A stretch of 64,000 nucleotides of DNA from an uncultured Chloroflexia bacterium (GCA_963778815.1 CAVZVS010000004.1:771987-835986), one strand, 5' to 3'. Counted from the stretch's first letter, positions 1-64,000 are shown. Notes: a model not told the origin generated them from the letters alone. Translations and numbers: made by a program.

Positions 1-451
1 CGGCGGCGACCAGATAGTGCAGGAAGCTGACCCAGTTGCGATCCTCGTCGTCGAGGCGATACCACATGGTCGGCCGACGGTGGTGGCGCGCGAAGTCGGC
101 CAGAAGGGTCGTCTTGCCGTAACCCGCCTCGGCGGTCACCAGCACGATCCGATGGTGGATCTTGATCTTCAGCCAGTCGAGCAGGCGCTCTCGACGCAGC
201 GTCTCACGCCGCAGGGGCGGTCGCTGGACCTTCGTCGGCTGGAGCGGGAACTCGTGCACGACTTCGCCGCCGATCGAGAACGACAGGCTGGGGCTGGCTG
301 CCGGTCGACCCGGACCGACCGGCACCGGTTCCCGCGCCCCGAGCGTGTTGCGGGTCCCCGTGGACGGCCCGAATGCTAGGGACCGCGTCTCATGGGTGTC
401 AACGGGGCGGTCGGCGACAGGGGGCTGGTCGGGCAAGGCCATGACGGGCAT
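1..451 (-). CDS. N-terminal part of a large MalT/LuxR-type STAND/AAA ATPase regulator (gene continues off the left edge)
   Basis: Hand translation of the minus strand; the ORF is absent from the track because it runs off the edge. It reads ...RIVLVTAEAGYGKTTLLADFARHHRRPTMWYRLDDEDRNWVSFLHYLVAA. This is a Walker-A GxGKT followed by the W-x-x-LD-x-x-D pattern typical of MalT-like ATPases. ATG candidates at 451 and 442. Confidence 0.55.
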   Translation of the reverse strand, partial: MPVMALPDQPPVADRPVDTHETRSLAFGPSTGTRNTLGAREPVPVGPGRPAASPSLSFSIGGEVVHEFPLQPTKVQRPPLRRETLRRERLLDWLKIKIHHRIVLVTAEAGYGKTTLLADFARHHRRPTMWYRLDDEDRNWVSFLHYLVAA

Positions 452-505
452 GGTGCCCGTGGGCGCTCACCTGACGGTTAGCTGCGCTCCAAACGCCGCG
501 ATCGG

Positions 506-724
506 TCAGCCTTCGTACTCGAAACCGATCTTGAGCTCGACCCGGTACTCGACGATCTCGCCTTCTTCGACGATGGCGCTCGACTTCACGACCTCGACCG
601 TCCTGATGTTGCGGACCGTCTTCGAGGCGGTCGCCACGGCGACCCGAGCTGCGTCGGACCACGAGCGCGGGCTCGTCCCGACCATCTCCCGGATGATGAT
701 GACGCCCATCCGACCCTCACTCAT
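506..724 (-). CDS. dodecin family flavin-binding protein
   Basis: 72-aa ORF. Residues ...VGTSPRSWSDAARVAVATASKTVRNIRTVEVVKSSAIVEEGEIVEYRVELKIGFEYE match the dodecin pattern (small beta-alpha-beta-beta fold protein ending in KVGF-x-x-E). Confidence 0.8.
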   Translation of the reverse strand: MSEGRMGVIIIREMVGTSPRSWSDAARVAVATASKTVRNIRTVEVVKSSAIVEEGEIVEYRVELKIGFEYEG

Positions 725-789
725 GCGGGACTCTCGACCCCGGCGGCGGGTGCCGTCGGCTGGCGGTCCCCCAGTCTAGGGGCCGACGA

Positions 790-1119
790 TCAGATGGTGG
801 CGCCGGCTGTCGCCGCGCGGACCTTGTCGAAGCACGAACTGCAGTAGACCGGTCGATCGTTGCGCGGGGCGAACGGGACGACCGCCTGGCCGCCGCACTC
901 GCCACAGATCGCGGCATGGAATTCGCGCGGCCCGTCGACCGAGCGGGCACGCTTGGCCGCCGCGCGACAGGTGGGACAGCGCTGGGGGTCGTTGGTCAAC
1001 CCTTTGCTGGCGAAGAAGGTCTGCTCGCCCGACGAGAAGAGGAACTCCTCGGAGCAGTCACGGCACGAGAGCGTTCGATCCTGATACACCCTGTCCCTCT
1101 CCTCGATCCGGAGCGGCAT
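790..1119 (-). CDS. zinc-ribbon protein with paired CxxC motifs
   Basis: ORF 790..1236 trimmed to the internal ATG at 1119 (MPLRIEERDRVYQDRTLSCRDCSEEFLFSSGEQTFFASKGL...). It has four CxxC pairs (CRDC, CPTC, CGEC, CSSC). The upstream part of the ORF is R/S-rich and looks non-coding. Confidence 0.6.
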   Translation of the reverse strand: MPLRIEERDRVYQDRTLSCRDCSEEFLFSSGEQTFFASKGLTNDPQRCPTCRAAAKRARSVDGPREFHAAICGECGGQAVVPFAPRNDRPVYCSSCFDKVRAATAGATI

Positions 1120-1342
1120 GACGACGCGGCGGGACGGGGCGGATTCGGGCGCAGCTCTGGGCAACGTGTCGCGCGCTCGGCTCCGACCGCGCTCGAACGG
1201 TCGCAACTCTGTCCGGGAGGATACGCGCGGAATCAAGCACCGGGAAGGCCGATGATCCGCGGATGAGACCGGCTCCGGTGCGTTCAGGCACCGGCGTGTG
1301 CGGTGGCGGGAACCGATCTGCCTGCGTTACCGTCGAGGCGGC

Positions 1343-2221
1343 ATGCTCGACTTGCGGTCTGCTCTGCTCGCCGTCTCTGCCACTGCGTTCATCGCTGGCT
1401 GCGTCGGAGCCGCTCCGCCATCGACCGCCAGTCCCTTGCCGAGCGCGGCGGCGACGCTGGCCATCGACCATCCCAGCGGGCCGACCGACGTCATCCTGCG
1501 GATGTCAACGGGCGGTGGGTTCCTCGCCCCTGGTGCGCTTCTGACCGAGATCCCCGAGTTCACCTTGTATGGCGACGGAAGGCTGATCGCCCGTGTTCCG
1601 GAGAGCGCCGTGCCCAGCCCGGCACTCGATGACGGTATCTTCCGTTCCGCTTCGTTCCTGACGACCCGCCTGTCCGAAGCCCAGATCCAGGATGCGCTGG
1701 CCGATGCGATCGGGCGAGGTGGCCTCGCGAGCGCCCGTGAGCGATACGACCCGTGCTGCATCGCGGATGCGCCATCCACGACGTTCACCGTACATGCGGA
1801 TGGCCTGGCGAAGACCGTCACGGTCGGCGCGCTCGACTTCGACGAACCGTCGCCGGGCCCCGACAGCGCCGCTCGGACGGCATTCCGCGAGCTCGCTGTC
1901 CGACTCCGTCAGTGCTGCGGCGGCGGGACCAAGAGCGTGCCTTACCTCCCCGCGACGTATCGCGGGATCCTGAGCGATGGGCCGGGGATCCCCGTCGGAG
2001 CGATCCGCGATTGGCCGTGGGCCTTCGGACCGGACGGCTTCGTTCCGTCGACGAGCGGCCCCGGCTTCGGCGTACCGACACGGACCCTGTCGGCGGAGGA
2101 AGTGGCGCTGCTGACGGTCGCCGACGTCGGCGGTGGGGCACAGTCGATCGCCCTCCGAGCCAAGGACGGCAAGGACTACCTGCTGTCGCTTCGGCCGCTG
2201 CTGCCGGACGAACTCCACTGA
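1343..2221 (+). CDS. hypothetical lipoprotein
   Basis: ORF 1298..2221 trimmed to ATG 1343. MLDLRSALLAVSATAFIAGC is a signal peptide plus lipobox. No domain recognised. Confidence 0.55.
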   Translation: MLDLRSALLAVSATAFIAGCVGAAPPSTASPLPSAAATLAIDHPSGPTDVILRMSTGGGFLAPGALLTEIPEFTLYGDGRLIARVPESAVPSPALDDGIFRSASFLTTRLSEAQIQDALADAIGRGGLASARERYDPCCIADAPSTTFTVHADGLAKTVTVGALDFDEPSPGPDSAARTAFRELAVRLRQCCGGGTKSVPYLPATYRGILSDGPGIPVGAIRDWPWAFGPDGFVPSTSGPGFGVPTRTLSAEEVALLTVADVGGGAQSIALRAKDGKDYLLSLRPLLPDELH

Positions 2222-2251
2222 CCGGGGCGTCGCCGACACCCACCGACTTGG

Positions 2252-3604
2252 CTAACCGGCGACGTCGGCGTAGCGCTCCCCGGCATAGGACACGAACCGG
2301 GTCTGGCGCTTCTTGAACCAGAGCTGGACCTCTCCGGTCGGTCCGTTGCGGTGTTTGGCCAGCTTGAGGTTGATGACCTCGCCCTCCTGGTCCTGATCGT
2401 CGGCGCCGCGCTCCTTGTCCCGCCACAGGAACATCACCAGGTCCGCGTCCTGTTCGATCGCGCCCGACTCGCGCAGGTCCGACAGACGCGGTTCCTTGCT
2501 CTCGCGCATCTCCGGCTGGCGCGACAGCTGTGAAAGCGCGATGACCGGGACCGAGAGCTCGCGCGCCAGGGCCTTCAGACCGCGCGAGATCTCGGACACC
2601 TCTTGGACCCGGTTGGCGTCCCGATTCGTGGTGGTCGCCTGCATCAGCTGGAGGTAGTCGACCACGATCAGGTCCAGACCGGCTTCCGCCTGGAGTCGGC
2701 GGGCCTTGGTGCGTAGCTCCATGGCGCTGATGTTCGGGGTGTCGTCGATGTACACCGGCGCTTCGGAAAGGGCATTCATCGCGGGCGCCAACCGAGCGAA
2801 GTCCATCTCCTCGAGGAAGCCGGTCCGAAGGCGCTGCGAGTCGATGTTGGCCACGCTCGACAGGAGGCGCAGGACGAGTTGTTCCTTGCTCATCTCAAGG
2901 CTGAACACCCCGACGCTCTTGCCCTCGGTCACCGCCGCGTACTCGGCGATGTTGAGCGCAAAACTCGTTTTGCCGACGCTGGGGCGGGCTGCCAGGACCA
3001 CCAGATCGCTCTTCTGGAGGCCGGTGGTGAGCGCATCGAGGTCCGCGAAGCCCGTCCGGACACCGCTGATCTCGCCGCGATGCGCGTGCAGGTAGTCGAG
3101 CCGATCGTAGGCGTCGTGGAGGAGCGTCTTGAGCGGACTGAAGCCGGTCGAGATGCGGCGCTGGCTGACGCTGAACAGCTCGCTCTCGGCGCGATCGATG
3201 GCTTCCTGGATCTCGGCCGGGTCCTCGTAGCCGATCCCGGCGATCTTGCCGGCCGCGGAGATGAGGTTGCGCAGGACCGCCTTGCGCTCGACGATCCGGG
3301 CGTACTGGACGGCATGGACGGCGGTCGGGGTCTGGTTCGATAGACTCGACAGGTACGACCGACCGCCGATCGTGTCGAGCTGGTCGTCCCGTTCGAGGGC
3401 CTCGGCGACGGTGACGATGTCGACCGGTTCGCGCTTATCGAAGAGACCCAGCATGACCTTGTACACGGCGCCATTGGCGGGCCGGTAGAAGTCCTCGGGC
3501 TGGAGGAACTCTGCGATCTCGACGATCGCGTCGCGATCGATCAGGATCGACCCGAGGACAGACTGCTCAGCCTCGGTGCTCTGGGGCGGTAGGCGATCGA
3601 TCAA
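2252..3604 (-). CDS. dnaB: replicative DNA helicase DnaB
   Basis: 450 aa. N-terminal PPQSTEAEQSVLGSIL, Walker A ARPSVGKTSFALN, and C-terminal RecA-like motifs (IVVDYLQLM, SQLSRQ, IEQDADLVMFL). TTG start at 3604. Confidence 0.96.
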   Translation of the reverse strand: MIDRLPPQSTEAEQSVLGSILIDRDAIVEIAEFLQPEDFYRPANGAVYKVMLGLFDKREPVDIVTVAEALERDDQLDTIGGRSYLSSLSNQTPTAVHAVQYARIVERKAVLRNLISAAGKIAGIGYEDPAEIQEAIDRAESELFSVSQRRISTGFSPLKTLLHDAYDRLDYLHAHRGEISGVRTGFADLDALTTGLQKSDLVVLAARPSVGKTSFALNIAEYAAVTEGKSVGVFSLEMSKEQLVLRLLSSVANIDSQRLRTGFLEEMDFARLAPAMNALSEAPVYIDDTPNISAMELRTKARRLQAEAGLDLIVVDYLQLMQATTTNRDANRVQEVSEISRGLKALARELSVPVIALSQLSRQPEMRESKEPRLSDLRESGAIEQDADLVMFLWRDKERGADDQDQEGEVINLKLAKHRNGPTGEVQLWFKKRQTRFVSYAGERYADVAG

Positions 3605-3708
3605 GACACACCGAAACTGACGGGGCTGGGTTCCTGTGGAGTCTGGTCAGGGCGGATCGAGACCGCTAGCGGCATTTCCACGAAGCCACCGCTCCGTGTC
3701 GGTCCCTT

Positions 3709-3749
3709 CGTGGACAACGCTACAGACGCTGTGGACGCTCTGTGGACAG
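3709..3749 (-). promoter_or_regulatory. cluster of DnaA-box-like 9-mers upstream of dnaB
   Basis: The plus strand reads cGTGGACAA (3709-3717), TGTGGACgc (3730-3738) and TGTGGACAg (3741-3749). These are complements of TTGTCCACA-type boxes at 7-8/9 matches. Weaker copies lie at 3635-3643 and, inverted, at 3674-3682. Confidence 0.4.
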
Positions 3750-3752
3750 TCC

Positions 3753-4403
3753 TCAATCCAGCCGGCGGATGACCCCGATGAGCTTGCCCTGGATCCTGAC
3801 GTCGTCGTAGTACATGGGCTGATACTCGGCGTTCGCGGGCTGCAGCCGGATCCGCCCCTGTTCCTTATAGAACTTCTTGAGCGTGACTCCGTTTTCCTCG
3901 ACCTGGGCGACCACGATGTCCCCGTTGCGAGCGGTGGTCTGGGGGCGGATCACCACGAAGTCCCCATCGGCGATGTGGGCCTCGATCATCGAGTCCCCGC
4001 GGACCCGCAGGACATAGGCATCGCCGCTCGGAGCGAACACATCCGGGACGGCCAGCGACTCGTCGGCTCGTTGATAGGCTTCGATCGGGCCGCCGGCGGC
4101 GATCTCGCCGATGATCGGCAGGAGGTGCGCCTCCGTGGCGGCCGACTGGGGGGTCAGCTCGCTCGATAGTCCGAGCTCGAGGGCTGCCTTGGGCGTCAGC
4201 CGGATGGCCCGCGCCTCCGACTCGTGGCGATCGAGGTACCCCTCGCGCTCGAGGATCTGAAGGTGGTGATGGACCGCGGAGGTCGATGCCAGCCCGACGG
4301 CACGGGCGATCTCACGGACCGACGGCGGGAAGCCGCGGGTTCGCAGCGTCGCCGCGATGTAGTCGAGGATCTTGACCTTGCGGTCTGCATCGTGCTTGGT
4401 CAT
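3753..4403 (-). CDS. lexA: LexA repressor
   Basis: ORF 3753..4727 trimmed to ATG 4403 (MTKHDADRKVKILDYIAATLRTRGFPPSVREIARAVGL...). It has a winged HTH, an AAG cleavage-site region (GEIAAGGPIE) and S24 peptidase motifs (VRGDSM, ...VTLKKF). An SD GGAGG and an SOS-box promoter lie upstream. Confidence 0.95.
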   Translation of the reverse strand: MTKHDADRKVKILDYIAATLRTRGFPPSVREIARAVGLASTSAVHHHLQILEREGYLDRHESEARAIRLTPKAALELGLSSELTPQSAATEAHLLPIIGEIAAGGPIEAYQRADESLAVPDVFAPSGDAYVLRVRGDSMIEAHIADGDFVVIRPQTTARNGDIVVAQVEENGVTLKKFYKEQGRIRLQPANAEYQPMYYDDVRIQGKLIGVIRRLD

Positions 4404-4424
4404 GAGACCTCCGTTCGGAACCTC

Positions 4425-4453
4425 ACCGTACCGAACGGACGTTCGATTGTCAA
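4425..4453 (-). promoter_or_regulatory. lexA promoter with LexA (SOS) box in the spacer
   Basis: The minus strand reads TTGACA (4453-4448), a 17-nt spacer and TACGGT (4430-4425). The spacer contains the palindrome CGAACGTCCGTTCG (4445-4432), which fits CGAAC-N4-GTTCG. Confidence 0.75.
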
Positions 4454-4575
4454 GGGTCGGGTCCTCGACCCGACTGGCATCGCGCAGTTCGGCTGGTACA
4501 CTGCGCAGTCCCGACCGAGCGATCCGAGATCGAGCGTGTCGCGAGCCCCTTGCGAGGAGGATCCCGGGACCCGAG

Positions 4576-5079
4576 ATGGCAGGACTAGGTCGACCACGGA
4601 TGCCTGGCGCGAACCTCAACCGGATGCTGGCTATGGCGGCCTTCCTACCGACGGCCAGCCGGTCGGCGGTGTACGTCCGGCTGATCTGGTCGCTGCTCAA
4701 CGACGACCGGGTGCCGACGACCCGCAAGGCGCTGCTCGGGGGAGCGATGGTCTACTTCGCCCTGCCCTTCGATATCGTGCCGGATGACATCCCGATCCTG
4801 GGCCTTCTCGACGATCTCGTGGTGGTCACCCTCGGGGTGGACCTCTTCTTCGACGGGATCCCGGAGGGGATCCTCGATGAGAAGCTGCTCGACCTGGGGG
4901 TGGATCGGGCCGCGTTCGAGCGCGACCTTGGTCAGATCAGGCGGCTCACGCCGCTGCCAGTCCGCCGGCTCGTTCGCCGGCTCCCACCGGCGATCGACGT
5001 CGTCGCCGCTGCTGCACGGAGATCAGGTCTCGGACCGCGGGTCCGCGGTTGGATCGACAAGGAGGGTTCGTTCGCGTGA
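4576..5079 (+). CDS. DUF1232 (YkvA-like) membrane protein
   Basis: ...RKALLGGAMVYFALPFDIVPDDIPILGLLDDLVVV is the DUF1232 signature. The start is uncertain (ATG 4576, 4600 or 4624). The stop TGA 5077-5079 overlaps the rplI GTG. Confidence 0.7.
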   Translation: MAGLGRPRMPGANLNRMLAMAAFLPTASRSAVYVRLIWSLLNDDRVPTTRKALLGGAMVYFALPFDIVPDDIPILGLLDDLVVVTLGVDLFFDGIPEGILDEKLLDLGVDRAAFERDLGQIRRLTPLPVRRLVRRLPPAIDVVAAAARRSGLGPRVRGWIDKEGSFA

Positions 5080-5522
5080 AGGTCATCCTGACCTCAGATG
5101 TCCCGACGCTCGGCAAGAGCGGGGAGATGAAGGTCGTCGCCGAGGGCTACGCCCGTAACTTCCTCATCCCCCAGAAGCTGGCGGTCCCAGCGGCCGGTGG
5201 GGCATATCGCGCCTGGCAGCACGACATCGCCAGCCGCGAGGACAAGCGCCGACGCGAGCGGGAGGAGGCGGAGATCTACGCCACCCGGATCGCTTCGACG
5301 ACCCTGACCATGGGGGTCAAGGTCGGTGACGGCGGCAAGCTCTTCGGGTCGATCACGTCCAAGGACATCGCCGACGCTCTCGGCCGACGGGGGATCACGG
5401 TCGACCGCCACAAGGTCGACCTGGACGAGCCGCTCAAGAGCCTCGGCACCTACAAGGTTGCCGTCAAGGTCTTCAGCGGGATGGCCCCCGAGGTCACGGT
5501 CATCGTCGAGCCCAAGGGCTAG
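5076..5522 (+). CDS. rplI: 50S ribosomal protein L9
   Basis: GTG 5076 is preceded by AAGGAGGG. VKVILTSDVPTLGKSGEMKVVAEGYARNFLIPQKLAVPA is a canonical L9 N-terminus. Confidence 0.93.
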   Translation: MKVILTSDVPTLGKSGEMKVVAEGYARNFLIPQKLAVPAAGGAYRAWQHDIASREDKRRREREEAEIYATRIASTTLTMGVKVGDGGKLFGSITSKDIADALGRRGITVDRHKVDLDEPLKSLGTYKVAVKVFSGMAPEVTVIVEPKG

Positions 5523-6814
5523 AAGTCGACGAAGCCGATCCCGATCGCCCACAGGCCATAGGCGCAGATCAGGACCGCCGCGAGGGCGGCCACCCAGGCC
5601 AGCCGCGACATGCCCCGCTCGAAGACGGTGGCCAGGATGACGAACAGCAGCGGCTGGACGTCCAGGCTGAAGCGATAGCCGAACTGGGTCAGCCCGACGT
5701 TGCCGTGGGTGACGATCGGGATCAGGGCGATGGCGGTCCCGATGGTGGCCCAGGCGACCCGCGGATCACGCCAGCGAGCCCGGAACAGCCAGAGCATCAG
5801 GGGTGTCGTCAGGAACAACGACAACCCGTACCAGGACGGCTCGAAGAACGGCGGATCGTCGACGAAGTTGAAGCTGCGCAGGAAGATCGCGTAGATATGG
5901 CGCGGGATGTAGTCGATGCTCAGGATCCCGTGCTTGGCATAGATCGGGTCGTCCAGCACGCCCGGGATGAGCACATAGCTCTGGTCGACGATGGTGCCCC
6001 AGCGGGCCTCGTTGTAGAGCACGTAGCCGATGGTCGGGATGGCGATCCCGAGCAGGAAGGCCAGAGCGTTCCGGACCGCCCGTCGGCGTTCGGCCCTGGC
6101 CGGCAGTCGGGGTGGCCAGCCCAGCCCGACGATGATGGCCAGGAAGAACGGCGCGGTGAGGCCGACCGGGAGTCGTGAGATCGCGGCCAGCCCGAGCAGC
6201 AGCCCGACCAGGAACGGCCAGCGTCGCTCGAACAGGACGAGCAGGGCGGCCATGCTGAACATGACCGCGACGACGTGGCTGATGTACCAGACCGAGCCGA
6301 CCTCAGCGACGTACCACAGGACGGTGCCGAAGCCGAAGACGATGGTCAGCCCGAGCCGGACACGACCGCTCAGGGCGAACCGACCGAAGACGAGCCAGGC
6401 CAGGCCGACCGCGATCCCGCCGAAGATGCAGCTGGCGATGTGCTGGTCGAAGCCGACCCCGAAGACGGCGACGAAGGGCATCAGGAGGACCGCCGGCCAG
6501 GGCGGGTAGGCCACGTACCAGACGCCGTCCTTGGGGATGAGCTCGTTGAGCCAGCTGGGCGCCTCGGTCAGGTAGATCCGGCCATGGAGCATCGCATCGG
6601 CCAGGCGGACGAAGTAGTCCAGCTCCTGCCGATCGCGCGATGAGGTGAACAGGTAGATGGCTGTCGTGACGACGACCACGATCAGGGTCCCGAGGGTGTC
6701 CGGCCGATCGCGGATGTAGTCGACCAACTCGGCGAGTCGGGTCTCGGCGAACCACTGGGTCAGGCGGGTGGTTCGAGAAGGTGGACGCGCCAGGTCTTCC
6801 TCGAGGTTGGCCAT
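5519..6814 (-). CDS. polytopic membrane protein, candidate GT-C (ArnT/PMT-like) glycosyltransferase
   Basis: ORF 5519..6883 trimmed to ATG 6814 (MANLEEDL...). It has many hydrophobic helices. The N-terminal third resembles ArnT/GT39-type enzymes by eye, so the family call is tentative. Confidence 0.55.
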   Translation of the reverse strand: MANLEEDLARPPSRTTRLTQWFAETRLAELVDYIRDRPDTLGTLIVVVVTTAIYLFTSSRDRQELDYFVRLADAMLHGRIYLTEAPSWLNELIPKDGVWYVAYPPWPAVLLMPFVAVFGVGFDQHIASCIFGGIAVGLAWLVFGRFALSGRVRLGLTIVFGFGTVLWYVAEVGSVWYISHVVAVMFSMAALLVLFERRWPFLVGLLLGLAAISRLPVGLTAPFFLAIIVGLGWPPRLPARAERRRAVRNALAFLLGIAIPTIGYVLYNEARWGTIVDQSYVLIPGVLDDPIYAKHGILSIDYIPRHIYAIFLRSFNFVDDPPFFEPSWYGLSLFLTTPLMLWLFRARWRDPRVAWATIGTAIALIPIVTHGNVGLTQFGYRFSLDVQPLLFVILATVFERGMSRLAWVAALAAVLICAYGLWAIGIGFVDF

Positions 6815-6839
6815 CGGCCCGAAGATACACTCTCGAGCG

Positions 6840-8054
6840 ATGAGCGAGGGCACTCCTGCCGACCTGGGCGATCCCTGGCGCATCGCCCTGCGCGACGCGA
6901 TCGGTCTCCTGGTCTCGCTCCGGATCGTGTTCGGGCTGATCGCGCTCTACGTATGGTTCACGGCCACCTTGCCCGGCCCGTGCCACTTCGAGCTGGCCCG
7001 CAACGGCTGGTCGACGATCCCTCCGCTGGCCGACCACGGCGCAGCATTCCCGCTCGTCGGGGTGTGGCAACGCTGGGACGCGTGCTGGTACACCAAGATC
7101 GCGACGTACGGCTACGAGGCCAACGAGAACAGCGTCAACTTCTGGCCACTGTTCCCGCTCCTGACCGGGTTCGTCGGACGGGTCCTGCTCGGATCGATGG
7201 CGCTTGGCGGATTGGTCGTGGCCAGCGTCGCGTATATCGCCGCGATGGTCGGCCTGCGCCGTCTGGTCGCCTTCGACTTCGACGATCGGACGGCCTTGAC
7301 CACGATCGTCGCGATCTCCATCTTCCCGACCGCGTTCTTCTTCTTCGCCCCGTTCACCGAGTCGCTCTTCCTGGTCTGCGCGGTCTGGGCGATCCTGGGC
7401 GCCCGTCGTCGCTGGTGGGCTGTCGCCGCGATCGCCGGCTTGCTCGCCGCCCTGACCCGGATCCAGGGCGTCTTCCTGGTGCTGCCGATCGGTTGGGAGG
7501 CGCTGATGGCTTGGCGCGACACGGGTTGGCGGGTCCGCTCCGGTCCGATCCCGCCGGCCGGGATCGTCGTCCGGTCGACGATCGCCGCCCTGGCGCCAGC
7601 CATCGGGTTCTTCGGGTTCCTGGTCTTCTCCTCTGTCGTCGCCGGCAAGACGCCGCTCGATACCCAGGACGCCTGGGGCGGCAAGAACTTCCACCCGCCG
7701 TGGGAGGTGATCGAGGCTTCCTGGCGGTTCGCCGTCCTGCATCACGATCCGCTCCAGGTCCTGAACATGTTGACCCTGGTCTTCTTCAGCCTGGTCACCC
7801 TGATCGGTCTGCGTCAGGTGCCGGTGTCGTACTCGCTCTTCGCCATCCCTCAGATCATCCTCATCGGGACACGCATCCAGCCGACCCCGCTGACTTCGAC
7901 GGCGCGCTATCTGCTGGTGGTCTTCCCGGTCTTCGTGATCCTCGCCCTCGTTCCGGAGCGCTGGCGTTGGCCGAGGTTCGCCTGGGCACTCGGTTCGGCG
8001 ATGCTGCTGGCGCTCCTCCTGGTGATGTTCCTTCACGGCGACTACGTGGCGTGA
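6840..8054 (+). CDS. polytopic membrane protein, candidate PIG-V-like GT-C mannosyltransferase
   Basis: ATG 6840 (MSEGTPADL...). Multi-TM. The motif QRWDACWYTKIATYGY resembles the WD-x-x-WY-x-x-IA-x-x-GY motif of PIG-V-like bacterial proteins. Tentative. Confidence 0.55.
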   Translation: MSEGTPADLGDPWRIALRDAIGLLVSLRIVFGLIALYVWFTATLPGPCHFELARNGWSTIPPLADHGAAFPLVGVWQRWDACWYTKIATYGYEANENSVNFWPLFPLLTGFVGRVLLGSMALGGLVVASVAYIAAMVGLRRLVAFDFDDRTALTTIVAISIFPTAFFFFAPFTESLFLVCAVWAILGARRRWWAVAAIAGLLAALTRIQGVFLVLPIGWEALMAWRDTGWRVRSGPIPPAGIVVRSTIAALAPAIGFFGFLVFSSVVAGKTPLDTQDAWGGKNFHPPWEVIEASWRFAVLHHDPLQVLNMLTLVFFSLVTLIGLRQVPVSYSLFAIPQIILIGTRIQPTPLTSTARYLLVVFPVFVILALVPERWRWPRFAWALGSAMLLALLLVMFLHGDYVA

Positions 8055-8061
8055 GCCTGCC

Positions 8062-9339
8062 ATGAGCCTCGGGCCGACGATCCTGCACGTGGACCTGGAT
8101 GCCTTCTTCGCCGCGGTCGAGCAGCGCGACCGGCCCGAGCTCCGGGGCAAGCCGGTCATCGTCGGTGGCAGCGATCCGACGGCACGGGGCGTGGTCAGCG
8201 CGTCGTCCTATGAGGCGCGCCGGTTCGGGGTCCACTCGGCGATGCCCTTGCGGACCGCCTACGCGCTGTGTCCGCAGGGCGTCTTCCTTCCGGTCGACGG
8301 GCGCAAGTACCAGGCCGTCAGCCGCGAGGTCATGACCATCCTGCGAACGTTCACCCCGCTGGTCGAGCCGGTCTCGATCGACGAGGCGTTCCTCGATGTG
8401 GCCGGGTCGCGGGCACTGTTCGGCGACGGACCGACGATCGCGATCGCCATCCGGGCCAAGATCCGGGAGGAAGTCGGCCTGACCGCGTCAGTCGGCGTCG
8501 CCACGACCAAGCTCGTGGCCAAGATCGGGTCGGATCTGCGCAAACCGGACGGTCTGGTGGTCGTCCAGCCGGGCGAGGAGAGCGCGTTCCTGGATCCGTT
8601 GCCCATCTCGCGGCTGTGGGGCGTGGGCGAGAAGACGGCTGGGGCCCTGGCCGAGTACGGGGTGCAGACCATCGGCGATCTGGCCAGGCTGCCCGACGAT
8701 CTGCTCGTTCGTCGGTTCGGCAAACAGGGTGCATCGCTGGGATCGCGAGCGCGAGGCATCGACCCAGACCCGGTCGGTGGCGCGGATCCGGCCAAATCGA
8801 TCGGGCACGAGCACACCTTCGACGTCGACACCTCGGATCCGGACACGATCGAGCGAACTCTCCTCGGGATGGCCGACGGGGTAGCTGCGCGGCTTCGTTC
8901 GGCCGGGCTCAAGGCGGGTACGGTCCAGGTAAAGATCCGCGATACGAACTTCCGGACGATCACCCGCCAACGGACCCTGTCCGACCCGACCGACCTGACC
9001 GAGCCGATCTGGCGCGCCGCGATGGACCTGGCCCGACCCGAGTTGCGCGGCTTGCGGGTGCGCCTGATCGGGGTCACCGCGACGAACCTTGGGGAACGTT
9101 TGCAGTTGGGGATGTTCGAGGACGAGGCTGCTCAGGATGCCGTGCCCACCGAGCAGCGCCGGCGAGCGACCGCGGCCGCAGATGCCGTCCGCCGTCGGTT
9201 CGGGGATCGGGCGATGACCCGGGCGCGTCTCCTCGGCGCCGACCTGCCCGCGCCCTTCGAACGCGACCCGATGAAGCCGCTCGAGCGACGGACGGGCATG
9301 CCCGACCAGGGAGGCGAACCGCAGGATCCCGAGCGGTAG
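8062..9339 (+). CDS. dinB: DNA polymerase IV (Y-family)
   Basis: ILHVDLDAFFAAVEQRDRPELRGKPVIVGG, SIDEAFLDV, and little-finger and HhH regions (LPISRLWGVGEKT). Confidence 0.93.
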   Translation: MSLGPTILHVDLDAFFAAVEQRDRPELRGKPVIVGGSDPTARGVVSASSYEARRFGVHSAMPLRTAYALCPQGVFLPVDGRKYQAVSREVMTILRTFTPLVEPVSIDEAFLDVAGSRALFGDGPTIAIAIRAKIREEVGLTASVGVATTKLVAKIGSDLRKPDGLVVVQPGEESAFLDPLPISRLWGVGEKTAGALAEYGVQTIGDLARLPDDLLVRRFGKQGASLGSRARGIDPDPVGGADPAKSIGHEHTFDVDTSDPDTIERTLLGMADGVAARLRSAGLKAGTVQVKIRDTNFRTITRQRTLSDPTDLTEPIWRAAMDLARPELRGLRVRLIGVTATNLGERLQLGMFEDEAAQDAVPTEQRRRATAAADAVRRRFGDRAMTRARLLGADLPAPFERDPMKPLERRTGMPDQGGEPQDPER

Positions 9340-9387
9340 GCGTCTTTCGGGTCGGGCCCTCGCGCGCTCCACCTGAAGTCCCGTCGG

Positions 9388-9407
9388 TGATGCGAGTCGA
9401 TGCATCA
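9388..9407. promoter_or_regulatory. operator-like element copy A (TGATGC-N8-GCATCA)
   Basis: TGATGCGAGTCGATGCATCA. It sits inside a 26-bp perfect direct repeat (9382-9407 equals 9448-9473). Confidence 0.5.
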
Positions 9408-9453
9408 TCGGCACGGTTGCTGGAGACCGCCGATCCTTCGCGGTCTTCGTCGG

Positions 9454-9473
9454 TGATGCGAGTCGATGCATCA
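9454..9473. promoter_or_regulatory. operator-like element copy B (TGATGC-N8-GCATCA)
   Basis: Identical to copy A, 66 bp downstream. Both lie between the convergent ends of dinB and the XRE gene. Confidence 0.5.
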
Positions 9474-9552
9474 CGGATCGAGGTGCGCGGCGCACCCCCT
9501 CGAGAGCTACCGACGCTCGCACGGACGTGGCGCCGACCATGCAACACCCGCA

Positions 9553-9792
9553 TCAGCGGTCGTCTAGGTCGATCCTGACCTTGCCTACGACAGCGACCAA
9601 CCTCGCCAGGTGAGCAACGCGAATGCTCGTGCGGCTGCCCGTCTCCAGCCGCGAGATCGTTGATTGGGGAACACCGCTCAACTCTGCCAGCGAGCGCTGC
9701 GAAAGGCCGTGGTTCGCTCGGGCGTGTCGGAAGCCGCGCCCGATCGCTTGAACTCCCGCTTCCTCTCGATTCGATGGCCGAGGCATGAACAT
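9553..9792 (-). CDS. XRE-family helix-turn-helix transcriptional regulator (about 79 aa, HTH only)
   Basis: ORF 9553..9954 trimmed to ATG 9792 (or 9786). MFMPRPSNREEAGVQAIGRGFRHARANHGLSQRSLAELSGVPQSTISRLETG is the classic XRE HTH. There is no C-terminal peptidase or sensor domain. Confidence 0.75.
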   Translation of the reverse strand: MFMPRPSNREEAGVQAIGRGFRHARANHGLSQRSLAELSGVPQSTISRLETGSRTSIRVAHLARLVAVVGKVRIDLDDR

Positions 9793-9843
9793 CGAGTCAA
9801 TCTGACCACATGGCCCTGCACTCGCGATCAACCGACTTGTGCG

Positions 9844-9863
9844 TGATGCATCGACTCGCATCG
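9844..9863. promoter_or_regulatory. operator-like element copy C (inverted core, one arm mismatch)
   Basis: TGATGCATCGACTCGCATCg. It is part of a 24-bp direct repeat (9839-9862 equals 9934-9957). It lies about 50 bp upstream of the XRE start. Confidence 0.5.
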
Positions 9864-9880
9864 CGCGAGCAACGCTGCGA

Positions 9881-9928
9881 GGTGAAGCGGTGAAGCGGTG
9901 AAGCGGTGAAGCGGTGAAGCGGTGAAGC
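9881..9928. repeat. octanucleotide tandem repeat (GGTGAAGC)x5 plus GGTGGAGC
   Basis: Read directly: perfect units at 9881, 9889, 9897, 9905 and 9913, and an imperfect unit at 9921-9928. Confidence 0.95.
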
Positions 9929-9938
9929 GGTGGAGCTG

Positions 9939-9958
9939 GTCGTGCGTGATGCATCGAC
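9939..9958. promoter_or_regulatory. operator-like element copy D (perfect arms, inverted core)
   Basis: TGATGCATCGACTCGCATCA, the exact reverse complement of copies A and B. Confidence 0.5.
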
Positions 9959-10088
9959 TCGCATCACGGAGGGATACCTCCGCCGCGCCGCTCGGCGTCG
10001 CCGGCAGACCGAGAACGACTACAGAGGGAACCCTGCAGGCCATGACATCCGAGCTGTCACGACTGCCAGCGAGTCTGCGCGAAAGGGC

Positions 10089-10118
10089 TTGACATCGAAC
10101 ATGCGTTCGGTCTACTGT
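10089..10118 (+). promoter_or_regulatory. SOS-regulated promoter: TTGACA-N18-TACTGT with LexA box in the spacer
   Basis: TTGACA 10089-10094, CGAACATGCGTTCG 10096-10109 (perfect CGAAC-N4-GTTCG) and TACTGT 10113-10118. The layout matches the lexA promoter at 4425-4453. Confidence 0.7.
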
Positions 10119-10130
10119 CGAGCCAGAAGT

Positions 10131-10142
10131 GAACAGACGTTC
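10131..10142 (+). promoter_or_regulatory. second, weaker LexA-box-like site in the 5' UTR
   Basis: tGAACAGACGTTCt has the GAAC-N4-GTTC core but non-consensus flanks. It lies about 10-15 nt downstream of the predicted TSS. Confidence 0.4.
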
Positions 10143-10201
10143 TGTCGCCGAGGTGCCCCGGCCGACGACGAAGTCGCTGCCGACAGAAGGAGCCGATAGA
10201 G

Positions 10202-10471
10202 ATGGCGATGATCCGAATGGAACCGACCGTCGTGCGGGTCCGAACCGACTGGTTCGATGGCCGCCCGCGCGAGATCACCTGGGGCGAGGAACGCCTCACC
10301 GTCACCGCCCTGGCGGCCGTCCGTCACGAGGACTCGGCCTATCCGATGGAGATCGGACCGAGGACCGTCTTCGAGGTCGAAACGGCTCGGGCCCGGGTGG
10401 CCCTAAGCTTCCAGCATCGCTCGCGGCGCTGGACCATCGAAGGCCTCGACGAGGATCGAACGGCGGCCTGA
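10202..10471 (+). CDS. orphan 89-aa soluble protein, predicted SOS-induced
   Basis: ATG 10202 is preceded by GAAGGAG. GC3-rich codon usage. There is no TM segment and no family I can name with certainty. Confidence 0.6.
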   Translation: MAMIRMEPTVVRVRTDWFDGRPREITWGEERLTVTALAAVRHEDSAYPMEIGPRTVFEVETARARVALSFQHRSRRWTIEGLDEDRTAA

Positions 10472-10655
10472 CCTCCCACTCCTCCAACGGTCGCGGCCGA
10501 CGCACCTCCCAGCGTCGGTTCGCGAAGGGACCCTCGCCGGACGGCTGCGCCGGTACCGCATTCGTCCGGCGGGAGTGTCCCAGCCCACGGCCTGGACCGG
10601 TGCATCCGGTGGGTCACCGTCACCCGCCCGGGAGTGCCGCGCCTACAATCCACGC

Positions 10656-11327
10656 GTGGACACCGGTGCGCAGCGCTTCCGAGATCTGACCCTTGGCGGG
10701 TTCGCTGAGAGCCTCGCTTCGGCGGCGCCGGTACCCGGTGGCGGGAGCGCCTCCGCAGTCGCTGCCTCGCTGGGAGCGGGGCTTGTCGCGATGGTGGCCG
10801 CACTCTCGTCGGATCGGCCGAAGTACGCTGCTCACGGCTCGACCCATGCACTCGCCGGCGGACGGGGACGCGAGCTGGTCGACCGGTTCTTGAGCCTCGC
10901 CGACCAGGATTTTGATGCCTACGCCGGGTTCGCGGCCGCCCTGAAGCTGCCCAAGGATGACGACGACCAGCGGGCGATCCGGTCGGCCGCCCTGGCCTCG
11001 GCAGCACGCGTGGCCTCCGAGATCCCGATGGCCTGCGTCGATGCCTGCCTCGAACTCGTCCAGGCCGCGGACATGCTCGCCGGACGGAGCAACGTCAATG
11101 CCTCCAGTGACCTCGGTGTGGCGAGCTTGCTCGCTGAAGCAGCCGCGCGCGGGGCGGCGGCCAACGTCCTGGTGAACCTGCCGTCGGTCGGCGACGAGGC
11201 CTTCGCCGCTGCCATGAAGGACCGGGTCGATCGCGCGCTTGCGGACATCTCCACAACTGCCCGGTGGGTCCAAGAGGTCGTCGAATCCGGCGAGGCGCGA
11301 GCCCCGCTTCCGACGTCGAACCCCTGA
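10656..11327 (+). CDS. cyclodeaminase/cyclohydrolase family protein (FTCD C-terminal-domain type, formimidoyl-THF cyclodeaminase)
   Basis: ORF 10575..11327 trimmed to GTG 10656, which lies 6 nt after TACAAT. The FTCD_C signature is FAESLASAAPVPGGGSASAVAASLGAGLVAMVAAL. Confidence 0.8.
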   Translation: MDTGAQRFRDLTLGGFAESLASAAPVPGGGSASAVAASLGAGLVAMVAALSSDRPKYAAHGSTHALAGGRGRELVDRFLSLADQDFDAYAGFAAALKLPKDDDDQRAIRSAALASAARVASEIPMACVDACLELVQAADMLAGRSNVNASSDLGVASLLAEAAARGAAANVLVNLPSVGDEAFAAAMKDRVDRALADISTTARWVQEVVESGEARAPLPTSNP

Positions 11328-11332
11328 CCGCG

Positions 11333-12223
11333 GTGACCGAAGCCCAAGCGCGGCTTCTTCTCGGCGCTCCGGTAGCGGCCGAGATCCGCGCCTCCGTTCG
11401 CGAAGACATCGCGAGGTTCGTGGAGCGTCGTGGCTATGCGCCGACCCTGGCCATCGTGCTGGTCGGTCGTGACGCGCCATCGGCGGTCTACCTGCGCCAG
11501 ATCCTCAAGGCTTGCGAAGCCGCCGGGATCGGCGGCCGGCTGGTCGAGATCGAAAGCGATGGTGCCGATGGCGCGGACCTCGAGGCGCGGGTCACGAGCG
11601 CGATCCGCAGCCTGAATGACGACCCGCTGGTCGCCGGGATCATCGTCCAGATGCCCCTCCCGGCGAGCGTCCGGCTCCGCTCGATCATCGACGTGATCGA
11701 CCCGACCAAGGACATCGACGGGATCCATCCGCTCAACGCGGGCCTGCTCCGCCTCGGTTACGAGGGCTTCCTGCCGGCCACCGCCCACGCGGCGATCGAG
11801 ATCCTGCACCGCTACGACATCCCGATCGAGGGCCGCGAGGCGGTCGTCGTCGGTCGCTCGAACGTCGTCGGGATGCCGGCGGCCTTCATGCTCGTCCGCG
11901 AACACGCGACCGTGACCGTGTGCCACTCCAGGACCGTGGACCTGGCCGAGCATGTCCGGCGCGCCGAGATCCTCGTCGTCGCTGCCGGCAGGCCGGGCCT
12001 GATCACCGGTTCGATGCTTCGTCCTGGGGCCGTGGTCGTCGACGTCGGCATCAACGTGGTCGATGGTCTCATCGTCGGCGACGTCGATATGGCCAGCGCC
12101 AAGCACGTCGCCGGTGCCATCACCCCCGTCCCGGGTGGGGTCGGCCCCGTCACCAACGCTCTCCTCCTCACCCACCTCGTCCGAGCCGCCATCGCCCAGG
12201 CGGCCGACGGCCCCATCACCTAG
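11333..12223 (+). CDS. folD: bifunctional methylene-THF dehydrogenase / methenyl-THF cyclohydrolase
   Basis: GTG 11333 lies 5 nt after the upstream stop. LAIVLVGRDAPSAVYLRQILKACEAAGI, VVGRSNVVGMPAAFML, PVPGGVGPVT. Confidence 0.92.
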   Translation: MTEAQARLLLGAPVAAEIRASVREDIARFVERRGYAPTLAIVLVGRDAPSAVYLRQILKACEAAGIGGRLVEIESDGADGADLEARVTSAIRSLNDDPLVAGIIVQMPLPASVRLRSIIDVIDPTKDIDGIHPLNAGLLRLGYEGFLPATAHAAIEILHRYDIPIEGREAVVVGRSNVVGMPAAFMLVREHATVTVCHSRTVDLAEHVRRAEILVVAAGRPGLITGSMLRPGAVVVDVGINVVDGLIVGDVDMASAKHVAGAITPVPGGVGPVTNALLLTHLVRAAIAQAADGPIT

Positions 12224-12236
12224 GAGCCAAGGCGCC

Positions 12237-13943
12237 ATGAGCTTCCCGTCCGACCTCGAGATCGCCCGTTCGGTCCGTCCCCGCCGGATCGTCGAGGTGG
12301 CCGCCGATCTGGGCTTGACCGAGGGCGAGATCGAGCTGTACGGACCGGTCAAGGCCAAGGTCAGCCTCAGGGGCATCGAGCGACTCGAAGCCGAGAACCC
12401 GCGTGGCAAGTACATCCTGGTCACCGCCATCACCCCGACCCCGTTGGGCGAAGGCAAGACCACGACGACCGTCGGGTTGGCCCAGGGCCTGAACCGGATC
12501 GGGAAGCGCGCGGCGGTCGCCATCCGCCAGCCGTCGCTCGGACCGGTCTTCGGGATCAAGGGTGGCGCCGCGGGCGGCGGCTACAGCCAGGTCATCCCGA
12601 TGGAGGACTTCAACCTCCACCTGACCGGTGACGTCCACGCCATCGGGGCCGCCCACAACCTGGCTGGGGCGTTCATCGACAACAGTCTTCATCACAAGAA
12701 CCCGCTGGGCATCGATCCGTTCACGATCGCCTGGCCTCGGGTCGTCGACATCAGCGACCGGGCGTTGCGCAAGATGGTCATCGGTCTGGGCGGACGCGAA
12801 AACGGCGTCCCACGCGAGACCGAGACGGTCATCACGGTCGGCAGCGAGGTCATGGCCGTGCTCGCCCTGGCCCGCGACCTCAAGGATCTGCGCGCTCGCC
12901 TGGGTCGGATCGTCCTGGCCAACAAGACTGACGGGACGCCGATCACCGCCGACGATCTCAAGGTGGCCGGAGCGATGACCGCGCTGCTGGTCGATGCGAT
13001 CAAGCCGAACCTGCTCCAAACCCTCGAGGGTGGCCCGGCCTTCGTCCATTGCGGTCCGTTCGCCAACATCGCCCACGGCAACAACTCGATCCTGGCCGAC
13101 CGGCTGGCCCTGGCCACCAATGACGCGGTCTGCACGGAGGCCGGCTTCGGGGCCGACATGGGCGCCGAGAAATTCTTCGACATCAAGTGTCGGGCGTCGG
13201 GTCTCCGTCCGGATGCCGCCGTGGTGGTGGCCACCATCCGTGCCCTCAAGATGCACGGCGGTGTCGGCAAGATCGTCGCCGGCAAGCCGCTCGACCCAGC
13301 CCTTGCCGAGGAGAACGTCGAGGCGGTCCGACGCGGCGCCCAGAACCTGGCCAAGCAGATCGAGAACGTGTCCATCTACAACGTCCCGGTCGTGGTCGCG
13401 ATCAACGCCTTCCCGACCGACACGCCGGCCGAGGTGGCTACGATCCAGGAGGTCGCACTAGCCGCGGGCGCGCGTGACGCGGTCGTCACGACCCACTGGG
13501 CGGATGGCGGCAAGGGCGCCGAAGCACTCGCCCACGCGGTCTGGGCCGCCGCCGAAGAAGGCGCTCCGGACTTCCAGTTCCTCTATCCGGATGACGCCCC
13601 GCTGCGCGACAAGATCGAGACGATCGCCACCCGGATCTACGGCGCGGCTGGCGTGGAATACCAGCCCGCGGCCGCCAAGGCACTCAAGCAATTCGAGGAG
13701 ATGGGCTTCGGCCATCTGCCGATCTGCATGGCCAAGACCCAGTACTCGTTGAGCCACGACGCCGCCCTCAAGGGCCGACCGACCGGCTTCACCCTGCCTA
13801 TCCGAGAGGTCCGCCTGTCGGCCGGGGCGGGGTTCATCACGCCGCTGTGCGGGGAGATGCGGACGATGCCGGGTCTGCCCTCGCGGCCGGGTGGGGAGAA
13901 CATCGACATCGACGAGAACGGCGACATCGTGGGCCTGTTCTAG
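12237..13943 (+). CDS. fhs: formate--tetrahydrofolate ligase
   Basis: ATG 12237 follows SD AGGAG. MSFPSDLEIARS..., PTPLGEGKTTTTVGL, and C-terminal ...ENIDIDENGDIVGLF. Confidence 0.95.
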   Translation: MSFPSDLEIARSVRPRRIVEVAADLGLTEGEIELYGPVKAKVSLRGIERLEAENPRGKYILVTAITPTPLGEGKTTTTVGLAQGLNRIGKRAAVAIRQPSLGPVFGIKGGAAGGGYSQVIPMEDFNLHLTGDVHAIGAAHNLAGAFIDNSLHHKNPLGIDPFTIAWPRVVDISDRALRKMVIGLGGRENGVPRETETVITVGSEVMAVLALARDLKDLRARLGRIVLANKTDGTPITADDLKVAGAMTALLVDAIKPNLLQTLEGGPAFVHCGPFANIAHGNNSILADRLALATNDAVCTEAGFGADMGAEKFFDIKCRASGLRPDAAVVVATIRALKMHGGVGKIVAGKPLDPALAEENVEAVRRGAQNLAKQIENVSIYNVPVVVAINAFPTDTPAEVATIQEVALAAGARDAVVTTHWADGGKGAEALAHAVWAAAEEGAPDFQFLYPDDAPLRDKIETIATRIYGAAGVEYQPAAAKALKQFEEMGFGHLPICMAKTQYSLSHDAALKGRPTGFTLPIREVRLSAGAGFITPLCGEMRTMPGLPSRPGGENIDIDENGDIVGLF

Positions 13944-14155
13944 GACGAGGCGACCAGCTTCGAGATGACGAACGCCCAGGTGATGACGATCCCGATCAGC
14001 ACGCCCAGCGCTCCGGCGCCGTAGGCCGGCCAGTCGATCGGACCGAGCTCGTCTTCAGCATGGGCGTGGTCGTCGTGGCCGTGATCCTCGCCGTGATCGC
14101 CGAGCCCGTGCGGGTCGCCGCTCATCGGCGCATCGCTGGCGTGAACGTCGGTCAT
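13940..14155 (-). CDS. small His/Asp-rich protein with C-terminal TM helix (hypothetical)
   Basis: MTDVHASDAPMSGDPHGLGDHGEDHGHDDHAHAEDELGPIDWPAYGAGALGVLIGIVITWAFVISKLV. GC3-rich. AGGAGG lies 12 nt upstream. The stop overlaps the fhs stop (CTAG). Confidence 0.45.
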   Translation of the reverse strand: MTDVHASDAPMSGDPHGLGDHGEDHGHDDHAHAEDELGPIDWPAYGAGALGVLIGIVITWAFVISKLVASS

Positions 14156-14202
14156 GGTCGGTAGCAACCTCCTGGCGCATTCTGGCAGATAGACTCGACG
14201 CG

Positions 14203-14877
14203 ATGCTGACCCTTGTCCTGACCCGCCACGGGCTGACCGATCGGTCGCTCCCCGAGCAGCATCTCGGCCAGCGCATCGATATCGGCCTGTCGCCCGCCGG
14301 CCGGGAGCAGGCGCAGGCGCTCGGTCGTCGCCTGGCCGGGGTCGCCTTCGAGCGGATGGTCGTCAGCCCGCTCCTCCGAGCCCTGGAGACGGCGGCCATC
14401 GTCGGGGCGGCGCTGCCCGGTCACCCGCCATCGGAGCTCGACCGACGGCTGGTCGAGATGGATTACGGCGACTGGGAGGGGCTGACCTACGAGCAGATCG
14501 AAGAACGCGACGCGACCCGTCGGAACGACTGGGAAGCGGACCCGGACATCAGCGCCTGTCCCGGCGGCGAGTCGGGAGATGACGTCGCGATCCGGGCGCG
14601 CTCCTTCCTGGTCGACCTGATCGCCTGGCACGACCATCGGCAGGGGACGCCCCACGAGCAGCCGATCCTGGCCGTGGCCCACAGCTCGTTCAACCGGGTC
14701 CTGACCTGTGTCGCCACAGGGATCCCCGTTCGCGAATACCGGCGCCGGTTCAGCCAGGACCAGGCCAACCTGACGGTCCTCCGGTTCGAGCACGGTGTCG
14801 GCCCCGCAGACGCCCGGATCCTGCTCCTGAACGACACGGCGCATCTGCACTCGGCCGGGACGATGCCCTGGGGATGA
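14203..14877 (+). CDS. histidine phosphatase family protein (phosphoglycerate mutase-like)
   Basis: The N-terminal LVLTRHGLTD contains the RHG catalytic motif. Leaderless-type start: TAGACT-N7-ATG. Confidence 0.8.
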   Translation: MLTLVLTRHGLTDRSLPEQHLGQRIDIGLSPAGREQAQALGRRLAGVAFERMVVSPLLRALETAAIVGAALPGHPPSELDRRLVEMDYGDWEGLTYEQIEERDATRRNDWEADPDISACPGGESGDDVAIRARSFLVDLIAWHDHRQGTPHEQPILAVAHSSFNRVLTCVATGIPVREYRRRFSQDQANLTVLRFEHGVGPADARILLLNDTAHLHSAGTMPWG

Positions 14878-16160
14878 GCACCGGGACCACGCCGGACCCG
14901 GCGGTCGACTCCGGGCTGCTGGCCAGCCTGCGCGGGCTGGACCGCGACGGGCGGCTGCTCTTTGCCACCCGCGTCCTGCGCATGTTCGGCTATGGCTTCC
15001 TGGCCGTCGTCCTCGTCCTGTACCTCATCGCCATCGGGCTCGAACCGATCACCGTCGGGTTCGTCCTGACCTTCACCCTGATCGGCGACACCCTCATCTC
15101 GCTGTGGTTGACGACCAACGCCGACCGGTTCGGGCGGCGGCGGGTCCTCGTCGCCGGTTCGCTCCTGATGGTCGTGGCTGGGGTGGTCTTCGCCCTGACC
15201 AGCTGGGTGCCCCTGCTCATCCTGGCCGGGACGATCGGGGTGCTCAGTCCGACCGGCAACGAGGTCGGGCCGTTCCTGGCCGTCGAGCAGTCGGCGCTGA
15301 GCCAGGCGGTCGGCGACAAGCGTCGAACCGCGACCTTCGCCTGGTACAACGTGGCCGGCTACGTCGCGACCGCGACCGGTGCACTCGGTGCCGGATTGCT
15401 CAGCGGGTCGCTCATCCGTTCGGGCGTGGCGCCCGCGGACGCGTATCGGGCGATCGTCGTGGGCTACGCCCTGGTCGGCCTGGCGATGGCCGTCCTGTTC
15501 GCGGGGGTCGGACCGCGGATCGAAGCGCCGCCGCGCGAGTGGCGCCCGGGCGAGATCCGGCGTCGGCTCGGACTCGGCCGCTCCAAGCGGGTGGTCTTCC
15601 GCCTGTCGGCATTGTTCTCGCTGGACGCATTCGCCGGTGGGTGGGTGCCGCAGAGCCTGATGGCCTACTGGTTCAACCTCCAGTACGGCGTTGAGCCGGG
15701 CGTCCTCGGGCTGATCTTCTTCGGGGCGAACCTGCTGGCAGCCGTGTCGAGCCTATCGGCCGCCCGGTTCGCCGCGCGGTTCGGACTGGTCAACACGATG
15801 GTCTTCAGCCACCTGCCGTCCAACGTCCTGTTGATCCTCGTCCCGCTCATGCCGAACCTGCCCCTGGCGGTCCTGGTCCTGCTGCTCCGCTACAGCCTCA
15901 GCCAGATGGACGTCCCGACCCGCCAGTCGTACGTGATGGCCGTGGTCGATCCCGACGAGCGCTCCGCTGCGGCCGGGGTGACCGGCATCGCCCGAACGAC
16001 CGGGGCCGCTCTGTCACCGGCCCTGTCCGCACCACTGGTCGCCAGCGCTTCCTACGCGGCCGTGCCGTTCTTCGTGGCGGGCGGGCTGAAGATCGTCTAC
16101 GACCTGCTCCTGTATCGGGCCTTCCGCGCGGTCAAGCCACCCGAGGAGAGCGGTCGCTGA
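14874..16160 (+). CDS. MFS transporter
   Basis: 428 aa with about 12 hydrophobic segments. The D-R-F-G-R-R loop motif is present (NADRFGRRRVL). ATGA overlap with the upstream gene. Confidence 0.8.
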   Translation: MSTGTTPDPAVDSGLLASLRGLDRDGRLLFATRVLRMFGYGFLAVVLVLYLIAIGLEPITVGFVLTFTLIGDTLISLWLTTNADRFGRRRVLVAGSLLMVVAGVVFALTSWVPLLILAGTIGVLSPTGNEVGPFLAVEQSALSQAVGDKRRTATFAWYNVAGYVATATGALGAGLLSGSLIRSGVAPADAYRAIVVGYALVGLAMAVLFAGVGPRIEAPPREWRPGEIRRRLGLGRSKRVVFRLSALFSLDAFAGGWVPQSLMAYWFNLQYGVEPGVLGLIFFGANLLAAVSSLSAARFAARFGLVNTMVFSHLPSNVLLILVPLMPNLPLAVLVLLLRYSLSQMDVPTRQSYVMAVVDPDERSAAAGVTGIARTTGAALSPALSAPLVASASYAAVPFFVAGGLKIVYDLLLYRAFRAVKPPEESGR

Positions 16161-16198
16161 GCGAGGTGGGCCTGGCGGATCTCTGAGTCGGCGGCCGC

Positions 16199-16873
16199 TC
16201 AGCCGTTGGCCGGCGGCTCGTCCTTGCGGGGCAGCCCCGGCCGACCCAGGTGGACCCACAGGAACAGCACGACCGCTCCGCCGATGACCGCCGCCACGAG
16301 CAGGTCGAACGGCTGCAGGGCATGCCGGATCTGGGTCCAGTTGGCGCCCAGGACCGTCCCCGCGTAGACGAGCAGCATCGACCAGACGAACGCCCCGGCG
16401 GTCGAATAGATGACGAACTTGGGCAGGTTCATCCGGGCCACGCCGGCCGGGAAGCTGATGAAGGTCCGGACGATCGGCAGCAGCCGGCTGAAGAACGCGG
16501 TCTGGGCGCCCCACCGCTCGAAGAACCGCTCGGCCAGCTCGATGTCGTGGGGCCGGATGAGGATGTACTTGCCGTAGCGTTCGAGGAATGGTCGGCCGCC
16601 CCACGCTCCGATGCCGTAGGCGATCAGCGAGCCGAGGGTATTGCCGAGGGTGGCCACGATCACTACGATCCAGTAGTTCCATGCTCCGCCGGTGATCGGC
16701 TCGATCTTGGTTGCGTCGGAGATCAGGAACCCGGCGAAGGGCAGGATCAGCTCGGATGGGAGCGGGATCATCGCCGACTCGATGGTCATCGCCAGGAAGA
16801 CCCCGAGGTAACCGACCGCTCCGTACAGCTGATCGAGGAACGGGATGACGATCTTGTCGATGAATTCGAGCAC
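16199..16873 (-). CDS. DedA family membrane protein
   Basis: ORF 16199..17521 trimmed to GTG 16873. ...GYLGVFLAMTIESAMIPLPSELILPFAGFL..., RLLPIVRTFISFPAGVARM. Confidence 0.85.
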   Translation of the reverse strand: MLEFIDKIVIPFLDQLYGAVGYLGVFLAMTIESAMIPLPSELILPFAGFLISDATKIEPITGGAWNYWIVVIVATLGNTLGSLIAYGIGAWGGRPFLERYGKYILIRPHDIELAERFFERWGAQTAFFSRLLPIVRTFISFPAGVARMNLPKFVIYSTAGAFVWSMLLVYAGTVLGANWTQIRHALQPFDLLVAAVIGGAVVLFLWVHLGRPGLPRKDEPPANG

Positions 16874-16931
16874 GGGTCGCTCCGGCGTGGACGAGGGACG
16901 GCGGGCAGCATAGCCGACTATCCTCGACGTC

Positions 16932-18511
16932 GTGACCGGTACCGTGGTCCTGACCGGGGCGTCCCTGACCATCGACGACATCGAAGCGGTGGCCCGCCGT
17001 GGCGCCTCGGCCGAGTTGGACCCGGCCGCCCGTGAACGGATCCAGGAGGCGCGCGAGGTCGTCGAGCGACTGGTCGCCGGCGGGGCCGTCGCGTACGGGG
17101 TGACGACCGGGTTCGGCGACCTGGCCAGCGTCACCATCCGGCCCGAGGACACCGGTCGACTCCAGGAGAACCTCCTGATGAGCCACGCCGCCGGGGTCGG
17201 TCCGGCGTTCCCGCAAGAGGTCGTCCGGGCGATGCTCCTGCTCCGGGCGAATACGCTGGCCCTCGGCCACAGCGGCTGCCGACCGCTGGTCGTGGATCGG
17301 CTCCTGGCGTTCCTTGCGGCGGGGATCCATCCGGTCGTGCCCGAGCAGGGGTCCCTCGGCGCGTCCGGTGACCTCGCCCCGCTGGCCCACCTGGCCCTGC
17401 CGCTCATCGGGCGAGGCACGGTCGATGTCGGCGGACGGCGGGTCGCAGCGGCGGTCGCCCTGGTCGAAGCTGGCCTCGAGCCGCTCCGGCTCGAGGCCAA
17501 GGAGGGTCTGGCCCTCCTCAACGGGACTCAGATGATGGGCGCCGTCGGGGCACTCGCCCTGGCCGATGCCGACCGCCTCGCCCGGACCGCCAGCGTCGCC
17601 GCGGCGATGAGTGTCGAAGCGCTGCTCGGGACTGACGTCGCGTTCTCGGCGGCGTACCAACTCGCCCGGCCGCACCCCGGCCAGATCGCGGTGGCGGCCG
17701 AGCTGCGCCATCTGCTCCGGGACTCGACCCTCCAGTTGAGTCACCACGGGCATGCCCACAAAGTCCAGGACCCGTATTCGTTGCGCTGCGTGCCCCAGGT
17801 CCACGGTGCCGTCCGCGATACCCTCGACCACCTCCGCCGGGTCCTCGACATCGAGCTCAACAGCGCGACCGACAACCCGCTCATCTTCCCCGGCGGCGGA
17901 GTGGCTCCAGAGGACGCTGTGGCGACCGGCGGCGGGCTGGTCATCAGCGGCGGCAACTTCCACGGTGAGCCGATCGCGTTCGCCCTGGACTTCGCCAAGA
18001 TCGCCGTGGCCGAGCTCGGCTCGATCTCCGAGCGGCGCACGGCGCTGCTCGTGGATGCCCGTCTGAACGGCGGCCTGCCGGCCTTCCTGGCGGCGTCGTC
18101 CGGAGTCGACTCGGGGATGATGATCTACCACTACACGGCGGCGGCCCTGGTCTCCGAGGACAAGGTCCTGGCCCACCCGGCCTCCGTCGATTTCGATCCC
18201 CGACCAGCGCCAACCAGGAAGACCACGTGTCGATGGGCTCGATCTCCGCCCGCCACACCCGCTCAGTCGTCGCCAATGTCGAGCAGATCGTCGCGATCGA
18301 GCTGCTGGTCGCGGCCCAGGCGCTCGATGCGCGGCTGGCCCTCCTCCCGGGGACGGCGGCCGGCGCCGGGGTCGCCGAGGCCCATCGCAGGATCCGCGCG
18401 GTGGCCGACCATCTCGACGGCGACCGCGAGCCCGGTCCGGACCTGGCGGCCGCATTGACCCTGGTCCGGACGGGCGCACTCGCCGAGCTCGTTGACGAGG
18501 TCTCGTCGTAG
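16932..18511 (+). pseudogene. hutH: histidine ammonia-lyase, reading frame broken near 18191-18203
   Basis: The N-terminal 420 aa or so are in frame 0 (GVTTGFGDLA, MIO triad in GSLGASGDLAPLAH). The conserved ...TSANQEDHVSMGSISARH...ELLVAAQALD continues in another frame (ORF 18227..18511). It is unresolved whether this is a true pseudogene or an assembly error. Confidence 0.85.
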
Positions 18512-18521
18512 ACTCCGGGCC

Positions 18522-19298
18522 GTGGCTGACATCCGGATCATCGACATCGTGGACCAGGCGGGCTTCAAGCGCGTCCCGCCCTGCGCCGATCGCGGTTTCG
18601 ACCATCGCTCGTGCGACTACTGGGAGGATGAGGCACGGGGCTCGAAGGCGGCACGGCTGAGTTGGCTGGAGCCGGGATCCGGGGCGACGGCCGCAACCTC
18701 CGGCCGACCGCGCAATCCGTTCGCCGATCCCGACGGCGATGAGCCGGTGGCCAATCCCTTCGCGCCCGTCCGCGCAGGGGGCTCTGTCGCCAACCCGTTC
18801 CTGACCGGCGACGACGCACCAGCCGCCGAGAACCCGTTCGCCCCGACCCGTCCGAAGCGACCGACGGTGGGTTCCGACGCGCCGCGCAAGCTGGGTCTGC
18901 TCGGCCGAGGACTTGGCGTGTTCGGCAGCTACGCCAAGGTCCTCCTGGTCGATGACGTCTCCGCGGTCTATGCGCAATTCGGGCCGCTGTCTGCCTACCC
19001 CCGAGCCTTGAGCCTGCGCGAGCTGTATCCGCAGCTGCCCGACGCGCCGCTGCCGGCCGTCATCACCTGCATCGCCAGCACGCCGGAGGCTCGCCACGCC
19101 GGGTACGCCCAGCGACTGGTCGAGGCGGTCTGCGCGGACCTGGCGGCTCGAGGCTTCGCGGCAGTCGAGGCGTACCCTGAAGCCGGCACCCGCCCGGATG
19201 CCACCAGCGGCGCGACTCCGGCCTTCTGGCAGACGGTCGGCTTCTCCCTGGCGGTGGACGATGCGCATTACCCGGTCGTCCGCCGAGAGCTCGAGTAG
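18522..19298 (+). CDS. hypothetical protein, possibly GNAT-fold acetyltransferase-like
   Basis: GTG 18522 lies 7 nt after TAGACT, which overlaps the hutH stop. The C-terminal ...GYAQRLVEAVCADLAARGFAAVEAYPE...FWQTVGF is GNAT-like by eye. Weak call. Confidence 0.45.
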   Translation: MADIRIIDIVDQAGFKRVPPCADRGFDHRSCDYWEDEARGSKAARLSWLEPGSGATAATSGRPRNPFADPDGDEPVANPFAPVRAGGSVANPFLTGDDAPAAENPFAPTRPKRPTVGSDAPRKLGLLGRGLGVFGSYAKVLLVDDVSAVYAQFGPLSAYPRALSLRELYPQLPDAPLPAVITCIASTPEARHAGYAQRLVEAVCADLAARGFAAVEAYPEAGTRPDATSGATPAFWQTVGFSLAVDDAHYPVVRRELE

Positions 19299-19316
19299 GA
19301 CCACGAGGAGGTCCCG

Positions 19317-19739
19317 ATGTCGCTGATCCAGGCGCTCGGCAGCGTCAGCAAGGTCCGCGGGGCGCTCATCTTCGTCGAGGACATCGACCGCGAGCTGGTG
19401 TTCTACCGGGACGTCGTGGGGATGCGTCTGCTGTATCGGACGTCGGCCTTCGTCCGCTTCGACGCGACCCAGGGCACCAGTCTGGCCCTGATCGCCGGCG
19501 GCATCGCCAGCGCTGAACCCAAGGACTACCGACGGGGTGGGGTGGTTCCCGAGGTCATCGTCGACAATCTCGAACTCGCCCTCGACCGACTCGAAGCGAG
19601 CGGCGTGCGCCACGAGGAGGTCGTTGCGACGAAATTCGGTCGGTTCTGCTTCTTCTGGGACCCAGAGGGCAATCCGCTCCAGTTCTACGAGTCCGCCTTC
19701 GTCCGCCCGGACGTGGATCCGGATCGGATCCCGGGGTAG
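19317..19739 (+). CDS. VOC (glyoxalase/bleomycin-resistance/dioxygenase) family protein
   Basis: 140 aa. SD GAGGAGG. ...ALIFVEDIDRELVFYRDVVGM... and FCFFWDPEGNPLQFYE are typical VOC ends. Confidence 0.8.
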   Translation: MSLIQALGSVSKVRGALIFVEDIDRELVFYRDVVGMRLLYRTSAFVRFDATQGTSLALIAGGIASAEPKDYRRGGVVPEVIVDNLELALDRLEASGVRHEEVVATKFGRFCFFWDPEGNPLQFYESAFVRPDVDPDRIPG

Positions 19740-19744
19740 GACCG

Positions 19745-20380
19745 ATCCGATCCCTCGCGGTCCTCGTCGCGCTGATCCTGTCCAGCGCGGGGTGCAACGC
19801 GGCGGTCGGCTCGCCGACCCCGTCGCCGGCGATCGCGACGCCCGCACTCCCGAGCCCCGTGCCGTCGGCAGCGGTGGCGACACCGCCGTCCTCGTCCTCG
19901 TCCGAGCCTTCGCCGCTTCCGTCGGTGGTGGCCGGCTCGGTCACGGTCGATCCGAGTCTGCTGGCCATCCTGCCCACGACCATCGCGGGCTTGCCGGTCG
20001 ATGCGATCGCCAAGCCCGCTGGGATCGACGACCCGGTCCTGGCCGAGACGGTCGAGCGGATGGCCCAGTCGTTCGTCATCGACCCGGCCACCGACGACTT
20101 CGCCTACAGCTCTGTCATCGCCCTCCGGCCGGACGTCTACAGCACGCCGTTCTATCGGTCCTGGCGGGACAGCTTCGACCAGGGTGCCTGTTCGCAGTCA
20201 GGTGGCGTGGCCAGTCATGCCGAGACGACGATCGTCGGTCGGAGCGTGTTCATCGGCCGGTGTAATGGCGGGGTCACCACCTATCACCTGTATCTCGAGG
20301 GCAGCAACGAGATCGTGTCGATCTCGGCACTGGGTGAGCACCGCTTCGGCGAGCTGCTCCTGGCAGCGCTGAAGCCCTAG
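19745..20380 (+). CDS. hypothetical lipoprotein, probable non-canonical (ATC) start
   Basis: The first canonical start in frame is GTG 19859. The same frame upstream encodes (I)RSLAVLVALILSSAGC, a signal peptide plus lipobox-like motif. It is preceded by GGGGTAGGA. Confidence 0.5.
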   Translation: MRSLAVLVALILSSAGCNAAVGSPTPSPAIATPALPSPVPSAAVATPPSSSSSEPSPLPSVVAGSVTVDPSLLAILPTTIAGLPVDAIAKPAGIDDPVLAETVERMAQSFVIDPATDDFAYSSVIALRPDVYSTPFYRSWRDSFDQGACSQSGGVASHAETTIVGRSVFIGRCNGGVTTYHLYLEGSNEIVSISALGEHRFGELLLAALKP

Positions 20381-21726
20381 CGGGGATCGCGCTCCGGGCC
20401 CAGACCGCGCAGGCGGAAGGCGTTGGCATGGGCCGGGAAGCCTTCATGGTCGGCCAGGGCGAGGGTCGGTTCGGCCAATCCGGCCAGGGCCTCGGGCGAC
20501 AACCGCGCGGTGGACATCGCGGTCAGGAAGGTCCGCGTCGTGACGCCACCGTTGAGCCGGGCATAGCCGCCGGTCGGCAGTGTCGCGGGGATCCCGATCG
20601 AGTAGCTCGACGCACCGATCGGGGTGTCCTGACCCAGGAGCGCCTCACCGGCGTAGCGCAATCCGGCCAGGGTCGCCTCCGGATCCCGGGTCGCGATCTG
20701 GACGTGCTCGGCGGCGTAGGTGCTGGCGAACTCGACCGCCGCGTCCATCGAATCGACCAGGATCACCCCGCCCAGATCGCCGAAGACCGCCCGGGCCGCC
20801 GTCGCCCGGATCTCCGGCAGGAGGGCGATCTGCTCGACGATGGCCGCCTCGACCGCGGCCGCCACAGCCTCTGAGTCGGTGACCAGGGTTGCCGCCGAGT
20901 CGGCGCCGTGCTCGGCTTCGTTGAGCAGGTCGATGGCCAGCCGCCAGGGGTCCGCGCTGTCGTCGGCGATGAGCAGGCTCTCGGACGGACCGCACAGCAT
21001 CTGGGTCGCGGTGCCATAGCGCTGGGCCAGGACCTGGGCGGCGGTCACGGCCGGCGAGCCCGGGCCGACGATCTTGACGACCCGCGGGATGGTCTCGGTC
21101 CCGAAGGTCAGGGCGGCGATCGCGGCCGGACCATTGGCTCGGAAGACCCGCTCGATCCCGAGCTCGCGAGCGACCGCCAGGGTTGCCGGATCGACCGCGC
21201 CGTCGGGCGATCCCGGCACGGGCGGGACGACCGCCACGATCTCGGGCACGCCGGCCACGACCGCGGGCGTCCCGATCTGGCACAGGACCGACGGGTAGGA
21301 GGCCTTCCCAGTCGGCACGAACAGGCCCACGCTCGGGATCGGCGCGAAGCGCTCGCCGAGGACGAACCCGGCGCGAACCTCGCGCTGCCAGTCCCGCCCG
21401 GTCGCCTCGAGCTGAGCCTCGTTGAAGCGGCGACTGTTGGCGATCGCTTCACGGATACCGGCCAGTACCGACGCCGAAGTGGCGGCGTGTGCCGCATCGA
21501 TCTCGGACGCCGAAACGGCCAGACGATCCGCAGCGAGACGGACCCGGTCGTAGTGCTCGGTGGCGGCCAGGACCGCCGCGTCTCCGCCCTCACGCACGCT
21601 CCTGAAGATCGCCTCGATCCCGGCCATCAGGGTCGGCTCGAAGATCGCCGCGGTCGACCGCGCGAGGAGCCGTTCGCGCTCGGCTTCAGGGAGGTCCGCC
21701 CAGCGGCGAACGGTCAGGATGGCCAT
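20377..21726 (-). CDS. histidinol dehydrogenase family protein (HisD paralogue)
   Basis: ORF 20377..23118 trimmed to ATG 21726 ([21 protein letters not shown]...). 449 aa with HisD-like blocks ([43 protein letters not shown]-like YAAEHVQI). Confidence 0.8.
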
Positions 21727-21777
21727 GGCCCGCCGAGCGTACCCGACGCGGGACCCCGGCGGCGTAGACTCGCGCCC

Positions 21778-23463
<1,686 letters not shown>

Positions 23464-23490
23464 CCCGCCGATCCAGGGGGAGGTCGGCAC

Positions 23491-24822
23491 TCAGTCCAGC
23501 GAGGAGCCCGGGCTGGCCATCTGCGCATCCGCGTCGAGCGGGCCCTCGTTGGGCGCCTCGGAGGTCGGGGTCGGGATCTTCTCGAGCGTGCGCACCGACG
23601 AGAACAGGATGGGCACGAAGGCGAAGCAGCCGAGGACGCCTCCGATGAGGAGGGCGCCCCGAGCGCCGAGCACGGTCGAGGCCAGGATGCCCCCGATGAT
23701 CTGGCCGATCGGGATCGTGCCCCAGACGAGGAACCGCATCGTCGCGTTCATCCGGCCCTGGATCCGCTCGGGGGTGATCGCCTGACGCAGACTGACCTGG
23801 TTGATGTTGTAGATCACGCCGGTCAAGCTGCCCAGGAAGGTCGAAGCGATGAGGATCGGCACGGCCGTCGCCGGCTGAGCGAACGCGGCCAGCAGGGTCG
23901 CCGGACCGGACAGCGCGATCGACCACAGGATCGTCCGTCCGACCCCGATCCGGGCGGCGATCCGTCCCGCCACCAATGCCCCGACCAGGATCCCGACGCT
24001 GCCGATGCCACCGATCAGCCCGACGGTGAACGCACTCAGGTCGAGGATCCGGTAGACGAAGATCGCGAAGGTCGCGAAGGCGATGTTCGAGAACAGGTTG
24101 GACAGGCCGGTGCTCGCCGCGATGTAGCGCAGGTAGGGGTGGCCCAGGACGTAGCGCAGGCCTTCGGCCACCTCGCCGCGGATGCCCGGACGCGGCCCGC
24201 CGTCGCTCGCCGCCGGCTGCTCGCGAGCCGTCTCACGCTTCCGGATCCAGAAGATGAGGCCACCCGAGGCGAGGAAGCTGACGGCATCGATCAGGACTGC
24301 GATGGGCGCCGTTAGCAGCCCGACCATCGCGCCACCGAGCGGTTGGCCGACGATCTGGGCCGCCGAGCCGCTGACCTGGAGCTTGGAGTTGCCCTCGACC
24401 AGGTCGTCGGGCTCGAGGATCGCGGGCAGGAAGGATTGATCGGCGACGTCGAAGAAGACGGTCAACGTGCCGTTGATGAAGCCGACCAGGTAGAGCTGCC
24501 AGATGCTCAGGACGCCCAGCTCGTAGGCGATCGGGATCGACAGCAGGGTGATCGCCCGGCCGAAGTCGCCGACGACCAGGATCAAGCGTCGCGGCAGCCG
24601 ATCGACCCAGGCCCCGGCCGGCAGGGTGAACAGGAGGAAGGGCAGGAACTCGACCGTCCCGAGTAGGGCCACCTGGTAGGCGGGCACGTCCATCAGCAGG
24701 ACGGCGATGAACGGGATCGCCACCAGGCTGACTTGGGTCCCGAACAGCGAGATCGTCGCTGCGGTCCACAGCTTGAGGTAGTCGGGCGATCGGGTCAGCA
24801 GGTTGCGTCGGGCAGCAGCCAA
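23491..24822 (-). CDS. MFS transporter (EntS/DUF894-like)
   Basis: 443 aa. TTG 24822 follows SD GGAGA. It has 12 hydrophobic segments and an N-terminal ...YLKLWTAATISLFGTQ. Confidence 0.8.
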   Translation of the reverse strand: MAAARRNLLTRSPDYLKLWTAATISLFGTQVSLVAIPFIAVLLMDVPAYQVALLGTVEFLPFLLFTLPAGAWVDRLPRRLILVVGDFGRAITLLSIPIAYELGVLSIWQLYLVGFINGTLTVFFDVADQSFLPAILEPDDLVEGNSKLQVSGSAAQIVGQPLGGAMVGLLTAPIAVLIDAVSFLASGGLIFWIRKRETAREQPAASDGGPRPGIRGEVAEGLRYVLGHPYLRYIAASTGLSNLFSNIAFATFAIFVYRILDLSAFTVGLIGGIGSVGILVGALVAGRIAARIGVGRTILWSIALSGPATLLAAFAQPATAVPILIASTFLGSLTGVIYNINQVSLRQAITPERIQGRMNATMRFLVWGTIPIGQIIGGILASTVLGARGALLIGGVLGCFAFVPILFSSVRTLEKIPTPTSEAPNEGPLDADAQMASPGSSLD

Positions 24823-24851
24823 GGCGAGTCTCCGACGGCGGTTGGGATGTT

Positions 24852-24879
24852 AGTCTATCGTCTAACACCGGTTAGTCAA
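24852..24879 (-). promoter_or_regulatory. candidate promoter TTGACT-N16-TAGACT for the MFS gene, overlapped by GTTAG half-site repeats
   Basis: The minus strand has TTGACT (24879-24874) and TAGACT (24857-24852). The plus strand has GTTAGTC at 24849 and 24871, and CTAAC at 24862. Confidence 0.4.
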
Positions 24880-24965
24880 GACGTGATCGGAGCGATCGAC
24901 GAGGAGCGACCCGCTGCCGTCGGTCCGGTCCGTTTGCGGGGACGCCGACCTGTCACGATAGGCCC

Positions 24966-25944
24966 GTGGACCGGCTTGTCGAATCCGTCCCGAACTTCAG
25001 CGAAGGCCGACGCCTGGACGTGGTCGACCGGCTGGCAGCGGCGGTCTCGACGACACCCGAGGTCCATCTCCTCGACCGGACCAGCGACGCCAGTCACAAC
25101 CGTACCGTGCTGACTTTGGCCGGCGGCTCCGAGTCGGTCCTGATCGCCCTCGAGGCGGCCGTGGCCGTCGCCGTCGAGACCATCGACATGACGGTGCAGC
25201 GCGGCGAGCATCCCCGGATCGGCGCCGTCGACGTCGTCCCCTTCGTTCCTCTCGGCGACACGACCATGGACGAATGCGTGGATCTGGCCCGGAGATTCGG
25301 CGCCCGGGTCGCCGACCGGTTCGGGATCCCCGTCTATCTCTACGCCCGCGCGGCCACCAGACCCGACCGGGAGAAGCTGGCCGACGTCCGACGCGGCCAG
25401 GTCGAGAGGCTCCGGGATGACATCGTCACGGACCCGGACCGGCGTCCGGACTTCGGCCCGGGCCGACTCCATGAGCGGGCAGGCGCCATGGCCGTCGGCG
25501 CACGACCCTTCCTCATCGCCTACAACATCAACCTGGCCTCGACCGATCTCGAGCTGGCCAAGCGGATCGCCCGGACGATCCGCGAATCGGGTGGCGGTCT
25601 GGCCCGGGTCCAGGCCAACGGCTTCCGGCTGGACGACCCCGACTGCGCCCAGGTCTCGATGAACCTGCTCGACTTTTCGGTGACGCCCCTCTGGCGGGTC
25701 TGGGAGGCGGTCGAAGCCGAGGCCCATGCGGCCGGTGTCGAGCTCGCTGAGTCCGAGCTGATCGGACTCGCTCCGACGGCCGCCTTCCTCGCGGTCGCCG
25801 ACCACGTCGGGGCAGCCTGCCGACGCTCCGGTCACCGACCGTCTTGAGGCTGCCGCCGCGTTCCTTCGGCTGCCCGACTTCTCGCCGCTCCAGGCACTCG
25901 AGTTGCGCCTTGCAGCGGCCCAGGCCGGGACCGGACCCTCGTGA
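24966..25944 (+). pseudogene. glutamate formimidoyltransferase (FTCD N-terminal-domain type), frame broken near 25809-25812
   Basis: VDRLVESVPNFSEGRRLDVV... is a typical N-terminus. The frame-0 ORF stops at 25847. The +1 frame continues ...EAAAAFLRLPDFSPLQALELRL and ends at TGA 25942-25944, overlapping the hutI GTG (GTGA coupling). Removing one G from the GGGG run restores a single ORF. Confidence 0.75.
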
Positions 25945-27305
25945 GTCTGCGGGTCATCGAGGGCGGCCGCAACGAAGGCTCATCGACGGGCCTGCTCATC
26001 CTCGGGGCCAGCGCGGTCGTGACCATGGCCGGTGGCCTGCGCCGGGGCGAGACCCAGGGCAGCACGGTCACCCTGACCGGTCGACCGGGCAATGGGCCCG
26101 ACGCGCCCGACGGACCGGCGGTCGCTACATGGGGCGATCGGATCGTGGCGGCCGGACCGCGGGCCGAGGTGATGGCGGGTCTCGAAGCTGCCGGTCTGTC
26201 GCTGTCCCGGTTCACCCATCTCGACGCCGCAGGCGGAGTGGTCACGCCCGGTCTGATCGACCCTCACACCCACCTGTTGTTCGCTGGGTCCCGCGCCGGC
26301 GAGCTCCAGCTCCGTCAGCGCGGCGCGGGCTACCTCGACATCCTGGCCGCTGGGGGCGGCATCCTGTCGACCGTGGCGGCGACCCGGGCCGCGTCGGCCG
26401 ACGATCTGCTGGCCCACGGCCGGCGCTGGCTCGACGAGATGCTCGGCCACGGGGTCACCACGATCGAGGCGAAGTCGGGGTACGGGCTCGATCTGCCGAC
26501 GGAGCTGCGCCTGCTCGAAGTCGCCCATCGTCTCGGCCAGGAGGGCCCCATCGACGTCCTCCCGACCTGGCTGGGGGCCCACGCCGTCCCGGCTGAGTGC
26601 AAGGAGCGACGTGACCCGATCGAGGCGTATGTCCGGCATCTGATCGACGAACAACTGCCGGGAGTGGCGGCTCAGGGCCGGGCCAGGTTCGCCGATGCGT
26701 TCTGCGAACGGGGCGTGTTCACGCCCGACCAGAGCCGGCGGGTCCTCGAAGCCGCTGAGACATTCGGGATGCAGATCAGGCTGCACGCCGATGAGCTGAC
26801 CCCGTCGGGCGGCGCCGAACTCGCAGTCGAGCTCGGGGCCCTGTCGGCCGACCACCTCGCGGCCCCATCGAGCGCCGGCATCGACGCCCTGGCCGATGCG
26901 GCCGGGTCGGGCCGGCCGGTGGTGGCGGTCGTCCTGCCGGCGACGACCTGGTTCCTGATGAAACCGAGCGGAGCACCGGCCCGGATCTTCATCGACCGGG
27001 GCATCCCGGTCGCCCTCGGGACCGATTTCAACCCCGGGACGTCACCGACCGCTAGCCTGCCCCTGGCGATGACCGTCGCCTGCCTGTCGCTCAAGATGAC
27101 GCCGGCGGAGGCGCTGACCGCCACGACGATCAACGCCGCGCATGCGCTCGGCCTTGGCGACGTCATCGGCTCGATCGAGCCGGACAAGCAGGCCGATCTG
27201 GTCATCTGGCGAGTGCCCGACGTCGATCAGATCCCCTACTGGCCGGCCGCCAACCTCGTCCGGGCGGTGATCAAGCGCGGTCGACCGGTCCTCCAACGGG
27301 ACTGA
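25941..27305 (+). CDS. hutI: imidazolonepropionase
   Basis: PGLIDPHTHLLFAG, TTIEAKSGYGL, IRLHADEL, ALGTDFNPGTSP. Confidence 0.9.
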   Translation: MSLRVIEGGRNEGSSTGLLILGASAVVTMAGGLRRGETQGSTVTLTGRPGNGPDAPDGPAVATWGDRIVAAGPRAEVMAGLEAAGLSLSRFTHLDAAGGVVTPGLIDPHTHLLFAGSRAGELQLRQRGAGYLDILAAGGGILSTVAATRAASADDLLAHGRRWLDEMLGHGVTTIEAKSGYGLDLPTELRLLEVAHRLGQEGPIDVLPTWLGAHAVPAECKERRDPIEAYVRHLIDEQLPGVAAQGRARFADAFCERGVFTPDQSRRVLEAAETFGMQIRLHADELTPSGGAELAVELGALSADHLAAPSSAGIDALADAAGSGRPVVAVVLPATTWFLMKPSGAPARIFIDRGIPVALGTDFNPGTSPTASLPLAMTVACLSLKMTPAEALTATTINAAHALGLGDVIGSIEPDKQADLVIWRVPDVDQIPYWPAANLVRAVIKRGRPVLQRD

Positions 27306-27313
27306 CCGACAGG

Positions 27314-27988
27314 TCAGACCTTGCCCCGCGCCTCGAGCAGGATCGTGGTCGTGTCGACCGGCAGCTGCGACATCGAGATGCTCAGGCGGGCCTGGGGCGG
27401 TGGCGGCGTCGCGCCCATCTCGTGGAGGAAGCGGGCCATCGCTTCGGCACATTCGGCCTCGTCCTCGCAGACCGGCATCGGGACGACGATCCGTGGATCG
27501 AGCTGGGCGACGAGCTCGGCCGCCTTGGTCGCAGTCAGCGCGCCGCCGATGGGCACGCAGGCGATGTCGACCGGACCGATGTCGCCGAGCTTCTCCTCGG
27601 TCAGCAAGTGCCCGATATCGCCGAGGTGGATGGTGTGCATCTGGTCGAGCTCGACCGCGAAGGCGGTCTGGCGTCCGTGGGTCGCGCCGCGGGCATCATC
27701 GCGATAGGTCCGGACTCCGGTGAGCAGGACGTGGCGGACCTCGTACTCGCCGGGTCCGTCCAGGACGAAGGCATCTTCGAGGCTGGTCGGGATGATGCTG
27801 CCACCGTCGCGTGACTTGCGGCCCTTCGCCTTGGGCAGGGGATGATCGTCGGGGTGGCTGAAGGTGACGATCTCGCCGGTGATGCCGCGCCCGGTCGGTC
27901 CGACGATCGACTGGTACGGATCCGCCACGACGACCGCGTCCCTACCCTTGAGGCGGATGCAAGTCCGCCCGTACCAGCTCAGTTCCAT
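27314..27988 (-). CDS. MBL-fold metallo-hydrolase (UPF0173-like)
   Basis: ORF trimmed to ATG 27988. MELSWYGRTCIRLKG..., HLGDIGH, and a VPIGG... C-terminal half. Confidence 0.75.
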   Translation of the reverse strand: MELSWYGRTCIRLKGRDAVVVADPYQSIVGPTGRGITGEIVTFSHPDDHPLPKAKGRKSRDGGSIIPTSLEDAFVLDGPGEYEVRHVLLTGVRTYRDDARGATHGRQTAFAVELDQMHTIHLGDIGHLLTEEKLGDIGPVDIACVPIGGALTATKAAELVAQLDPRIVVPMPVCEDEAECAEAMARFLHEMGATPPPPQARLSISMSQLPVDTTTILLEARGKV

Positions 27989-28042
27989 GCCGTCCGATTC
28001 TGACACAGCGGACTCACCGCCGCGTTACCCCAGAAACGGGAA

Positions 28043-28077
28043 GACCGGAGGCGCCTGCCCAATCGGCGCCTCCGGTC
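28043..28077 (-). terminator. 13-bp perfect-stem hairpin (9-nt loop), terminator-like only on the minus strand
   Basis: GACCGGAGGCGCC-tgcccaatc-GGCGCCTCCGGTC. On the minus strand it is followed by TTCCCGTTTCT. On the plus strand it is followed by a G/A-rich tract. Confidence 0.35.
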
Positions 28078-28257
28078 GGAGGGAGGGAGTGGAACCAACC
28101 TTCGTCGGCTCCAAGGAAGACAGTACGGGGGAGCTGATTTAGGAGCGAGAGGGCAGAGGGTTAAGAAAGGAACATCCGCTCGGAGGGACCTTCGGGCCGC
28201 ACCACCCGGGCCATCTGGTCGACCGACCGATTTGGGGATGCGTGGGAGAATCCGACG

Positions 28258-29544
28258 ATGCACTACCACTTGCCTCGTCTCCGCCTGCTCTCGGTGGCGG
28301 CGGCTTTCCTCCTCGCCGCATGTGGGACAGCGAACGGCAGCGCGACACCGAGCAGCGCGCCGACCACGGCCGGCCCAACGGCCGCGCCGACCACCGCCGT
28401 CACCACGCCACCGCCCGATCCGGCCACGGTCTATGCCCAGATCGAGGCCCAGGTCCAGCAGATCCGCGGGTTGACCGCCAAGAAGCCGGTCGACCCCAAG
28501 CTCCTTGACGAGGCCAAGCTCAAGGCCAACGTCACGGCGAGCTTCGAGAAGGACAACCCTCCGGCCCTGGTCGATGCCAACGAGCGGCTGTACCGCCTGC
28601 TGGGGCTGATCCCGGCCGGCACGTCGCTCAAGGACCTCTATCTCAAGCTGCTCAGCAGCCAGGTCGCCGGCTACTACGACTCCGACACCAAAGAGCTCTA
28701 CGTCGTCTCCCGCTCGGGTGCGCTGGGGCCGACCGAGAAGATCACCTTCGCCCACGAGTTCGACCACGCCCTCCAGGACCAGAACTTCGGCTTGTCGAAA
28801 CTCCAGCTCGACGCGACCGGCGAGAGCGACCGAAGCCTGGCTCGACTGTCCCTGCCCGAGGGCGACGCGACCCAGCTGATGTCCGAGTGGGCGGCTGCCA
28901 ACATGAGCCCGGCCGAGCTGCTCCAGATGCTCAAAGACTCGTCCGATCCTGAGCAGACCAAGATCCTGGCCGAGATGCCGGCGATGCTCAAGGACTCGCT
29001 CACCTTCCCCTACACGAGCGGGCTCCAGTTCATCAACCAGGCCAAGGCCACTGGTGGCTGGCCGGCAGTCGATGCGCTGTATGCCGATCCACCCGTTTCC
29101 ACCGAGCAGGTCCTCCATCCCGAGAAGTACGCGGCCCGCGAGGCGCCGATCAAGGTGGTCTTCCCGAAGGATCTGGCCAAGCGCCTTGGCAACGGCTGGT
29201 CGGTCGACGACGAGGACACTCTTGGCGAGTTCCAGTTGAGCGAGTGGCTCAGCGCGGCCGGCAAGGTCCCGGCCGGGGTGGCAGCGACCGCGGCCGCCGG
29301 CTGGGGCGGCGATCGAGTGGCCCTGGTCCGCAACGGCGACCGCAACGGAGCGGTCATCGATACCCGTTGGGATACCCCCAAGGACGCCGCCGAGTTCGCA
29401 GCCGCGGCCCAGACCGCGCTCGACACTGTCGGCGGCCCGCATGCCTTGATCGCGATCGACGGGACCGACCGGGTCACCCTCTTCGTGGCGACCGACGACG
29501 CGACGATCAGTGCCCTCGGCAGCGCTCTCGGTCTGGCCGGCTAG
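28258..29544 (+). CDS. lipoprotein with HExxH zinc-metalloprotease motif
   Basis: MHYHLPRLRLLSVAAAFLLAAC is a signal peptide plus lipobox, followed by a Pro/Thr/Ala linker. The motif is FAHEFDHALQD. Confidence 0.6.
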   Translation: MHYHLPRLRLLSVAAAFLLAACGTANGSATPSSAPTTAGPTAAPTTAVTTPPPDPATVYAQIEAQVQQIRGLTAKKPVDPKLLDEAKLKANVTASFEKDNPPALVDANERLYRLLGLIPAGTSLKDLYLKLLSSQVAGYYDSDTKELYVVSRSGALGPTEKITFAHEFDHALQDQNFGLSKLQLDATGESDRSLARLSLPEGDATQLMSEWAAANMSPAELLQMLKDSSDPEQTKILAEMPAMLKDSLTFPYTSGLQFINQAKATGGWPAVDALYADPPVSTEQVLHPEKYAAREAPIKVVFPKDLAKRLGNGWSVDDEDTLGEFQLSEWLSAAGKVPAGVAATAAAGWGGDRVALVRNGDRNGAVIDTRWDTPKDAAEFAAAAQTALDTVGGPHALIAIDGTDRVTLFVATDDATISALGSALGLAG

Positions 29545-29555
29545 GTCGCCGAGGC

Positions 29556-31250
29556 TTACATCTGGTCGGGAGCGGAGATCCCCAGCAGGCCCAGGGCATT
29601 GGCCAGAGTGGTCATGGTCGCCGCGACGAGTGCCAGACGCGCGCTCGATCGGGCGGGATCGGCGCTGTCGACCACCTTGGCATCGCGGTAGAAGGCATGG
29701 AACGTGGACGCCAGCTCGGTCGCGTAGGCGGTGATCGTCTGGGCCTCTTCGGCTGTGGCGGCATCCTCGACCACTTCGGGCAAGCGGATGACCTCCCGGA
29801 CGAGAGCCGCTTCGGCCGTGCCCTCGAGGTCGCCCGGTGCGATCGCCGCGACCGGCACCAGGCCCGCCTCGGCCGCCCGGCGCAGGATCGAGGCGATCCG
29901 GGCATGGGCGTACTGGACGTAGTAGACCGGGTTCTCGTTGGACTGTCTCTTGGCCAGTTCGATGTCGAAGTCGATGGCCGAGCTCGGTCCGCGTGAGGCG
30001 AAGAACCAGCGCGCCGCGTCGACCCCGATCTCGGCCAGCAGCTCGTCGAGGGTGATGAACGTGCCGGCTCGCTTGCTCATCGCCACGTCCTGACCGTCGC
30101 GGACGAAGCGGACCCAGGCGACCAGGAGCATCCGCACGGCGGCCTTGTCGTAGCCCATCGCCTCAGCGGCGTTGCGCACCCGGGCCACGGTCCCGTGATG
30201 GTCCTGCCCCCAGATGTAGATGAGCTCGTCGAAGCCGCGGCTGAACTTCTCGGTCACGTAGCCGATGTCCGAGGCGAAATAGGTCGGCTCGCCGTTCGAG
30301 CGGACGATCACCCGATCTTTGTCGTCGCCGAAGGTGGTCGATCGGAACCAGGTCGCGCCGTCGGCCTGGTAGATGTGACCGGCCGCCCGGAGACGCTCCA
30401 CCGCCCGCTCGACCCAACCCTCGTCGTGGAGTGAGCGCTCCGTCTTCCAGACGTCGAAAACGACCCCGAGGTGCTCGAGCGAGGCCTCGATCCCGGCCCG
30501 GACCCGTTCCGACGCCCAGCGGCCGACGATGCCGGTCGCGTCCGCGCCGGGCGCCTCGGCTTCCGCCCACACGTCGTCCGGCAGCAGGGCGGCGAGATCG
30601 GCCACGTAGTCGCCGTGATAACCGTCGTCCGGGACGGGCTCACCGTGGCGGGTCGCGATGACCGACGTGCCGAGCTTCCAGACCTGGGTCCCGGAGTCGT
30701 TGAAGTAGTACTCGCGGGTCACCCGCTGACCGCCGGCCTCGAGGACCCGACAGAGGAGGTCCCCGACGAACGCCCCGCGGGCATTGCCGATGGTCAACGG
30801 ACCGGTCGGGTTGGCCGACACGAACTCGACGTTGACGTGGCGGGGCATGGCCGCCGGCACCCGCCCCCAGGCAGCCGGCGAATGGAGGATCCGGTTGACC
30901 GTGTCGGCCAGGGCGCGGTCCGTGTAGCGCACATTGATGAACCCGGGTGCGGCGACCTCGACGCTGCCGACCGGGGTCGCCTCCGGGTCCGTCGCGGCTT
31001 CCTGGGCAAGGCCGTCGGCCAGGATCCGGGCGATCCGGAGCGGGGCCTGGCGGTACGGCTTCGCGAGGCGCATCGCGAGGTTGCTCGCGGCGTCGCCATG
31101 ATCCGGGTTGGCCGGTCGCTCGATCCCGACGACGGGGGCTTCGACCGGGTCGATCGCGGGCAGCTCGCCCGACGCGATCGCCCCGGCCCAGGCGCGCTCG
31201 ACCGCCAGGCGGAGCTGGCCGCGCAGGGTCGGGTCGCTGGTCACAGGCAC
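29556..31250 (-). CDS. argS: arginine--tRNA ligase
   Basis: 564 aa. FVSANPTGPLTIGNARG (HIGH region), AMSKRAG (KMSKS-like), and a C-terminal DALR anticodon-binding domain ending ...GISAPDQM. Confidence 0.96.
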   Translation of the reverse strand: MPVTSDPTLRGQLRLAVERAWAGAIASGELPAIDPVEAPVVGIERPANPDHGDAASNLAMRLAKPYRQAPLRIARILADGLAQEAATDPEATPVGSVEVAAPGFINVRYTDRALADTVNRILHSPAAWGRVPAAMPRHVNVEFVSANPTGPLTIGNARGAFVGDLLCRVLEAGGQRVTREYYFNDSGTQVWKLGTSVIATRHGEPVPDDGYHGDYVADLAALLPDDVWAEAEAPGADATGIVGRWASERVRAGIEASLEHLGVVFDVWKTERSLHDEGWVERAVERLRAAGHIYQADGATWFRSTTFGDDKDRVIVRSNGEPTYFASDIGYVTEKFSRGFDELIYIWGQDHHGTVARVRNAAEAMGYDKAAVRMLLVAWVRFVRDGQDVAMSKRAGTFITLDELLAEIGVDAARWFFASRGPSSAIDFDIELAKRQSNENPVYYVQYAHARIASILRRAAEAGLVPVAAIAPGDLEGTAEAALVREVIRLPEVVEDAATAEEAQTITAYATELASTFHAFYRDAKVVDSADPARSSARLALVAATMTTLANALGLLGISAPDQM

Positions 31251-31276
31251 GCGCGCAATCGTAGCCGGTCCACGAC

Positions 31277-32026
31277 TCAGATCGAGAAGCGGTCCCCCGG
31301 GTCGACCACGCTGGCGTCGACACCGGCCAGCTCCTCCGCTGCCCGTGCGGTCGCGGTCCGGTCGTGACCCATCAGGAGATGGGTGATCAGGACGCGCCCG
31401 ACCCCGGTCGCGGCGGCGATCCGGCCGACGTCGTACGCGTTGAGGTGCTCCGAACCGGGTCCGACCGGGTCCGTCCCGAAGGTCGCCTCGCTGAGCAGCG
31501 TGTCGCCGGGTCGGATGAGCGGTCGGAGCGTCTCGGCGTCACCGCAATCGCCCGAGTAGACCAGGCCCGGCCCATCGTCGACGCTGACTCGGAAGCCGTA
31601 GCTCTCCTCGGTGTGCTGGACGAGGCGCGCCTCCAGATCGAAGCCGCCGAGGCGGATCTGCCCGTCGCCGCCCAGACCCTCGATGTCGAGCGAGGCGACC
31701 GCGAAGCCGCGCTGGTCGTGGACCGCATCGAGGCGCGCAGCGAGCGCCGCCGGCCCGACGACCCGGACCCGCCGGGGCGGGTCGAAGTCCCAACGCAGGT
31801 AGTGCCGGAGCGGGACCAGATCGATGAAATGGTCAGGGTGAAGGTGGCTGATCGCGACACCACCGAGCGTGCTCGGCTCGATCGCGCCGGCCAGGTTGGT
31901 GAATGCCCCCTGCCCGAGGTCCAGGAGGATGGCAGCAGGACCGTGGCGGAGCAGGTAGGCCGCCCCGACCGCCCCTGGACGGGAGGTGTAGGCGGGGCCG
32001 GCGCCAAGCACGGTCAGCTCGATCAT
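31277..32026 (-). CDS. MBL-fold metallo-hydrolase
   Basis: MIELTVLGAGPAY... and ISHLHPDHFIDL (HxHxDH motif). Confidence 0.8.
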   Translation of the reverse strand: MIELTVLGAGPAYTSRPGAVGAAYLLRHGPAAILLDLGQGAFTNLAGAIEPSTLGGVAISHLHPDHFIDLVPLRHYLRWDFDPPRRVRVVGPAALAARLDAVHDQRGFAVASLDIEGLGGDGQIRLGGFDLEARLVQHTEESYGFRVSVDDGPGLVYSGDCGDAETLRPLIRPGDTLLSEATFGTDPVGPGSEHLNAYDVGRIAAATGVGRVLITHLLMGHDRTATARAAEELAGVDASVVDPGDRFSI

Positions 32027-32055
32027 CAGGCGACGATGCGGCGCATGCCGCCAGC

Positions 32056-32925
32056 CTACGCGAGGCTGAACCGCTCCGGCAACGCGATGACGACCGGCTC
32101 GCCGCCGCGTCGGAAGGTCAGTTCGGCGAACTCGGCCCGGGCCAGGATGCGGTAGCCCTCGTCAAGACCCCAGGCCAGCCAGTCGGAGCGGTGGGCGTCA
32201 GAACCTGCCGTCACCCGCTCGCCGCCGAGCTCGCGGAATCGCTCGACGATGGCAGCGGGCGGATACGTCTCGCCGACCGAATGGCGGAGTCCGCTGGTAT
32301 TCAACTCGAGCGCCGTGCCGCTCTCGACGAGCGCTCGGAGGGCCGGTTCGTAGAGGTCCGGCCTTGCCCCCAGCTGGGCGGGGGTGACCGACGGATAGAG
32401 GTAACGCTTGACCACGTCGAGGTGGCCGATGGTGTCGAACAGGCCAGACCGGGCTGCCGCCACGACCTGCTCGAAGTACGGCCCGACGACGTCGTCCAGG
32501 GACCTGCCTTCGACCCAGCGGGGGATCCCGGGGCGGGCGTACGGGGACCCCGGCCAATCGTGGACCGAGCCGATGGTGAAGTCGTAGGGGTGCCGGGCGA
32601 CGTGCTCACGGACGTCTGCCTCCCAGCTCGTGTTGTAGGTCAGCTCCGCCCCGAAGCGGATGGCCAGGCCGCGATCCGCCCAGCGCTCGGCGGCTTGGCG
32701 GACCGACCGCTCGCGCTCCTCGAAGCTGGAGTACTCGAAGGCCGGGTCGCGTGGGTCGAAGTCGACGTGATCGGTGATGGCCAGCTCGGCGATGCCCAGC
32801 TCGACCGCGAGGGCCGCGTAGACGTCGATCGGGACCGCGCTGTCGGGCGATAGGTCGGTGTGGACGTGGGCATCGAGCGGGAGGTCGCGCGCCTGGCCGA
32901 GGGCCGGCTGGGGAGTCGGGATCAC
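32056..32925 (-). CDS. PHP-domain phosphatase (histidinol-phosphatase HisJ/HisK family)
   Basis: ORF trimmed to GTG 32925, which overlaps the kbl stop (GTGA). LDAHVHTDLSPDS, ITDHVDF, GSVHDW, GSDAH. Confidence 0.75.
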   Translation of the reverse strand: MIPTPQPALGQARDLPLDAHVHTDLSPDSAVPIDVYAALAVELGIAELAITDHVDFDPRDPAFEYSSFEERERSVRQAAERWADRGLAIRFGAELTYNTSWEADVREHVARHPYDFTIGSVHDWPGSPYARPGIPRWVEGRSLDDVVGPYFEQVVAAARSGLFDTIGHLDVVKRYLYPSVTPAQLGARPDLYEPALRALVESGTALELNTSGLRHSVGETYPPAAIVERFRELGGERVTAGSDAHRSDWLAWGLDEGYRILARAEFAELTFRRGGEPVVIALPERFSLA

Positions 32926-34145
32926 CCGGCGATGAGACCCAGCTCGCGACCGACCCGATCGAATGCGGCGAGGGCAAGGTCGAGCTGGTCGTCGGTGTGG
33001 GCCGCGGTCACGATGGTCCGGATCCGGGCCTTGTCCAGGGCGACCGTCGGGAAGACGATGGGTTGGGCGAAGACGCCCTCGGCGAAGAGCCGATCGCTGA
33101 ACGCGGCCGCGGTGGCCGAGTCGCCCATCATCACCGGCGTGATCGGGGTCTCGGACGCGCCGATGTCGAACCCGAGTCGACCCAGCTCCGCCTTGAAGCG
33201 CCGGGTGTTCGTCCACAGCCGCTCGATCAGCTCCGGCTCGTCCTCGAGGACGTGGATGGCGGCCAGGCAGGCGGCCACGACCGCCGGCGGATGGGAGGTC
33301 GAGAACAGGAACGGCCGGGCCCGCTGGGTCAGCAGGTCGCGCAGGTCCTGCGAGCCGGCGACATAGCCACCGAGCACCCCGATGGCCTTGCTCAGCGTGC
33401 CGACCTGGATCGCCACTCTGTGCTGGAGTCCGAAGTGATCGACCGTGCCCCGGCCGTTCCGACCGAGGACGCCCGACGCGTGCGCGTCATCGACCATGAC
33501 CGCCGCCCCGACCGCTTCGGCCGCGTCGACGATGTCCGGCAACGGAGCGATGTCGCCGTCCATGCTGAACACGCCGTCGGTGACCACCAGGATGAGTCGG
33601 TAGGGTTCGCCGCTGTCGGGACGGCCGTTCTCCTCGGCATCGGCCAGGATCGCCCGAAGCGCCGCGATGTCCGCGTGCGGGTAGATCTTGCGGGGCGCCT
33701 TGGACAGGCGCATCCCGTCGATGATCGAGGCGTGGTTGAGGGCATCGGACACGATCAGGTCGAGCTCGCCGGTGACGGCGCCGATGACCGCGGTATTGGC
33801 CGTGAACCCGGACTGGAAGGTCAGCGTCGCCTCGACCCCCTTGAAACGGGCCAGCTCCGTCTCGAGTTCCTCGTGGAGCGACATCGTGCCGGCGATCGTC
33901 CGGACGGCGCCTGAGCCCGCCCCGTAGCGCTCGACCGCATCGATGGCCGCCTGACGCAGGCGCGGGTGGTGGGTGAGGCCGAGGTAGTCGTTCGACGACA
34001 GGCTGATGACCCGGCGCTCGTCGACCGACACGATCGGCCCCTGGGCAGAACTCATCACCCGCAGCGGGCGGTACAGCTGGCGTGCTCGAAGGTCGGCCAG
34101 CTCATCGGCCAGGAAGGCCAGGGGATCGGTCCGAGGATCCATCAC
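32922..34145 (-). CDS. kbl: glycine C-acetyltransferase (2-amino-3-ketobutyrate CoA ligase)
   Basis: An alpha-oxoamine synthase: SLSSNDYLGLTHHP, DDAHASGVLG, and the VGTLSKA PLP lysine. It is start-stop coupled to tdh. Confidence 0.85.
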   Translation of the reverse strand: MMDPRTDPLAFLADELADLRARQLYRPLRVMSSAQGPIVSVDERRVISLSSNDYLGLTHHPRLRQAAIDAVERYGAGSGAVRTIAGTMSLHEELETELARFKGVEATLTFQSGFTANTAVIGAVTGELDLIVSDALNHASIIDGMRLSKAPRKIYPHADIAALRAILADAEENGRPDSGEPYRLILVVTDGVFSMDGDIAPLPDIVDAAEAVGAAVMVDDAHASGVLGRNGRGTVDHFGLQHRVAIQVGTLSKAIGVLGGYVAGSQDLRDLLTQRARPFLFSTSHPPAVVAACLAAIHVLEDEPELIERLWTNTRRFKAELGRLGFDIGASETPITPVMMGDSATAAAFSDRLFAEGVFAQPIVFPTVALDKARIRTIVTAAHTDDQLDLALAAFDRVGRELGLIAG

Positions 34146-35167
34146 AGCCAGTCCATGATGACCTTGCCTGAGTCGCCTGACCGGGCCGCCGCGAAGGCCG
34201 CCTCATGCTCGCGGAACCCGAATCGGTGGGTGATCGCCGGGCGGATATCGAGCCCGGACTGAAGCATGACCGTCATCTTGTACCAGGTCTCGTACATCTC
34301 CCGGCCGTAGATGCCGCGCAGGGTCAGCATCTTGAACACGATCTCGTTGACGTCGAGCGAGATCTCGCCGGTCGGGATCCCCAGAATGGCCACCCCGCCG
34401 CCGTGAGCCATCGCCGCGATCGCCCCGCGCAGGGCGCTGGCGTTGCCCGACATCTCGAGGGCGACATCGAAGCCCTCGACCATGCCCAGCTCCGCGGCGA
34501 CGTCGGCCAGCTGACGCTGGCCTGGGTCGATCGCCACGGTCGCGCCCATCCGCATCGCCAGGTCGCGCCGGTAGGCGTTCGGTTCGGACACGACGACCAG
34601 GCGCGCTCCGGCGTGGCGGACGACAGCGGTCGCCATGAGCCCGATCGGGCCGGCTCCGCTGATGAGCACATCCTCGCCCAGGACCGGGAACGCCAGGGCG
34701 GTGTGGACCGCGTTGCCGAACGGATCGAAGACCGCCGCGATCTCGGGGTCGACGCCCGGCCAGTGATGCCAGATGTTGGTCATCGGCAGGGTCACGTACT
34801 CCGCGAAGGCGCCGTCCCGGCCGACGCCCAGACCGATCGCCTTGGCGCACAGCTGACGCCGGCCGGCCAGGCAATGGCGGCATCGCCCGCACACGACATG
34901 ACCCTCGCCGCTGACCAGGTCGCCCGGCCCGAAGTCGGTCACGTTCGAGCCGACGTCGACGATCTCGCCGACGAACTCATGACCGACGACGAGTGGCGGG
35001 ACGATGGTCTTGGCGGCCCACGGATCCCACGATTCGATATGGAGGTCCGTCCCGCAGATGCCCGTCCGGTGGACCCGGATGAGGACGTCGTTGATGCCGA
35101 TGGTCGGGCGGGGGACCTCGACCAACTCGAGGCCGGGGCGGGGCCCGGTCTTGACCAGGGCGAGCAT
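34142..35167 (-). CDS. tdh: L-threonine 3-dehydrogenase
   Basis: ORF trimmed to ATG 35167. MLALVKTGPRPGLELVEVP, GICGTDLHI, GHEFVGEIV, CGRCRHCLAGRRQLC, and ...GKVIMDW end. Confidence 0.92.
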   Translation of the reverse strand: MLALVKTGPRPGLELVEVPRPTIGINDVLIRVHRTGICGTDLHIESWDPWAAKTIVPPLVVGHEFVGEIVDVGSNVTDFGPGDLVSGEGHVVCGRCRHCLAGRRQLCAKAIGLGVGRDGAFAEYVTLPMTNIWHHWPGVDPEIAAVFDPFGNAVHTALAFPVLGEDVLISGAGPIGLMATAVVRHAGARLVVVSEPNAYRRDLAMRMGATVAIDPGQRQLADVAAELGMVEGFDVALEMSGNASALRGAIAAMAHGGGVAILGIPTGEISLDVNEIVFKMLTLRGIYGREMYETWYKMTVMLQSGLDIRPAITHRFGFREHEAAFAAARSGDSGKVIMDWL

Positions 35168-35178
35168 CGTCGCCTCGG

Positions 35179-36147
35179 TCAAGCGATCTCCGAGGCGTCG
35201 ACGATCGGGTTCTCGACCGACCCGATGCCCTCGATCTCGACCCGGATCCGGTCGCCCGACGCAAGGAAGACCGGCGGTTCGCGGAAGACGCCGACTCCCG
35301 ACGGCGTCCCGGTCGTGATGATGTCGCCCGGCTCGAGGGTGATCGAGCGGCTGACGAACTCGACCAAGCTCGGGATGTCGAAGAGCAGGTCGTCGGTCCG
35401 GGCGTCCTGCCACGAAACGGTCGTCCCGGCGTGGTCACCGGAGGCGGGCATGAGCCAGGATCGGATGGGCAGGGCGGGGACGCTGGGCAGCTCGTCGGCG
35501 GTGACGAAGGTCGGTCCGAGCGGATAGAACGTGTCCGAACCCTTGGCCCGAAGCCACTGGCCGTCCCCGCGCTCGCCCTCCGCGAGGGCCTGCCTGGTCC
35601 CCTGCCAGTCCCGGGCCGAGACGTCGTTGCCGACCACGTAGCCGGCGATGTACGAGGCCGCGTCCGCCGCTGCGACCCGCCGCGCTGTCGCCCCGATGAC
35701 GACCCCCAGCTCCGCTTCGAAGTCGAGGGCATGACAGCCCAACGGCCGGACCACCGGCTCGCCGTCGGCGACGACCGCGTTGGAGAACTTGGCGAACAGC
35801 AGGGGCCGATCCGGCGGTTCGATGCCCTGCTCGGCCGCGTGGGCCCGGTAGTTCAACCCGACGCACACGATCTTGCCCGGGTAGGGCAATGCCGGACCGG
35901 GTCGTCGGCCTGCCAGCGGACGAGGCTTGACCCCGCGCTCCCGGCAGCGGGCGGTCGCCCGAGCCAGCCGTCGCCACCAGCGCGCATCGGCGAAGCCGAG
36001 GACGATGCCGAGGTCGAGGTTGGACCACAGCCAGGCGCCGACCAGCTTGCCCTCACGCTCGAGCTGGCCACCGGTCAGCAGGCCACCGTCCACCAGGACG
36101 CCCCAGCGATCGGAGCCCGATCGTGTCCGGTAGGCGTACAGGCGCAT
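35179..36147 (-). CDS. fumarylacetoacetate hydrolase (FAH) family protein
   Basis: GKIVCVGLNYRAHAAE, DFEAELGVVIG, GDIITTGTPSGVG. Confidence 0.85.
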   Translation of the reverse strand: MRLYAYRTRSGSDRWGVLVDGGLLTGGQLEREGKLVGAWLWSNLDLGIVLGFADARWWRRLARATARCRERGVKPRPLAGRRPGPALPYPGKIVCVGLNYRAHAAEQGIEPPDRPLLFAKFSNAVVADGEPVVRPLGCHALDFEAELGVVIGATARRVAAADAASYIAGYVVGNDVSARDWQGTRQALAEGERGDGQWLRAKGSDTFYPLGPTFVTADELPSVPALPIRSWLMPASGDHAGTTVSWQDARTDDLLFDIPSLVEFVSRSITLEPGDIITTGTPSGVGVFREPPVFLASGDRIRVEIEGIGSVENPIVDASEIA

Positions 36148-36159
36148 CGATCGACTCGG

Positions 36160-37059
36160 TCAGGAAGCGCTGGGGGAAGCCGCCGGGCTGGCCGACGGGA
36201 CCGGGCTGGTCGATGTCGCCGGGCTGGCCGAGCCGTCTGGCACCGCGCTCGGCTCCTGGCTCGCACCGGGGATCGGCGAGGCCGTCGGCCGGGCGCACTG
36301 TGGCTCCGGGTTCCTCAACTCGGCCTGGGTCTTGAAGTAGTCGAGGATCTGGGCCGTGTCGAGCTTGTCCTGGAACAGGACCCGGCCCCACAGGAGTGCC
36401 GCGATCGGGGCCTTCATGTCGTCGAACCGGGTGATGACGGGACCGATCGTGCCCTTCGGTATGGCGCACAGCGGACTATCCGGGAAGGTCTGGTAGAGCG
36501 CCTGGAGGGCCTTCTGGGTCGCGTCATCGCAGGCGCCCATGTTGCAGTTGTAGAGGATGACCAGGCCGCCGTGCTCCAGGTTGTGGACCCAACCCTGGGG
36601 GATGGTCGCGTCGTCGGGGCTGTAATAGCGGGCCTGGATCGGGGCGTTGAGACCGGCGTAGTGGTTGCCAGACGCGGGTGGACAGGCGGCGTAGCGCTGG
36701 CCCTCCGGGAACAGGATGTGGCTTCGGCCCATGTCCGGCTGGACCTGCCCGAGGGGGGCCGGCGAACCGTTCGGCAGCGGGGTCCCGGCCGCTGCCGGGA
36801 TGGTCTCGGTGGAACAGGCATAGGCCTTGCTGTTGGCCTGCACGACCAGGAAGCCACCGACCAGGACGACCGCCACGATGGCGGCCAGCCCGAGCAGCGC
36901 GCCACGGTAGCGCTGGACGAACGGCTTACGCCGATAGCTCTCGGTCCTGGTCCGGGACCTGGCGCGCTCGCGCTCACGTCGGCCGCGGCGAGTCTCGCCG
37001 GACGGACCGTGCGATGGACTGCCGGGTTCACCTTGCTCCCGGCTCGATTCGTTGGTCAC
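36160..37059 (-). CDS. DUF3105-domain membrane-anchored protein
   Basis: It has a basic N-terminus, one TM helix, ...GWVHNLEHGGLVILYNC..., and a Ser/Pro/Ala-rich tail. Confidence 0.65.
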   Translation of the reverse strand: MTNESSREQGEPGSPSHGPSGETRRGRRERERARSRTRTESYRRKPFVQRYRGALLGLAAIVAVVLVGGFLVVQANSKAYACSTETIPAAAGTPLPNGSPAPLGQVQPDMGRSHILFPEGQRYAACPPASGNHYAGLNAPIQARYYSPDDATIPQGWVHNLEHGGLVILYNCNMGACDDATQKALQALYQTFPDSPLCAIPKGTIGPVITRFDDMKAPIAALLWGRVLFQDKLDTAQILDYFKTQAELRNPEPQCARPTASPIPGASQEPSAVPDGSASPATSTSPVPSASPAASPSAS

Positions 37060-37193
37060 TGATCGCCTCTGTGGGACGGCGCCCGATCGGTCGACCGGGC
37101 ACAGGTGCTTCCTGGGAAGGGCGGGCTGGCCGCCACCGGCAGAGGGTACCCTCCCGAGCCGTTCCGTGCGGCCCGTGGCAGAATCGGCGCCCG

Positions 37194-37595
37194 ATGCCGG
37201 ACGATCCTGCGACCGAACCCAGACCGCGGATGCCCAACGGCGTCCGGGTCTTCCTCGTCTACGCCGGGGCGATCCTGGCCGTCATCGGTCTGTCCCTCCG
37301 GTTCGTCATCGACATGGCCATCGCCGCACCGGTCAGCCTGGTCGGGGTCGTGGTCATGGTCCTGCTGGCTTACACGATCTTCACGATGACCCTGGTCCTC
37401 CAGCGCAAGACGGTCGCCCGAGGTCTGGCCCTGGGCCTGGCCAGCCTGACCATCCCGGCCATCCCCCTCGGATTCTTCAGTTTCACGGTCGCCAGCACGG
37501 GCCTCGCGTTCGCCGTCTTCGCGGGCGCCCTGGCCCTGATCCTGTTCCGCGGACTGCTCAGGCCTGAGGTCCGGACCTACTTCGACCAACCATGA
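37194..37595 (+). CDS. small integral membrane protein (4 TM, hypothetical)
   Basis: ORF 36678..37595 trimmed to ATG 37194 (MPDDPATEPRPRMPNGVRVFLVYAGAILAVIGL...). Confidence 0.55.
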   Translation: MPDDPATEPRPRMPNGVRVFLVYAGAILAVIGLSLRFVIDMAIAAPVSLVGVVVMVLLAYTIFTMTLVLQRKTVARGLALGLASLTIPAIPLGFFSFTVASTGLAFAVFAGALALILFRGLLRPEVRTYFDQP

Positions 37596-38245
37596 CCGGT
37601 GCTATCCTGCCCGTCTTCATGTCCGACCTCCCGTTCATTCCCGCCGATCCGGGGCTGACTCCGCGCCTGGCCGCCTGTCTCGACGTCGAAGGCAAGATCC
37701 CTCGCGCACTCGACACTCTGGGCTCCGTGGCCGGGCGCGATGTGCTCCTGGTCGACGCCGATGGCGACCGGCTGTCGGGGCAGCTCAGCGGTCTCGGTGG
37801 CCGGGTCCGGACAGTGCCTCGAGCAGCCGGCGGCCAGCCCCTCGACGCGACGGCCGAGTCGGCCGACGTGGTGGTGGGCTGCTGGTCGGTCTTCCGCTCG
37901 CCGAGCCCCGTCGAGCTGGCCGAGGCCGACCGCGTCCTCCGGCCCGAGGGCCGTCTCCTGGTGGTCCACGACTACGGCCGCGATGACGTCTCGCATCTTC
38001 GGGGCGACCTGCCCGAGTACGGCGCCTGGAGTCGACCCGACGGCTGGTACCTGACCAACGGCTTCCGGGTCCGGGTCATCCACTGTTTCTGGACGTTCGA
38101 CTCGACCGACGACGCCGGCACCTTCCTGTCCGACGCGTTCGGCGAGACCGGGCGCATGCTCGCAGCCGGACTCACGCGACCGCGATTGAGCTACAACGTG
38201 GCCGTCTATCACCGGACTCGCGGCGGCATGAAGGTCCCCGCCTGA
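37592..38245 (+). CDS. hypothetical protein, methyltransferase-fold-like
   Basis: ATGA overlap with the upstream gene. ...VLLVDADGDRL...ADVVVGCWSVF...LRPEGRLLVVHDYG resembles a degenerate class I MTase core. Weak call. Confidence 0.4.
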   Translation: MTGAILPVFMSDLPFIPADPGLTPRLAACLDVEGKIPRALDTLGSVAGRDVLLVDADGDRLSGQLSGLGGRVRTVPRAAGGQPLDATAESADVVVGCWSVFRSPSPVELAEADRVLRPEGRLLVVHDYGRDDVSHLRGDLPEYGAWSRPDGWYLTNGFRVRVIHCFWTFDSTDDAGTFLSDAFGETGRMLAAGLTRPRLSYNVAVYHRTRGGMKVPA

Positions 38246-38270
38246 CCGGCGGGCCGCCGTCCGACCGACC

Positions 38271-38642
38271 ATGATCGCCCAGCCCCCGAACCCCGACGGG
38301 ATCGAGTCGCCCGAGCCCACTCCACGTCGAAAACGCGGCCGGCCGCTGACGCCGGTCCGGGTGACCCTGGGCATCGCCCTGGTCGCCTCGATCGGGGCCG
38401 TCGCCTACGGGTTGCTCGCGCGCGACGCGACCCAGATCCCGGTCCTGACCGCGAGCGGCTATATGAGCGGCATCGTCTTCGTCCTGCTGGCCCTGGCTGG
38501 CGCCTGGGCAGCCTATCGCCGGGCCCAAGGCGGCCAGGGCGGTCGAGCCCTGGTCTACGCTGTCCTCGGTGGGATCGCTGCCCTGCTGGCTGCCGTCGCG
38601 TTCGCCGGGGCGATCATCCTGACCCTCACCCTGGACACCTGA
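38271..38642 (+). CDS. small membrane protein (hypothetical)
   Basis: 123 aa with a basic N-terminus and 3 hydrophobic helices. Confidence 0.5.
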   Translation: MIAQPPNPDGIESPEPTPRRKRGRPLTPVRVTLGIALVASIGAVAYGLLARDATQIPVLTASGYMSGIVFVLLALAGAWAAYRRAQGGQGGRALVYAVLGGIAALLAAVAFAGAIILTLTLDT

Positions 38643-38686
38643 CCCGGGGTCACGATCGGACCCTCTGGTAGACTCGGCGGCGCCTC

Positions 38687-38763
38687 GCCCCCATCGTCTA
38701 GAGGCCTAGGACGCCACCCTTTCAAGGTGGAGATCAGGGGTTCGAATCCCCTTGGGGGTACCA
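38687..38763 (+). tRNA. tRNA-Glu (anticodon UUC), CCA encoded
   Basis: GCCCCCATCGTCTAGAGGCCTAGGACGCCACCCTTTCAAGGTGGAGATCAGGGGTTCGAATCCCCTTGGGGGTACCA. The anticodon stem CCACC/GGTGG encloses loop CTTTCAA. T-loop GGTTCGAATCC. TAGACT lies 12 nt upstream. Confidence 0.93.
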
Positions 38764-38793
38764 CCTCAGGCGCGGGCTGCTACGATCGGACGC

Positions 38794-39147
38794 ATGGAGA
38801 TCATGGGCGTCCACATCCGGACGATCGTCAAGGACAATGTCGCGACCCGCTGCGACGGGTGCCTCGAGATCATCTCGGGCACACCCTGGCGGATCAACCT
38901 TCTGGACATCGTGTCGCCCGAGGCCGCCGCATCGTGGGCCGAGCGTCCCGCGGTCAACCCGGGACCCTTCCAGTTCCACTCCGACCCGAGCCACGTCCGA
39001 CGCTGGATGGCCGACAAGGGCTACCTGTTCTGCCGGCGGGGCGAGGTCCGCGAGTTGATGCGCCCGGTCGCGATCCCCGGCGAGGAACCGCGCTGGGGCC
39101 TGTGCGACGGACTCCATCACGACGCCCACGAGTTCGTTCCCGCCTGA
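38794..39147 (+). CDS. hypothetical Cys/His-containing protein (117 aa)
   Basis: ORF trimmed to ATG 38794, which lies 7 nt after TACGAT. CDGC...FCRRG...CDGLHHDAH. No family recognised. Confidence 0.5.
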   Translation: MEIMGVHIRTIVKDNVATRCDGCLEIISGTPWRINLLDIVSPEAAASWAERPAVNPGPFQFHSDPSHVRRWMADKGYLFCRRGEVRELMRPVAIPGEEPRWGLCDGLHHDAHEFVPA

Positions 39148-39172
39148 CCTCCCCGCACGAGACCAGCGACCG

Positions 39173-40231
39173 ATGAGCCTGACCATCCTGCTGCCAGCCC
39201 TCACCTCGATCTTCGCCCTGGTGTTCAGCGTGTTGCTGTTCGACCAGTGGCGCGATCGGCGCCGGGCCTACCAGCTGGTCTGGGCTCTGGGCATGCTCTT
39301 CTTCGGGATCGCCTCGGGTTGCGAAGCCGTGGCCGCGGCGAGCACCTGGAGCGAGCCGCTGTACCGGATCTGGTACCTCACCGGCGCGGTCTGGACGGCC
39401 GGCTGGCTGGGTCTCGGGACCGCCTTCCTGCTGGGCCGGACGCGCTTCGGCTATACCTTCGCGTTCTGCCTGTTCCTGGCCGGTCTGTTCACCCTGCTGA
39501 CCCAGCGCCGCTACGACTACCCGGGCGCGGGTACGGCGCCCGTCCTGTACCTGGTCGGCTCGATCATCCTGGCCATCGCCATCGGGGTCGAGACCTATTT
39601 CGCCAACGAGCGCTGGCCGTACCTTGCCGCCGTCGCCGTGGTCGGAGCCACCATCCTCAGCATCGTGCTGATGGTCACCAGCACGCTGGCTCCCCCCGGT
39701 TATGCCCTCGACCCGGCGACCAACGTCCCGGTCGGCGACCTGTTCCCGGGCACGCTCCGCCTGTTGACCCCGTTCATGAACATCACCGGCGGCCTGGTCC
39801 TCATCCTCGGCGCGGTCTTCTCGACCTACGTGTTCATGCCCAAGCGCCGGATCCTGGAGTACTCCCTCGACCCAGAGCAGCCCGGTGACCACTTCCTGTT
39901 CAACCTGCTCATCGCGCCGGTGGCCATCGTGGTCAACCTGGTCGCCTCGATCCCGCTGGCGTTCCATGCATTCCGGACCGGGACGATCAACAGCCGGGTG
40001 CCGGCGACCATCCTCATCGCCATCGGCGGGATGTTGGCCAGCGGCGGCGACGCGCTTAATCGGTTCGGCATCACCGAGTACTTCCAGGTCGGCAAGTTCC
40101 TGGCTGTGCTCTTCCTGCTGGCCGGGTTCCTGGTCTCGACCGAGGTCTTCCGCGAGATCCGCATCCCGTTCACCGCGATCAAGTTGCGGACCGCCCGACC
40201 GGATCCCGTCACCGACAGCGCCGCCGACTGA
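39173..40231 (+). CDS. polytopic membrane protein (hypothetical)
   Basis: 352 aa with about 10 hydrophobic helices. No family recognised. Confidence 0.6.
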   Translation: MSLTILLPALTSIFALVFSVLLFDQWRDRRRAYQLVWALGMLFFGIASGCEAVAAASTWSEPLYRIWYLTGAVWTAGWLGLGTAFLLGRTRFGYTFAFCLFLAGLFTLLTQRRYDYPGAGTAPVLYLVGSIILAIAIGVETYFANERWPYLAAVAVVGATILSIVLMVTSTLAPPGYALDPATNVPVGDLFPGTLRLLTPFMNITGGLVLILGAVFSTYVFMPKRRILEYSLDPEQPGDHFLFNLLIAPVAIVVNLVASIPLAFHAFRTGTINSRVPATILIAIGGMLASGGDALNRFGITEYFQVGKFLAVLFLLAGFLVSTEVFREIRIPFTAIKLRTARPDPVTDSAAD

Positions 40232-40245
40232 TCAGCGGCCGCCGG

Positions 40246-41256
40246 ATGTCCATCGAGCGGCGTCACTCCAACCTGGGCAGCCTGTCGGTCATCGTCGCCG
40301 CGAGTCTGTTCGGCGTCCTCGGCCCGCTGTCCCGGCTGGCCGAGGAGGACACCGGGCTGACCACCGTCGGGCTCGTCTCGTGGCGCGCCCTGTTCGGGGC
40401 GCTCATGGTCGCCGTGGTCATCGGGCTGCGGGTCGTTCGTGGTCGAGCGGTCGTCGGCTGGGGCGTCCTGTCGGTTCGTGGCCGGGTCTCATTGGCGGTC
40501 GTGACGGTCGCCGCCGTGATCCTCAACCTGGCCATCTTCTCTGCCTTCCAGCGGGTCACCATCGCTCTTGCCCTGCTCGTCTTCTACACCTACCCGGCCC
40601 TGGTGACCCTGGTCGTGGTCGTCATCGAGCGGCGCCGCCCGGACCGTGTCCAACTGACCGCCCTGGCGATGGCCAGCGTAGGGATGGTCATCGTCGTCGT
40701 GGGTGGGATCGATCCGGCGACCGGCCTGACGGTCGACCTCGGCGGCCTCCTCCTGGCCTTCGTCGCCGCCACAGCCCAGGTCGTATTCATCCTGGTCAGC
40801 CGGCGGGGTTACGCGGCCCTGCCGACCGACGAAGGCGCGTTCGCGGTGCTTGCCGGCGGCTTCCTCGGCTTCGTCGCCTTCGCCCTGGTGTCCGGCCAGG
40901 GCAGTGATCTCGGGCAGCCTTTCACGGATCCCTCCGCCTGGCCCTGGTTGCTCGTCGCCGGCATCTTCGGCGCAGGTATCCCGACGACCCTGTTCCTGGT
41001 CGGGATCCGCTGGATCGGCGGTGTCCGGGCGGGCATCCTGGCCCTGTTCGAACCGGTCGTCGGAACCCTCCTTGCGGCGGCCCTCCTGGCCGAGACCCTC
41101 CGGCCGATCCAGTTCGTCGGCGGGGCGCTCGTGCTGATCGCGGCGGTCCTCCTCCAGCGCGAACGGGCCTCTCCGGCCGACGGAACGGAAGACGCCGCGG
41201 CCCTCACCGACGAGCCTCGCGACGACGCCTCGGCGCGCTCCGCGACCTTCGGCTGA
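40246..41256 (+). CDS. EamA/DMT family transporter
   Basis: It has two EamA-like 5-TM halves with the typical A/G/L-rich helices. Confidence 0.75.
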   Translation: MSIERRHSNLGSLSVIVAASLFGVLGPLSRLAEEDTGLTTVGLVSWRALFGALMVAVVIGLRVVRGRAVVGWGVLSVRGRVSLAVVTVAAVILNLAIFSAFQRVTIALALLVFYTYPALVTLVVVVIERRRPDRVQLTALAMASVGMVIVVVGGIDPATGLTVDLGGLLLAFVAATAQVVFILVSRRGYAALPTDEGAFAVLAGGFLGFVAFALVSGQGSDLGQPFTDPSAWPWLLVAGIFGAGIPTTLFLVGIRWIGGVRAGILALFEPVVGTLLAAALLAETLRPIQFVGGALVLIAAVLLQRERASPADGTEDAAALTDEPRDDASARSATFG

Positions 41257-41341
41257 CGGCTCGAGGGACCTCCGGATACGGGGTGGCCAAGAACCTCCGC
41301 GGTATACTCGACGCGTCCACGAGCGCCGCCCCCGAGGTTCG

Positions 41342-42220
41342 ATGCGAGTCCGCAAAGCCGTCTTCCCAGCCGCCGGATGGGGCACCAGGTTCCTGCCGGC
41401 GACGAAGGCCCAGCCGAAGGAGATGCTCCCGCTCGTCGACAAGCCGGTCATCCAATACGCCGTCGAAGAGGCGGTCGCGGCCGGCATCGAGCAGGTCATC
41501 ATCGTCACGTCCAGCCAGAAGCGGGCGATCGAGGATCACTTCGACCTCTCCTACGAGCTCGAGCACTTGCTCGAGGAGCGCGGCGACGTGGAGATGCTGC
41601 GCAAGATCCGCCACATCAGCGACCTGGCCCAGATCGCCTACGTCCGCCAGAAGGAACAGCTCGGCCTGGGCCATGCGGTCCTGATGGCCAAGGAGCTGAT
41701 CGGCCACGAGCCGTTCGCGGTGATCCTGTCGGACGACGTGGTGGTCTCGGATCGGCCAGCCATCGGACAACTCATCCACGCCTACGATCAGACCCACTCG
41801 TCGGTCATCGCGGTCACCGAAGTCCCCCACGAGGAGACCAGCCGCTACGGGGTGATCGACCCGGAACCGGCCGGCGACGAGCTGGACCATGGCCGGCTCC
41901 ACCGGATCAAGGGCGTCGTCGAGAAACCCGACCCGTCGGTGGCACCGTCCAACCTGGCCATCATCGGGCGCTATGTCCTGACTCCCAAGATCTTCGACAA
42001 GCTGGAGCAGACCCAGCGCGGGGCCGGCGGCGAGATCCAGCTGACCGATGCGATCGAGGCCTTGATGGAGGAGCAGGCGGTCTACGGCTACGAATTCGAA
42101 GGCAAGCGCTACGACGCCGGCACGACCATGGGCTGGCTCAAGGCCTCGGTCGAGCTGGCCCTCGAGCGACCGGATCTGGCTGCCGAGTTCCGGGATTACC
42201 TGCGCAACCTCGAACTCTGA
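41342..42220 (+). CDS. galU: UTP--glucose-1-phosphate uridylyltransferase
   Basis: KAVFPAAGWGTRFLPATKAQPKEMLPLVDKPVIQY, and the VEKP motif (VVEKPDPS). Confidence 0.93.
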   Translation: MRVRKAVFPAAGWGTRFLPATKAQPKEMLPLVDKPVIQYAVEEAVAAGIEQVIIVTSSQKRAIEDHFDLSYELEHLLEERGDVEMLRKIRHISDLAQIAYVRQKEQLGLGHAVLMAKELIGHEPFAVILSDDVVVSDRPAIGQLIHAYDQTHSSVIAVTEVPHEETSRYGVIDPEPAGDELDHGRLHRIKGVVEKPDPSVAPSNLAIIGRYVLTPKIFDKLEQTQRGAGGEIQLTDAIEALMEEQAVYGYEFEGKRYDAGTTMGWLKASVELALERPDLAAEFRDYLRNLEL

Positions 42221-42326
42221 GCTCGTGCGAGCGTCACCCGGAGCGTCGAGCGCCCGTCACCGGTGGGGTACGATGCCCGGCGACCGGGGCGGACCGGCCT
42301 AGTCCACGGACAGTGAGGGATCGACC

Positions 42327-44234
42327 TTGGCGGAGATCGGAAGCGTCCTCGGTGGGCGATATCGGCTGGTCGAGCTCCTCGGCCAGGGCGGTATGGCCAC
42401 GATCTTCCGGGCCACCGACAGCCAGCTCGGCCGCGACGTCGCGGTCAAGGTCCTTCGCCCCGAGTACGGCCGCGATCCGGACTTCGTCGCCCGCTTCCGG
42501 ATGGAGGCCCAGTCGGTCGCCTCGCTGAGTTCGCCCAACATCGTCGTGGTCCACGACTTCGGGATGGACCCGGCCGGGCCGTTCATCGTGATGGACTACG
42601 TCGATGGCGAGGATCTGGCGACCCTCCTGCGCCGGACCGGTCCGCTTTCTCCGTCGCAGTCCGCCCGGATCGCCGCCGAGGTCGCCCGGGCCCTGGCCGT
42701 GGCCCATTCGCGCGGGATCATCCATCGCGACATCAAGCCGGGCAACATCCTGCTGGCCAGCGGCGGGCGCGTCCTGGTGACCGATTTCGGGATCGCCCGG
42801 GCCCTGGCCGAGGCGCAGATGACCCTGCCCGGAACCACCCTCGGCTCAGTCCAGTACATGAGCCCGGAGCAAGCCCGCGGCGCGCCCACCACCGAGCGAT
42901 CGGATATCTACAGCCTGGGCGTGGTCCTGTTCGAGATGCTGGCCGGCCGCCGCCCGTTCGAGGGCGACAGCGCAGCGTCGATCGCCCTGGCGCGGCTGAC
43001 CCCGCCGGTGCCGATGCCATCGACCTACCGGGCGGGTATCCCGCCGGTGCTCGAGGCGATCTGCCGCAAGTCGATGGCGATCGATCCGGCCGATCGGTTC
43101 TCCTCGGCCAGCGCCATGGCCGATGCCCTCGAGGATGACCTGGCCGATCGGACCGCGGCTGCGGCTGGTCTGGGCGTGGTCGGTGCGGCGGGTGCCGCTG
43201 CTGCAGCCGCTACGGTCGCCGCGGTGGCCCGGGCCAATCCGGGCAGCCCCATCCCCTATGCCGCCGATGCCTACGCCGGAGCCGGGACCTCGGCCGCTCC
43301 GCCGCCACCGCCCGTGGCCCCTCCTCCCGCGCTGGCCGACGACGATGGCGACAGCGGGGGCACCGGGCCGTGGGCCTGGATCGCCGGCATCCTCGGCCTG
43401 CTGATCCTGCTCCTGGTCGGCTTCCTGTTCCTCAAGCTGCTGACGGGTGGCGGTACGCCCACCGCCAACCAGGTCGTCGTCCCGAACTTCGTCGGTCAGA
43501 CCCTCCAGCAGGTCCAGGCCCTGGCCGACGCCACGGGCGTGGTGGTAAAGGCGACCCAGTTCGTCAAGAGCAACGACCAGCCGGAGGGGACCATCACCGC
43601 CCAGGATCCCGCCGCCAACGTGACGGTCGATAAGGGTTCCACGATCAACGTGACGGTGGTCACTGGGCAGGCCCTGGTCGCCGTGCCCGACGTCAAGAGC
43701 CAGACCGAATCGAACGCGCTCAAGGCGCTGGTCCAGGCCGGCCTCGTCCCTGGCACCGCGACCCAGGAGTTCGATCCGATCGTGATCGCCGGCTCGGTCG
43801 TCTCGACGTCGCCGGCGGCCGGGGTCGAGGTGGCCTCCGGCACCACCATCGACTACGTCGTGTCGAAGGGCCCCGAACCGAGCGCGACGCCATCGCCCTC
43901 GCCGACGCCCAGCCCGACCCCCGCGCCGACACCGTCACCCACGCCGACCCCTACGGTCGCACCGCCCACGCCGACCCCGACGGCGTTGCTGACGACGGTC
44001 GGCGAGTATCGCTGCCAGACGCTTGGCGAGGCCAAGGCCGATATCGCGGCTGACGGCTTCACGGTCGGCACGGTCACCTCGGCGCCGCCCGGCTACACCG
44101 CCGACGACACGTCACTCGTCTTCGAGCAGTTGCCCTTGCCCGGCAAGAAGCGAACGGCCGGCACGCCGATCGACCTGGGCGCGTACGACCCGGCCTCCTA
44201 CCCCTACCCGACCTGTCCGCCGGCGACCCCCTAG
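42327..44234 (+). CDS. Ser/Thr protein kinase with three PASTA domains (PknB-like)
   Basis: TTG 42327. GQGGMATIF, VAVKVL, HRDIKPGNIL, DFGIAR, one TM helix, and three PASTA-like repeats with a Pro/Thr/Ser linker. Confidence 0.9.
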   Translation: MAEIGSVLGGRYRLVELLGQGGMATIFRATDSQLGRDVAVKVLRPEYGRDPDFVARFRMEAQSVASLSSPNIVVVHDFGMDPAGPFIVMDYVDGEDLATLLRRTGPLSPSQSARIAAEVARALAVAHSRGIIHRDIKPGNILLASGGRVLVTDFGIARALAEAQMTLPGTTLGSVQYMSPEQARGAPTTERSDIYSLGVVLFEMLAGRRPFEGDSAASIALARLTPPVPMPSTYRAGIPPVLEAICRKSMAIDPADRFSSASAMADALEDDLADRTAAAAGLGVVGAAGAAAAAATVAAVARANPGSPIPYAADAYAGAGTSAAPPPPPVAPPPALADDDGDSGGTGPWAWIAGILGLLILLLVGFLFLKLLTGGGTPTANQVVVPNFVGQTLQQVQALADATGVVVKATQFVKSNDQPEGTITAQDPAANVTVDKGSTINVTVVTGQALVAVPDVKSQTESNALKALVQAGLVPGTATQEFDPIVIAGSVVSTSPAAGVEVASGTTIDYVVSKGPEPSATPSPSPTPSPTPAPTPSPTPTPTVAPPTPTPTALLTTVGEYRCQTLGEAKADIAADGFTVGTVTSAPPGYTADDTSLVFEQLPLPGKKRTAGTPIDLGAYDPASYPYPTCPPATP

Positions 44235-44244
44235 GCGCGGGATC

Positions 44245-44601
44245 TCAGGCCTCGACGTCGATCCAGAAACTGCCCGGGCGATCGGCCCGGAGGGGGTCCG
44301 GGTCGGGCCGTGACGGATCGGTCGCCAGATGCAGACCGAACGGCTGTTCGTCGCTGGCGACCGAGGCGTCGACCGAGGCGGTCCCGGCCACCAGCGCGAT
44401 GGGTGATGTCCAGCAGGCCTTGATCTCGTCACCGACCAGCGCGCCACGGCGTCGGTCGAGCCCGCAGTAGCCGAGACCGCCGAACACGGCGTGGCGGAAG
44501 TTCAGGCAGGTGGCGCAACTGGTGCTGGAGCGGTGGCAGACCCAGCACCGGGCCGCTTCGGCCTGCGGAGTCCGGCAGTGCGGGCAGCGCCACGTCGCCA
44601 T
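44245..44601 (-). CDS. Cys-rich (zinc-ribbon-like) hypothetical protein
   Basis: MATWRCPHCRTPQAEAARCWVCHRSSTSCATCLNF... Confidence 0.5.
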   Translation of the reverse strand: MATWRCPHCRTPQAEAARCWVCHRSSTSCATCLNFRHAVFGGLGYCGLDRRRGALVGDEIKACWTSPIALVAGTASVDASVASDEQPFGLHLATDPSRPDPDPLRADRPGSFWIDVEA

Positions 44602-44653
44602 GGCCGGATGGTAGCTGCCGCATCGCCTGGCTGTCGAGCCGAGGCGCGCTCGG

Positions 44654-45856
44654 CTACTTGTTGACGGTCAGGAAGGTCTGGGCGGTGGTCTGCCCGAAAT
44701 CCTTGGTCTTGACCAGGACGGCCGCCACCCCCCGCCCCACGGCGGCGCCCCTGGGGACCGTGACCGTCCACTTGGCCTTGCCCTCGCCGTCGGTCGTCAG
44801 GGTTCGGGTGATCGCGGACACGCCCTTCATGGTCACGCTGAAGGTGACCGTTGCTCCATCGAGGGGGTGACCGTCGGGATCGGTCACGGTCGCGGTCAGG
44901 ACGACGTTGTCGGGCAGCTTGTTTCGGACGAACTGGTAGCGCGAGGCGGTGATATCGGCATTGAGCTTGCCCTTGCCACGGTTGACATTGATGACCACCG
45001 CGTTCTGGTTGTTGGCCGGATCGGTGGCGGTGATCCGGATGCCGTTCGCGCCGTTGGCGATGGCCAGGACGAGCTTGAACGAACCGGCGTCGTCGGCGGT
45101 GCCGGTGATCGAGGCGTGGTTGGCCTCATTGGTGGCGACGAGCTCGCTGCGGGGCTGGGTCTTGCCGATGATCGTGACGGTCTTGCCGTTGACCACGGCG
45201 GTCTTGGATGGCTTCGTGACGGTGATCTTGGGCTTGACCTTGTCGAGGACGTAGGTGACCACCTTGGACGGGTCGCTCTCGCCGCCGCTGCCGTACAGCG
45301 TGGCGGTGAAGTCGTTTCGCCCGTCGACCAGCTGGACCCCGGCCGCCGTGAAGCCGGCTGTCTCGCCGACTGGGATCTCGTCGATCTGTTCGGGCGCCTT
45401 GTCGGGCAGGGAGCGGTAGATCCGGACGGTCACGCCGGCCTGGCCGATGAACCCGCTCGGGATGGTGCCGGTCAGGTCGACCGACTTCTGATTGGTGTAG
45501 GACTCCTCGGGCACGGTCAGAGCCGGGGCGTTCGGGGCGACCGCCTCGGTCGGACTGGGGCTTGGGCTGGTGGTGACCTTGGCGAAGGTGTCGCTGAGGC
45601 TGGTGGTCACGCTACCCACGACCCGGCCCAGGACACCGACACCGGCGAAGATGATCACCCCGCCGATGGCCACGATGGCCATGACCATCGCGATGCGGAG
45701 ATAGACCGGCATGCTCGAGCCACGCTCGATCTTGCGGTGTGGCGCGATCCGGTTCGGTGCCGGCGGTCGCGAGCCGGTCCGCTTCGGAGGGGCAGGGCGT
45801 CCGGTCGACGGCGGGCGAGGCCGGACCTGGGACGAGCGCTGGCGCCGATTGGTCAT
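44654..45856 (-). CDS. membrane-anchored protein with tandem Ig-like (Big-type) beta domains
   Basis: ORF trimmed to ATG 45856. It has a basic N-terminus, one TM helix, and repeated beta-rich segments (e.g. VVLTATVTDPDGHPLDGATVTFSV). Confidence 0.6.
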   Translation of the reverse strand: MTNRRQRSSQVRPRPPSTGRPAPPKRTGSRPPAPNRIAPHRKIERGSSMPVYLRIAMVMAIVAIGGVIIFAGVGVLGRVVGSVTTSLSDTFAKVTTSPSPSPTEAVAPNAPALTVPEESYTNQKSVDLTGTIPSGFIGQAGVTVRIYRSLPDKAPEQIDEIPVGETAGFTAAGVQLVDGRNDFTATLYGSGGESDPSKVVTYVLDKVKPKITVTKPSKTAVVNGKTVTIIGKTQPRSELVATNEANHASITGTADDAGSFKLVLAIANGANGIRITATDPANNQNAVVINVNRGKGKLNADITASRYQFVRNKLPDNVVLTATVTDPDGHPLDGATVTFSVTMKGVSAITRTLTTDGEGKAKWTVTVPRGAAVGRGVAAVLVKTKDFGQTTAQTFLTVNK

Positions 45857-46140
45857 CGGGCTGCATTGTCGCACGATGCGCGACTTCGTCATGCGTGCTC
45901 GAGCGGCGCCGGGACGCTCGCGGTCGGGCGCGCCCGACGAGGGCGCCGCGTTGTACTCTGGCGCGGTGAGCGGGCGTTGGGTGACGTCCGTCCGAGCGCG
46001 AGGCTGGTTTGCACGCCCGGGACCCCAAGAACGACAGATCCACCGGACCGACCGGACGCCCATCGTTCGGCGTCGGGCCGATCGCCCGGGTGAATACTCC
46101 AGCGCCTCCTCCGGTGGGCGCCCGACCCGGCTATCCGGCC

Positions 46141-46407
46141 ATGCCGGCGATGGGCCGCAACGGCGCCTTCGGGCTACCCAACCTGCGTCGCAACGTCTGT
46201 CCCCACTTCTTCGTGACCGGCACCCGCGGGGCGATCCCGATCCAGGCTCCCCACCTGCTCAAGGCGCTCATCCGCCAGGACGCCAACGTGTCACGTTGCC
46301 AGCTCCGCGGCGGGGTCCATCTCGAGCAGGGTTACGTCAACGACGTGTGCCTCACCCCGCGCTTCAACCAGTGCGTCTTCTACGAGGACGAGCTGTCCAG
46401 GGAGTGA
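46141..46407 (+). CDS. small Cys-containing hypothetical protein immediately upstream of folC
   Basis: ATG 46141, though the in-frame GTG 46090 and ATG 46009 are also possible. ...NVCPHFFVTG...VSRCQL...VCLTPRFNQCVFYEDE. The stop lies 1 nt before the folC GTG. Confidence 0.45.
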   Translation: MPAMGRNGAFGLPNLRRNVCPHFFVTGTRGAIPIQAPHLLKALIRQDANVSRCQLRGGVHLEQGYVNDVCLTPRFNQCVFYEDELSRE

Positions 46408-46408
46408 C

Positions 46409-47827
46409 GTGAGCGACCTGACCTACGACGAGGCGCTGCGCGCCCTGCAGGATCGCGGTCGTTTCGGGATCCGCCTGGGACTCGGCCGGACCGTCGCCCT
46501 GCTCCACCAGATGGGCGATCCGCAGCTGGCCTTCCGCGGGGCGCTGGTCGGCGGGACCAACGGCAAGGGCAGCGTGCTGGCCCTGGCCGGGTCGGCGTTG
46601 CGGGCCGGAGGCTTGCGGGTCGCCGAGACGCCCAAACCGCACCTGGTCAGCTATCGCGAGCGGCTCCAGGTGGACGGGCGACTGATCGACCCGGTCTCGT
46701 TCGCTCGGGTCGTCGGCGAGGTCCTGGACGCTGCCGGGCGACTGCCCCGCCGGGACGCCCCGACCGAGTTCGAGCTGCTGACCGCCGTCGCCTTCCGCTG
46801 GTTCGCCGAGATGGACGTGGACCTGGCCCTGGTCGAGGTCGGCCTGGGTGGTCGGCTCGACGCGACCCACGCCTGGGACGGTGGCGTCGCGGCGATCACC
46901 AACGTCGATCTGGACCATATGGACCGGCTGGGCGACACGGTCGAGGCGATCGCCCGGGAGAAAGCGGCCATCATCGAGCGCGGGGACCTCGCCGTGACCG
47001 GGGCCAGCGGCGGTGGACTCGGGGTCATCCGCCGTCGGGCGCACCGCCTTGGCGTGCCTCTGACCGAGGTCGGGCCGCCGGCCCTGGTCGGCTGGGATCG
47101 GGATGGGATCGTCGTCCGCCTGCCTCGACTGGGCGAGACCCGCATCGGCCTGCGCGGACGGCACCAGGCGATCAACGCGGCGGTCGCCGACGCCGTCCTG
47201 GACGCCCTGGCCGAGGCCGGGATCGCCGACGTCCCGGCCGACGCCCGCCGACGAGGCTACGCGGATGCACGCTGGCCGGGTCGGCTGGAGCTCATCGAGA
47301 CGACCCGCGGCAGGCCCGATGGCGCTCAGGTCGACGTCCTGCTCGATGGCGCCCACAACCCGGCGGGCGCGGCGGTCCTTGCCCGCGCCCTGGAGGACCT
47401 CCGACCGATGCTCAGCGGTGGCGCCGACGCGCCGGCACCACCACCGTTGACCCTGCTCCTGGCCAGCATGTCGGACAAGGACGTGGCGGGCGTCCTCTCG
47501 GCGCTGGCATCGTCGCCGGCGGCCCGGTCGGCCCGGGTCATCTGCACCGAGGTGGACGTCCCGCGGGCACTGCCGGCCGCCCGTCTGGCCAGGGGTTGGG
47601 CCGCCGTCGCGCCGGGATCGCAGCCGCTGGTGGTCGTGCCGGTCGGAGCCGCCCTCGAGCGGGCACTGGCTGAGGCACCGGGCCCGCTCGTCGTGGCGGG
47701 CTCGCTCTACCTGGTCGGAGCCGTCCGGGCGATCCTGGTCGATGACCCCCAGCTGCGCGACGAGCCGGCCGACGGAACGCCGCGTCCGACGCTGACCGGT
47801 CCCGAAGCCCTGGCGGGCGTGCGCTGA
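46409..47827 (+). CDS. folC: bifunctional folylpolyglutamate synthase / dihydrofolate synthase
   Basis: GGTNGKGSV P-loop, EVGLGGRLDAT, and ITNVDLDHMDRLG. Confidence 0.9.
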   Translation: MSDLTYDEALRALQDRGRFGIRLGLGRTVALLHQMGDPQLAFRGALVGGTNGKGSVLALAGSALRAGGLRVAETPKPHLVSYRERLQVDGRLIDPVSFARVVGEVLDAAGRLPRRDAPTEFELLTAVAFRWFAEMDVDLALVEVGLGGRLDATHAWDGGVAAITNVDLDHMDRLGDTVEAIAREKAAIIERGDLAVTGASGGGLGVIRRRAHRLGVPLTEVGPPALVGWDRDGIVVRLPRLGETRIGLRGRHQAINAAVADAVLDALAEAGIADVPADARRRGYADARWPGRLELIETTRGRPDGAQVDVLLDGAHNPAGAAVLARALEDLRPMLSGGADAPAPPPLTLLLASMSDKDVAGVLSALASSPAARSARVICTEVDVPRALPAARLARGWAAVAPGSQPLVVVPVGAALERALAEAPGPLVVAGSLYLVGAVRAILVDDPQLRDEPADGTPRPTLTGPEALAGVR

Positions 47828-47901
47828 GCGCCGAGACCGTTCGTCCGCTGGGCACGACCGTCATCGGCGGCCGCGTCTTCGACTGGGGCCGGCGGACGTT
47901 C

Positions 47902-48702
47902 GTGATGGGGATCGTCAACGTGACCCCCAATTCGTTCTCCGGGGACGGTCTCCTGGCGAGTGATCCGGGCCGGGCGGCGGCTGAGTCGGGCCAGGCGGCG
48001 ATGGACCTTGCCGTGGCCCAGGCGGGCAGGATGATCGCGGAGGGGGCGGACCTGCTCGACGTCGGCGGTGAATCGACCCGACCCGGCCACGAGACCGTCG
48101 ATGCCGCCGACGAGGCCCGACGCGTCGTCCCGGTCGTGGCGGCGCTCCATGCGGCCTACCCGGACGTGCCCATCAGCATCGATACGACCAAGCTTGGGGT
48201 GGCCCGCGCTGCGTCCGATGCGGGCGCGTCTCTGATCAACGACGTCTGGGGTGTGTCCGACGACGACGCTCTCCTCCGACTGGCCGCAGAGCGAGGGATC
48301 CCCATCGTCCTGATGCACAACCGGGTGGAACCGCGCTACGCGGACCTGATGGCCGAGGTGATCGACGACCTGCGCCGGGCGATCGACCGCGCTCTGGCTG
48401 CCGGCTGCGCGTGGGAGTCGCTGATCGTCGACCCGGGCTTCGGCTTCGGTAAGACAGCTGAGCACAACCTGACCCTCGTGCGCGAGCTCGGCGCCATGCG
48501 CGTCCTGGGCCGGCCGATCCTGCTCGGGACATCGCGCAAGTCGACCCTCGGGCGGGTCCTCGATCTGCCCCCGGACCAGCGTCTCGAAGCCACCCTGGCG
48601 ACGACTGCGCTGGGGATCGCGGCCGGGGTGGACATCATCCGGGTCCACGATGTCCAGGCCAATGTCCGGGCCGCCCGGATGACGGATGCGATCGTCCGAT
48701 GA
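47902..48702 (+). CDS. folP: dihydropteroate synthase
   Basis: VMGIVNVTPNSFSGDG, DVGGESTRPG, and GTSRKS. The true start may lie upstream at CTG 47824, overlapping the folC stop. Confidence 0.9.
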   Translation: MMGIVNVTPNSFSGDGLLASDPGRAAAESGQAAMDLAVAQAGRMIAEGADLLDVGGESTRPGHETVDAADEARRVVPVVAALHAAYPDVPISIDTTKLGVARAASDAGASLINDVWGVSDDDALLRLAAERGIPIVLMHNRVEPRYADLMAEVIDDLRRAIDRALAAGCAWESLIVDPGFGFGKTAEHNLTLVRELGAMRVLGRPILLGTSRKSTLGRVLDLPPDQRLEATLATTALGIAAGVDIIRVHDVQANVRAARMTDAIVR

Positions 48703-49058
48703 CTGACCGGATCGTCCTGGCTGACATGGTCTTCATGGGCCGCCACGGGGTCCTCGAGCAGGAGCAGCGTGTCGCCCAGCCGTTCCACGTCGACGTCGAG
48801 CTGAGCCTGGACCTGCGAGCCGCCGGACTCGAGGACGACCTGACCCGGACCGTCGACTATGGCCAGGTCTTCGAGACCTGCCGGAGCGTCGTCGAGTCGA
48901 CCAGCTTCCGGCTCATCGAAGCCCTGGCCGAGGCGCTGGCCGACGAGCTCCTGGGCGACTACCCGATCGACGAGGTCACGGTCCGGGTGCGCAAACCGAA
49001 CGCGCCGATCGAAGGGACCTTCGCCTACGCCGGCGTCGAGGTCGTGCGCCGCCGCTGA
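48699..49058 (+). CDS. folB: dihydroneopterin aldolase
   Basis: ATGA overlap with folP. MTDRIVLADMVFMGRHGVLEQEQRVAQPFHVDVEL...TVDYG... Confidence 0.9.
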   Translation: MTDRIVLADMVFMGRHGVLEQEQRVAQPFHVDVELSLDLRAAGLEDDLTRTVDYGQVFETCRSVVESTSFRLIEALAEALADELLGDYPIDEVTVRVRKPNAPIEGTFAYAGVEVVRRR

Positions 49059-49099
49059 GCGTCGCCGTCCCTGACGCCCGAGCGGTCGGGTCACCCGGC

Positions 49100-49651
49100 T
49101 CAGGGCTCCGGAGCGATCACCGGGATACGAACGATGTCCGGATCCGTGAAGACGTCGAGGTCGTCGCGGCTCTGAGTCGAGAACTCGGACACGATGGCAC
49201 CCTCGGGACCCGCCTGGAACCAATGAAGCGTGTCCGGCGGGACCGTGAACTGCTCGCCGGGGCCGAGGACGATCTCGCGGGCGGCCGTGTACACGCCGCG
49301 GTCGGCCCGGGCTGGTCGGGCCTGTGGGTCGGGCGTAGGCGGTCCCTCGACGTGGAGGTAGACCGTGCCGGTCCGGACCCGGAAGGTCTCCTCCTTGCCC
49401 GGTGTGCCCTCGAACGGTGGATGGCGATGCTCGGCACAGGTCTGGCCCGCGAACAGGACGATGTCCTTGGCGCAGACCCGCTCGGTGTTGACGTAGACGA
49501 CGAGCTGGAGGCCGATCTCATCGAGCATGCCCAACCCGAAATCGGCGACCTCGATCGCCGCCGCTTCGGCCGCGGTCAGAGCGGTGCCGGCGCCGGCGAG
49601 AGCGGCGGCAGCGCGCCGGCGAGCGAGCTCGACCTGGGCCGCCGTCAGCAC
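49100..49651 (-). CDS. cupin-type sugar isomerase (D-lyxose/D-mannose isomerase-like)
   Basis: GQTCAEHRHPPFEGTPGKEETFRVRTGTVYLHV, and ...HWFQAGPEGAIVSEFST. Family call made by eye. Confidence 0.6.
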   Translation of the reverse strand: MLTAAQVELARRRAAAALAGAGTALTAAEAAAIEVADFGLGMLDEIGLQLVVYVNTERVCAKDIVLFAGQTCAEHRHPPFEGTPGKEETFRVRTGTVYLHVEGPPTPDPQARPARADRGVYTAAREIVLGPGEQFTVPPDTLHWFQAGPEGAIVSEFSTQSRDDLDVFTDPDIVRIPVIAPEP

Positions 49652-50470
49652 CTACAGACCGAGGTAGCCACGGATCCCGGCGAGCAGACCGGCGGCGTAG
49701 CGAGCGCGTCCGGTGGCCCCGGTCATCCGGGCGGCATCGCCGGCGTTCTTCATGTTCCCGAGCTCGACCATGACCACCGGGACGTCGGACATGTTGAGGG
49801 TGCCCAGGTCGGTCCGACTGACGATGCCGTGGCGAGCGTAGTAGTTGGCGATGGGCAGGCCGGTCGCGAGCAGACCGGTGCGCATCGCGAGGGCCAGCCG
49901 TGCTGAAGCGGCCAGGATGTCGGTCGTGTAGCCGGGCACCCGTCCGGGCTTCATGACCACGAATCCACGATGGCCGACGGCCGAGCCGTCGGCATGGATG
50001 CTGACGGTCAGGTCCGCGTGGACCTTGGCGCCGAAGCGTCCCCGCACGTCCACGCACGGCCCCACGCCGCTGTCGTTCGTCCGGGTCAGCATGACGGTCG
50101 CGCCGAGCGCCTCGAGTCGGCTCTTGAGCTGGCGGGCGACCGAGAAGGCGAAACGATGCTCCGGATAGCCGCTGCGGGTCGCGGTCCCGGTGGTGTTACA
50201 GGCCTTGCGGCCATTGCCGATCCAGACCCGCTGGGCGATCCGCCCCGGGTGCGCGGCATTCCCACCGTTGTGCCCCGGATCGATGGCGATGACGATACCG
50301 GCCAGGGGCAGGGCAGCGGTCTGACTCGTCGGCGTCGCAACGGTCCGGTCGTCGACGCTCGCGGCGAGTGGACCACTGACCGTCAGAGCCAGCACCAGGC
50401 CGACCACGACGGCGGCAAATGCCGGGCGAGCGCGTGGGCGATCCTCGTGGTCAGCGGCGTGTCCCGTCAT
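49652..50470 (-). CDS. N-acetylmuramoyl-L-alanine amidase (Amidase_3)
   Basis: ORF trimmed to ATG 50470. It has a signal or TM segment, IAIDPGHNGG, SIHADG and VELGNM. Confidence 0.85.
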   Translation of the reverse strand: MTGHAADHEDRPRARPAFAAVVVGLVLALTVSGPLAASVDDRTVATPTSQTAALPLAGIVIAIDPGHNGGNAAHPGRIAQRVWIGNGRKACNTTGTATRSGYPEHRFAFSVARQLKSRLEALGATVMLTRTNDSGVGPCVDVRGRFGAKVHADLTVSIHADGSAVGHRGFVVMKPGRVPGYTTDILAASARLALAMRTGLLATGLPIANYYARHGIVSRTDLGTLNMSDVPVVMVELGNMKNAGDAARMTGATGRARYAAGLLAGIRGYLGL

Positions 50471-50564
50471 CGGCGGCAGGGTACCACCAGCATCGGGGAC
50501 GGCCGGACCCCGGCGTCGGGGGAACGCCGGGGTCCGATGGATGTCGCGAGGAGCGGCCGAGGAG

Positions 50565-52052
50565 CTAGGGCTGCAGGTCGGCGGGACGAGTCCCGAGGGT
50601 GACCTGGACCTCCAGCTTCTGGCCATTCCGCAGGATCCCGACGGTGACCGTCCGGCCTGGCGCGAACTGGGTCAGTACCGAGTCGAGCGGATGCTCGGTG
50701 TCGATCGCCTGACCTTCGATGGAGACGATGATGTCGCCTTCCTTGATGCCGGCCTTGTCGGCCGGGCCACCGGGGACCACTCCGTCGGTGTTCTGTCCGC
50801 CGGCGTTCGGGCCGCCGTCGACGTAGGCGCCGTCGTTGACCGACAGCTTGAGTTCGCCGGCTCGCTGGAGCGAGAGCATCTCGTAGCGGATCCCGACGTA
50901 CGGTCGGGCCAGCTTCTGACCGGCGACCGCCTGTTCCATGATCGGCTTGGCGATGTTGATCGGGATGGCGAAGCCGATCCCGTTCGCGTTGGCGGCGATC
51001 GCGGTGTTGATCCCGATGACATTGCCGCCGGCGTCCAGGAGCGGGCCCCCGCTGTTGCCGGGGTTGATCGCGGTGTCGGTCTGGAGCAGGTTGTTGATCG
51101 TCCCGTTCTCGACGTCGATCGTCCGGCCGGTGGCCGACAAGATGCCGCTGGTGACCGTGTTGGAGTAGGTGCCCAGCGGGCTGCCGATGGCGATCGTGGT
51201 CTGGCCGACCTTGAGCGCCGACGAGTCGCCGAGCGCTGCCGTGGGCAGATCGGTCGCTTCGATCTTGACGATGGCCAGGTCGGTCAGGGTGTCGATCCCG
51301 TAGATCTTGCCTTCGAACCGACGGCCGTCCTTGAGCTCGACCTGGAGCTTGTCGCTGCCCGACACGACGTGGCGGTTGGTCAGGATCCAGCCGTTCTTGT
51401 CGTAGATGATCCCCGAACCGATGCCCTCGGTCGCGGTGGGGTCGTTGGCGTTGGCGTTGGCCGAGCTGACGATCCGGACGACCGCCGGACCGACCTTGGC
51501 GGCGACGGCGATGATCGCCGAGGATTTGTCGATCTTGATCGGCTGGGTCACGCCGGTGACCTGTCCGGGTGGGTTCTGGGCCACGACGGCGGGCTGGTCG
51601 AGGGCCCCGCTCGCGCGCAGCGTCAGGTAGGTCCCACCGGAGGCGAGGATCGCCGCGATGAGGGCTGCCGAGAAGACCGGGACGAAGAGGCCCCCAGCGC
51701 GCCGAGGCTTGCTACCCGAGCCGGTCGCAGCGGCGGAGCCGGTCGTGCTCGAGGCGCCGAAGCCCGGAGTCGCGGTGGCGGCGGCAGCCGCCGGCTCGAA
51801 CCAGGCCTCGGGGGTGGGCTGGACCGGTGTCTGCCAGGTCGCCCGATCGCGGTCGACTCGGTCGGGTTCGGGTGAGAATGCCGCGAATGGGGCCGCGTCC
51901 GGCGAAGGAGTCGAGCCGCTGGTGGTGGTGATCCGCACGGGGCCGGCCGGCGCGGGGGTCGCCGGGGCGACGTAGATCGGGGGCACCACCGGGTCGGGAC
52001 TCGGGGTCGGCGGCGTAGCGGGGTCGTACGGCTCGGTCGGTCGTTCGTTCAT
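50565..52052 (-). CDS. HtrA/DegP-family serine protease with PDZ domain (PepD-like)
   Basis: It has a Pro-rich N-terminus, a TM helix, TNRHVV, TDLAIVK, GNSGGPL, and a C-terminal PDZ domain. Confidence 0.9.
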   Translation of the reverse strand: MNERPTEPYDPATPPTPSPDPVVPPIYVAPATPAPAGPVRITTTSGSTPSPDAAPFAAFSPEPDRVDRDRATWQTPVQPTPEAWFEPAAAAATATPGFGASSTTGSAAATGSGSKPRRAGGLFVPVFSAALIAAILASGGTYLTLRASGALDQPAVVAQNPPGQVTGVTQPIKIDKSSAIIAVAAKVGPAVVRIVSSANANANDPTATEGIGSGIIYDKNGWILTNRHVVSGSDKLQVELKDGRRFEGKIYGIDTLTDLAIVKIEATDLPTAALGDSSALKVGQTTIAIGSPLGTYSNTVTSGILSATGRTIDVENGTINNLLQTDTAINPGNSGGPLLDAGGNVIGINTAIAANANGIGFAIPINIAKPIMEQAVAGQKLARPYVGIRYEMLSLQRAGELKLSVNDGAYVDGGPNAGGQNTDGVVPGGPADKAGIKEGDIIVSIEGQAIDTEHPLDSVLTQFAPGRTVTVGILRNGQKLEVQVTLGTRPADLQP

Positions 52053-52134
52053 GAGCGGACGTGGGCTCCTCGGGGACGCGACGGCGGTGCCGCCGGCTGG
52101 CAGGTCGTTCCCAGCGTGACGGCTGCGGATTCAG

Positions 52135-53736
52135 TCAGGAGGCGGCGGATGGTGAAGAATCCGCTACCTGGCCGGGTTCGGCCGACGGTCCGGACGGGAG
52201 CGGGTCCGGAGCGGCGATCGCCGCGGCCGGGTCGATCGATCGGTGAGCCGGGGCATCCTCGACCGTCCGGGGATCCTTGGGCAGGTCGACCTTGAACGTC
52301 GTGCCCACGCCGACCTGGCTATCGACCGCGACCCGCCCGGCGTGGAGATCGACGATCGACTTAACGATGGCCAGGCCGAGTCCGCTGCCGCTGCCGCGCG
52401 CCTCGTTCGCCTGCGTCCCGCGGTAGAAGCGGTCGAAGATCCGGGGCAACTCGGAGGCGTCGATGCCGATCCCGGTGTCGGCCACGATGATCCGGGCGCC
52501 GTCGACCGTCGGCTCCAGCTCGACCCGGACCGAACCGCCGCGCGGCGTGAACTTGAGGGCGTTGCCGACCAGGTTGGTCACGACCTGGCCGATCCGCTGC
52601 GGGTCGTGGCGGATCCGGACCGGGTTGCGGGGCAGCTCCAGCTCGAGGGTCAGGCCCCGCCGGGCGGCGCTTGCGCGCGATTGCTCGACCGACGACTCGA
52701 CCGCCGCCCGGAGATCGTCCGGGCGCAGATCGAGCAGGACCAGGCCCGAGTCCAACTTCGACAGCTCGAGCAGGTTCTGGGCCAGCCAGTCGAGTCGTTC
52801 GAGCTGCTGGCGACTGGATTCGAGGAACTCGGCGCGCGTCTCCGGGTCGTCGCCGGCGCCCTCGCTGAGCAGCTCGTTGGACATCCGCAAGGCGGTGATC
52901 GGGGTGCGCAGCTCGTGTGACACGTCGGCGAGGAAGTCGCGGCTACGATCACGGTCGCGGCGGATGATCGCGACGCTCTCCTCGAGCCGGTCGGCCATCG
53001 CGTTGAACTGGCGCGACAGCTCGGAGATCTCGATCGCTCCGGTCGCAGCCAACCTGGTCGGCACGCGGCTGCCCAGCTCGCCCTGTTCGAGGTCTCGGGC
53101 CGCCACGGTCAAGCGACGCAGAGGGGTGGTGAAGCGCCGGGCGAGGAAGGCGGCCACGATGACCGCGACGATGAAGGCGATCAGGCCGACCGCCAGGAAC
53201 AGGCCGGTGACCTGGGTCAGGGTCGACGCGCGATAGGTGTACGGGTTGGACAGGGTCACCTGGACGCCCCATGGGGTCAGAGCGGTAGCCAGGATCTCCT
53301 CGGCCGGTCCGGCCGACATGGTGTCCCTGGCCTGACCCTTCTTGGGTGCCGCGCGCAACCCGCCCGCGAACGTCCCGTTCGTCGCCGGCACGATGGTCTT
53401 GCCGTCGGCGCCCTGGGTCGGGGTCCCGAACTCGATCTTGACGTCAGCCTGGGCGATGGTGTCGGCGATGGCCTGGACCACGTCGCTGTTGAACAGGGCC
53501 GCGGTCTTGGCGGTCAGTTGGTCATCGGGCGTGACGACCTGGCCGTCGTCGGCCTGGCGCGCGAGCAGCCACACGAAGGTGGCCGTCGATTTGGCTCGGC
53601 TCTCGAGGTTCTGCTGCTCTTGCTGGAGGAAGTAGTCGTCCAGCCGGAAGATGACCGCCGGCCCGACCAGGAGCAGGGTCAGGGCCACGACCGAGATGAA
53701 GCCGAGGGTCAGCCGACCCTGGAACGTCCGGGGCAT
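52135..53736 (-). CDS. sensor histidine kinase (MprB-like)
   Basis: It has two TM helices, a HAMP domain, H-box DVSHELRTPIT, and N/G boxes NLVGNALKFTP, DTGIGI and GSGLGLAIV. Confidence 0.9.
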   Translation of the reverse strand: MPRTFQGRLTLGFISVVALTLLLVGPAVIFRLDDYFLQQEQQNLESRAKSTATFVWLLARQADDGQVVTPDDQLTAKTAALFNSDVVQAIADTIAQADVKIEFGTPTQGADGKTIVPATNGTFAGGLRAAPKKGQARDTMSAGPAEEILATALTPWGVQVTLSNPYTYRASTLTQVTGLFLAVGLIAFIVAVIVAAFLARRFTTPLRRLTVAARDLEQGELGSRVPTRLAATGAIEISELSRQFNAMADRLEESVAIIRRDRDRSRDFLADVSHELRTPITALRMSNELLSEGAGDDPETRAEFLESSRQQLERLDWLAQNLLELSKLDSGLVLLDLRPDDLRAAVESSVEQSRASAARRGLTLELELPRNPVRIRHDPQRIGQVVTNLVGNALKFTPRGGSVRVELEPTVDGARIIVADTGIGIDASELPRIFDRFYRGTQANEARGSGSGLGLAIVKSIVDLHAGRVAVDSQVGVGTTFKVDLPKDPRTVEDAPAHRSIDPAAAIAAPDPLPSGPSAEPGQVADSSPSAAS

Positions 53737-53803
53737 GATCCGCCGGAGCGGCCCGGGGAGTTGGATCGTCCTGGTCGTCCCCGCGCCGGGTGCCGCGCTC
53801 GGA

Positions 53804-54502
53804 TCAGCGCTCGGCGAAGGCGTAGCCGGCCCCTCGGACGGTCAGCACGAAGACCGGCGTCGACGGATCGTCCTCGATCTTCTCGCGCAGATGGCTGACA
53901 TGGACGTTGATCGTCTTCTCGTCCTGATCGAGCGCCTCGTAGTCGCGCAGCAGCTCGAGCAACTCACGCCGGGAGTAGACCCGACCCGGCCGACTGGCCA
54001 GGTGGCGCAGGATCTCGAACTCGGTCGCGGTCAGGCTGATCCGGCGGCTGCCACGCTGGACCCGTCGCCGGTCGAGGTCGATGAGCAGGTCGCGGTGGCG
54101 GATGACCCGCCCGCCGGCGGCATCGGCCAGGTCTCCGTAGGCCCGTCGGAGGAGGGCCTTGATCCGGCTCATCAGCTCGCGCAGACCGAACGGCTTGGTC
54201 AGGTAGTCGTCGGCGCCGAGCTCGAGGCCGATGACCTTGTCGACCTCGTCATCGCGCGCGGTCAGGACCAGCACCGGCGCCTTGGATCCGGCCGCGCGAA
54301 GGCGTCGCAGGACTTCGAACCCGTCGATCCCGGGCAGCCGGACGTCGAGCACGACCAGGTCCGGGGCCTGTCCAGTGGCGAACTCGAGACCCTCCTCGCC
54401 CGACCGAGCGACGACGACCTCGTAGCCTTCCTGCTGGAGGGCGAACTGGATCCCGCGCGCGACGGCGAACTCGTCCTCGACGATCAGGATGGTGGCAGCC
54501 AT
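53804..54502 (-). CDS. OmpR/PhoB-family response regulator (MprA-like)
   Basis: MAATILIVEDE..., LDVRLPGIDG, and a winged-helix C-terminus ...TVRGAGYAF. Leaderless-type start: TAGCAT-N7-ATG. Confidence 0.93.
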   Translation of the reverse strand: MAATILIVEDEFAVARGIQFALQQEGYEVVVARSGEEGLEFATGQAPDLVVLDVRLPGIDGFEVLRRLRAAGSKAPVLVLTARDDEVDKVIGLELGADDYLTKPFGLRELMSRIKALLRRAYGDLADAAGGRVIRHRDLLIDLDRRRVQRGSRRISLTATEFEILRHLASRPGRVYSRRELLELLRDYEALDQDEKTINVHVSHLREKIEDDPSTPVFVLTVRGAGYAFAER

Positions 54503-54613
54503 GGCGGTGATGCTACCCCGAACGAGGCGGGTCGGCGGATGGCGGCCGGACGGGGTCGAGGGCCGGGCTGTGCTACCGTGCCGAATCCAACCGACTGAGG
54601 AGCCCGACCCACC

Positions 54614-55300
54614 ATGAGCACCACCCGGCCGACCCTGGCCGCCACCACGCGCGAGCTGACCGGCAAGAAGGTCGCCCGTCTGCGCCGCGCCGGCCAGCTA
54701 CCCGCGGTCGTCTTCGGGCACGGCGTCCCGTCCCAGTCGCTGACCATCGATACCCACGAGTTCGAGCTGCTCCAGCGTCGGATCGGGCAGAACGCCCTGG
54801 TCGACCTGTCGGTCGAAGGCAAGAAGGCGACCCCGGTCCTGGTCCAGAGCGTCCAGCGCGACCCGGTCTACCAGCGGACCCTCCACGTCGACCTGTTCGC
54901 CGTCCGGATGACCGAAGAGCTGACCGTCGACGTCCCGTTGGTGACCGTCGGTGAGTCGGCCGCGGTCGACAAGCTCGGCGGGACGCTCCTGCACATGCTC
55001 GAGAGCGTCAGGATCCGGGCACTGCCCGATCACCTGCCCCAGTCGATCGACCTGCCCATCGATGCCCTGGTCGACTTCGAGGCCACGGTCCACGTCCGCG
55101 ACCTGACCATCCCCGCCGACGTGACCCTGCTGACCGACCCGGACGAGATCGTCGCCCGAGTCCAGCAGCCGCGCGTCGAGGAGGAAGAGGTCGTCGCGGT
55201 CGCAGCCGAGGGCGAAGCCGCCACCGAGGAGGGTGCCGAGGCCGGCGACTCCGAGGCGAGCTCGGGTTCGTCCTCCGGCGAGGACTCGACCGACAGCTAA
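54614..55300 (+). CDS. rplY: 50S ribosomal protein L25 / general stress protein Ctc
   Basis: RELTGKKVARLRRAGQLPAVVFGHG..., two-domain Ctc form with an acidic tail. SD GAGGAG. Confidence 0.9.
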   Translation: MSTTRPTLAATTRELTGKKVARLRRAGQLPAVVFGHGVPSQSLTIDTHEFELLQRRIGQNALVDLSVEGKKATPVLVQSVQRDPVYQRTLHVDLFAVRMTEELTVDVPLVTVGESAAVDKLGGTLLHMLESVRIRALPDHLPQSIDLPIDALVDFEATVHVRDLTIPADVTLLTDPDEIVARVQQPRVEEEEVVAVAAEGEAATEEGAEAGDSEASSGSSSGEDSTDS

Positions 55301-55318
55301 ACCCGCGGGTCGGCGACG

Positions 55319-56158
55319 ATGGGCACGATCCAGGACCGCTACGACGCTTCGGCCGCGCGCTACCGCCAGTGGTGGGAGCCGGTCCTGGCGCCGACCGCGC
55401 TCCGGCTGCTCGACTCCGAGCCGGCGCGGGTCGAGCCGGCCAGCTCGCCCAGGGTCCTCGACCTGGGGACGGGTGCCGGGCTGCTGGCGATCGAGGCGGT
55501 CCGGCGCTGGCCCCACGCGGCGGTGACCGGGCTCGACGCGTCGACCGGGATGCTGGGCATCGCCGAGCACACCGCAGCCGACCGACTCACAGCCGAGGAG
55601 CGCGAACGCCTGGCGTTCGTCGCCGGTGACGCCGCCCGCCTGCCGTTCCCGGATGCCTCGTTCGATCTGGTCGTCTCGTCGTTCGTACTCCAGTTGGTGG
55701 CCGACCGAGCGACGATCCTGGCCGAGGTCCTTCGCGTCCTGTGGCCGGGTGGTCGGTTCGCCTCGGTGACCTGGCTTGCGGCCGACGAGGAGGAACGATT
55801 CGCCCCGGACGAGGCATTCGAGGACGCCCTGGACGACATCGACTACGACGACGGCGGAGCGGAGGCCGAGGAGGACCGCAGCGGTGACTTCCTGTCGGCC
55901 GAGGAAGCCGCCGTCGAACTAAGCGCCGCGGGGTTCGTCGATGTCCAGGCGACCGCCGGCCAGCTCGTCCACCCGTACGACCCGGCAACCTACCTCGACT
56001 TCCTAGCCGAGTACGCCGAGTTGGAGGTCTTCGAGGACCTGGACGCGGCGGGTCGACGGCGGCTGCGCGAGGCGACCGCGGACCGCCTCGGCCGACTGCC
56101 CGAGAGCGCCTTCACCTGGCGCGTACCCATCGTGGAAGCACACGCCCGCCGGGGCTGA
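55319..56158 (+). CDS. class I SAM-dependent methyltransferase
   Basis: Motif I VLDLGTGAGLLA, and ...FDLVVSSFVLQLV... Confidence 0.8.
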   Translation: MGTIQDRYDASAARYRQWWEPVLAPTALRLLDSEPARVEPASSPRVLDLGTGAGLLAIEAVRRWPHAAVTGLDASTGMLGIAEHTAADRLTAEERERLAFVAGDAARLPFPDASFDLVVSSFVLQLVADRATILAEVLRVLWPGGRFASVTWLAADEEERFAPDEAFEDALDDIDYDDGGAEAEEDRSGDFLSAEEAAVELSAAGFVDVQATAGQLVHPYDPATYLDFLAEYAELEVFEDLDAAGRRRLREATADRLGRLPESAFTWRVPIVEAHARRG

Positions 56159-56181
56159 CCGGGGCTGCTATCGTCGGCGCG

Positions 56182-57291
56182 ATGCACCTGCCCATCGACC
56201 CGCCCCTCCCGCCGATGCTGGCCAAGCCGTCGAACGGGCTGCCGACCGACGACGGCTGGCTGTTCGAGCCGAAGTGGGACGGCTTTCGGGCGATCGTCTT
56301 CCGTGACGGTGACGAGGTCCTGATCCAGTCGCGCGACCTCAAGCCGCTCGACCGTTACTTCCCCGAGTTGGCGGCTCCGCTGCGAGCCTCGCTCCCGGAG
56401 CGCTGCGTGCTCGACGGCGAGGTGGTCATCGCCGGGGCCGACGGGCACCTGGACTTCGACGCGCTGCTCCTGCGCATCCACCCGGCCGAGTCGCGGGTCC
56501 GGATGCTGGCCGAGGCGGCGCCGGCCTCGTTCGTGGCGTGGGACCTGCTGGCGCTTGGCGACGAGGACCTCCGATCGGTCCCACAGGCCGAGCGTCGTGA
56601 GCGCCTCGAGACGGTCCTGGGTGAGGCGCAGCCGCCGATCCATCTGACCCCGGCGACCCGGGACCGGGCGCTGGCAGCGGACTGGTTCGACCGCTTCGAG
56701 GGTGCCGGGCTGGACGGGGTCATCGCCAAGCGCCTCGACGCTGCGTATCAGCCGGGCAAGCGGGCGATGCTCAAGATCAAGCACCAGCGCACGGCCGACT
56801 GCGTGGTGGCCGGCTTCCGCTGGCACAAGGAGGGACCCGGCACCCTCATCGGTTCGCTCCTGCTCGGGTTGTTCGACGCGGACGGCAAGCTCAATCACGT
56901 CGGCATCACCGCGTCCTTCACGATGGCCCGTCGGGCCGAACTGGTCGCGGAGCTGGCACCCCTCCGCGAGGGCGCCGCCGACGGCCACCCCTGGTCGCAA
57001 TGGTCCGAATGGGCGGAGGCGGCCGCAGCGTCGGGCCAGCGCGTCCCAGGTGGGACCAGCCGCTGGAATCGAGGTCGCGACCTGACCTGGGAGTTGCTCC
57101 GTCCGGAACGGGTCGTCGAAGTCGCCTACGACCACCTTCAGGGGACGCGCTTCCGGCACGGGACGACGTTCGTCCGCTGGCGTCCCGACCGGCGTCCGGA
57201 GGATTGCCGCTACGACCAGTTGGAGGAGACGGCCGCCTACGAGCTGTCCGAGATCTTCCGCGGCGGGTCCGCTGGCGGCACCGCGCAGTGA
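56182..57291 (+). CDS. ATP-dependent DNA ligase (stand-alone, LigC-like)
   Basis: KxDG adenylation motif in LFEPKWDGFR, later ligase motifs (DGEVV, FVAWDLL, DGVIAK, MLKIK), and an OB domain. Leaderless-type start: TATCGT-N7-ATG. Confidence 0.88.
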   Translation: MHLPIDPPLPPMLAKPSNGLPTDDGWLFEPKWDGFRAIVFRDGDEVLIQSRDLKPLDRYFPELAAPLRASLPERCVLDGEVVIAGADGHLDFDALLLRIHPAESRVRMLAEAAPASFVAWDLLALGDEDLRSVPQAERRERLETVLGEAQPPIHLTPATRDRALAADWFDRFEGAGLDGVIAKRLDAAYQPGKRAMLKIKHQRTADCVVAGFRWHKEGPGTLIGSLLLGLFDADGKLNHVGITASFTMARRAELVAELAPLREGAADGHPWSQWSEWAEAAAASGQRVPGGTSRWNRGRDLTWELLRPERVVEVAYDHLQGTRFRHGTTFVRWRPDRRPEDCRYDQLEETAAYELSEIFRGGSAGGTAQ

Positions 57292-57304
57292 GCCGCCACC
57301 TGGC

Positions 57305-58288
57305 ATGAGCGGTCGCCCGAGGGTCGCCGTCATCGGGGCCGGCTGGATCGTCCCGAAGCATCTCGAGGCGCTCGATCGGCTCGGCCGGACCGAGCTCGTC
57401 GGGATCATGTCGCGGACGACCGAGCGAGCCCGGGCGACGCTGGCCGGTCGGAGCGCGGCAGCCTACACGGACTACGTCCGGATGCTCGACGAGCAACGTC
57501 CCGATGTCGTCTACCTGTGCACGCCGCCCTACCGGACCCCGGAAGTGTGCGCTGCGCTCATCGAGCGGGGACTCCCGTTCCTGGTCGAGAAGCCGCTGGC
57601 CGCTCGGGACGGTGACGCGCCGGTCGCCATCGCCGACGCGATCGATGGCGGTGGGCTGGTGGTCGCCGTGGGCTATCACTGGCGCGGGCTCGACTTCCTG
57701 CCGGAGGTCCGCCGTCGTCTTGCGGTCCGACCTGTGGAGATGGTCCTGGCTCGCTGGCTGGACGACACGCCCGGCCCGGACTGGTGGGGTCGGGTCGATC
57801 AGGGCGGCGGCCAGGTCGTCGAACAGGCCACCCACCTCTACGACCTTGCCCGGCACCTGGTCGGCGAGGCGACGGTCGTCGGCGCCGCCAGCACCGCGGT
57901 CCCGGCAGCGGCACCCGGTCGAGTGGTCGACGTCGTGGGGTCGACGTCAGCTGCGCTCGCCTTCGCCTCCGGGGCCGTCGGGTCGTTCGTTAATACCCGG
58001 CGCCTCACGCCAGCCGTGATCGAGCTCGAGCTGGTCTCGGCCGACCTGCGAACGACGATCCGGCTGGCCACCGAACGCGAGACCCTGAGCTGGGAGGTCA
58101 TCTTCACCGAGCCGGGCGGCGTCTCCGTCTCGGCCAATCGGCGCGATCCATACGAGGTCCAATCGGAGGCATTCCTCGACGCCGTCGAAGCGGGCGATCC
58201 TGGGCGGGTGCTCTCGACCTACCGGGACGCCCTTGCTACCGACCGCCTCACCCGCAGCGTCGTCGTCGCGACGGGCGTCTCCGGCTGA
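57305..58288 (+). CDS. Gfo/Idh/MocA family oxidoreductase
   Basis: N-terminal Rossmann motif VAVIGAGWIVPKH, and ...FLVEKPLA. Confidence 0.8.
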   Translation: MSGRPRVAVIGAGWIVPKHLEALDRLGRTELVGIMSRTTERARATLAGRSAAAYTDYVRMLDEQRPDVVYLCTPPYRTPEVCAALIERGLPFLVEKPLAARDGDAPVAIADAIDGGGLVVAVGYHWRGLDFLPEVRRRLAVRPVEMVLARWLDDTPGPDWWGRVDQGGGQVVEQATHLYDLARHLVGEATVVGAASTAVPAAAPGRVVDVVGSTSAALAFASGAVGSFVNTRRLTPAVIELELVSADLRTTIRLATERETLSWEVIFTEPGGVSVSANRRDPYEVQSEAFLDAVEAGDPGRVLSTYRDALATDRLTRSVVVATGVSG

Positions 58289-58300
58289 TCGGCGTATGGC

Positions 58301-59728
58301 TCAGCTGGCCGGCGGCGGATCCTCGGCCGGCGGCCGATCCTTGACCCACTCGGCGCGCTCCGCATCGCTGTACTCGGTCAGCGGGTCGTAGTCGGGGTCG
58401 AGCTGCTCCTGGGGCGGCCGGTCCGTCTCGGGCACGTGGATCAGGTTGACCCGGATGCGGGTCCAGGTCGTCGAGCGGCCGCGCATCGAGTCGACCAGGA
58501 CGTCGGCCGGCTCGAGGGCCGCGGCGACGGCTGGCCAGCGGGCCTTCCAGCGCTCGAGGCCAGCCAGCGCATCGGGCTTCTTGGCCGCTCGGGCGATCTC
58601 GATGACCGGGATGGTGCTGGTCCGTCGACCGGTCGGGGTCGGTCGGGTCCCGGACCAGCGCCGCTCCAGGGCGGCCCGCGACTTCTCGCGTTCGGCCTCG
58701 GCTTCTGGTGTGTCGTAATCGGCGCTGGCCCGGCGTTGTTTCGAGGGTTGGACCCGGGGCGGCTCGCCGGGTTGCTTGCGGTACGTCGGCGGCCAGGGAG
58801 CGTCGCCCAGGCCGCCCGCCTCGTCGCGCGCGGACAGCTCGAGCAGTGCCTCGAGCGATCCGACCGCCTCGTCGATGCCGGCGCCGGCGTCGCCCCGCTC
58901 GGCATAGATCGCCGGCACGGTGGCCAGGGTGAACGCCTCCGCGTCGACCGTCGGGACCTCTTCCCAGCGGAGCGGCATCGAGACCCGGGCATCGGGCAAG
59001 GGACGAACGGAGTAGGCGGAAGCCACCGTCCGGTCCTTGGCGTTCTGGTTGTAGTCGAGGAAGACGCCGTGGCGTTCCTCCTTCCACCACTTCGAGGTCG
59101 CCAGCGACGGTGCCCGGCGTTCGACGTCACGAGCCAGGGCCAACGCCGCCCGGCGCACCTGCGGGTACGTCCAGCGGGGCTCGATCCGGACATTGATATG
59201 GATCCCTCGTGACCCCGACGTCTTGGGCCAGCCGACCAGGCCGACCGCCTCGAGCGCCTCGCGGACCACCATCGCCACGTCACGGATGTCGGACCAGGGC
59301 ACGCCCGGGACCGGATCAAGGTCGACACGCAGCTCGTCGGGGTGGTCCAGGTCGCCGGACCGGACGGGATGCGGGTTGAGGTCGATGCAACCGAGGTTGG
59401 CCACCCAGGCCAGCCCGGCTGGCTCGTCGAAGACCACCTCGTCGGCCGTCCGTCCGGACGGGAACGACAGGGTCGCGACCCGGATGAACTCGGGTCGCTT
59501 GTCCGGCGCCCGCTTCTGGAAGAACGGTTCGCCGGCGGCGCCGTCGACGAAGCGTTTGAGCGCCATCGGTCGGTCGCGCACCCCACGCAGGGCCCCATCG
59601 GCCACGGCCAGGTAGTAGCGGACCAGGTCGAGCTTGGTGTAGCCGACCTCCGGGAAGTAGATCTTGTCCGGGTTCGTGACGGTCACCTGGCGGCCGCCCA
59701 CCTCGATGACCTCCTCGCGCTTGGCCAT
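58301..59728 (-). CDS. LigD-type primase-polymerase (AEP PolDom, Prim-PolC-like) with long C-terminal extension
   Basis: ORF trimmed to ATG 59728. VTVTNPDKIYFP, RVDLDP, TSGSRGIHI, FLDYNQN. About 170 further residues carry no recognised domain. Confidence 0.85.
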   Translation of the reverse strand: MAKREEVIEVGGRQVTVTNPDKIYFPEVGYTKLDLVRYYLAVADGALRGVRDRPMALKRFVDGAAGEPFFQKRAPDKRPEFIRVATLSFPSGRTADEVVFDEPAGLAWVANLGCIDLNPHPVRSGDLDHPDELRVDLDPVPGVPWSDIRDVAMVVREALEAVGLVGWPKTSGSRGIHINVRIEPRWTYPQVRRAALALARDVERRAPSLATSKWWKEERHGVFLDYNQNAKDRTVASAYSVRPLPDARVSMPLRWEEVPTVDAEAFTLATVPAIYAERGDAGAGIDEAVGSLEALLELSARDEAGGLGDAPWPPTYRKQPGEPPRVQPSKQRRASADYDTPEAEAEREKSRAALERRWSGTRPTPTGRRTSTIPVIEIARAAKKPDALAGLERWKARWPAVAAALEPADVLVDSMRGRSTTWTRIRVNLIHVPETDRPPQEQLDPDYDPLTEYSDAERAEWVKDRPPAEDPPPAS

Positions 59729-59794
59729 GTCCGAACGATACCCCGCCGACGCGGCTTGACCGACGGGCCTATCGTGGCCGGGCACGCGCGGAGG

Positions 59795-59820
59795 TGTCGA
59801 TTCGGCGGTGGCCGTTCGTC
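59795..59820 (+). promoter_or_regulatory. candidate ECF-type promoter TGTCGA-N16-CGTC upstream of the yciI-sigma pair
   Basis: TGTCGA 59795-59800 and CGTC 59817-59820, about 70 nt upstream of the YciI ATG. The match to the ECF42 target motif is from memory only. Confidence 0.25.
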
Positions 59821-59889
59821 GTGCTGATGACCGGTGGCCTCGGGCGACCGACGATCGATGGGCCACGATCGGCTGGCCAGGAGGATCCG

Positions 59890-60240
59890 ATGCGCTACCT
59901 GTTCCTGATCTATGCCGCGGAGCCGACCGAGGCCTCGAGTGCCGACGCGATGAACGATGAGTTCGCGGCCTACGACACGTTCACCGAATGGACCCGCGCG
60001 AACGGCATGCACCTCGGCGGCGAAGCGCTCCAGCCTACGTCCGACGCGACGACCGTTCGGGTCCGCGACGGTCGGACCGTGACCACCGACGGTCCCTTCG
60101 CCGAGACCAAGGAGGCCCTTGGCGGGTTCTATCTCCTCGAGGCCGCGGACCTTGATGCGGCGATCGACGCCGCCGCGCGGATCCCCGGCGCGAAGCACGG
60201 CTCGATCGAGATCCGGCCGATCTTCGAGTACGGGGACTAG
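59890..60240 (+). CDS. YciI-family (DGPF domain) protein
   Basis: SD GGAGGA. MRYLFLIYAAE... and TTDGPFAETKEALGGFYLLEA. Confidence 0.85.
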   Translation: MRYLFLIYAAEPTEASSADAMNDEFAAYDTFTEWTRANGMHLGGEALQPTSDATTVRVRDGRTVTTDGPFAETKEALGGFYLLEAADLDAAIDAAARIPGAKHGSIEIRPIFEYGD

Positions 60241-60262
60241 CCTGACAACGCACCCCTGACCG

Positions 60263-61528
60263 TTGCCGCCGACCGACGCGCGAGCCGCCGTCGACCGCCT
60301 GTTCCGCGAGGAATCGGGTCGGGCCGTGGCGACCCTCATCCGCCTTACCGGCGACTTCGACCTTGCCGAAGAGGCGGTCCAGGATGCCTTCGTCGTCGCG
60401 TTGGAGCGCTGGCCCCGTGATGGACTCCCGAACAATCCTGGCGCCTGGATCACGACCACGGCCCGAAACCGGGCGATCGACCGCCTTCGGCGAGCCCGAC
60501 GGCTGGTCGAGAAGACGCCGACCATCCAACGCCAGGCCGAGATCGACGCCGAGCTGGCCGCCGTCGCGCCGGCCGCCGAGGGCGAGATGAGCCCGATCGC
60601 CGACGATCGCCTGCGCCTGATCTTCACCTGCTGCCACCCGGCCCTGCCGGTCGAAGCCCGGGTGGCGCTTACCCTGCGCACCCTCGGTGGCCTCACGACG
60701 CCCGAGATCGCCCGGGCCTTCCTGGTTCCCGAGCCGACGATGGCCCAGCGGCTGGTCCGGGCCAAGAAGAAGATCCGGGACGCCGGCATCCCCTATCGCG
60801 TGCCACCCGATCACGTCCTGCCCGAGCGGCTGGGCGACGTCCTGCGCGTTCTCTACCTCGTCTTCAACGAGGGTTACTCGGCCACCTCAGGTGATGCCCT
60901 CATCCGGCGCGAACTGTCCGGGGAGGCGATCCGGCTGGGCCGCGTCCTGGCCGAGCAGCTGATGCCCGACGAGCCCGAGGTCCTGGGCCTGCTGGCGCTG
61001 ATGCTGCTCCACGACGCCCGGCGGGAGGCTCGGGTCGGTGCCGACGGCCAGCTCATCCTGCTCGAGGATCAGGACCGCACACGCTGGGACCAAACGCGGA
61101 TCGAGGAGGGCTCCGGCCTGGTCGAGCGGGCGCTCCGGATGCGTCGTCCGGGGCCATACCAGCTCCAGGCCGCGATCGCCGCCGTCCATGACGAGGCTAC
61201 GACTTCAGCCGAGACCGACTGGACCCAGATCACCATGCTCTACGACGCGCTCGGCCGGCTCGATCGATCGCCGGTCGTCGAGCTCAACCGAGCGGTCGCC
61301 GTGGCCATGCGCGACGGTCCGGAGGACGGCCTGGAGCTGATCGATCGGATCGGATCTGGTGGCGAGCTCGACGATTACCACCTGCTGCATGCGGCCCGGG
61401 CGGACCTCCTGCGCCGGCTCGGCCGCCGATCCGAAGCGTCGATCGCCTATCGGCGCGCACTTGAGCTGGTCGGCAACGAGACCGAGCGCGGCTACCTGAC
61501 CCGGCGCCTCGCGGAAGTCCGCGACTAG
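60263..61528 (+). CDS. ECF sigma factor with about 200-aa C-terminal extension (ECF42-like)
   Basis: Sigma region 2 ([19 protein letters not shown]), region 4 ([28 protein letters not shown]) and a long helical C-terminal extension. It is adjacent to a DGPF protein. Confidence 0.85.
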
Positions 61529-61622
61529 CACCCGTTTGCTATCCTGCGCCCGGCGGCCTGCCGTCCATTCCCGCCTCTCGGCCGCCCCGGTCGAACCCCG
61601 CCCGCCCGAGGGAGCCCTCGAC

Positions 61623-63638
61623 ATGAAACCGCTCCGCCGACTTCTCAGCCGTGGGGCTGCGCTGTCCATCGCCCTGCTTCTGCTGGCGCCCGCGTTGTTC
61701 GTCCAGGCCGCCGGCGGACCCGCTGCAGTCACGGGTCAGCTCACTTCGAAGGCCACGATCGCCCTCAGCTCGAGCGCCGTGGCCGTCGTCGTCCTGGTCG
61801 ATCAGACGGCCTCGGCGGACGGTGGCTCGATCATCGGGCTGCAACGGATCGACAAGCCGGGCACCGTCCCGGTGTCGTTCAGCGTCCCATACGACCCGGC
61901 GACCATCCAGCCGAAGCACGCCTACGCGCTGTTCGCCTCGCTCCAGGACGGCGCCACGGTCTGGCAGAACCTGACCGCCGTGCCGGTCATCACCGGCGGA
62001 CCGACCTCCAACGTATCGATGCCCCTGGTGGCCGTGCCTTCGTCGCCGGCCACCACCGTCAGCGGCTCGATCGTCAAGGGCGACAAGGCCACCCTCAGCG
62101 CGGCCGCGGTCGGCATCGCGGCCTTGATCAAGGTCGATACCGGGACCGTCGTCGCCAGCCAGGTCCTGACGACCCCGGCGACGTCGTTGGCATTCTCGAT
62201 GGGGTATGACGCGGCCACGGTCGATCCGGCCGCGACGTATGTCGTTCGAGCTGCGGTCGTCGACGGACCCGCGGCGTGGTCGGGTGGTGCGGGCACGCCG
62301 GTCATCACCAACGGCGCCCCGACCAGCGGCGTGTCGATCCCGGTGATCCCGTCACCGACGGCCATCCCGACGCCCCAACCCACCGCCACGGCCCAGCCGA
62401 CGGCGACGCCGGTACCGACCGTCAAGCCGACACCGAAGCCCACACCCAAGCCTTCGACCACGCCGAAACCGACGGCCAAGCCGACACCGACCCCGACCGA
62501 GAAGCCGACGCCGACACCGACCGTCGCGCCGACAGCGACTCCCACCGCCGCGCCGACGGCCAGCCCGACCCCGACGGCGACAGCCAGCCCCAGCGCGAGC
62601 CCGTCGCCGAGTCCGACCCCGCCCGCGTCGGCGTCGGCGTCGGCCAAACCATCGGCGACCCCCGCGGCGGGGATCGTGACCGGAACGCTGACCTACGCCG
62701 AACCCGCCCAGCTGTCCTCGTCCGCGGAAGCGGTCGTGCTCCTGGTCGCCGGGACGGCCAGCGCCACCTCGGGGACCATCGTCGGCTCCCAGGTCATCGC
62801 CACGCCCGGTCAGAAGCCCATCGCGTTCAGCGTCCCCTACGCGTCCAAGGACATCGATCCCTCGCTGACCTACACCATCCAGGCCGACATCAGCGACGGC
62901 GACCACCGCTGGGAGACGTCGAGCGGGGTCAAGGTCCTGACCAAGGGCAACCCGAGCACCGATGTCACGGTCAAGCTCGCCCTGCAGTCCGACCTGCTCA
63001 AGGGCGAGGTCACCGGGTCGATCACCGGGGTCGGGATCAAGCTCGCCTCGGGCGCTTACTCGGCGACGGTGCTCTTCCGGGTCGACACCGGCGAGACCAT
63101 CGGGGTCGACGTCAACCCGGCGCCGGGTGCCATCCCGGTCCCGTTCTCGGTGGCCTTCGACCCAGCCACCATCGACCCCAACGCCGACTACGTCGTCCGA
63201 TCCGAGATCGTGTCGGGCGACCAGCGCTGGGCCGACACCAATGGCGTGCCGGTCATCACCAAGGGCAACCAGCTCAGCGGCGTGTCGGTCGTCGTGACCC
63301 CGGTCGCCGCGCCGTCACCCTCCCCGACCGTTGCCCCGAGCCCCGCCGTCCAGCCGCCGGCCGACACCGGCGGTTCGTCGAACTGGCTGTGGATCCTGAT
63401 CATCATCCTCGCGATCGCCCTGGCCGTGGCCCTGTACATGTGGTATCGGAACAAGCAGGACGACGGTCCGCCACCGGCGGGCGCCGATCCGCTGACCAGC
63501 CAGGCCCATCCGGTCGAGGCGCCGTCTGCCGAGGGCACGCCAACCGACGGGACATCGGCGGACGCCCCGCCGGCGGAGGCACCGGCCACCGACCAACCAC
63601 CCATCGACGAGCCGCCCCCGGGAGGGAACCCAGCCTGA
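61623..63638 (+). CDS. secreted, C-terminally anchored protein with four tandem YbaY/YscW-like domains
   Basis: ORF trimmed to ATG 61623. It has a signal peptide (...LFVQA-AG), four repeats of about 105 aa each with (V/I)PxxFSVxYDxxxIxPxxxYxh...DGxxxW...PVITxG, an internal Pro/Thr linker, a TM helix (WLWILIIILAIALAVALYMWY) and a Pro-rich tail. Confidence 0.6.
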   Translation: MKPLRRLLSRGAALSIALLLLAPALFVQAAGGPAAVTGQLTSKATIALSSSAVAVVVLVDQTASADGGSIIGLQRIDKPGTVPVSFSVPYDPATIQPKHAYALFASLQDGATVWQNLTAVPVITGGPTSNVSMPLVAVPSSPATTVSGSIVKGDKATLSAAAVGIAALIKVDTGTVVASQVLTTPATSLAFSMGYDAATVDPAATYVVRAAVVDGPAAWSGGAGTPVITNGAPTSGVSIPVIPSPTAIPTPQPTATAQPTATPVPTVKPTPKPTPKPSTTPKPTAKPTPTPTEKPTPTPTVAPTATPTAAPTASPTPTATASPSASPSPSPTPPASASASAKPSATPAAGIVTGTLTYAEPAQLSSSAEAVVLLVAGTASATSGTIVGSQVIATPGQKPIAFSVPYASKDIDPSLTYTIQADISDGDHRWETSSGVKVLTKGNPSTDVTVKLALQSDLLKGEVTGSITGVGIKLASGAYSATVLFRVDTGETIGVDVNPAPGAIPVPFSVAFDPATIDPNADYVVRSEIVSGDQRWADTNGVPVITKGNQLSGVSVVVTPVAAPSPSPTVAPSPAVQPPADTGGSSNWLWILIIILAIALAVALYMWYRNKQDDGPPPAGADPLTSQAHPVEAPSAEGTPTDGTSADAPPAEAPATDQPPIDEPPPGGNPA

Positions 63639-63662
63639 CAGCGTCGTCGTCGGCGGCTGGAG

Positions 63663-64000
63663 TCAGTACTTCTCGGGCACGAAGCTCTGGTCGGTCAGCG
63701 GCGGTCGGATGTAGCCCTCGTCGTCCTGTCGCTCGGGCAGGACGATCGGATCCGGGGTCAGATCCTGGTATGGGATCAGGCTCAACAGGTGATGGATGAC
63801 GTTCAGCCGGGCCCGCTTCTTGTTGTCGGCGTTGACCACGTACCAGGGCGCCTGCTTGATATCGGTGTAGGCGAACATCTGGTCCTTGGCCTTCGAGTAC
63901 TCGACCCAGCGGCGGCGTGACTCGAGGTCCATCGGGCTGAGCTTCCAGCGCTTGGTCGGATCCTCGAGGCGACTCTGGAAGCGCCGCTCCTGCTCGGCGT
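63663..64000 (-). CDS. polyphosphate kinase 2 family protein (C-terminal part, gene continues off the right edge)
   Basis: ...RWKLSPMDLESRRRWVEYSKAKDQMFAYTDIKQAPWYVVNADNKKRARLNVIHHLLSLIPY is a typical PPK2 C-terminus. Confidence 0.85.
   Translation of the reverse strand, partial: AEQERRFQSRLEDPTKRWKLSPMDLESRRRWVEYSKAKDQMFAYTDIKQAPWYVVNADNKKRARLNVIHHLLSLIPYQDLTPDPIVLPERQDDEGYIRPPLTDQSFVPEKY

Follow-up and report, generated by a model that had tools for sequence, protein, structure and literature searches.

Organisation of the region

The region described here (positions 9340 to 10471) belongs to a stretch of DNA of 64,000 nucleotides, which we call the window. It is surrounded by conserved housekeeping genes, i.e. 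dnaB, lexA, rplI, dinB, FTCD_C, folD and fhs. The conserved upstream neighbour is dinB (8062..9339, plus strand) encoding the Y-family DNA polymerase IV (IMS, 3e-51; IMS_C, 2.4e-29; IMS_HHH). It is followed by an XRE-family helix-turn-helix (HTH) gene on the minus strand, palindromes on both sides of this gene, an 8-bp microsatellite and, divergently oriented, a small gene designated p89, which has its own promoter with a LexA box. All these features had been listed in an earlier note on this DNA, and all of them are present. The note had also stated that a phage context is lacking. This holds: neither the neighbouring genes nor BLAST searches of the region against phage and plasmid sequences, which yielded no match, revealed a phage, plasmid or integrase context. 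For comparison, 80 species-representative loci were used. Nearly all of them originate from Limnocylindria/Chloroflexota metagenome-assembled genomes (MAGs), whereas three have other taxon labels. All organisms compared are uncultured MAGs.

The p89 promoter and its LexA boxes

The p89 gene (10202..10471, plus strand) is preceded by the ribosome-binding site GAAGGAG. Its promoter (10089..10118, plus strand) is composed of TTGACA (10089-10094), an 18-nt spacer and TACTGT (10113-10118). The consensus LexA box reported earlier lies within this spacer (GAACATGCGTTC, 10097-10108, plus strand). A second, exact box had been overlooked: GAACAGACGTTC (10131-10142, plus strand) is located just 3' of the -10 region, ≈34 nt from box 1. 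GAAC-N4-GTTC has been demonstrated as LexA motif also for a member of the Chloroflexi, Dehalococcoides. It is the motif recognized by LexA of Gram-positive bacteria (PMC3323433). Two exact copies of it, ≈34 nt apart, were found on the p89 promoter in 79 of the 80 species loci, and TTGACA-N17-19-TAnnnT is present in 72 of the 80 species. The same promoter design including the LexA boxes is shared by a distant subfamily of 86/87 aa, in which lexA, dinB and p86 are contiguous on one strand. A palindrome upstream of the p89 promoter, TGACA-N7-TGTCA (10043..10059), occurs in 74 of 80 species loci. It aligns in relatives with and without XRE and marks the right edge of the ancestral sequence. A consensus promoter/terminator scan found nothing and overlooked even the promoter of p89 despite its conservation.

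In the window, GAAC-N4-GTTC occurs four times (0.72 expected), with one copy at the promoter of lexA. The lexA gene (3753..4403, minus strand; LexA_DNA_bind, 3.5e-20; Peptidase_S24, 1.4e-32), presumed to encode the p89 repressor, is found at the same relative position in relatives. The exact 14-mer CGAACGGACGTTCG (4432..4445) in the divergent lexA/DUF1232 promoter region is the predicted autoregulatory site, and in one relative (L141) the lexA promoter displays the same TTGACA-box-TAnnnT design. Between the lexA box (4432) and the p89 boxes (10096), including the region upstream of dinB, no LexA box with at most one mismatch was detected. Based on the two exact boxes here and in 79 species loci, p89 is very probably LexA-controlled. 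LexA, encoded 6 kb upstream, would bind both boxes, one in the spacer and one after the -10 region. The doubly boxed p89 would stay tightly off until LexA cleavage is stimulated by RecA.

The p89 protein

p89 is a soluble all-beta protein of 89 aa. In total, 562 homologues were found, nearly all with 89 aa and, among the matches listed, with 68-100% identity. Clustering at 50% left 154 representatives. The gene is present in all 80 species loci of the Limnocylindria set, with dinB upstream in 74 and FTCD_C-folD downstream in 78 of them. The tie to dinB may be purely positional, since a separate promoter precedes p89 and the two genes are in some loci kept apart by unrelated ones: an SPFH gene in two loci (L026 and L066) and an ECF sigma factor gene in a third (L053). 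Several long proteins with a p89-like stretch (P0193, P0206, P0237 and others) were considered as DinB-p89 fusions and rejected. Judging by appearance, they are unrelated fusions or gene calls affected by a frameshift or by read-through, and they provide no Rosetta-stone evidence.

An AF2 model (pLDDT 85) displays a confident all-beta fold with six strands. Foldseek searches with this model against PDB and BFVD returned no match at E≤0.001. The best PDB match had an E value of 0.66, the best BFVD match, an uncharacterised protein, one of 0.025. A p89 profile compared with PDB sequences gave E values of at least 0.43 throughout. Likewise, no match above threshold was obtained in Pfam, NCBIfam, PHROGs and PADLOC, no PHROGs family appeared at E≤1, and tblastn against 50,697 phage records found nothing. 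This means that p89 matched no family with a known function in these databases or by Foldseek. DUF2293 was dropped as a possible identity because it matched only one of 36 members, and weakly (E 0.037). DUF6504 yielded weak matches in three of the 36 members (best E 0.0094), with all scores far below the gathering cutoff of 24.2 bits, and nothing in the other 33. Among remote p89 relatives, one member reached E 0.14 and 12.9 bits, below the gathering cutoff, and the other remote members tested showed nothing. DUF6504 was not mentioned in the literature searched.

The protein terminates with Ala-Ala in 237 of 271 family members and in 69 of 80 species (86-87%). An Ala-Ala end is the critical element of ssrA-like degrons recognized by ClpXP (PMC10862746). 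The residue preceding it in p89 is mostly Pro, Arg, Gln, Thr or Ser. In E. coli, Pro or short polar residues before the terminal Ala-Ala weaken the degron (PMC10862746). By its C-terminus, p89 may have a short lifetime due to ClpXP-type proteolysis.

Short LexA-controlled SOS proteins comprise SulA, YneA, DinI and SymE as well as products of the E. coli dinB-yafNOP operon. Similarly, p89 is short, LexA-boxed and encoded near a translesion polymerase and lexA, and a transient activity limited by proteolysis is plausible. In contrast, neither homology nor a fold match connects it with any of these proteins. As a guess, p89 might be a transient SOS effector that acts with or on translesion synthesis, or a damage checkpoint. 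On the basis of promoter and conservation, the best reading is that p89 is an unannotated SOS-regulon gene, class-wide in Limnocylindria.

The XRE gene and its flanking palindromes

The XRE gene (9553..9792, minus strand) encodes 79 aa (HTH_3, 1.2e-11, 44.9 bits with a cutoff of 23; HTH_31, 7e-11, 42.6 bits with a cutoff of 27). It had been described as minimal, and in agreement with this, Pfam shows the HTH alone, without any other domain, sensor or peptidase. Candidate start codons are ATG at 9792, ATG at 9786 and an upstream TTG. The AF2 model (pLDDT 86) comprises four helices and a C-terminal tail. Just upstream of the start, a conserved block of ≈40 nt is located, NTGATCGCG..GTG..TGnTCAGAT (9793..9831, minus strand). 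Most of the 10 XRE-bearing loci that were compared have it in recognisable form, including some in which it does not share the reading frame of the XRE start. A -10-like hexamer could be recognised in nine loci, and its end is separated from the start codon by 6-7 nt. The consensus scan did not detect a sigma-70 match at this block. We infer that it is the core promoter of a leaderless transcript.

The palindrome TGATGCGAGTCGATGCATCA has four matches around the XRE gene (0.02 expected) and none elsewhere in the window. Copy A, TGATGC-GAGTCGAT-GCATCA (9388..9407, plus strand), lies 3' of XRE, 49 nt past the dinB stop codon, and copy B (9454..9473, plus strand) is identical to it over 26 nt. On the other side, copy C (9844..9863, minus strand; one mismatch) is centred ≈61 nt upstream of the XRE ATG, and copy D (9947..9966, minus strand), the outermost right one, is located ≈120 nt upstream of the p89 -35 region. 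Thus, the four TGATGC-N8-GCATCA copies that had been claimed, two per side and with inverted orientation on opposite sides, were all located. Copies on the same side are identical over 26-27 nt. Those on opposite sides are perfectly complementary over 19-21 nt and to 88-93% over 27-34 nt; left and right sites are 366-539 bp apart. Between C and D, the 8-bp microsatellite (GGTGAAGC)x7 (9881..9936; TRF score 105, 97% matches) was confirmed. At its position, two relatives (L138 and L139) have another 8-bp repeat, which is imperfect (GCGCTGGA). A possible degenerate fifth site, CATGC-N7-GCATCA (9538..9555), which overlaps the XRE stop codon, is assigned only tentatively. At this position, L138 has TGATGC-GGCACGG-GCATCA, and in the alignment, L011 and L013 show a palindrome where the XRE gene ends.

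This last position is also what would be expected if the palindromes acted as RNA hairpins instead of operators, i.e. as bidirectional terminators or stabilisers of the convergent dinB and XRE transcripts. In addition, the first palindrome directly follows the dinB stop codon in two relatives (L009 and L013), and the left units combine a palindrome with a GC-rich hairpin. This hairpin, read from the sequence as GACCGC-N9-GCGGTC (9425..9445), is situated between A and B within a 66-nt left repeat unit, and in relatives, the corresponding part of the unit contains another GC-rich hairpin. A further GC-rich palindrome, GGTGCGC-g-GCGCACC (9482..9496), in the convergent dinB/XRE 3' region may serve as terminator; the consensus terminator scan did not report one there. 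However, the same palindromes also occur upstream of XRE, where a terminator would be senseless. Furthermore, their stem is short (6 bp), the loop comprises 8 nt, a U-tract is lacking, and the terminator scan was empty. The fold of 9337-9556 is unexceptional (z = -1.36), and Rfam yielded no match (best E 0.45, a miRNA family). A role as RNA hairpins is therefore highly improbable.

Instead, the palindromes behave as cognate sites of XRE, as judged by their co-occurrence with the gene. GATGC-N8-GCATC was found 30 times in 56 kb from nine XRE-bearing loci, all 30 in the dinB-p89 gap, versus twice in 408 kb from 71 XRE-less loci. In XRE-bearing loci, the gene is always flanked by the motif, with 1-4 copies to its left and 1-3 to its right, and the copies of one side are inverted with respect to those of the other. 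The arms are conserved. The central 8 bp are the same within a genome and differ between genomes; this uniformity fits recombinational homogenisation as well as recognition by a protein. The recognition helix VPQSTISRLE is invariant in an alignment of 11 sequences, and in one of 16 sequences only L012 departs from it. Further target sites of XRE were found neither in the 64-kb window nor in the ≈6-kb stretches around p89 of the nine XRE-bearing species loci.

The sites upstream of the XRE gene keep a distance of at least 52 nt from the start codon and are thus clear of the presumed core promoter. This makes simple occlusion unlikely, and activation instead of repression is possible. Autoregulation appears most likely: XRE dimers bound at the upstream sites (near -61 and -164) would associate with those at the downstream sites and loop out the promoter together with the 240-bp gene. 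Repressor sites in two clusters that bracket a promoter or gene at a distance of a few hundred bp are known from lambda OL/OR around cI and from GalR OE/OI. The 2+2 XRE sites bracket their gene in a comparable manner. In contrast to these systems, XRE has no obvious oligomerisation domain beyond its short C-terminal tail, a phage is missing, and a loop is predicted from the arrangement of the sites.

The system closest to XRE is HipB of E. coli hipBA. Both are minimal XRE-family dimers of ≈80-90 aa, and HipB is among the best matches of XRE in sequence and fold. HipB binds four TATCC-N8-GGATA operators cooperatively (PMC3376134). Both operators occur in several copies and consist of short inverted arms separated by 8 bp (PMC3376134), but the half-site here is GATGC. 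Other differences are that neither HipA nor another toxin gene adjoins XRE and that the XRE sites flank the gene on both sides, off the presumed core promoter. The best Foldseek matches are C.BclI, C.AhdI, HipB, SinR and ClgR. The first two are C-proteins of restriction-modification (R-M) systems, but there are no R-M genes near XRE.

Such similarities might suggest that the XRE cassette is what has remained of a larger two-gene module after decay and loss of the partner, e.g. of a HipBA/HigBA-type toxin-antitoxin system, an R-M controller unit or an immunity region. It would persist as an orphan that regulates itself and at present has no function for the neighbouring genes. The best NCBIfam match is the Y4mF/HipB-type antitoxin TIGR03070 (36.5 bits, below the cutoff of 71.65), PDB matches include HigA, HipB and C.AhdI/C.BclI, and the operator geometry equals that of HipB (PMC3376134). 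Moreover, truncated or remnant copies are present in L008 and L029, and XRE evolves far faster than its neighbours: its identity to the copy in the window is 44-76% compared to 80-89% for DinB. On the other hand, no toxin, kinase or R-M gene is found beside an intact XRE gene in any XRE-bearing locus. The nearly invariant recognition helix and the conserved arms of the sites argue for continued selection for DNA binding. Hence, a decayed module is unlikely. The best reading is that the XRE cassette is accessory, HipB-like and, as predicted from motif co-occurrence, self-binding.

Distribution of the XRE cassette

XRE is present in 9 of the 80 species, all from one subclade and always at the dinB-p89 position. 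These species are all among the 16 loci with a DinB at least 80% identical; one further copy, in L008, is truncated. Orthologues at the same spot were also detected in L087 and L138/L139. By contrast, the cassette is absent from L001, L002, L004, L007, L010, L014 and L015. In these seven loci, the dinB-p89 gap comprises 166-208 nt versus 862 nt in the window. One of them is the closest relative, L007, with p89 93% and DinB 89% identical. Pairwise identities of XRE and DinB correlate (Pearson 0.79), in line with vertical descent. A metagenome scan with an XRE profile yielded 47 loci, of which only the p89-bearing one, a further dinB-p89 locus, has the motif. Otherwise, metagenome and viral scans with this profile returned generic XRE proteins, none of them with the motif.

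A patchy presence among close relatives could also be explained by a small mobile or invertible element, either MITE-like with terminal inverted repeats or a segment flipped by recombination. As in a MITE or IS element, the XRE gene lies between inverted arms of 19-34 nt, and left and right copies are mutually inverted in every genome, with the arms reaching 27-34 nt. Each genome has its own homogenised version of the asymmetric 8-bp core. In addition, the GC content of the insert (9340-10040) is 64.8% compared to 69.6% in the window. The lower GC content emphasized before is thus real, but the dip is modest. Several observations disagree with an element of this kind. XRE occupies a single locus in all genomes, and there is no second copy in the 64 kb or in the fetched loci. 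Neither a transposase or recombinase nor a target-site duplication at the outer repeats was found, and plasmid or phage matches are lacking. The strand of XRE relative to p89 is constant in all XRE-bearing loci, which means that there is no inversion polymorphism. Finally, XRE divergence follows DinB divergence. Altogether, a mobile or invertible element is very unlikely. The accessory, self-binding cassette would rather be mostly vertically inherited within one subclade and would have been lost or degraded repeatedly.

From the comparison of the loci, it is probable that the region consists of two adjacent, evolutionarily separable modules: the class-wide SOS gene p89 and the lineage-specific XRE cassette. 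Module 1 (≈10043-10471) would be ancestral and comprise p89 and its promoter. Module 2 (≈9340-10040), a lineage-specific insert just upstream of p89, would contain the XRE gene and the palindromes. The earlier note had assigned both to one insert. Compared with relatives, only ≈9340-10040 is inserted, whereas p89 and its promoter belong to the ancestral sequence. The distribution, p89 in 80 of 80 species and XRE in nine, shows that p89 predates XRE and is independent of it.

Is p89 an antirepressor of XRE?

In the earlier note, a relay from the SOS response to an antirepressor had been proposed. According to this model, p89 is a LexA-repressed antirepressor that, after DNA damage, binds the non-cleavable XRE and lifts repression of XRE targets. 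LexA-controlled phage antirepressors are 186 Tum, Gifsy GfoA/GfhA and N15 AntC, and the wiring would be similar but chromosomal. The likeness is that a LexA-boxed small gene lies beside a non-cleavable HTH repressor gene. p89 is small and soluble and resides behind a doubly boxed promoter, and XRE has no cleavage domain. Furthermore, the XRE cassette was seen at this locus only, always divergent from p89 and in at least 11 independent loci. This leaves room for a functional tie.

The comparison with relatives did not bear out the relay. In 71 of the 80 species including the closest relative, p89 has the same promoter but no XRE, which means that its function does not need such an XRE. p89 and XRE are not co-inherited as an antirepressor and its target repressor would be. 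In the synteny of the relatives, p89 with its LexA boxes is kept class-wide, and the XRE part is lineage-specific. In contrast to 186 Tum, the Gifsy proteins and N15 AntC, p89 is a core chromosomal gene mostly found without a repressor gene, has no similarity to phage proteins in sequence or fold (no PHROG or phage relative; the nearest BFVD entry is the uncharacterised protein mentioned above), and there is no prophage at the locus. In the window and the fetched loci, XRE sites were detected exclusively around the XRE gene, so that no regulon to be switched is apparent there. They are also clear of the p89 promoter: the nearest one ends ≈120 nt upstream of the -35 region in the window and ≈70-125 nt upstream in relatives. 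For these reasons, an antirepressor role of p89 is quite unlikely.

A wider reading, possible but speculative, makes p89 the founder of a hitherto undescribed SOS effector family. Gated by LexA and short-lived owing to proteolysis, this beta protein would modulate either DNA polymerase IV or some other target in the damage response, e.g. in cell division. One subclade would in addition have acquired a locus-bound XRE loop, which might itself be relieved or modulated by p89.

Implications

For the interpretation of similar loci, the main practical value of this analysis is a negative one: after comparison with relatives, a LexA-boxed small gene beside a domain-less XRE gene did not point to an antirepressor relay. 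As a compact case from nature in which a repressor gene is framed by arrays of its predicted site, varying in copy number, the XRE cassette is useful for studying the evolution of operator arrays. It does not introduce a new principle.

Limnocylindria are an abundant class in soil and freshwater. To our knowledge, the SOS regulon of Chloroflexota and especially of Limnocylindria is essentially undescribed. With its doubly boxed promoter, its presence in ≈80 species and its location beside dinB, p89 is a clean candidate for a core SOS gene that has neither an annotation nor a structural relative. It provides a defined target for asking how uncultured Limnocylindria control mutagenic repair.

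The region between dinB and the folate genes

The region of interest extends from the dinB stop codon (9339) to the FTCD_C gene (10575), and every feature that the earlier note had listed is present. The gene order in the window is dnaB (-), lexA (-, 3753-4403), DUF1232 (+), two unannotated genes, dinB, the region of interest, FTCD_C, folD and fhs. Locus comparison showed that relatives share this order. The region of interest encodes p89, an 89 aa protein. The insert had been described as visibly lower in GC: the dip is real, but small (64.8% over 9340-10040 vs 69.6% window-wide). The lack of a phage context is borne out. No integrase, phage or plasmid signature was found around the region, the 861-bp region has no match among plasmids, and p89 has zero matches in 50,697 phage records. 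XRE, the 79 aa helix-turn-helix (HTH) protein encoded next to p89, returned only generic HTH matches from phage records and weak generic matches from a viral scan for its family. A 428 aa membrane protein without Pfam match is apparently co-transcribed with dinB (6768-9339).

Distribution and promoter of p89

p89 is encoded on the plus strand (10202-10471) downstream of a GAAGGAG ribosome-binding site. Its 562 homologues are nearly all 89 aa long, with 68-100% identity among the matches listed; the few named ones belong to Chloroflexota or Candidatus Limnocylindrales MAGs. Within 1.8 billion proteins, the family has 154 representatives at 50% clustering. A species survey, for which one genome per species was scanned, yielded 80 loci in as many species, nearly all of which carry the label Limnocylindria or Chloroflexota (three bear other taxon names). 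dinB is located upstream of p89 in 74 and FTCD_C downstream in 78 of these loci. By profile search, a distant 86/87 aa subfamily with the same promoter design was detected. One of its loci has a contiguous row of lexA, dinB and the small gene, all on the same strand; at L141, a distant locus, lexA is immediately followed by dinB.

Gram-positive bacteria have GAAC-N4-GTTC as their LexA motif (PMC3323433). In the window, the proposed p89 promoter is found as TTGACA (10089), an 18-nt spacer containing the LexA box GAACATGCGTTC, and TACTGT (10113). A second exact box, GAACAGACGTTC (10131-10142), which had been overlooked, lies directly past the -10 box. Two exact GAAC-N4-GTTC boxes about 34 nt apart are present at most 200 nt upstream of p89 in 79 of the 80 species loci, and TTGACA-N17-19-TAnnnT surrounds the first of them in 72. 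GAAC-N4-GTTC has also been shown for Dehalococcoides LexA. The lexA promoter region carries a perfect CGAAC-N4-GTTCG box. Between this box (4432) and those of p89, a span that includes the dinB upstream region, no LexA box was found at ≤1 mismatch. A third perfect CGAAC-N4-GTTCG box (44337-44350) is located shortly past a PknB-like kinase gene (42327-44234) within a minus-strand ORF of 118 aa (44245-44601) that is rich in Cys and without Pfam match. Farther upstream of p89, 74 of the 80 loci carry a TGACA-N6/7-TGTCA palindrome, whether XRE is present or not. The copy in the window (TGACA-N7-TGTCA, 10043-10059) is situated some 30 nt before the p89 -35 box and could serve another regulator as a site or be an element of the dinB 3' end.

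The XRE cassette and its palindromes

XRE is encoded on the minus strand (9553-9792). As the earlier note stated, it is a minimal protein without peptidase or sensor domain, and Pfam identifies a bare HTH_3/HTH_31 protein. Its nearest solved relatives are HipB, HigA and controller proteins of R-M systems. The family is rare, with 10 matches in a large protein collection. The recognition helix VPQSTISRLE is nearly invariant: family alignment A4 shows no change, and L012 is the sole departure in alignment A2. In L016 (1905-2290), the XRE frame lacks the usual stop and reads through three downstream repeat units, which yields a repetitive C-terminal extension.

The 20-mer palindrome TGATGCGAGTCGATGCATCA occurs at 9388, 9454, 9844 (reverse, one mismatch) and 9947 (reverse), which confirms the claim of four copies, with the pair downstream of XRE inverted relative to the upstream pair. 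These are four matches vs 0.02 expected, and no further copy exists across the 64-kb window. Copies on one side share 26-27 identical nt, and those on the left are inverted relative to those on the right, with arms of 19-34 nt. The reported 8-bp microsatellite was found as (GGTGAAGC)x7 between the two right-hand palindromes (9881-9936), where it alters the spacing of these sites. In a close relative whose XRE is 89% identical (L138 600-720 / L139 505-625), an imperfect 8-bp GCGCTGGA repeat replaces it. The upstream pair of palindromes is separated by a hypervariable spacer.

All XRE-bearing loci have YGATGC-N8-GCATCR sites on both sides of XRE, 1-4 left and 1-3 right, with the two sides mutually inverted. 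The arms are conserved; the central 8 bp are uniform within a genome and different between genomes. The nine XRE-bearing species loci contain 30 instances of GATGC-N8-GCATC, all within the dinB-p89 gap, and the 71 loci without XRE contain two (one leftover in L008 and one possible remnant in L029). Among 47 XRE-family loci from a metagenome scan, only L087, the one also carrying p89, has palindromes. In the alignments, the first palindrome directly follows the dinB stop codon in L009 and L013, and a palindrome is located at the XRE 3' end in L011 and L013; in the window, a degenerate site overlaps the XRE stop codon. To judge from this co-occurrence, the palindromes probably belong to XRE. L029, a species outside the XRE-bearing subclade, contains the palindrome-like remnants GATGCACGTGGATGCATC and CGCGATGCATCA (2690-2790) and no XRE, which hints at a possibly wider distribution of the cassette in the past.

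An XRE orthologue is present at the same spot in 9 of the 80 species, all within the 16 loci with a DinB at least 80% identical to that of the window. The closest relative, L007, has none. There and in L001, L002, L004, L010, L014 and L015, the dinB-p89 distance is 166-208 nt; in the window it is 862 nt. L008 (1514-3001) has an XRE truncated at the recognition helix, a 335 aa APH-family phosphotransferase gene that fills the rest of the cassette, and a single palindrome left at the dinB stop. Pairwise identities of 44-99% for XRE vs 80-98% for DinB correlate (Pearson 0.79), consistent with a cassette that was inherited vertically, evolves fast and was lost repeatedly. The XRE cassette (~9340-10040) is a lineage-specific insert. 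In other lineages, unrelated genes occupy the same gap: L026 and L066 contain a long ORF, putatively SPFH/band-7-like as judged from its translation, and L053 a putative ECF sigma factor, judged likewise, and a downstream ORF. Insertions recur in the dinB-p89 spacer.

Control of XRE

Most XRE-bearing loci share a conserved block of about 40 nt upstream of the XRE start (window 9793-9831). In most loci compared, the block begins with a triplet that could serve as start codon (TTG, GTG or ATG). The block is in frame with XRE in the window, L009, L011 and L013. Since several other loci have it out of frame, its role seems to lie at the DNA level, perhaps as promoter of a leaderless mRNA. Where the block is recognisable, its end is formed by a TGn-extended -10-like hexamer, which 6-7 nt separate from the XRE start codon; this arrangement suggests that the XRE transcript may be leaderless. 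A consensus scan returned no sigma-70 promoter for XRE; the same scan also missed the p89 promoter.

The nearest palindrome centres upstream of XRE lie at about -61 (window), -72, -82, -94 and farther, without overlapping the presumed core promoter. As sites flank the 240-bp gene on both sides, autoregulation by a loop that would enclose promoter and gene is the most economical mechanism and is moderately likely; XRE might also regulate itself positively. HipB, which has four cooperative TATCC-N8-GGATA sites (PMC3376134), uses the same arm-N8-arm geometry. The cassette is not categorically new but a variant of the ordinary autoregulated XRE repressors.

Relationship between p89 and XRE

The earlier note had combined these parts into a possible SOS relay, in which LexA-controlled p89 would act as antirepressor of a non-cleavable XRE. 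The parts are real and their identities hold, but the connection is not supported: p89 is older than XRE, its LexA-boxed promoter is the same whether XRE is present or not, it does not resemble phage antirepressors, and no target of XRE other than XRE itself was detected. That the cassette is seen only beside p89 leaves the door open. Direct control of p89 by XRE is not suggested either, because the p89 -35 box begins about 120 nt past the end of the nearest XRE site in the window; in relatives, the distance is about 70-125 nt.

The p89 protein

Searches of p89 against Pfam, NCBIfam, PHROGs and PADLOC yielded nothing above threshold; DUF6504 matched weakly in 3 of 36 family members (best E 0.0094). 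A confident AlphaFold2 model (pLDDT 85, pTM 0.73) comprises six beta strands and a short C-terminal helix. Foldseek found no match to it at E≤0.001, either in PDB, where the best E was 0.66, or in BFVD, where it was 0.025 for an uncharacterised protein. The protein ends in Ala-Ala (codons at 10463-10468, immediately before the stop codon), as do 237 of 271 full-length members and 69 of the 80 species. This end is kept despite varying tail length and extends to the distant 86/87 aa subfamily and longer-tailed members (alignments A1 and A3). A terminal Ala-Ala is the critical element of ClpXP ssrA-like degrons but insufficient alone, and in E. coli the tag is weaker when Pro or a short polar residue immediately precedes it (PMC10862746); for these reasons, we only hypothesize that the p89 tail is an ssrA-like degron.

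p89 is a candidate SOS gene that occurs class-wide, has no annotation and is structurally unmatched, although it is not categorically new. Our preferred guess, based only on regulation, position and tail, is that it may be a transient SOS effector linked to translesion synthesis or a damage checkpoint.
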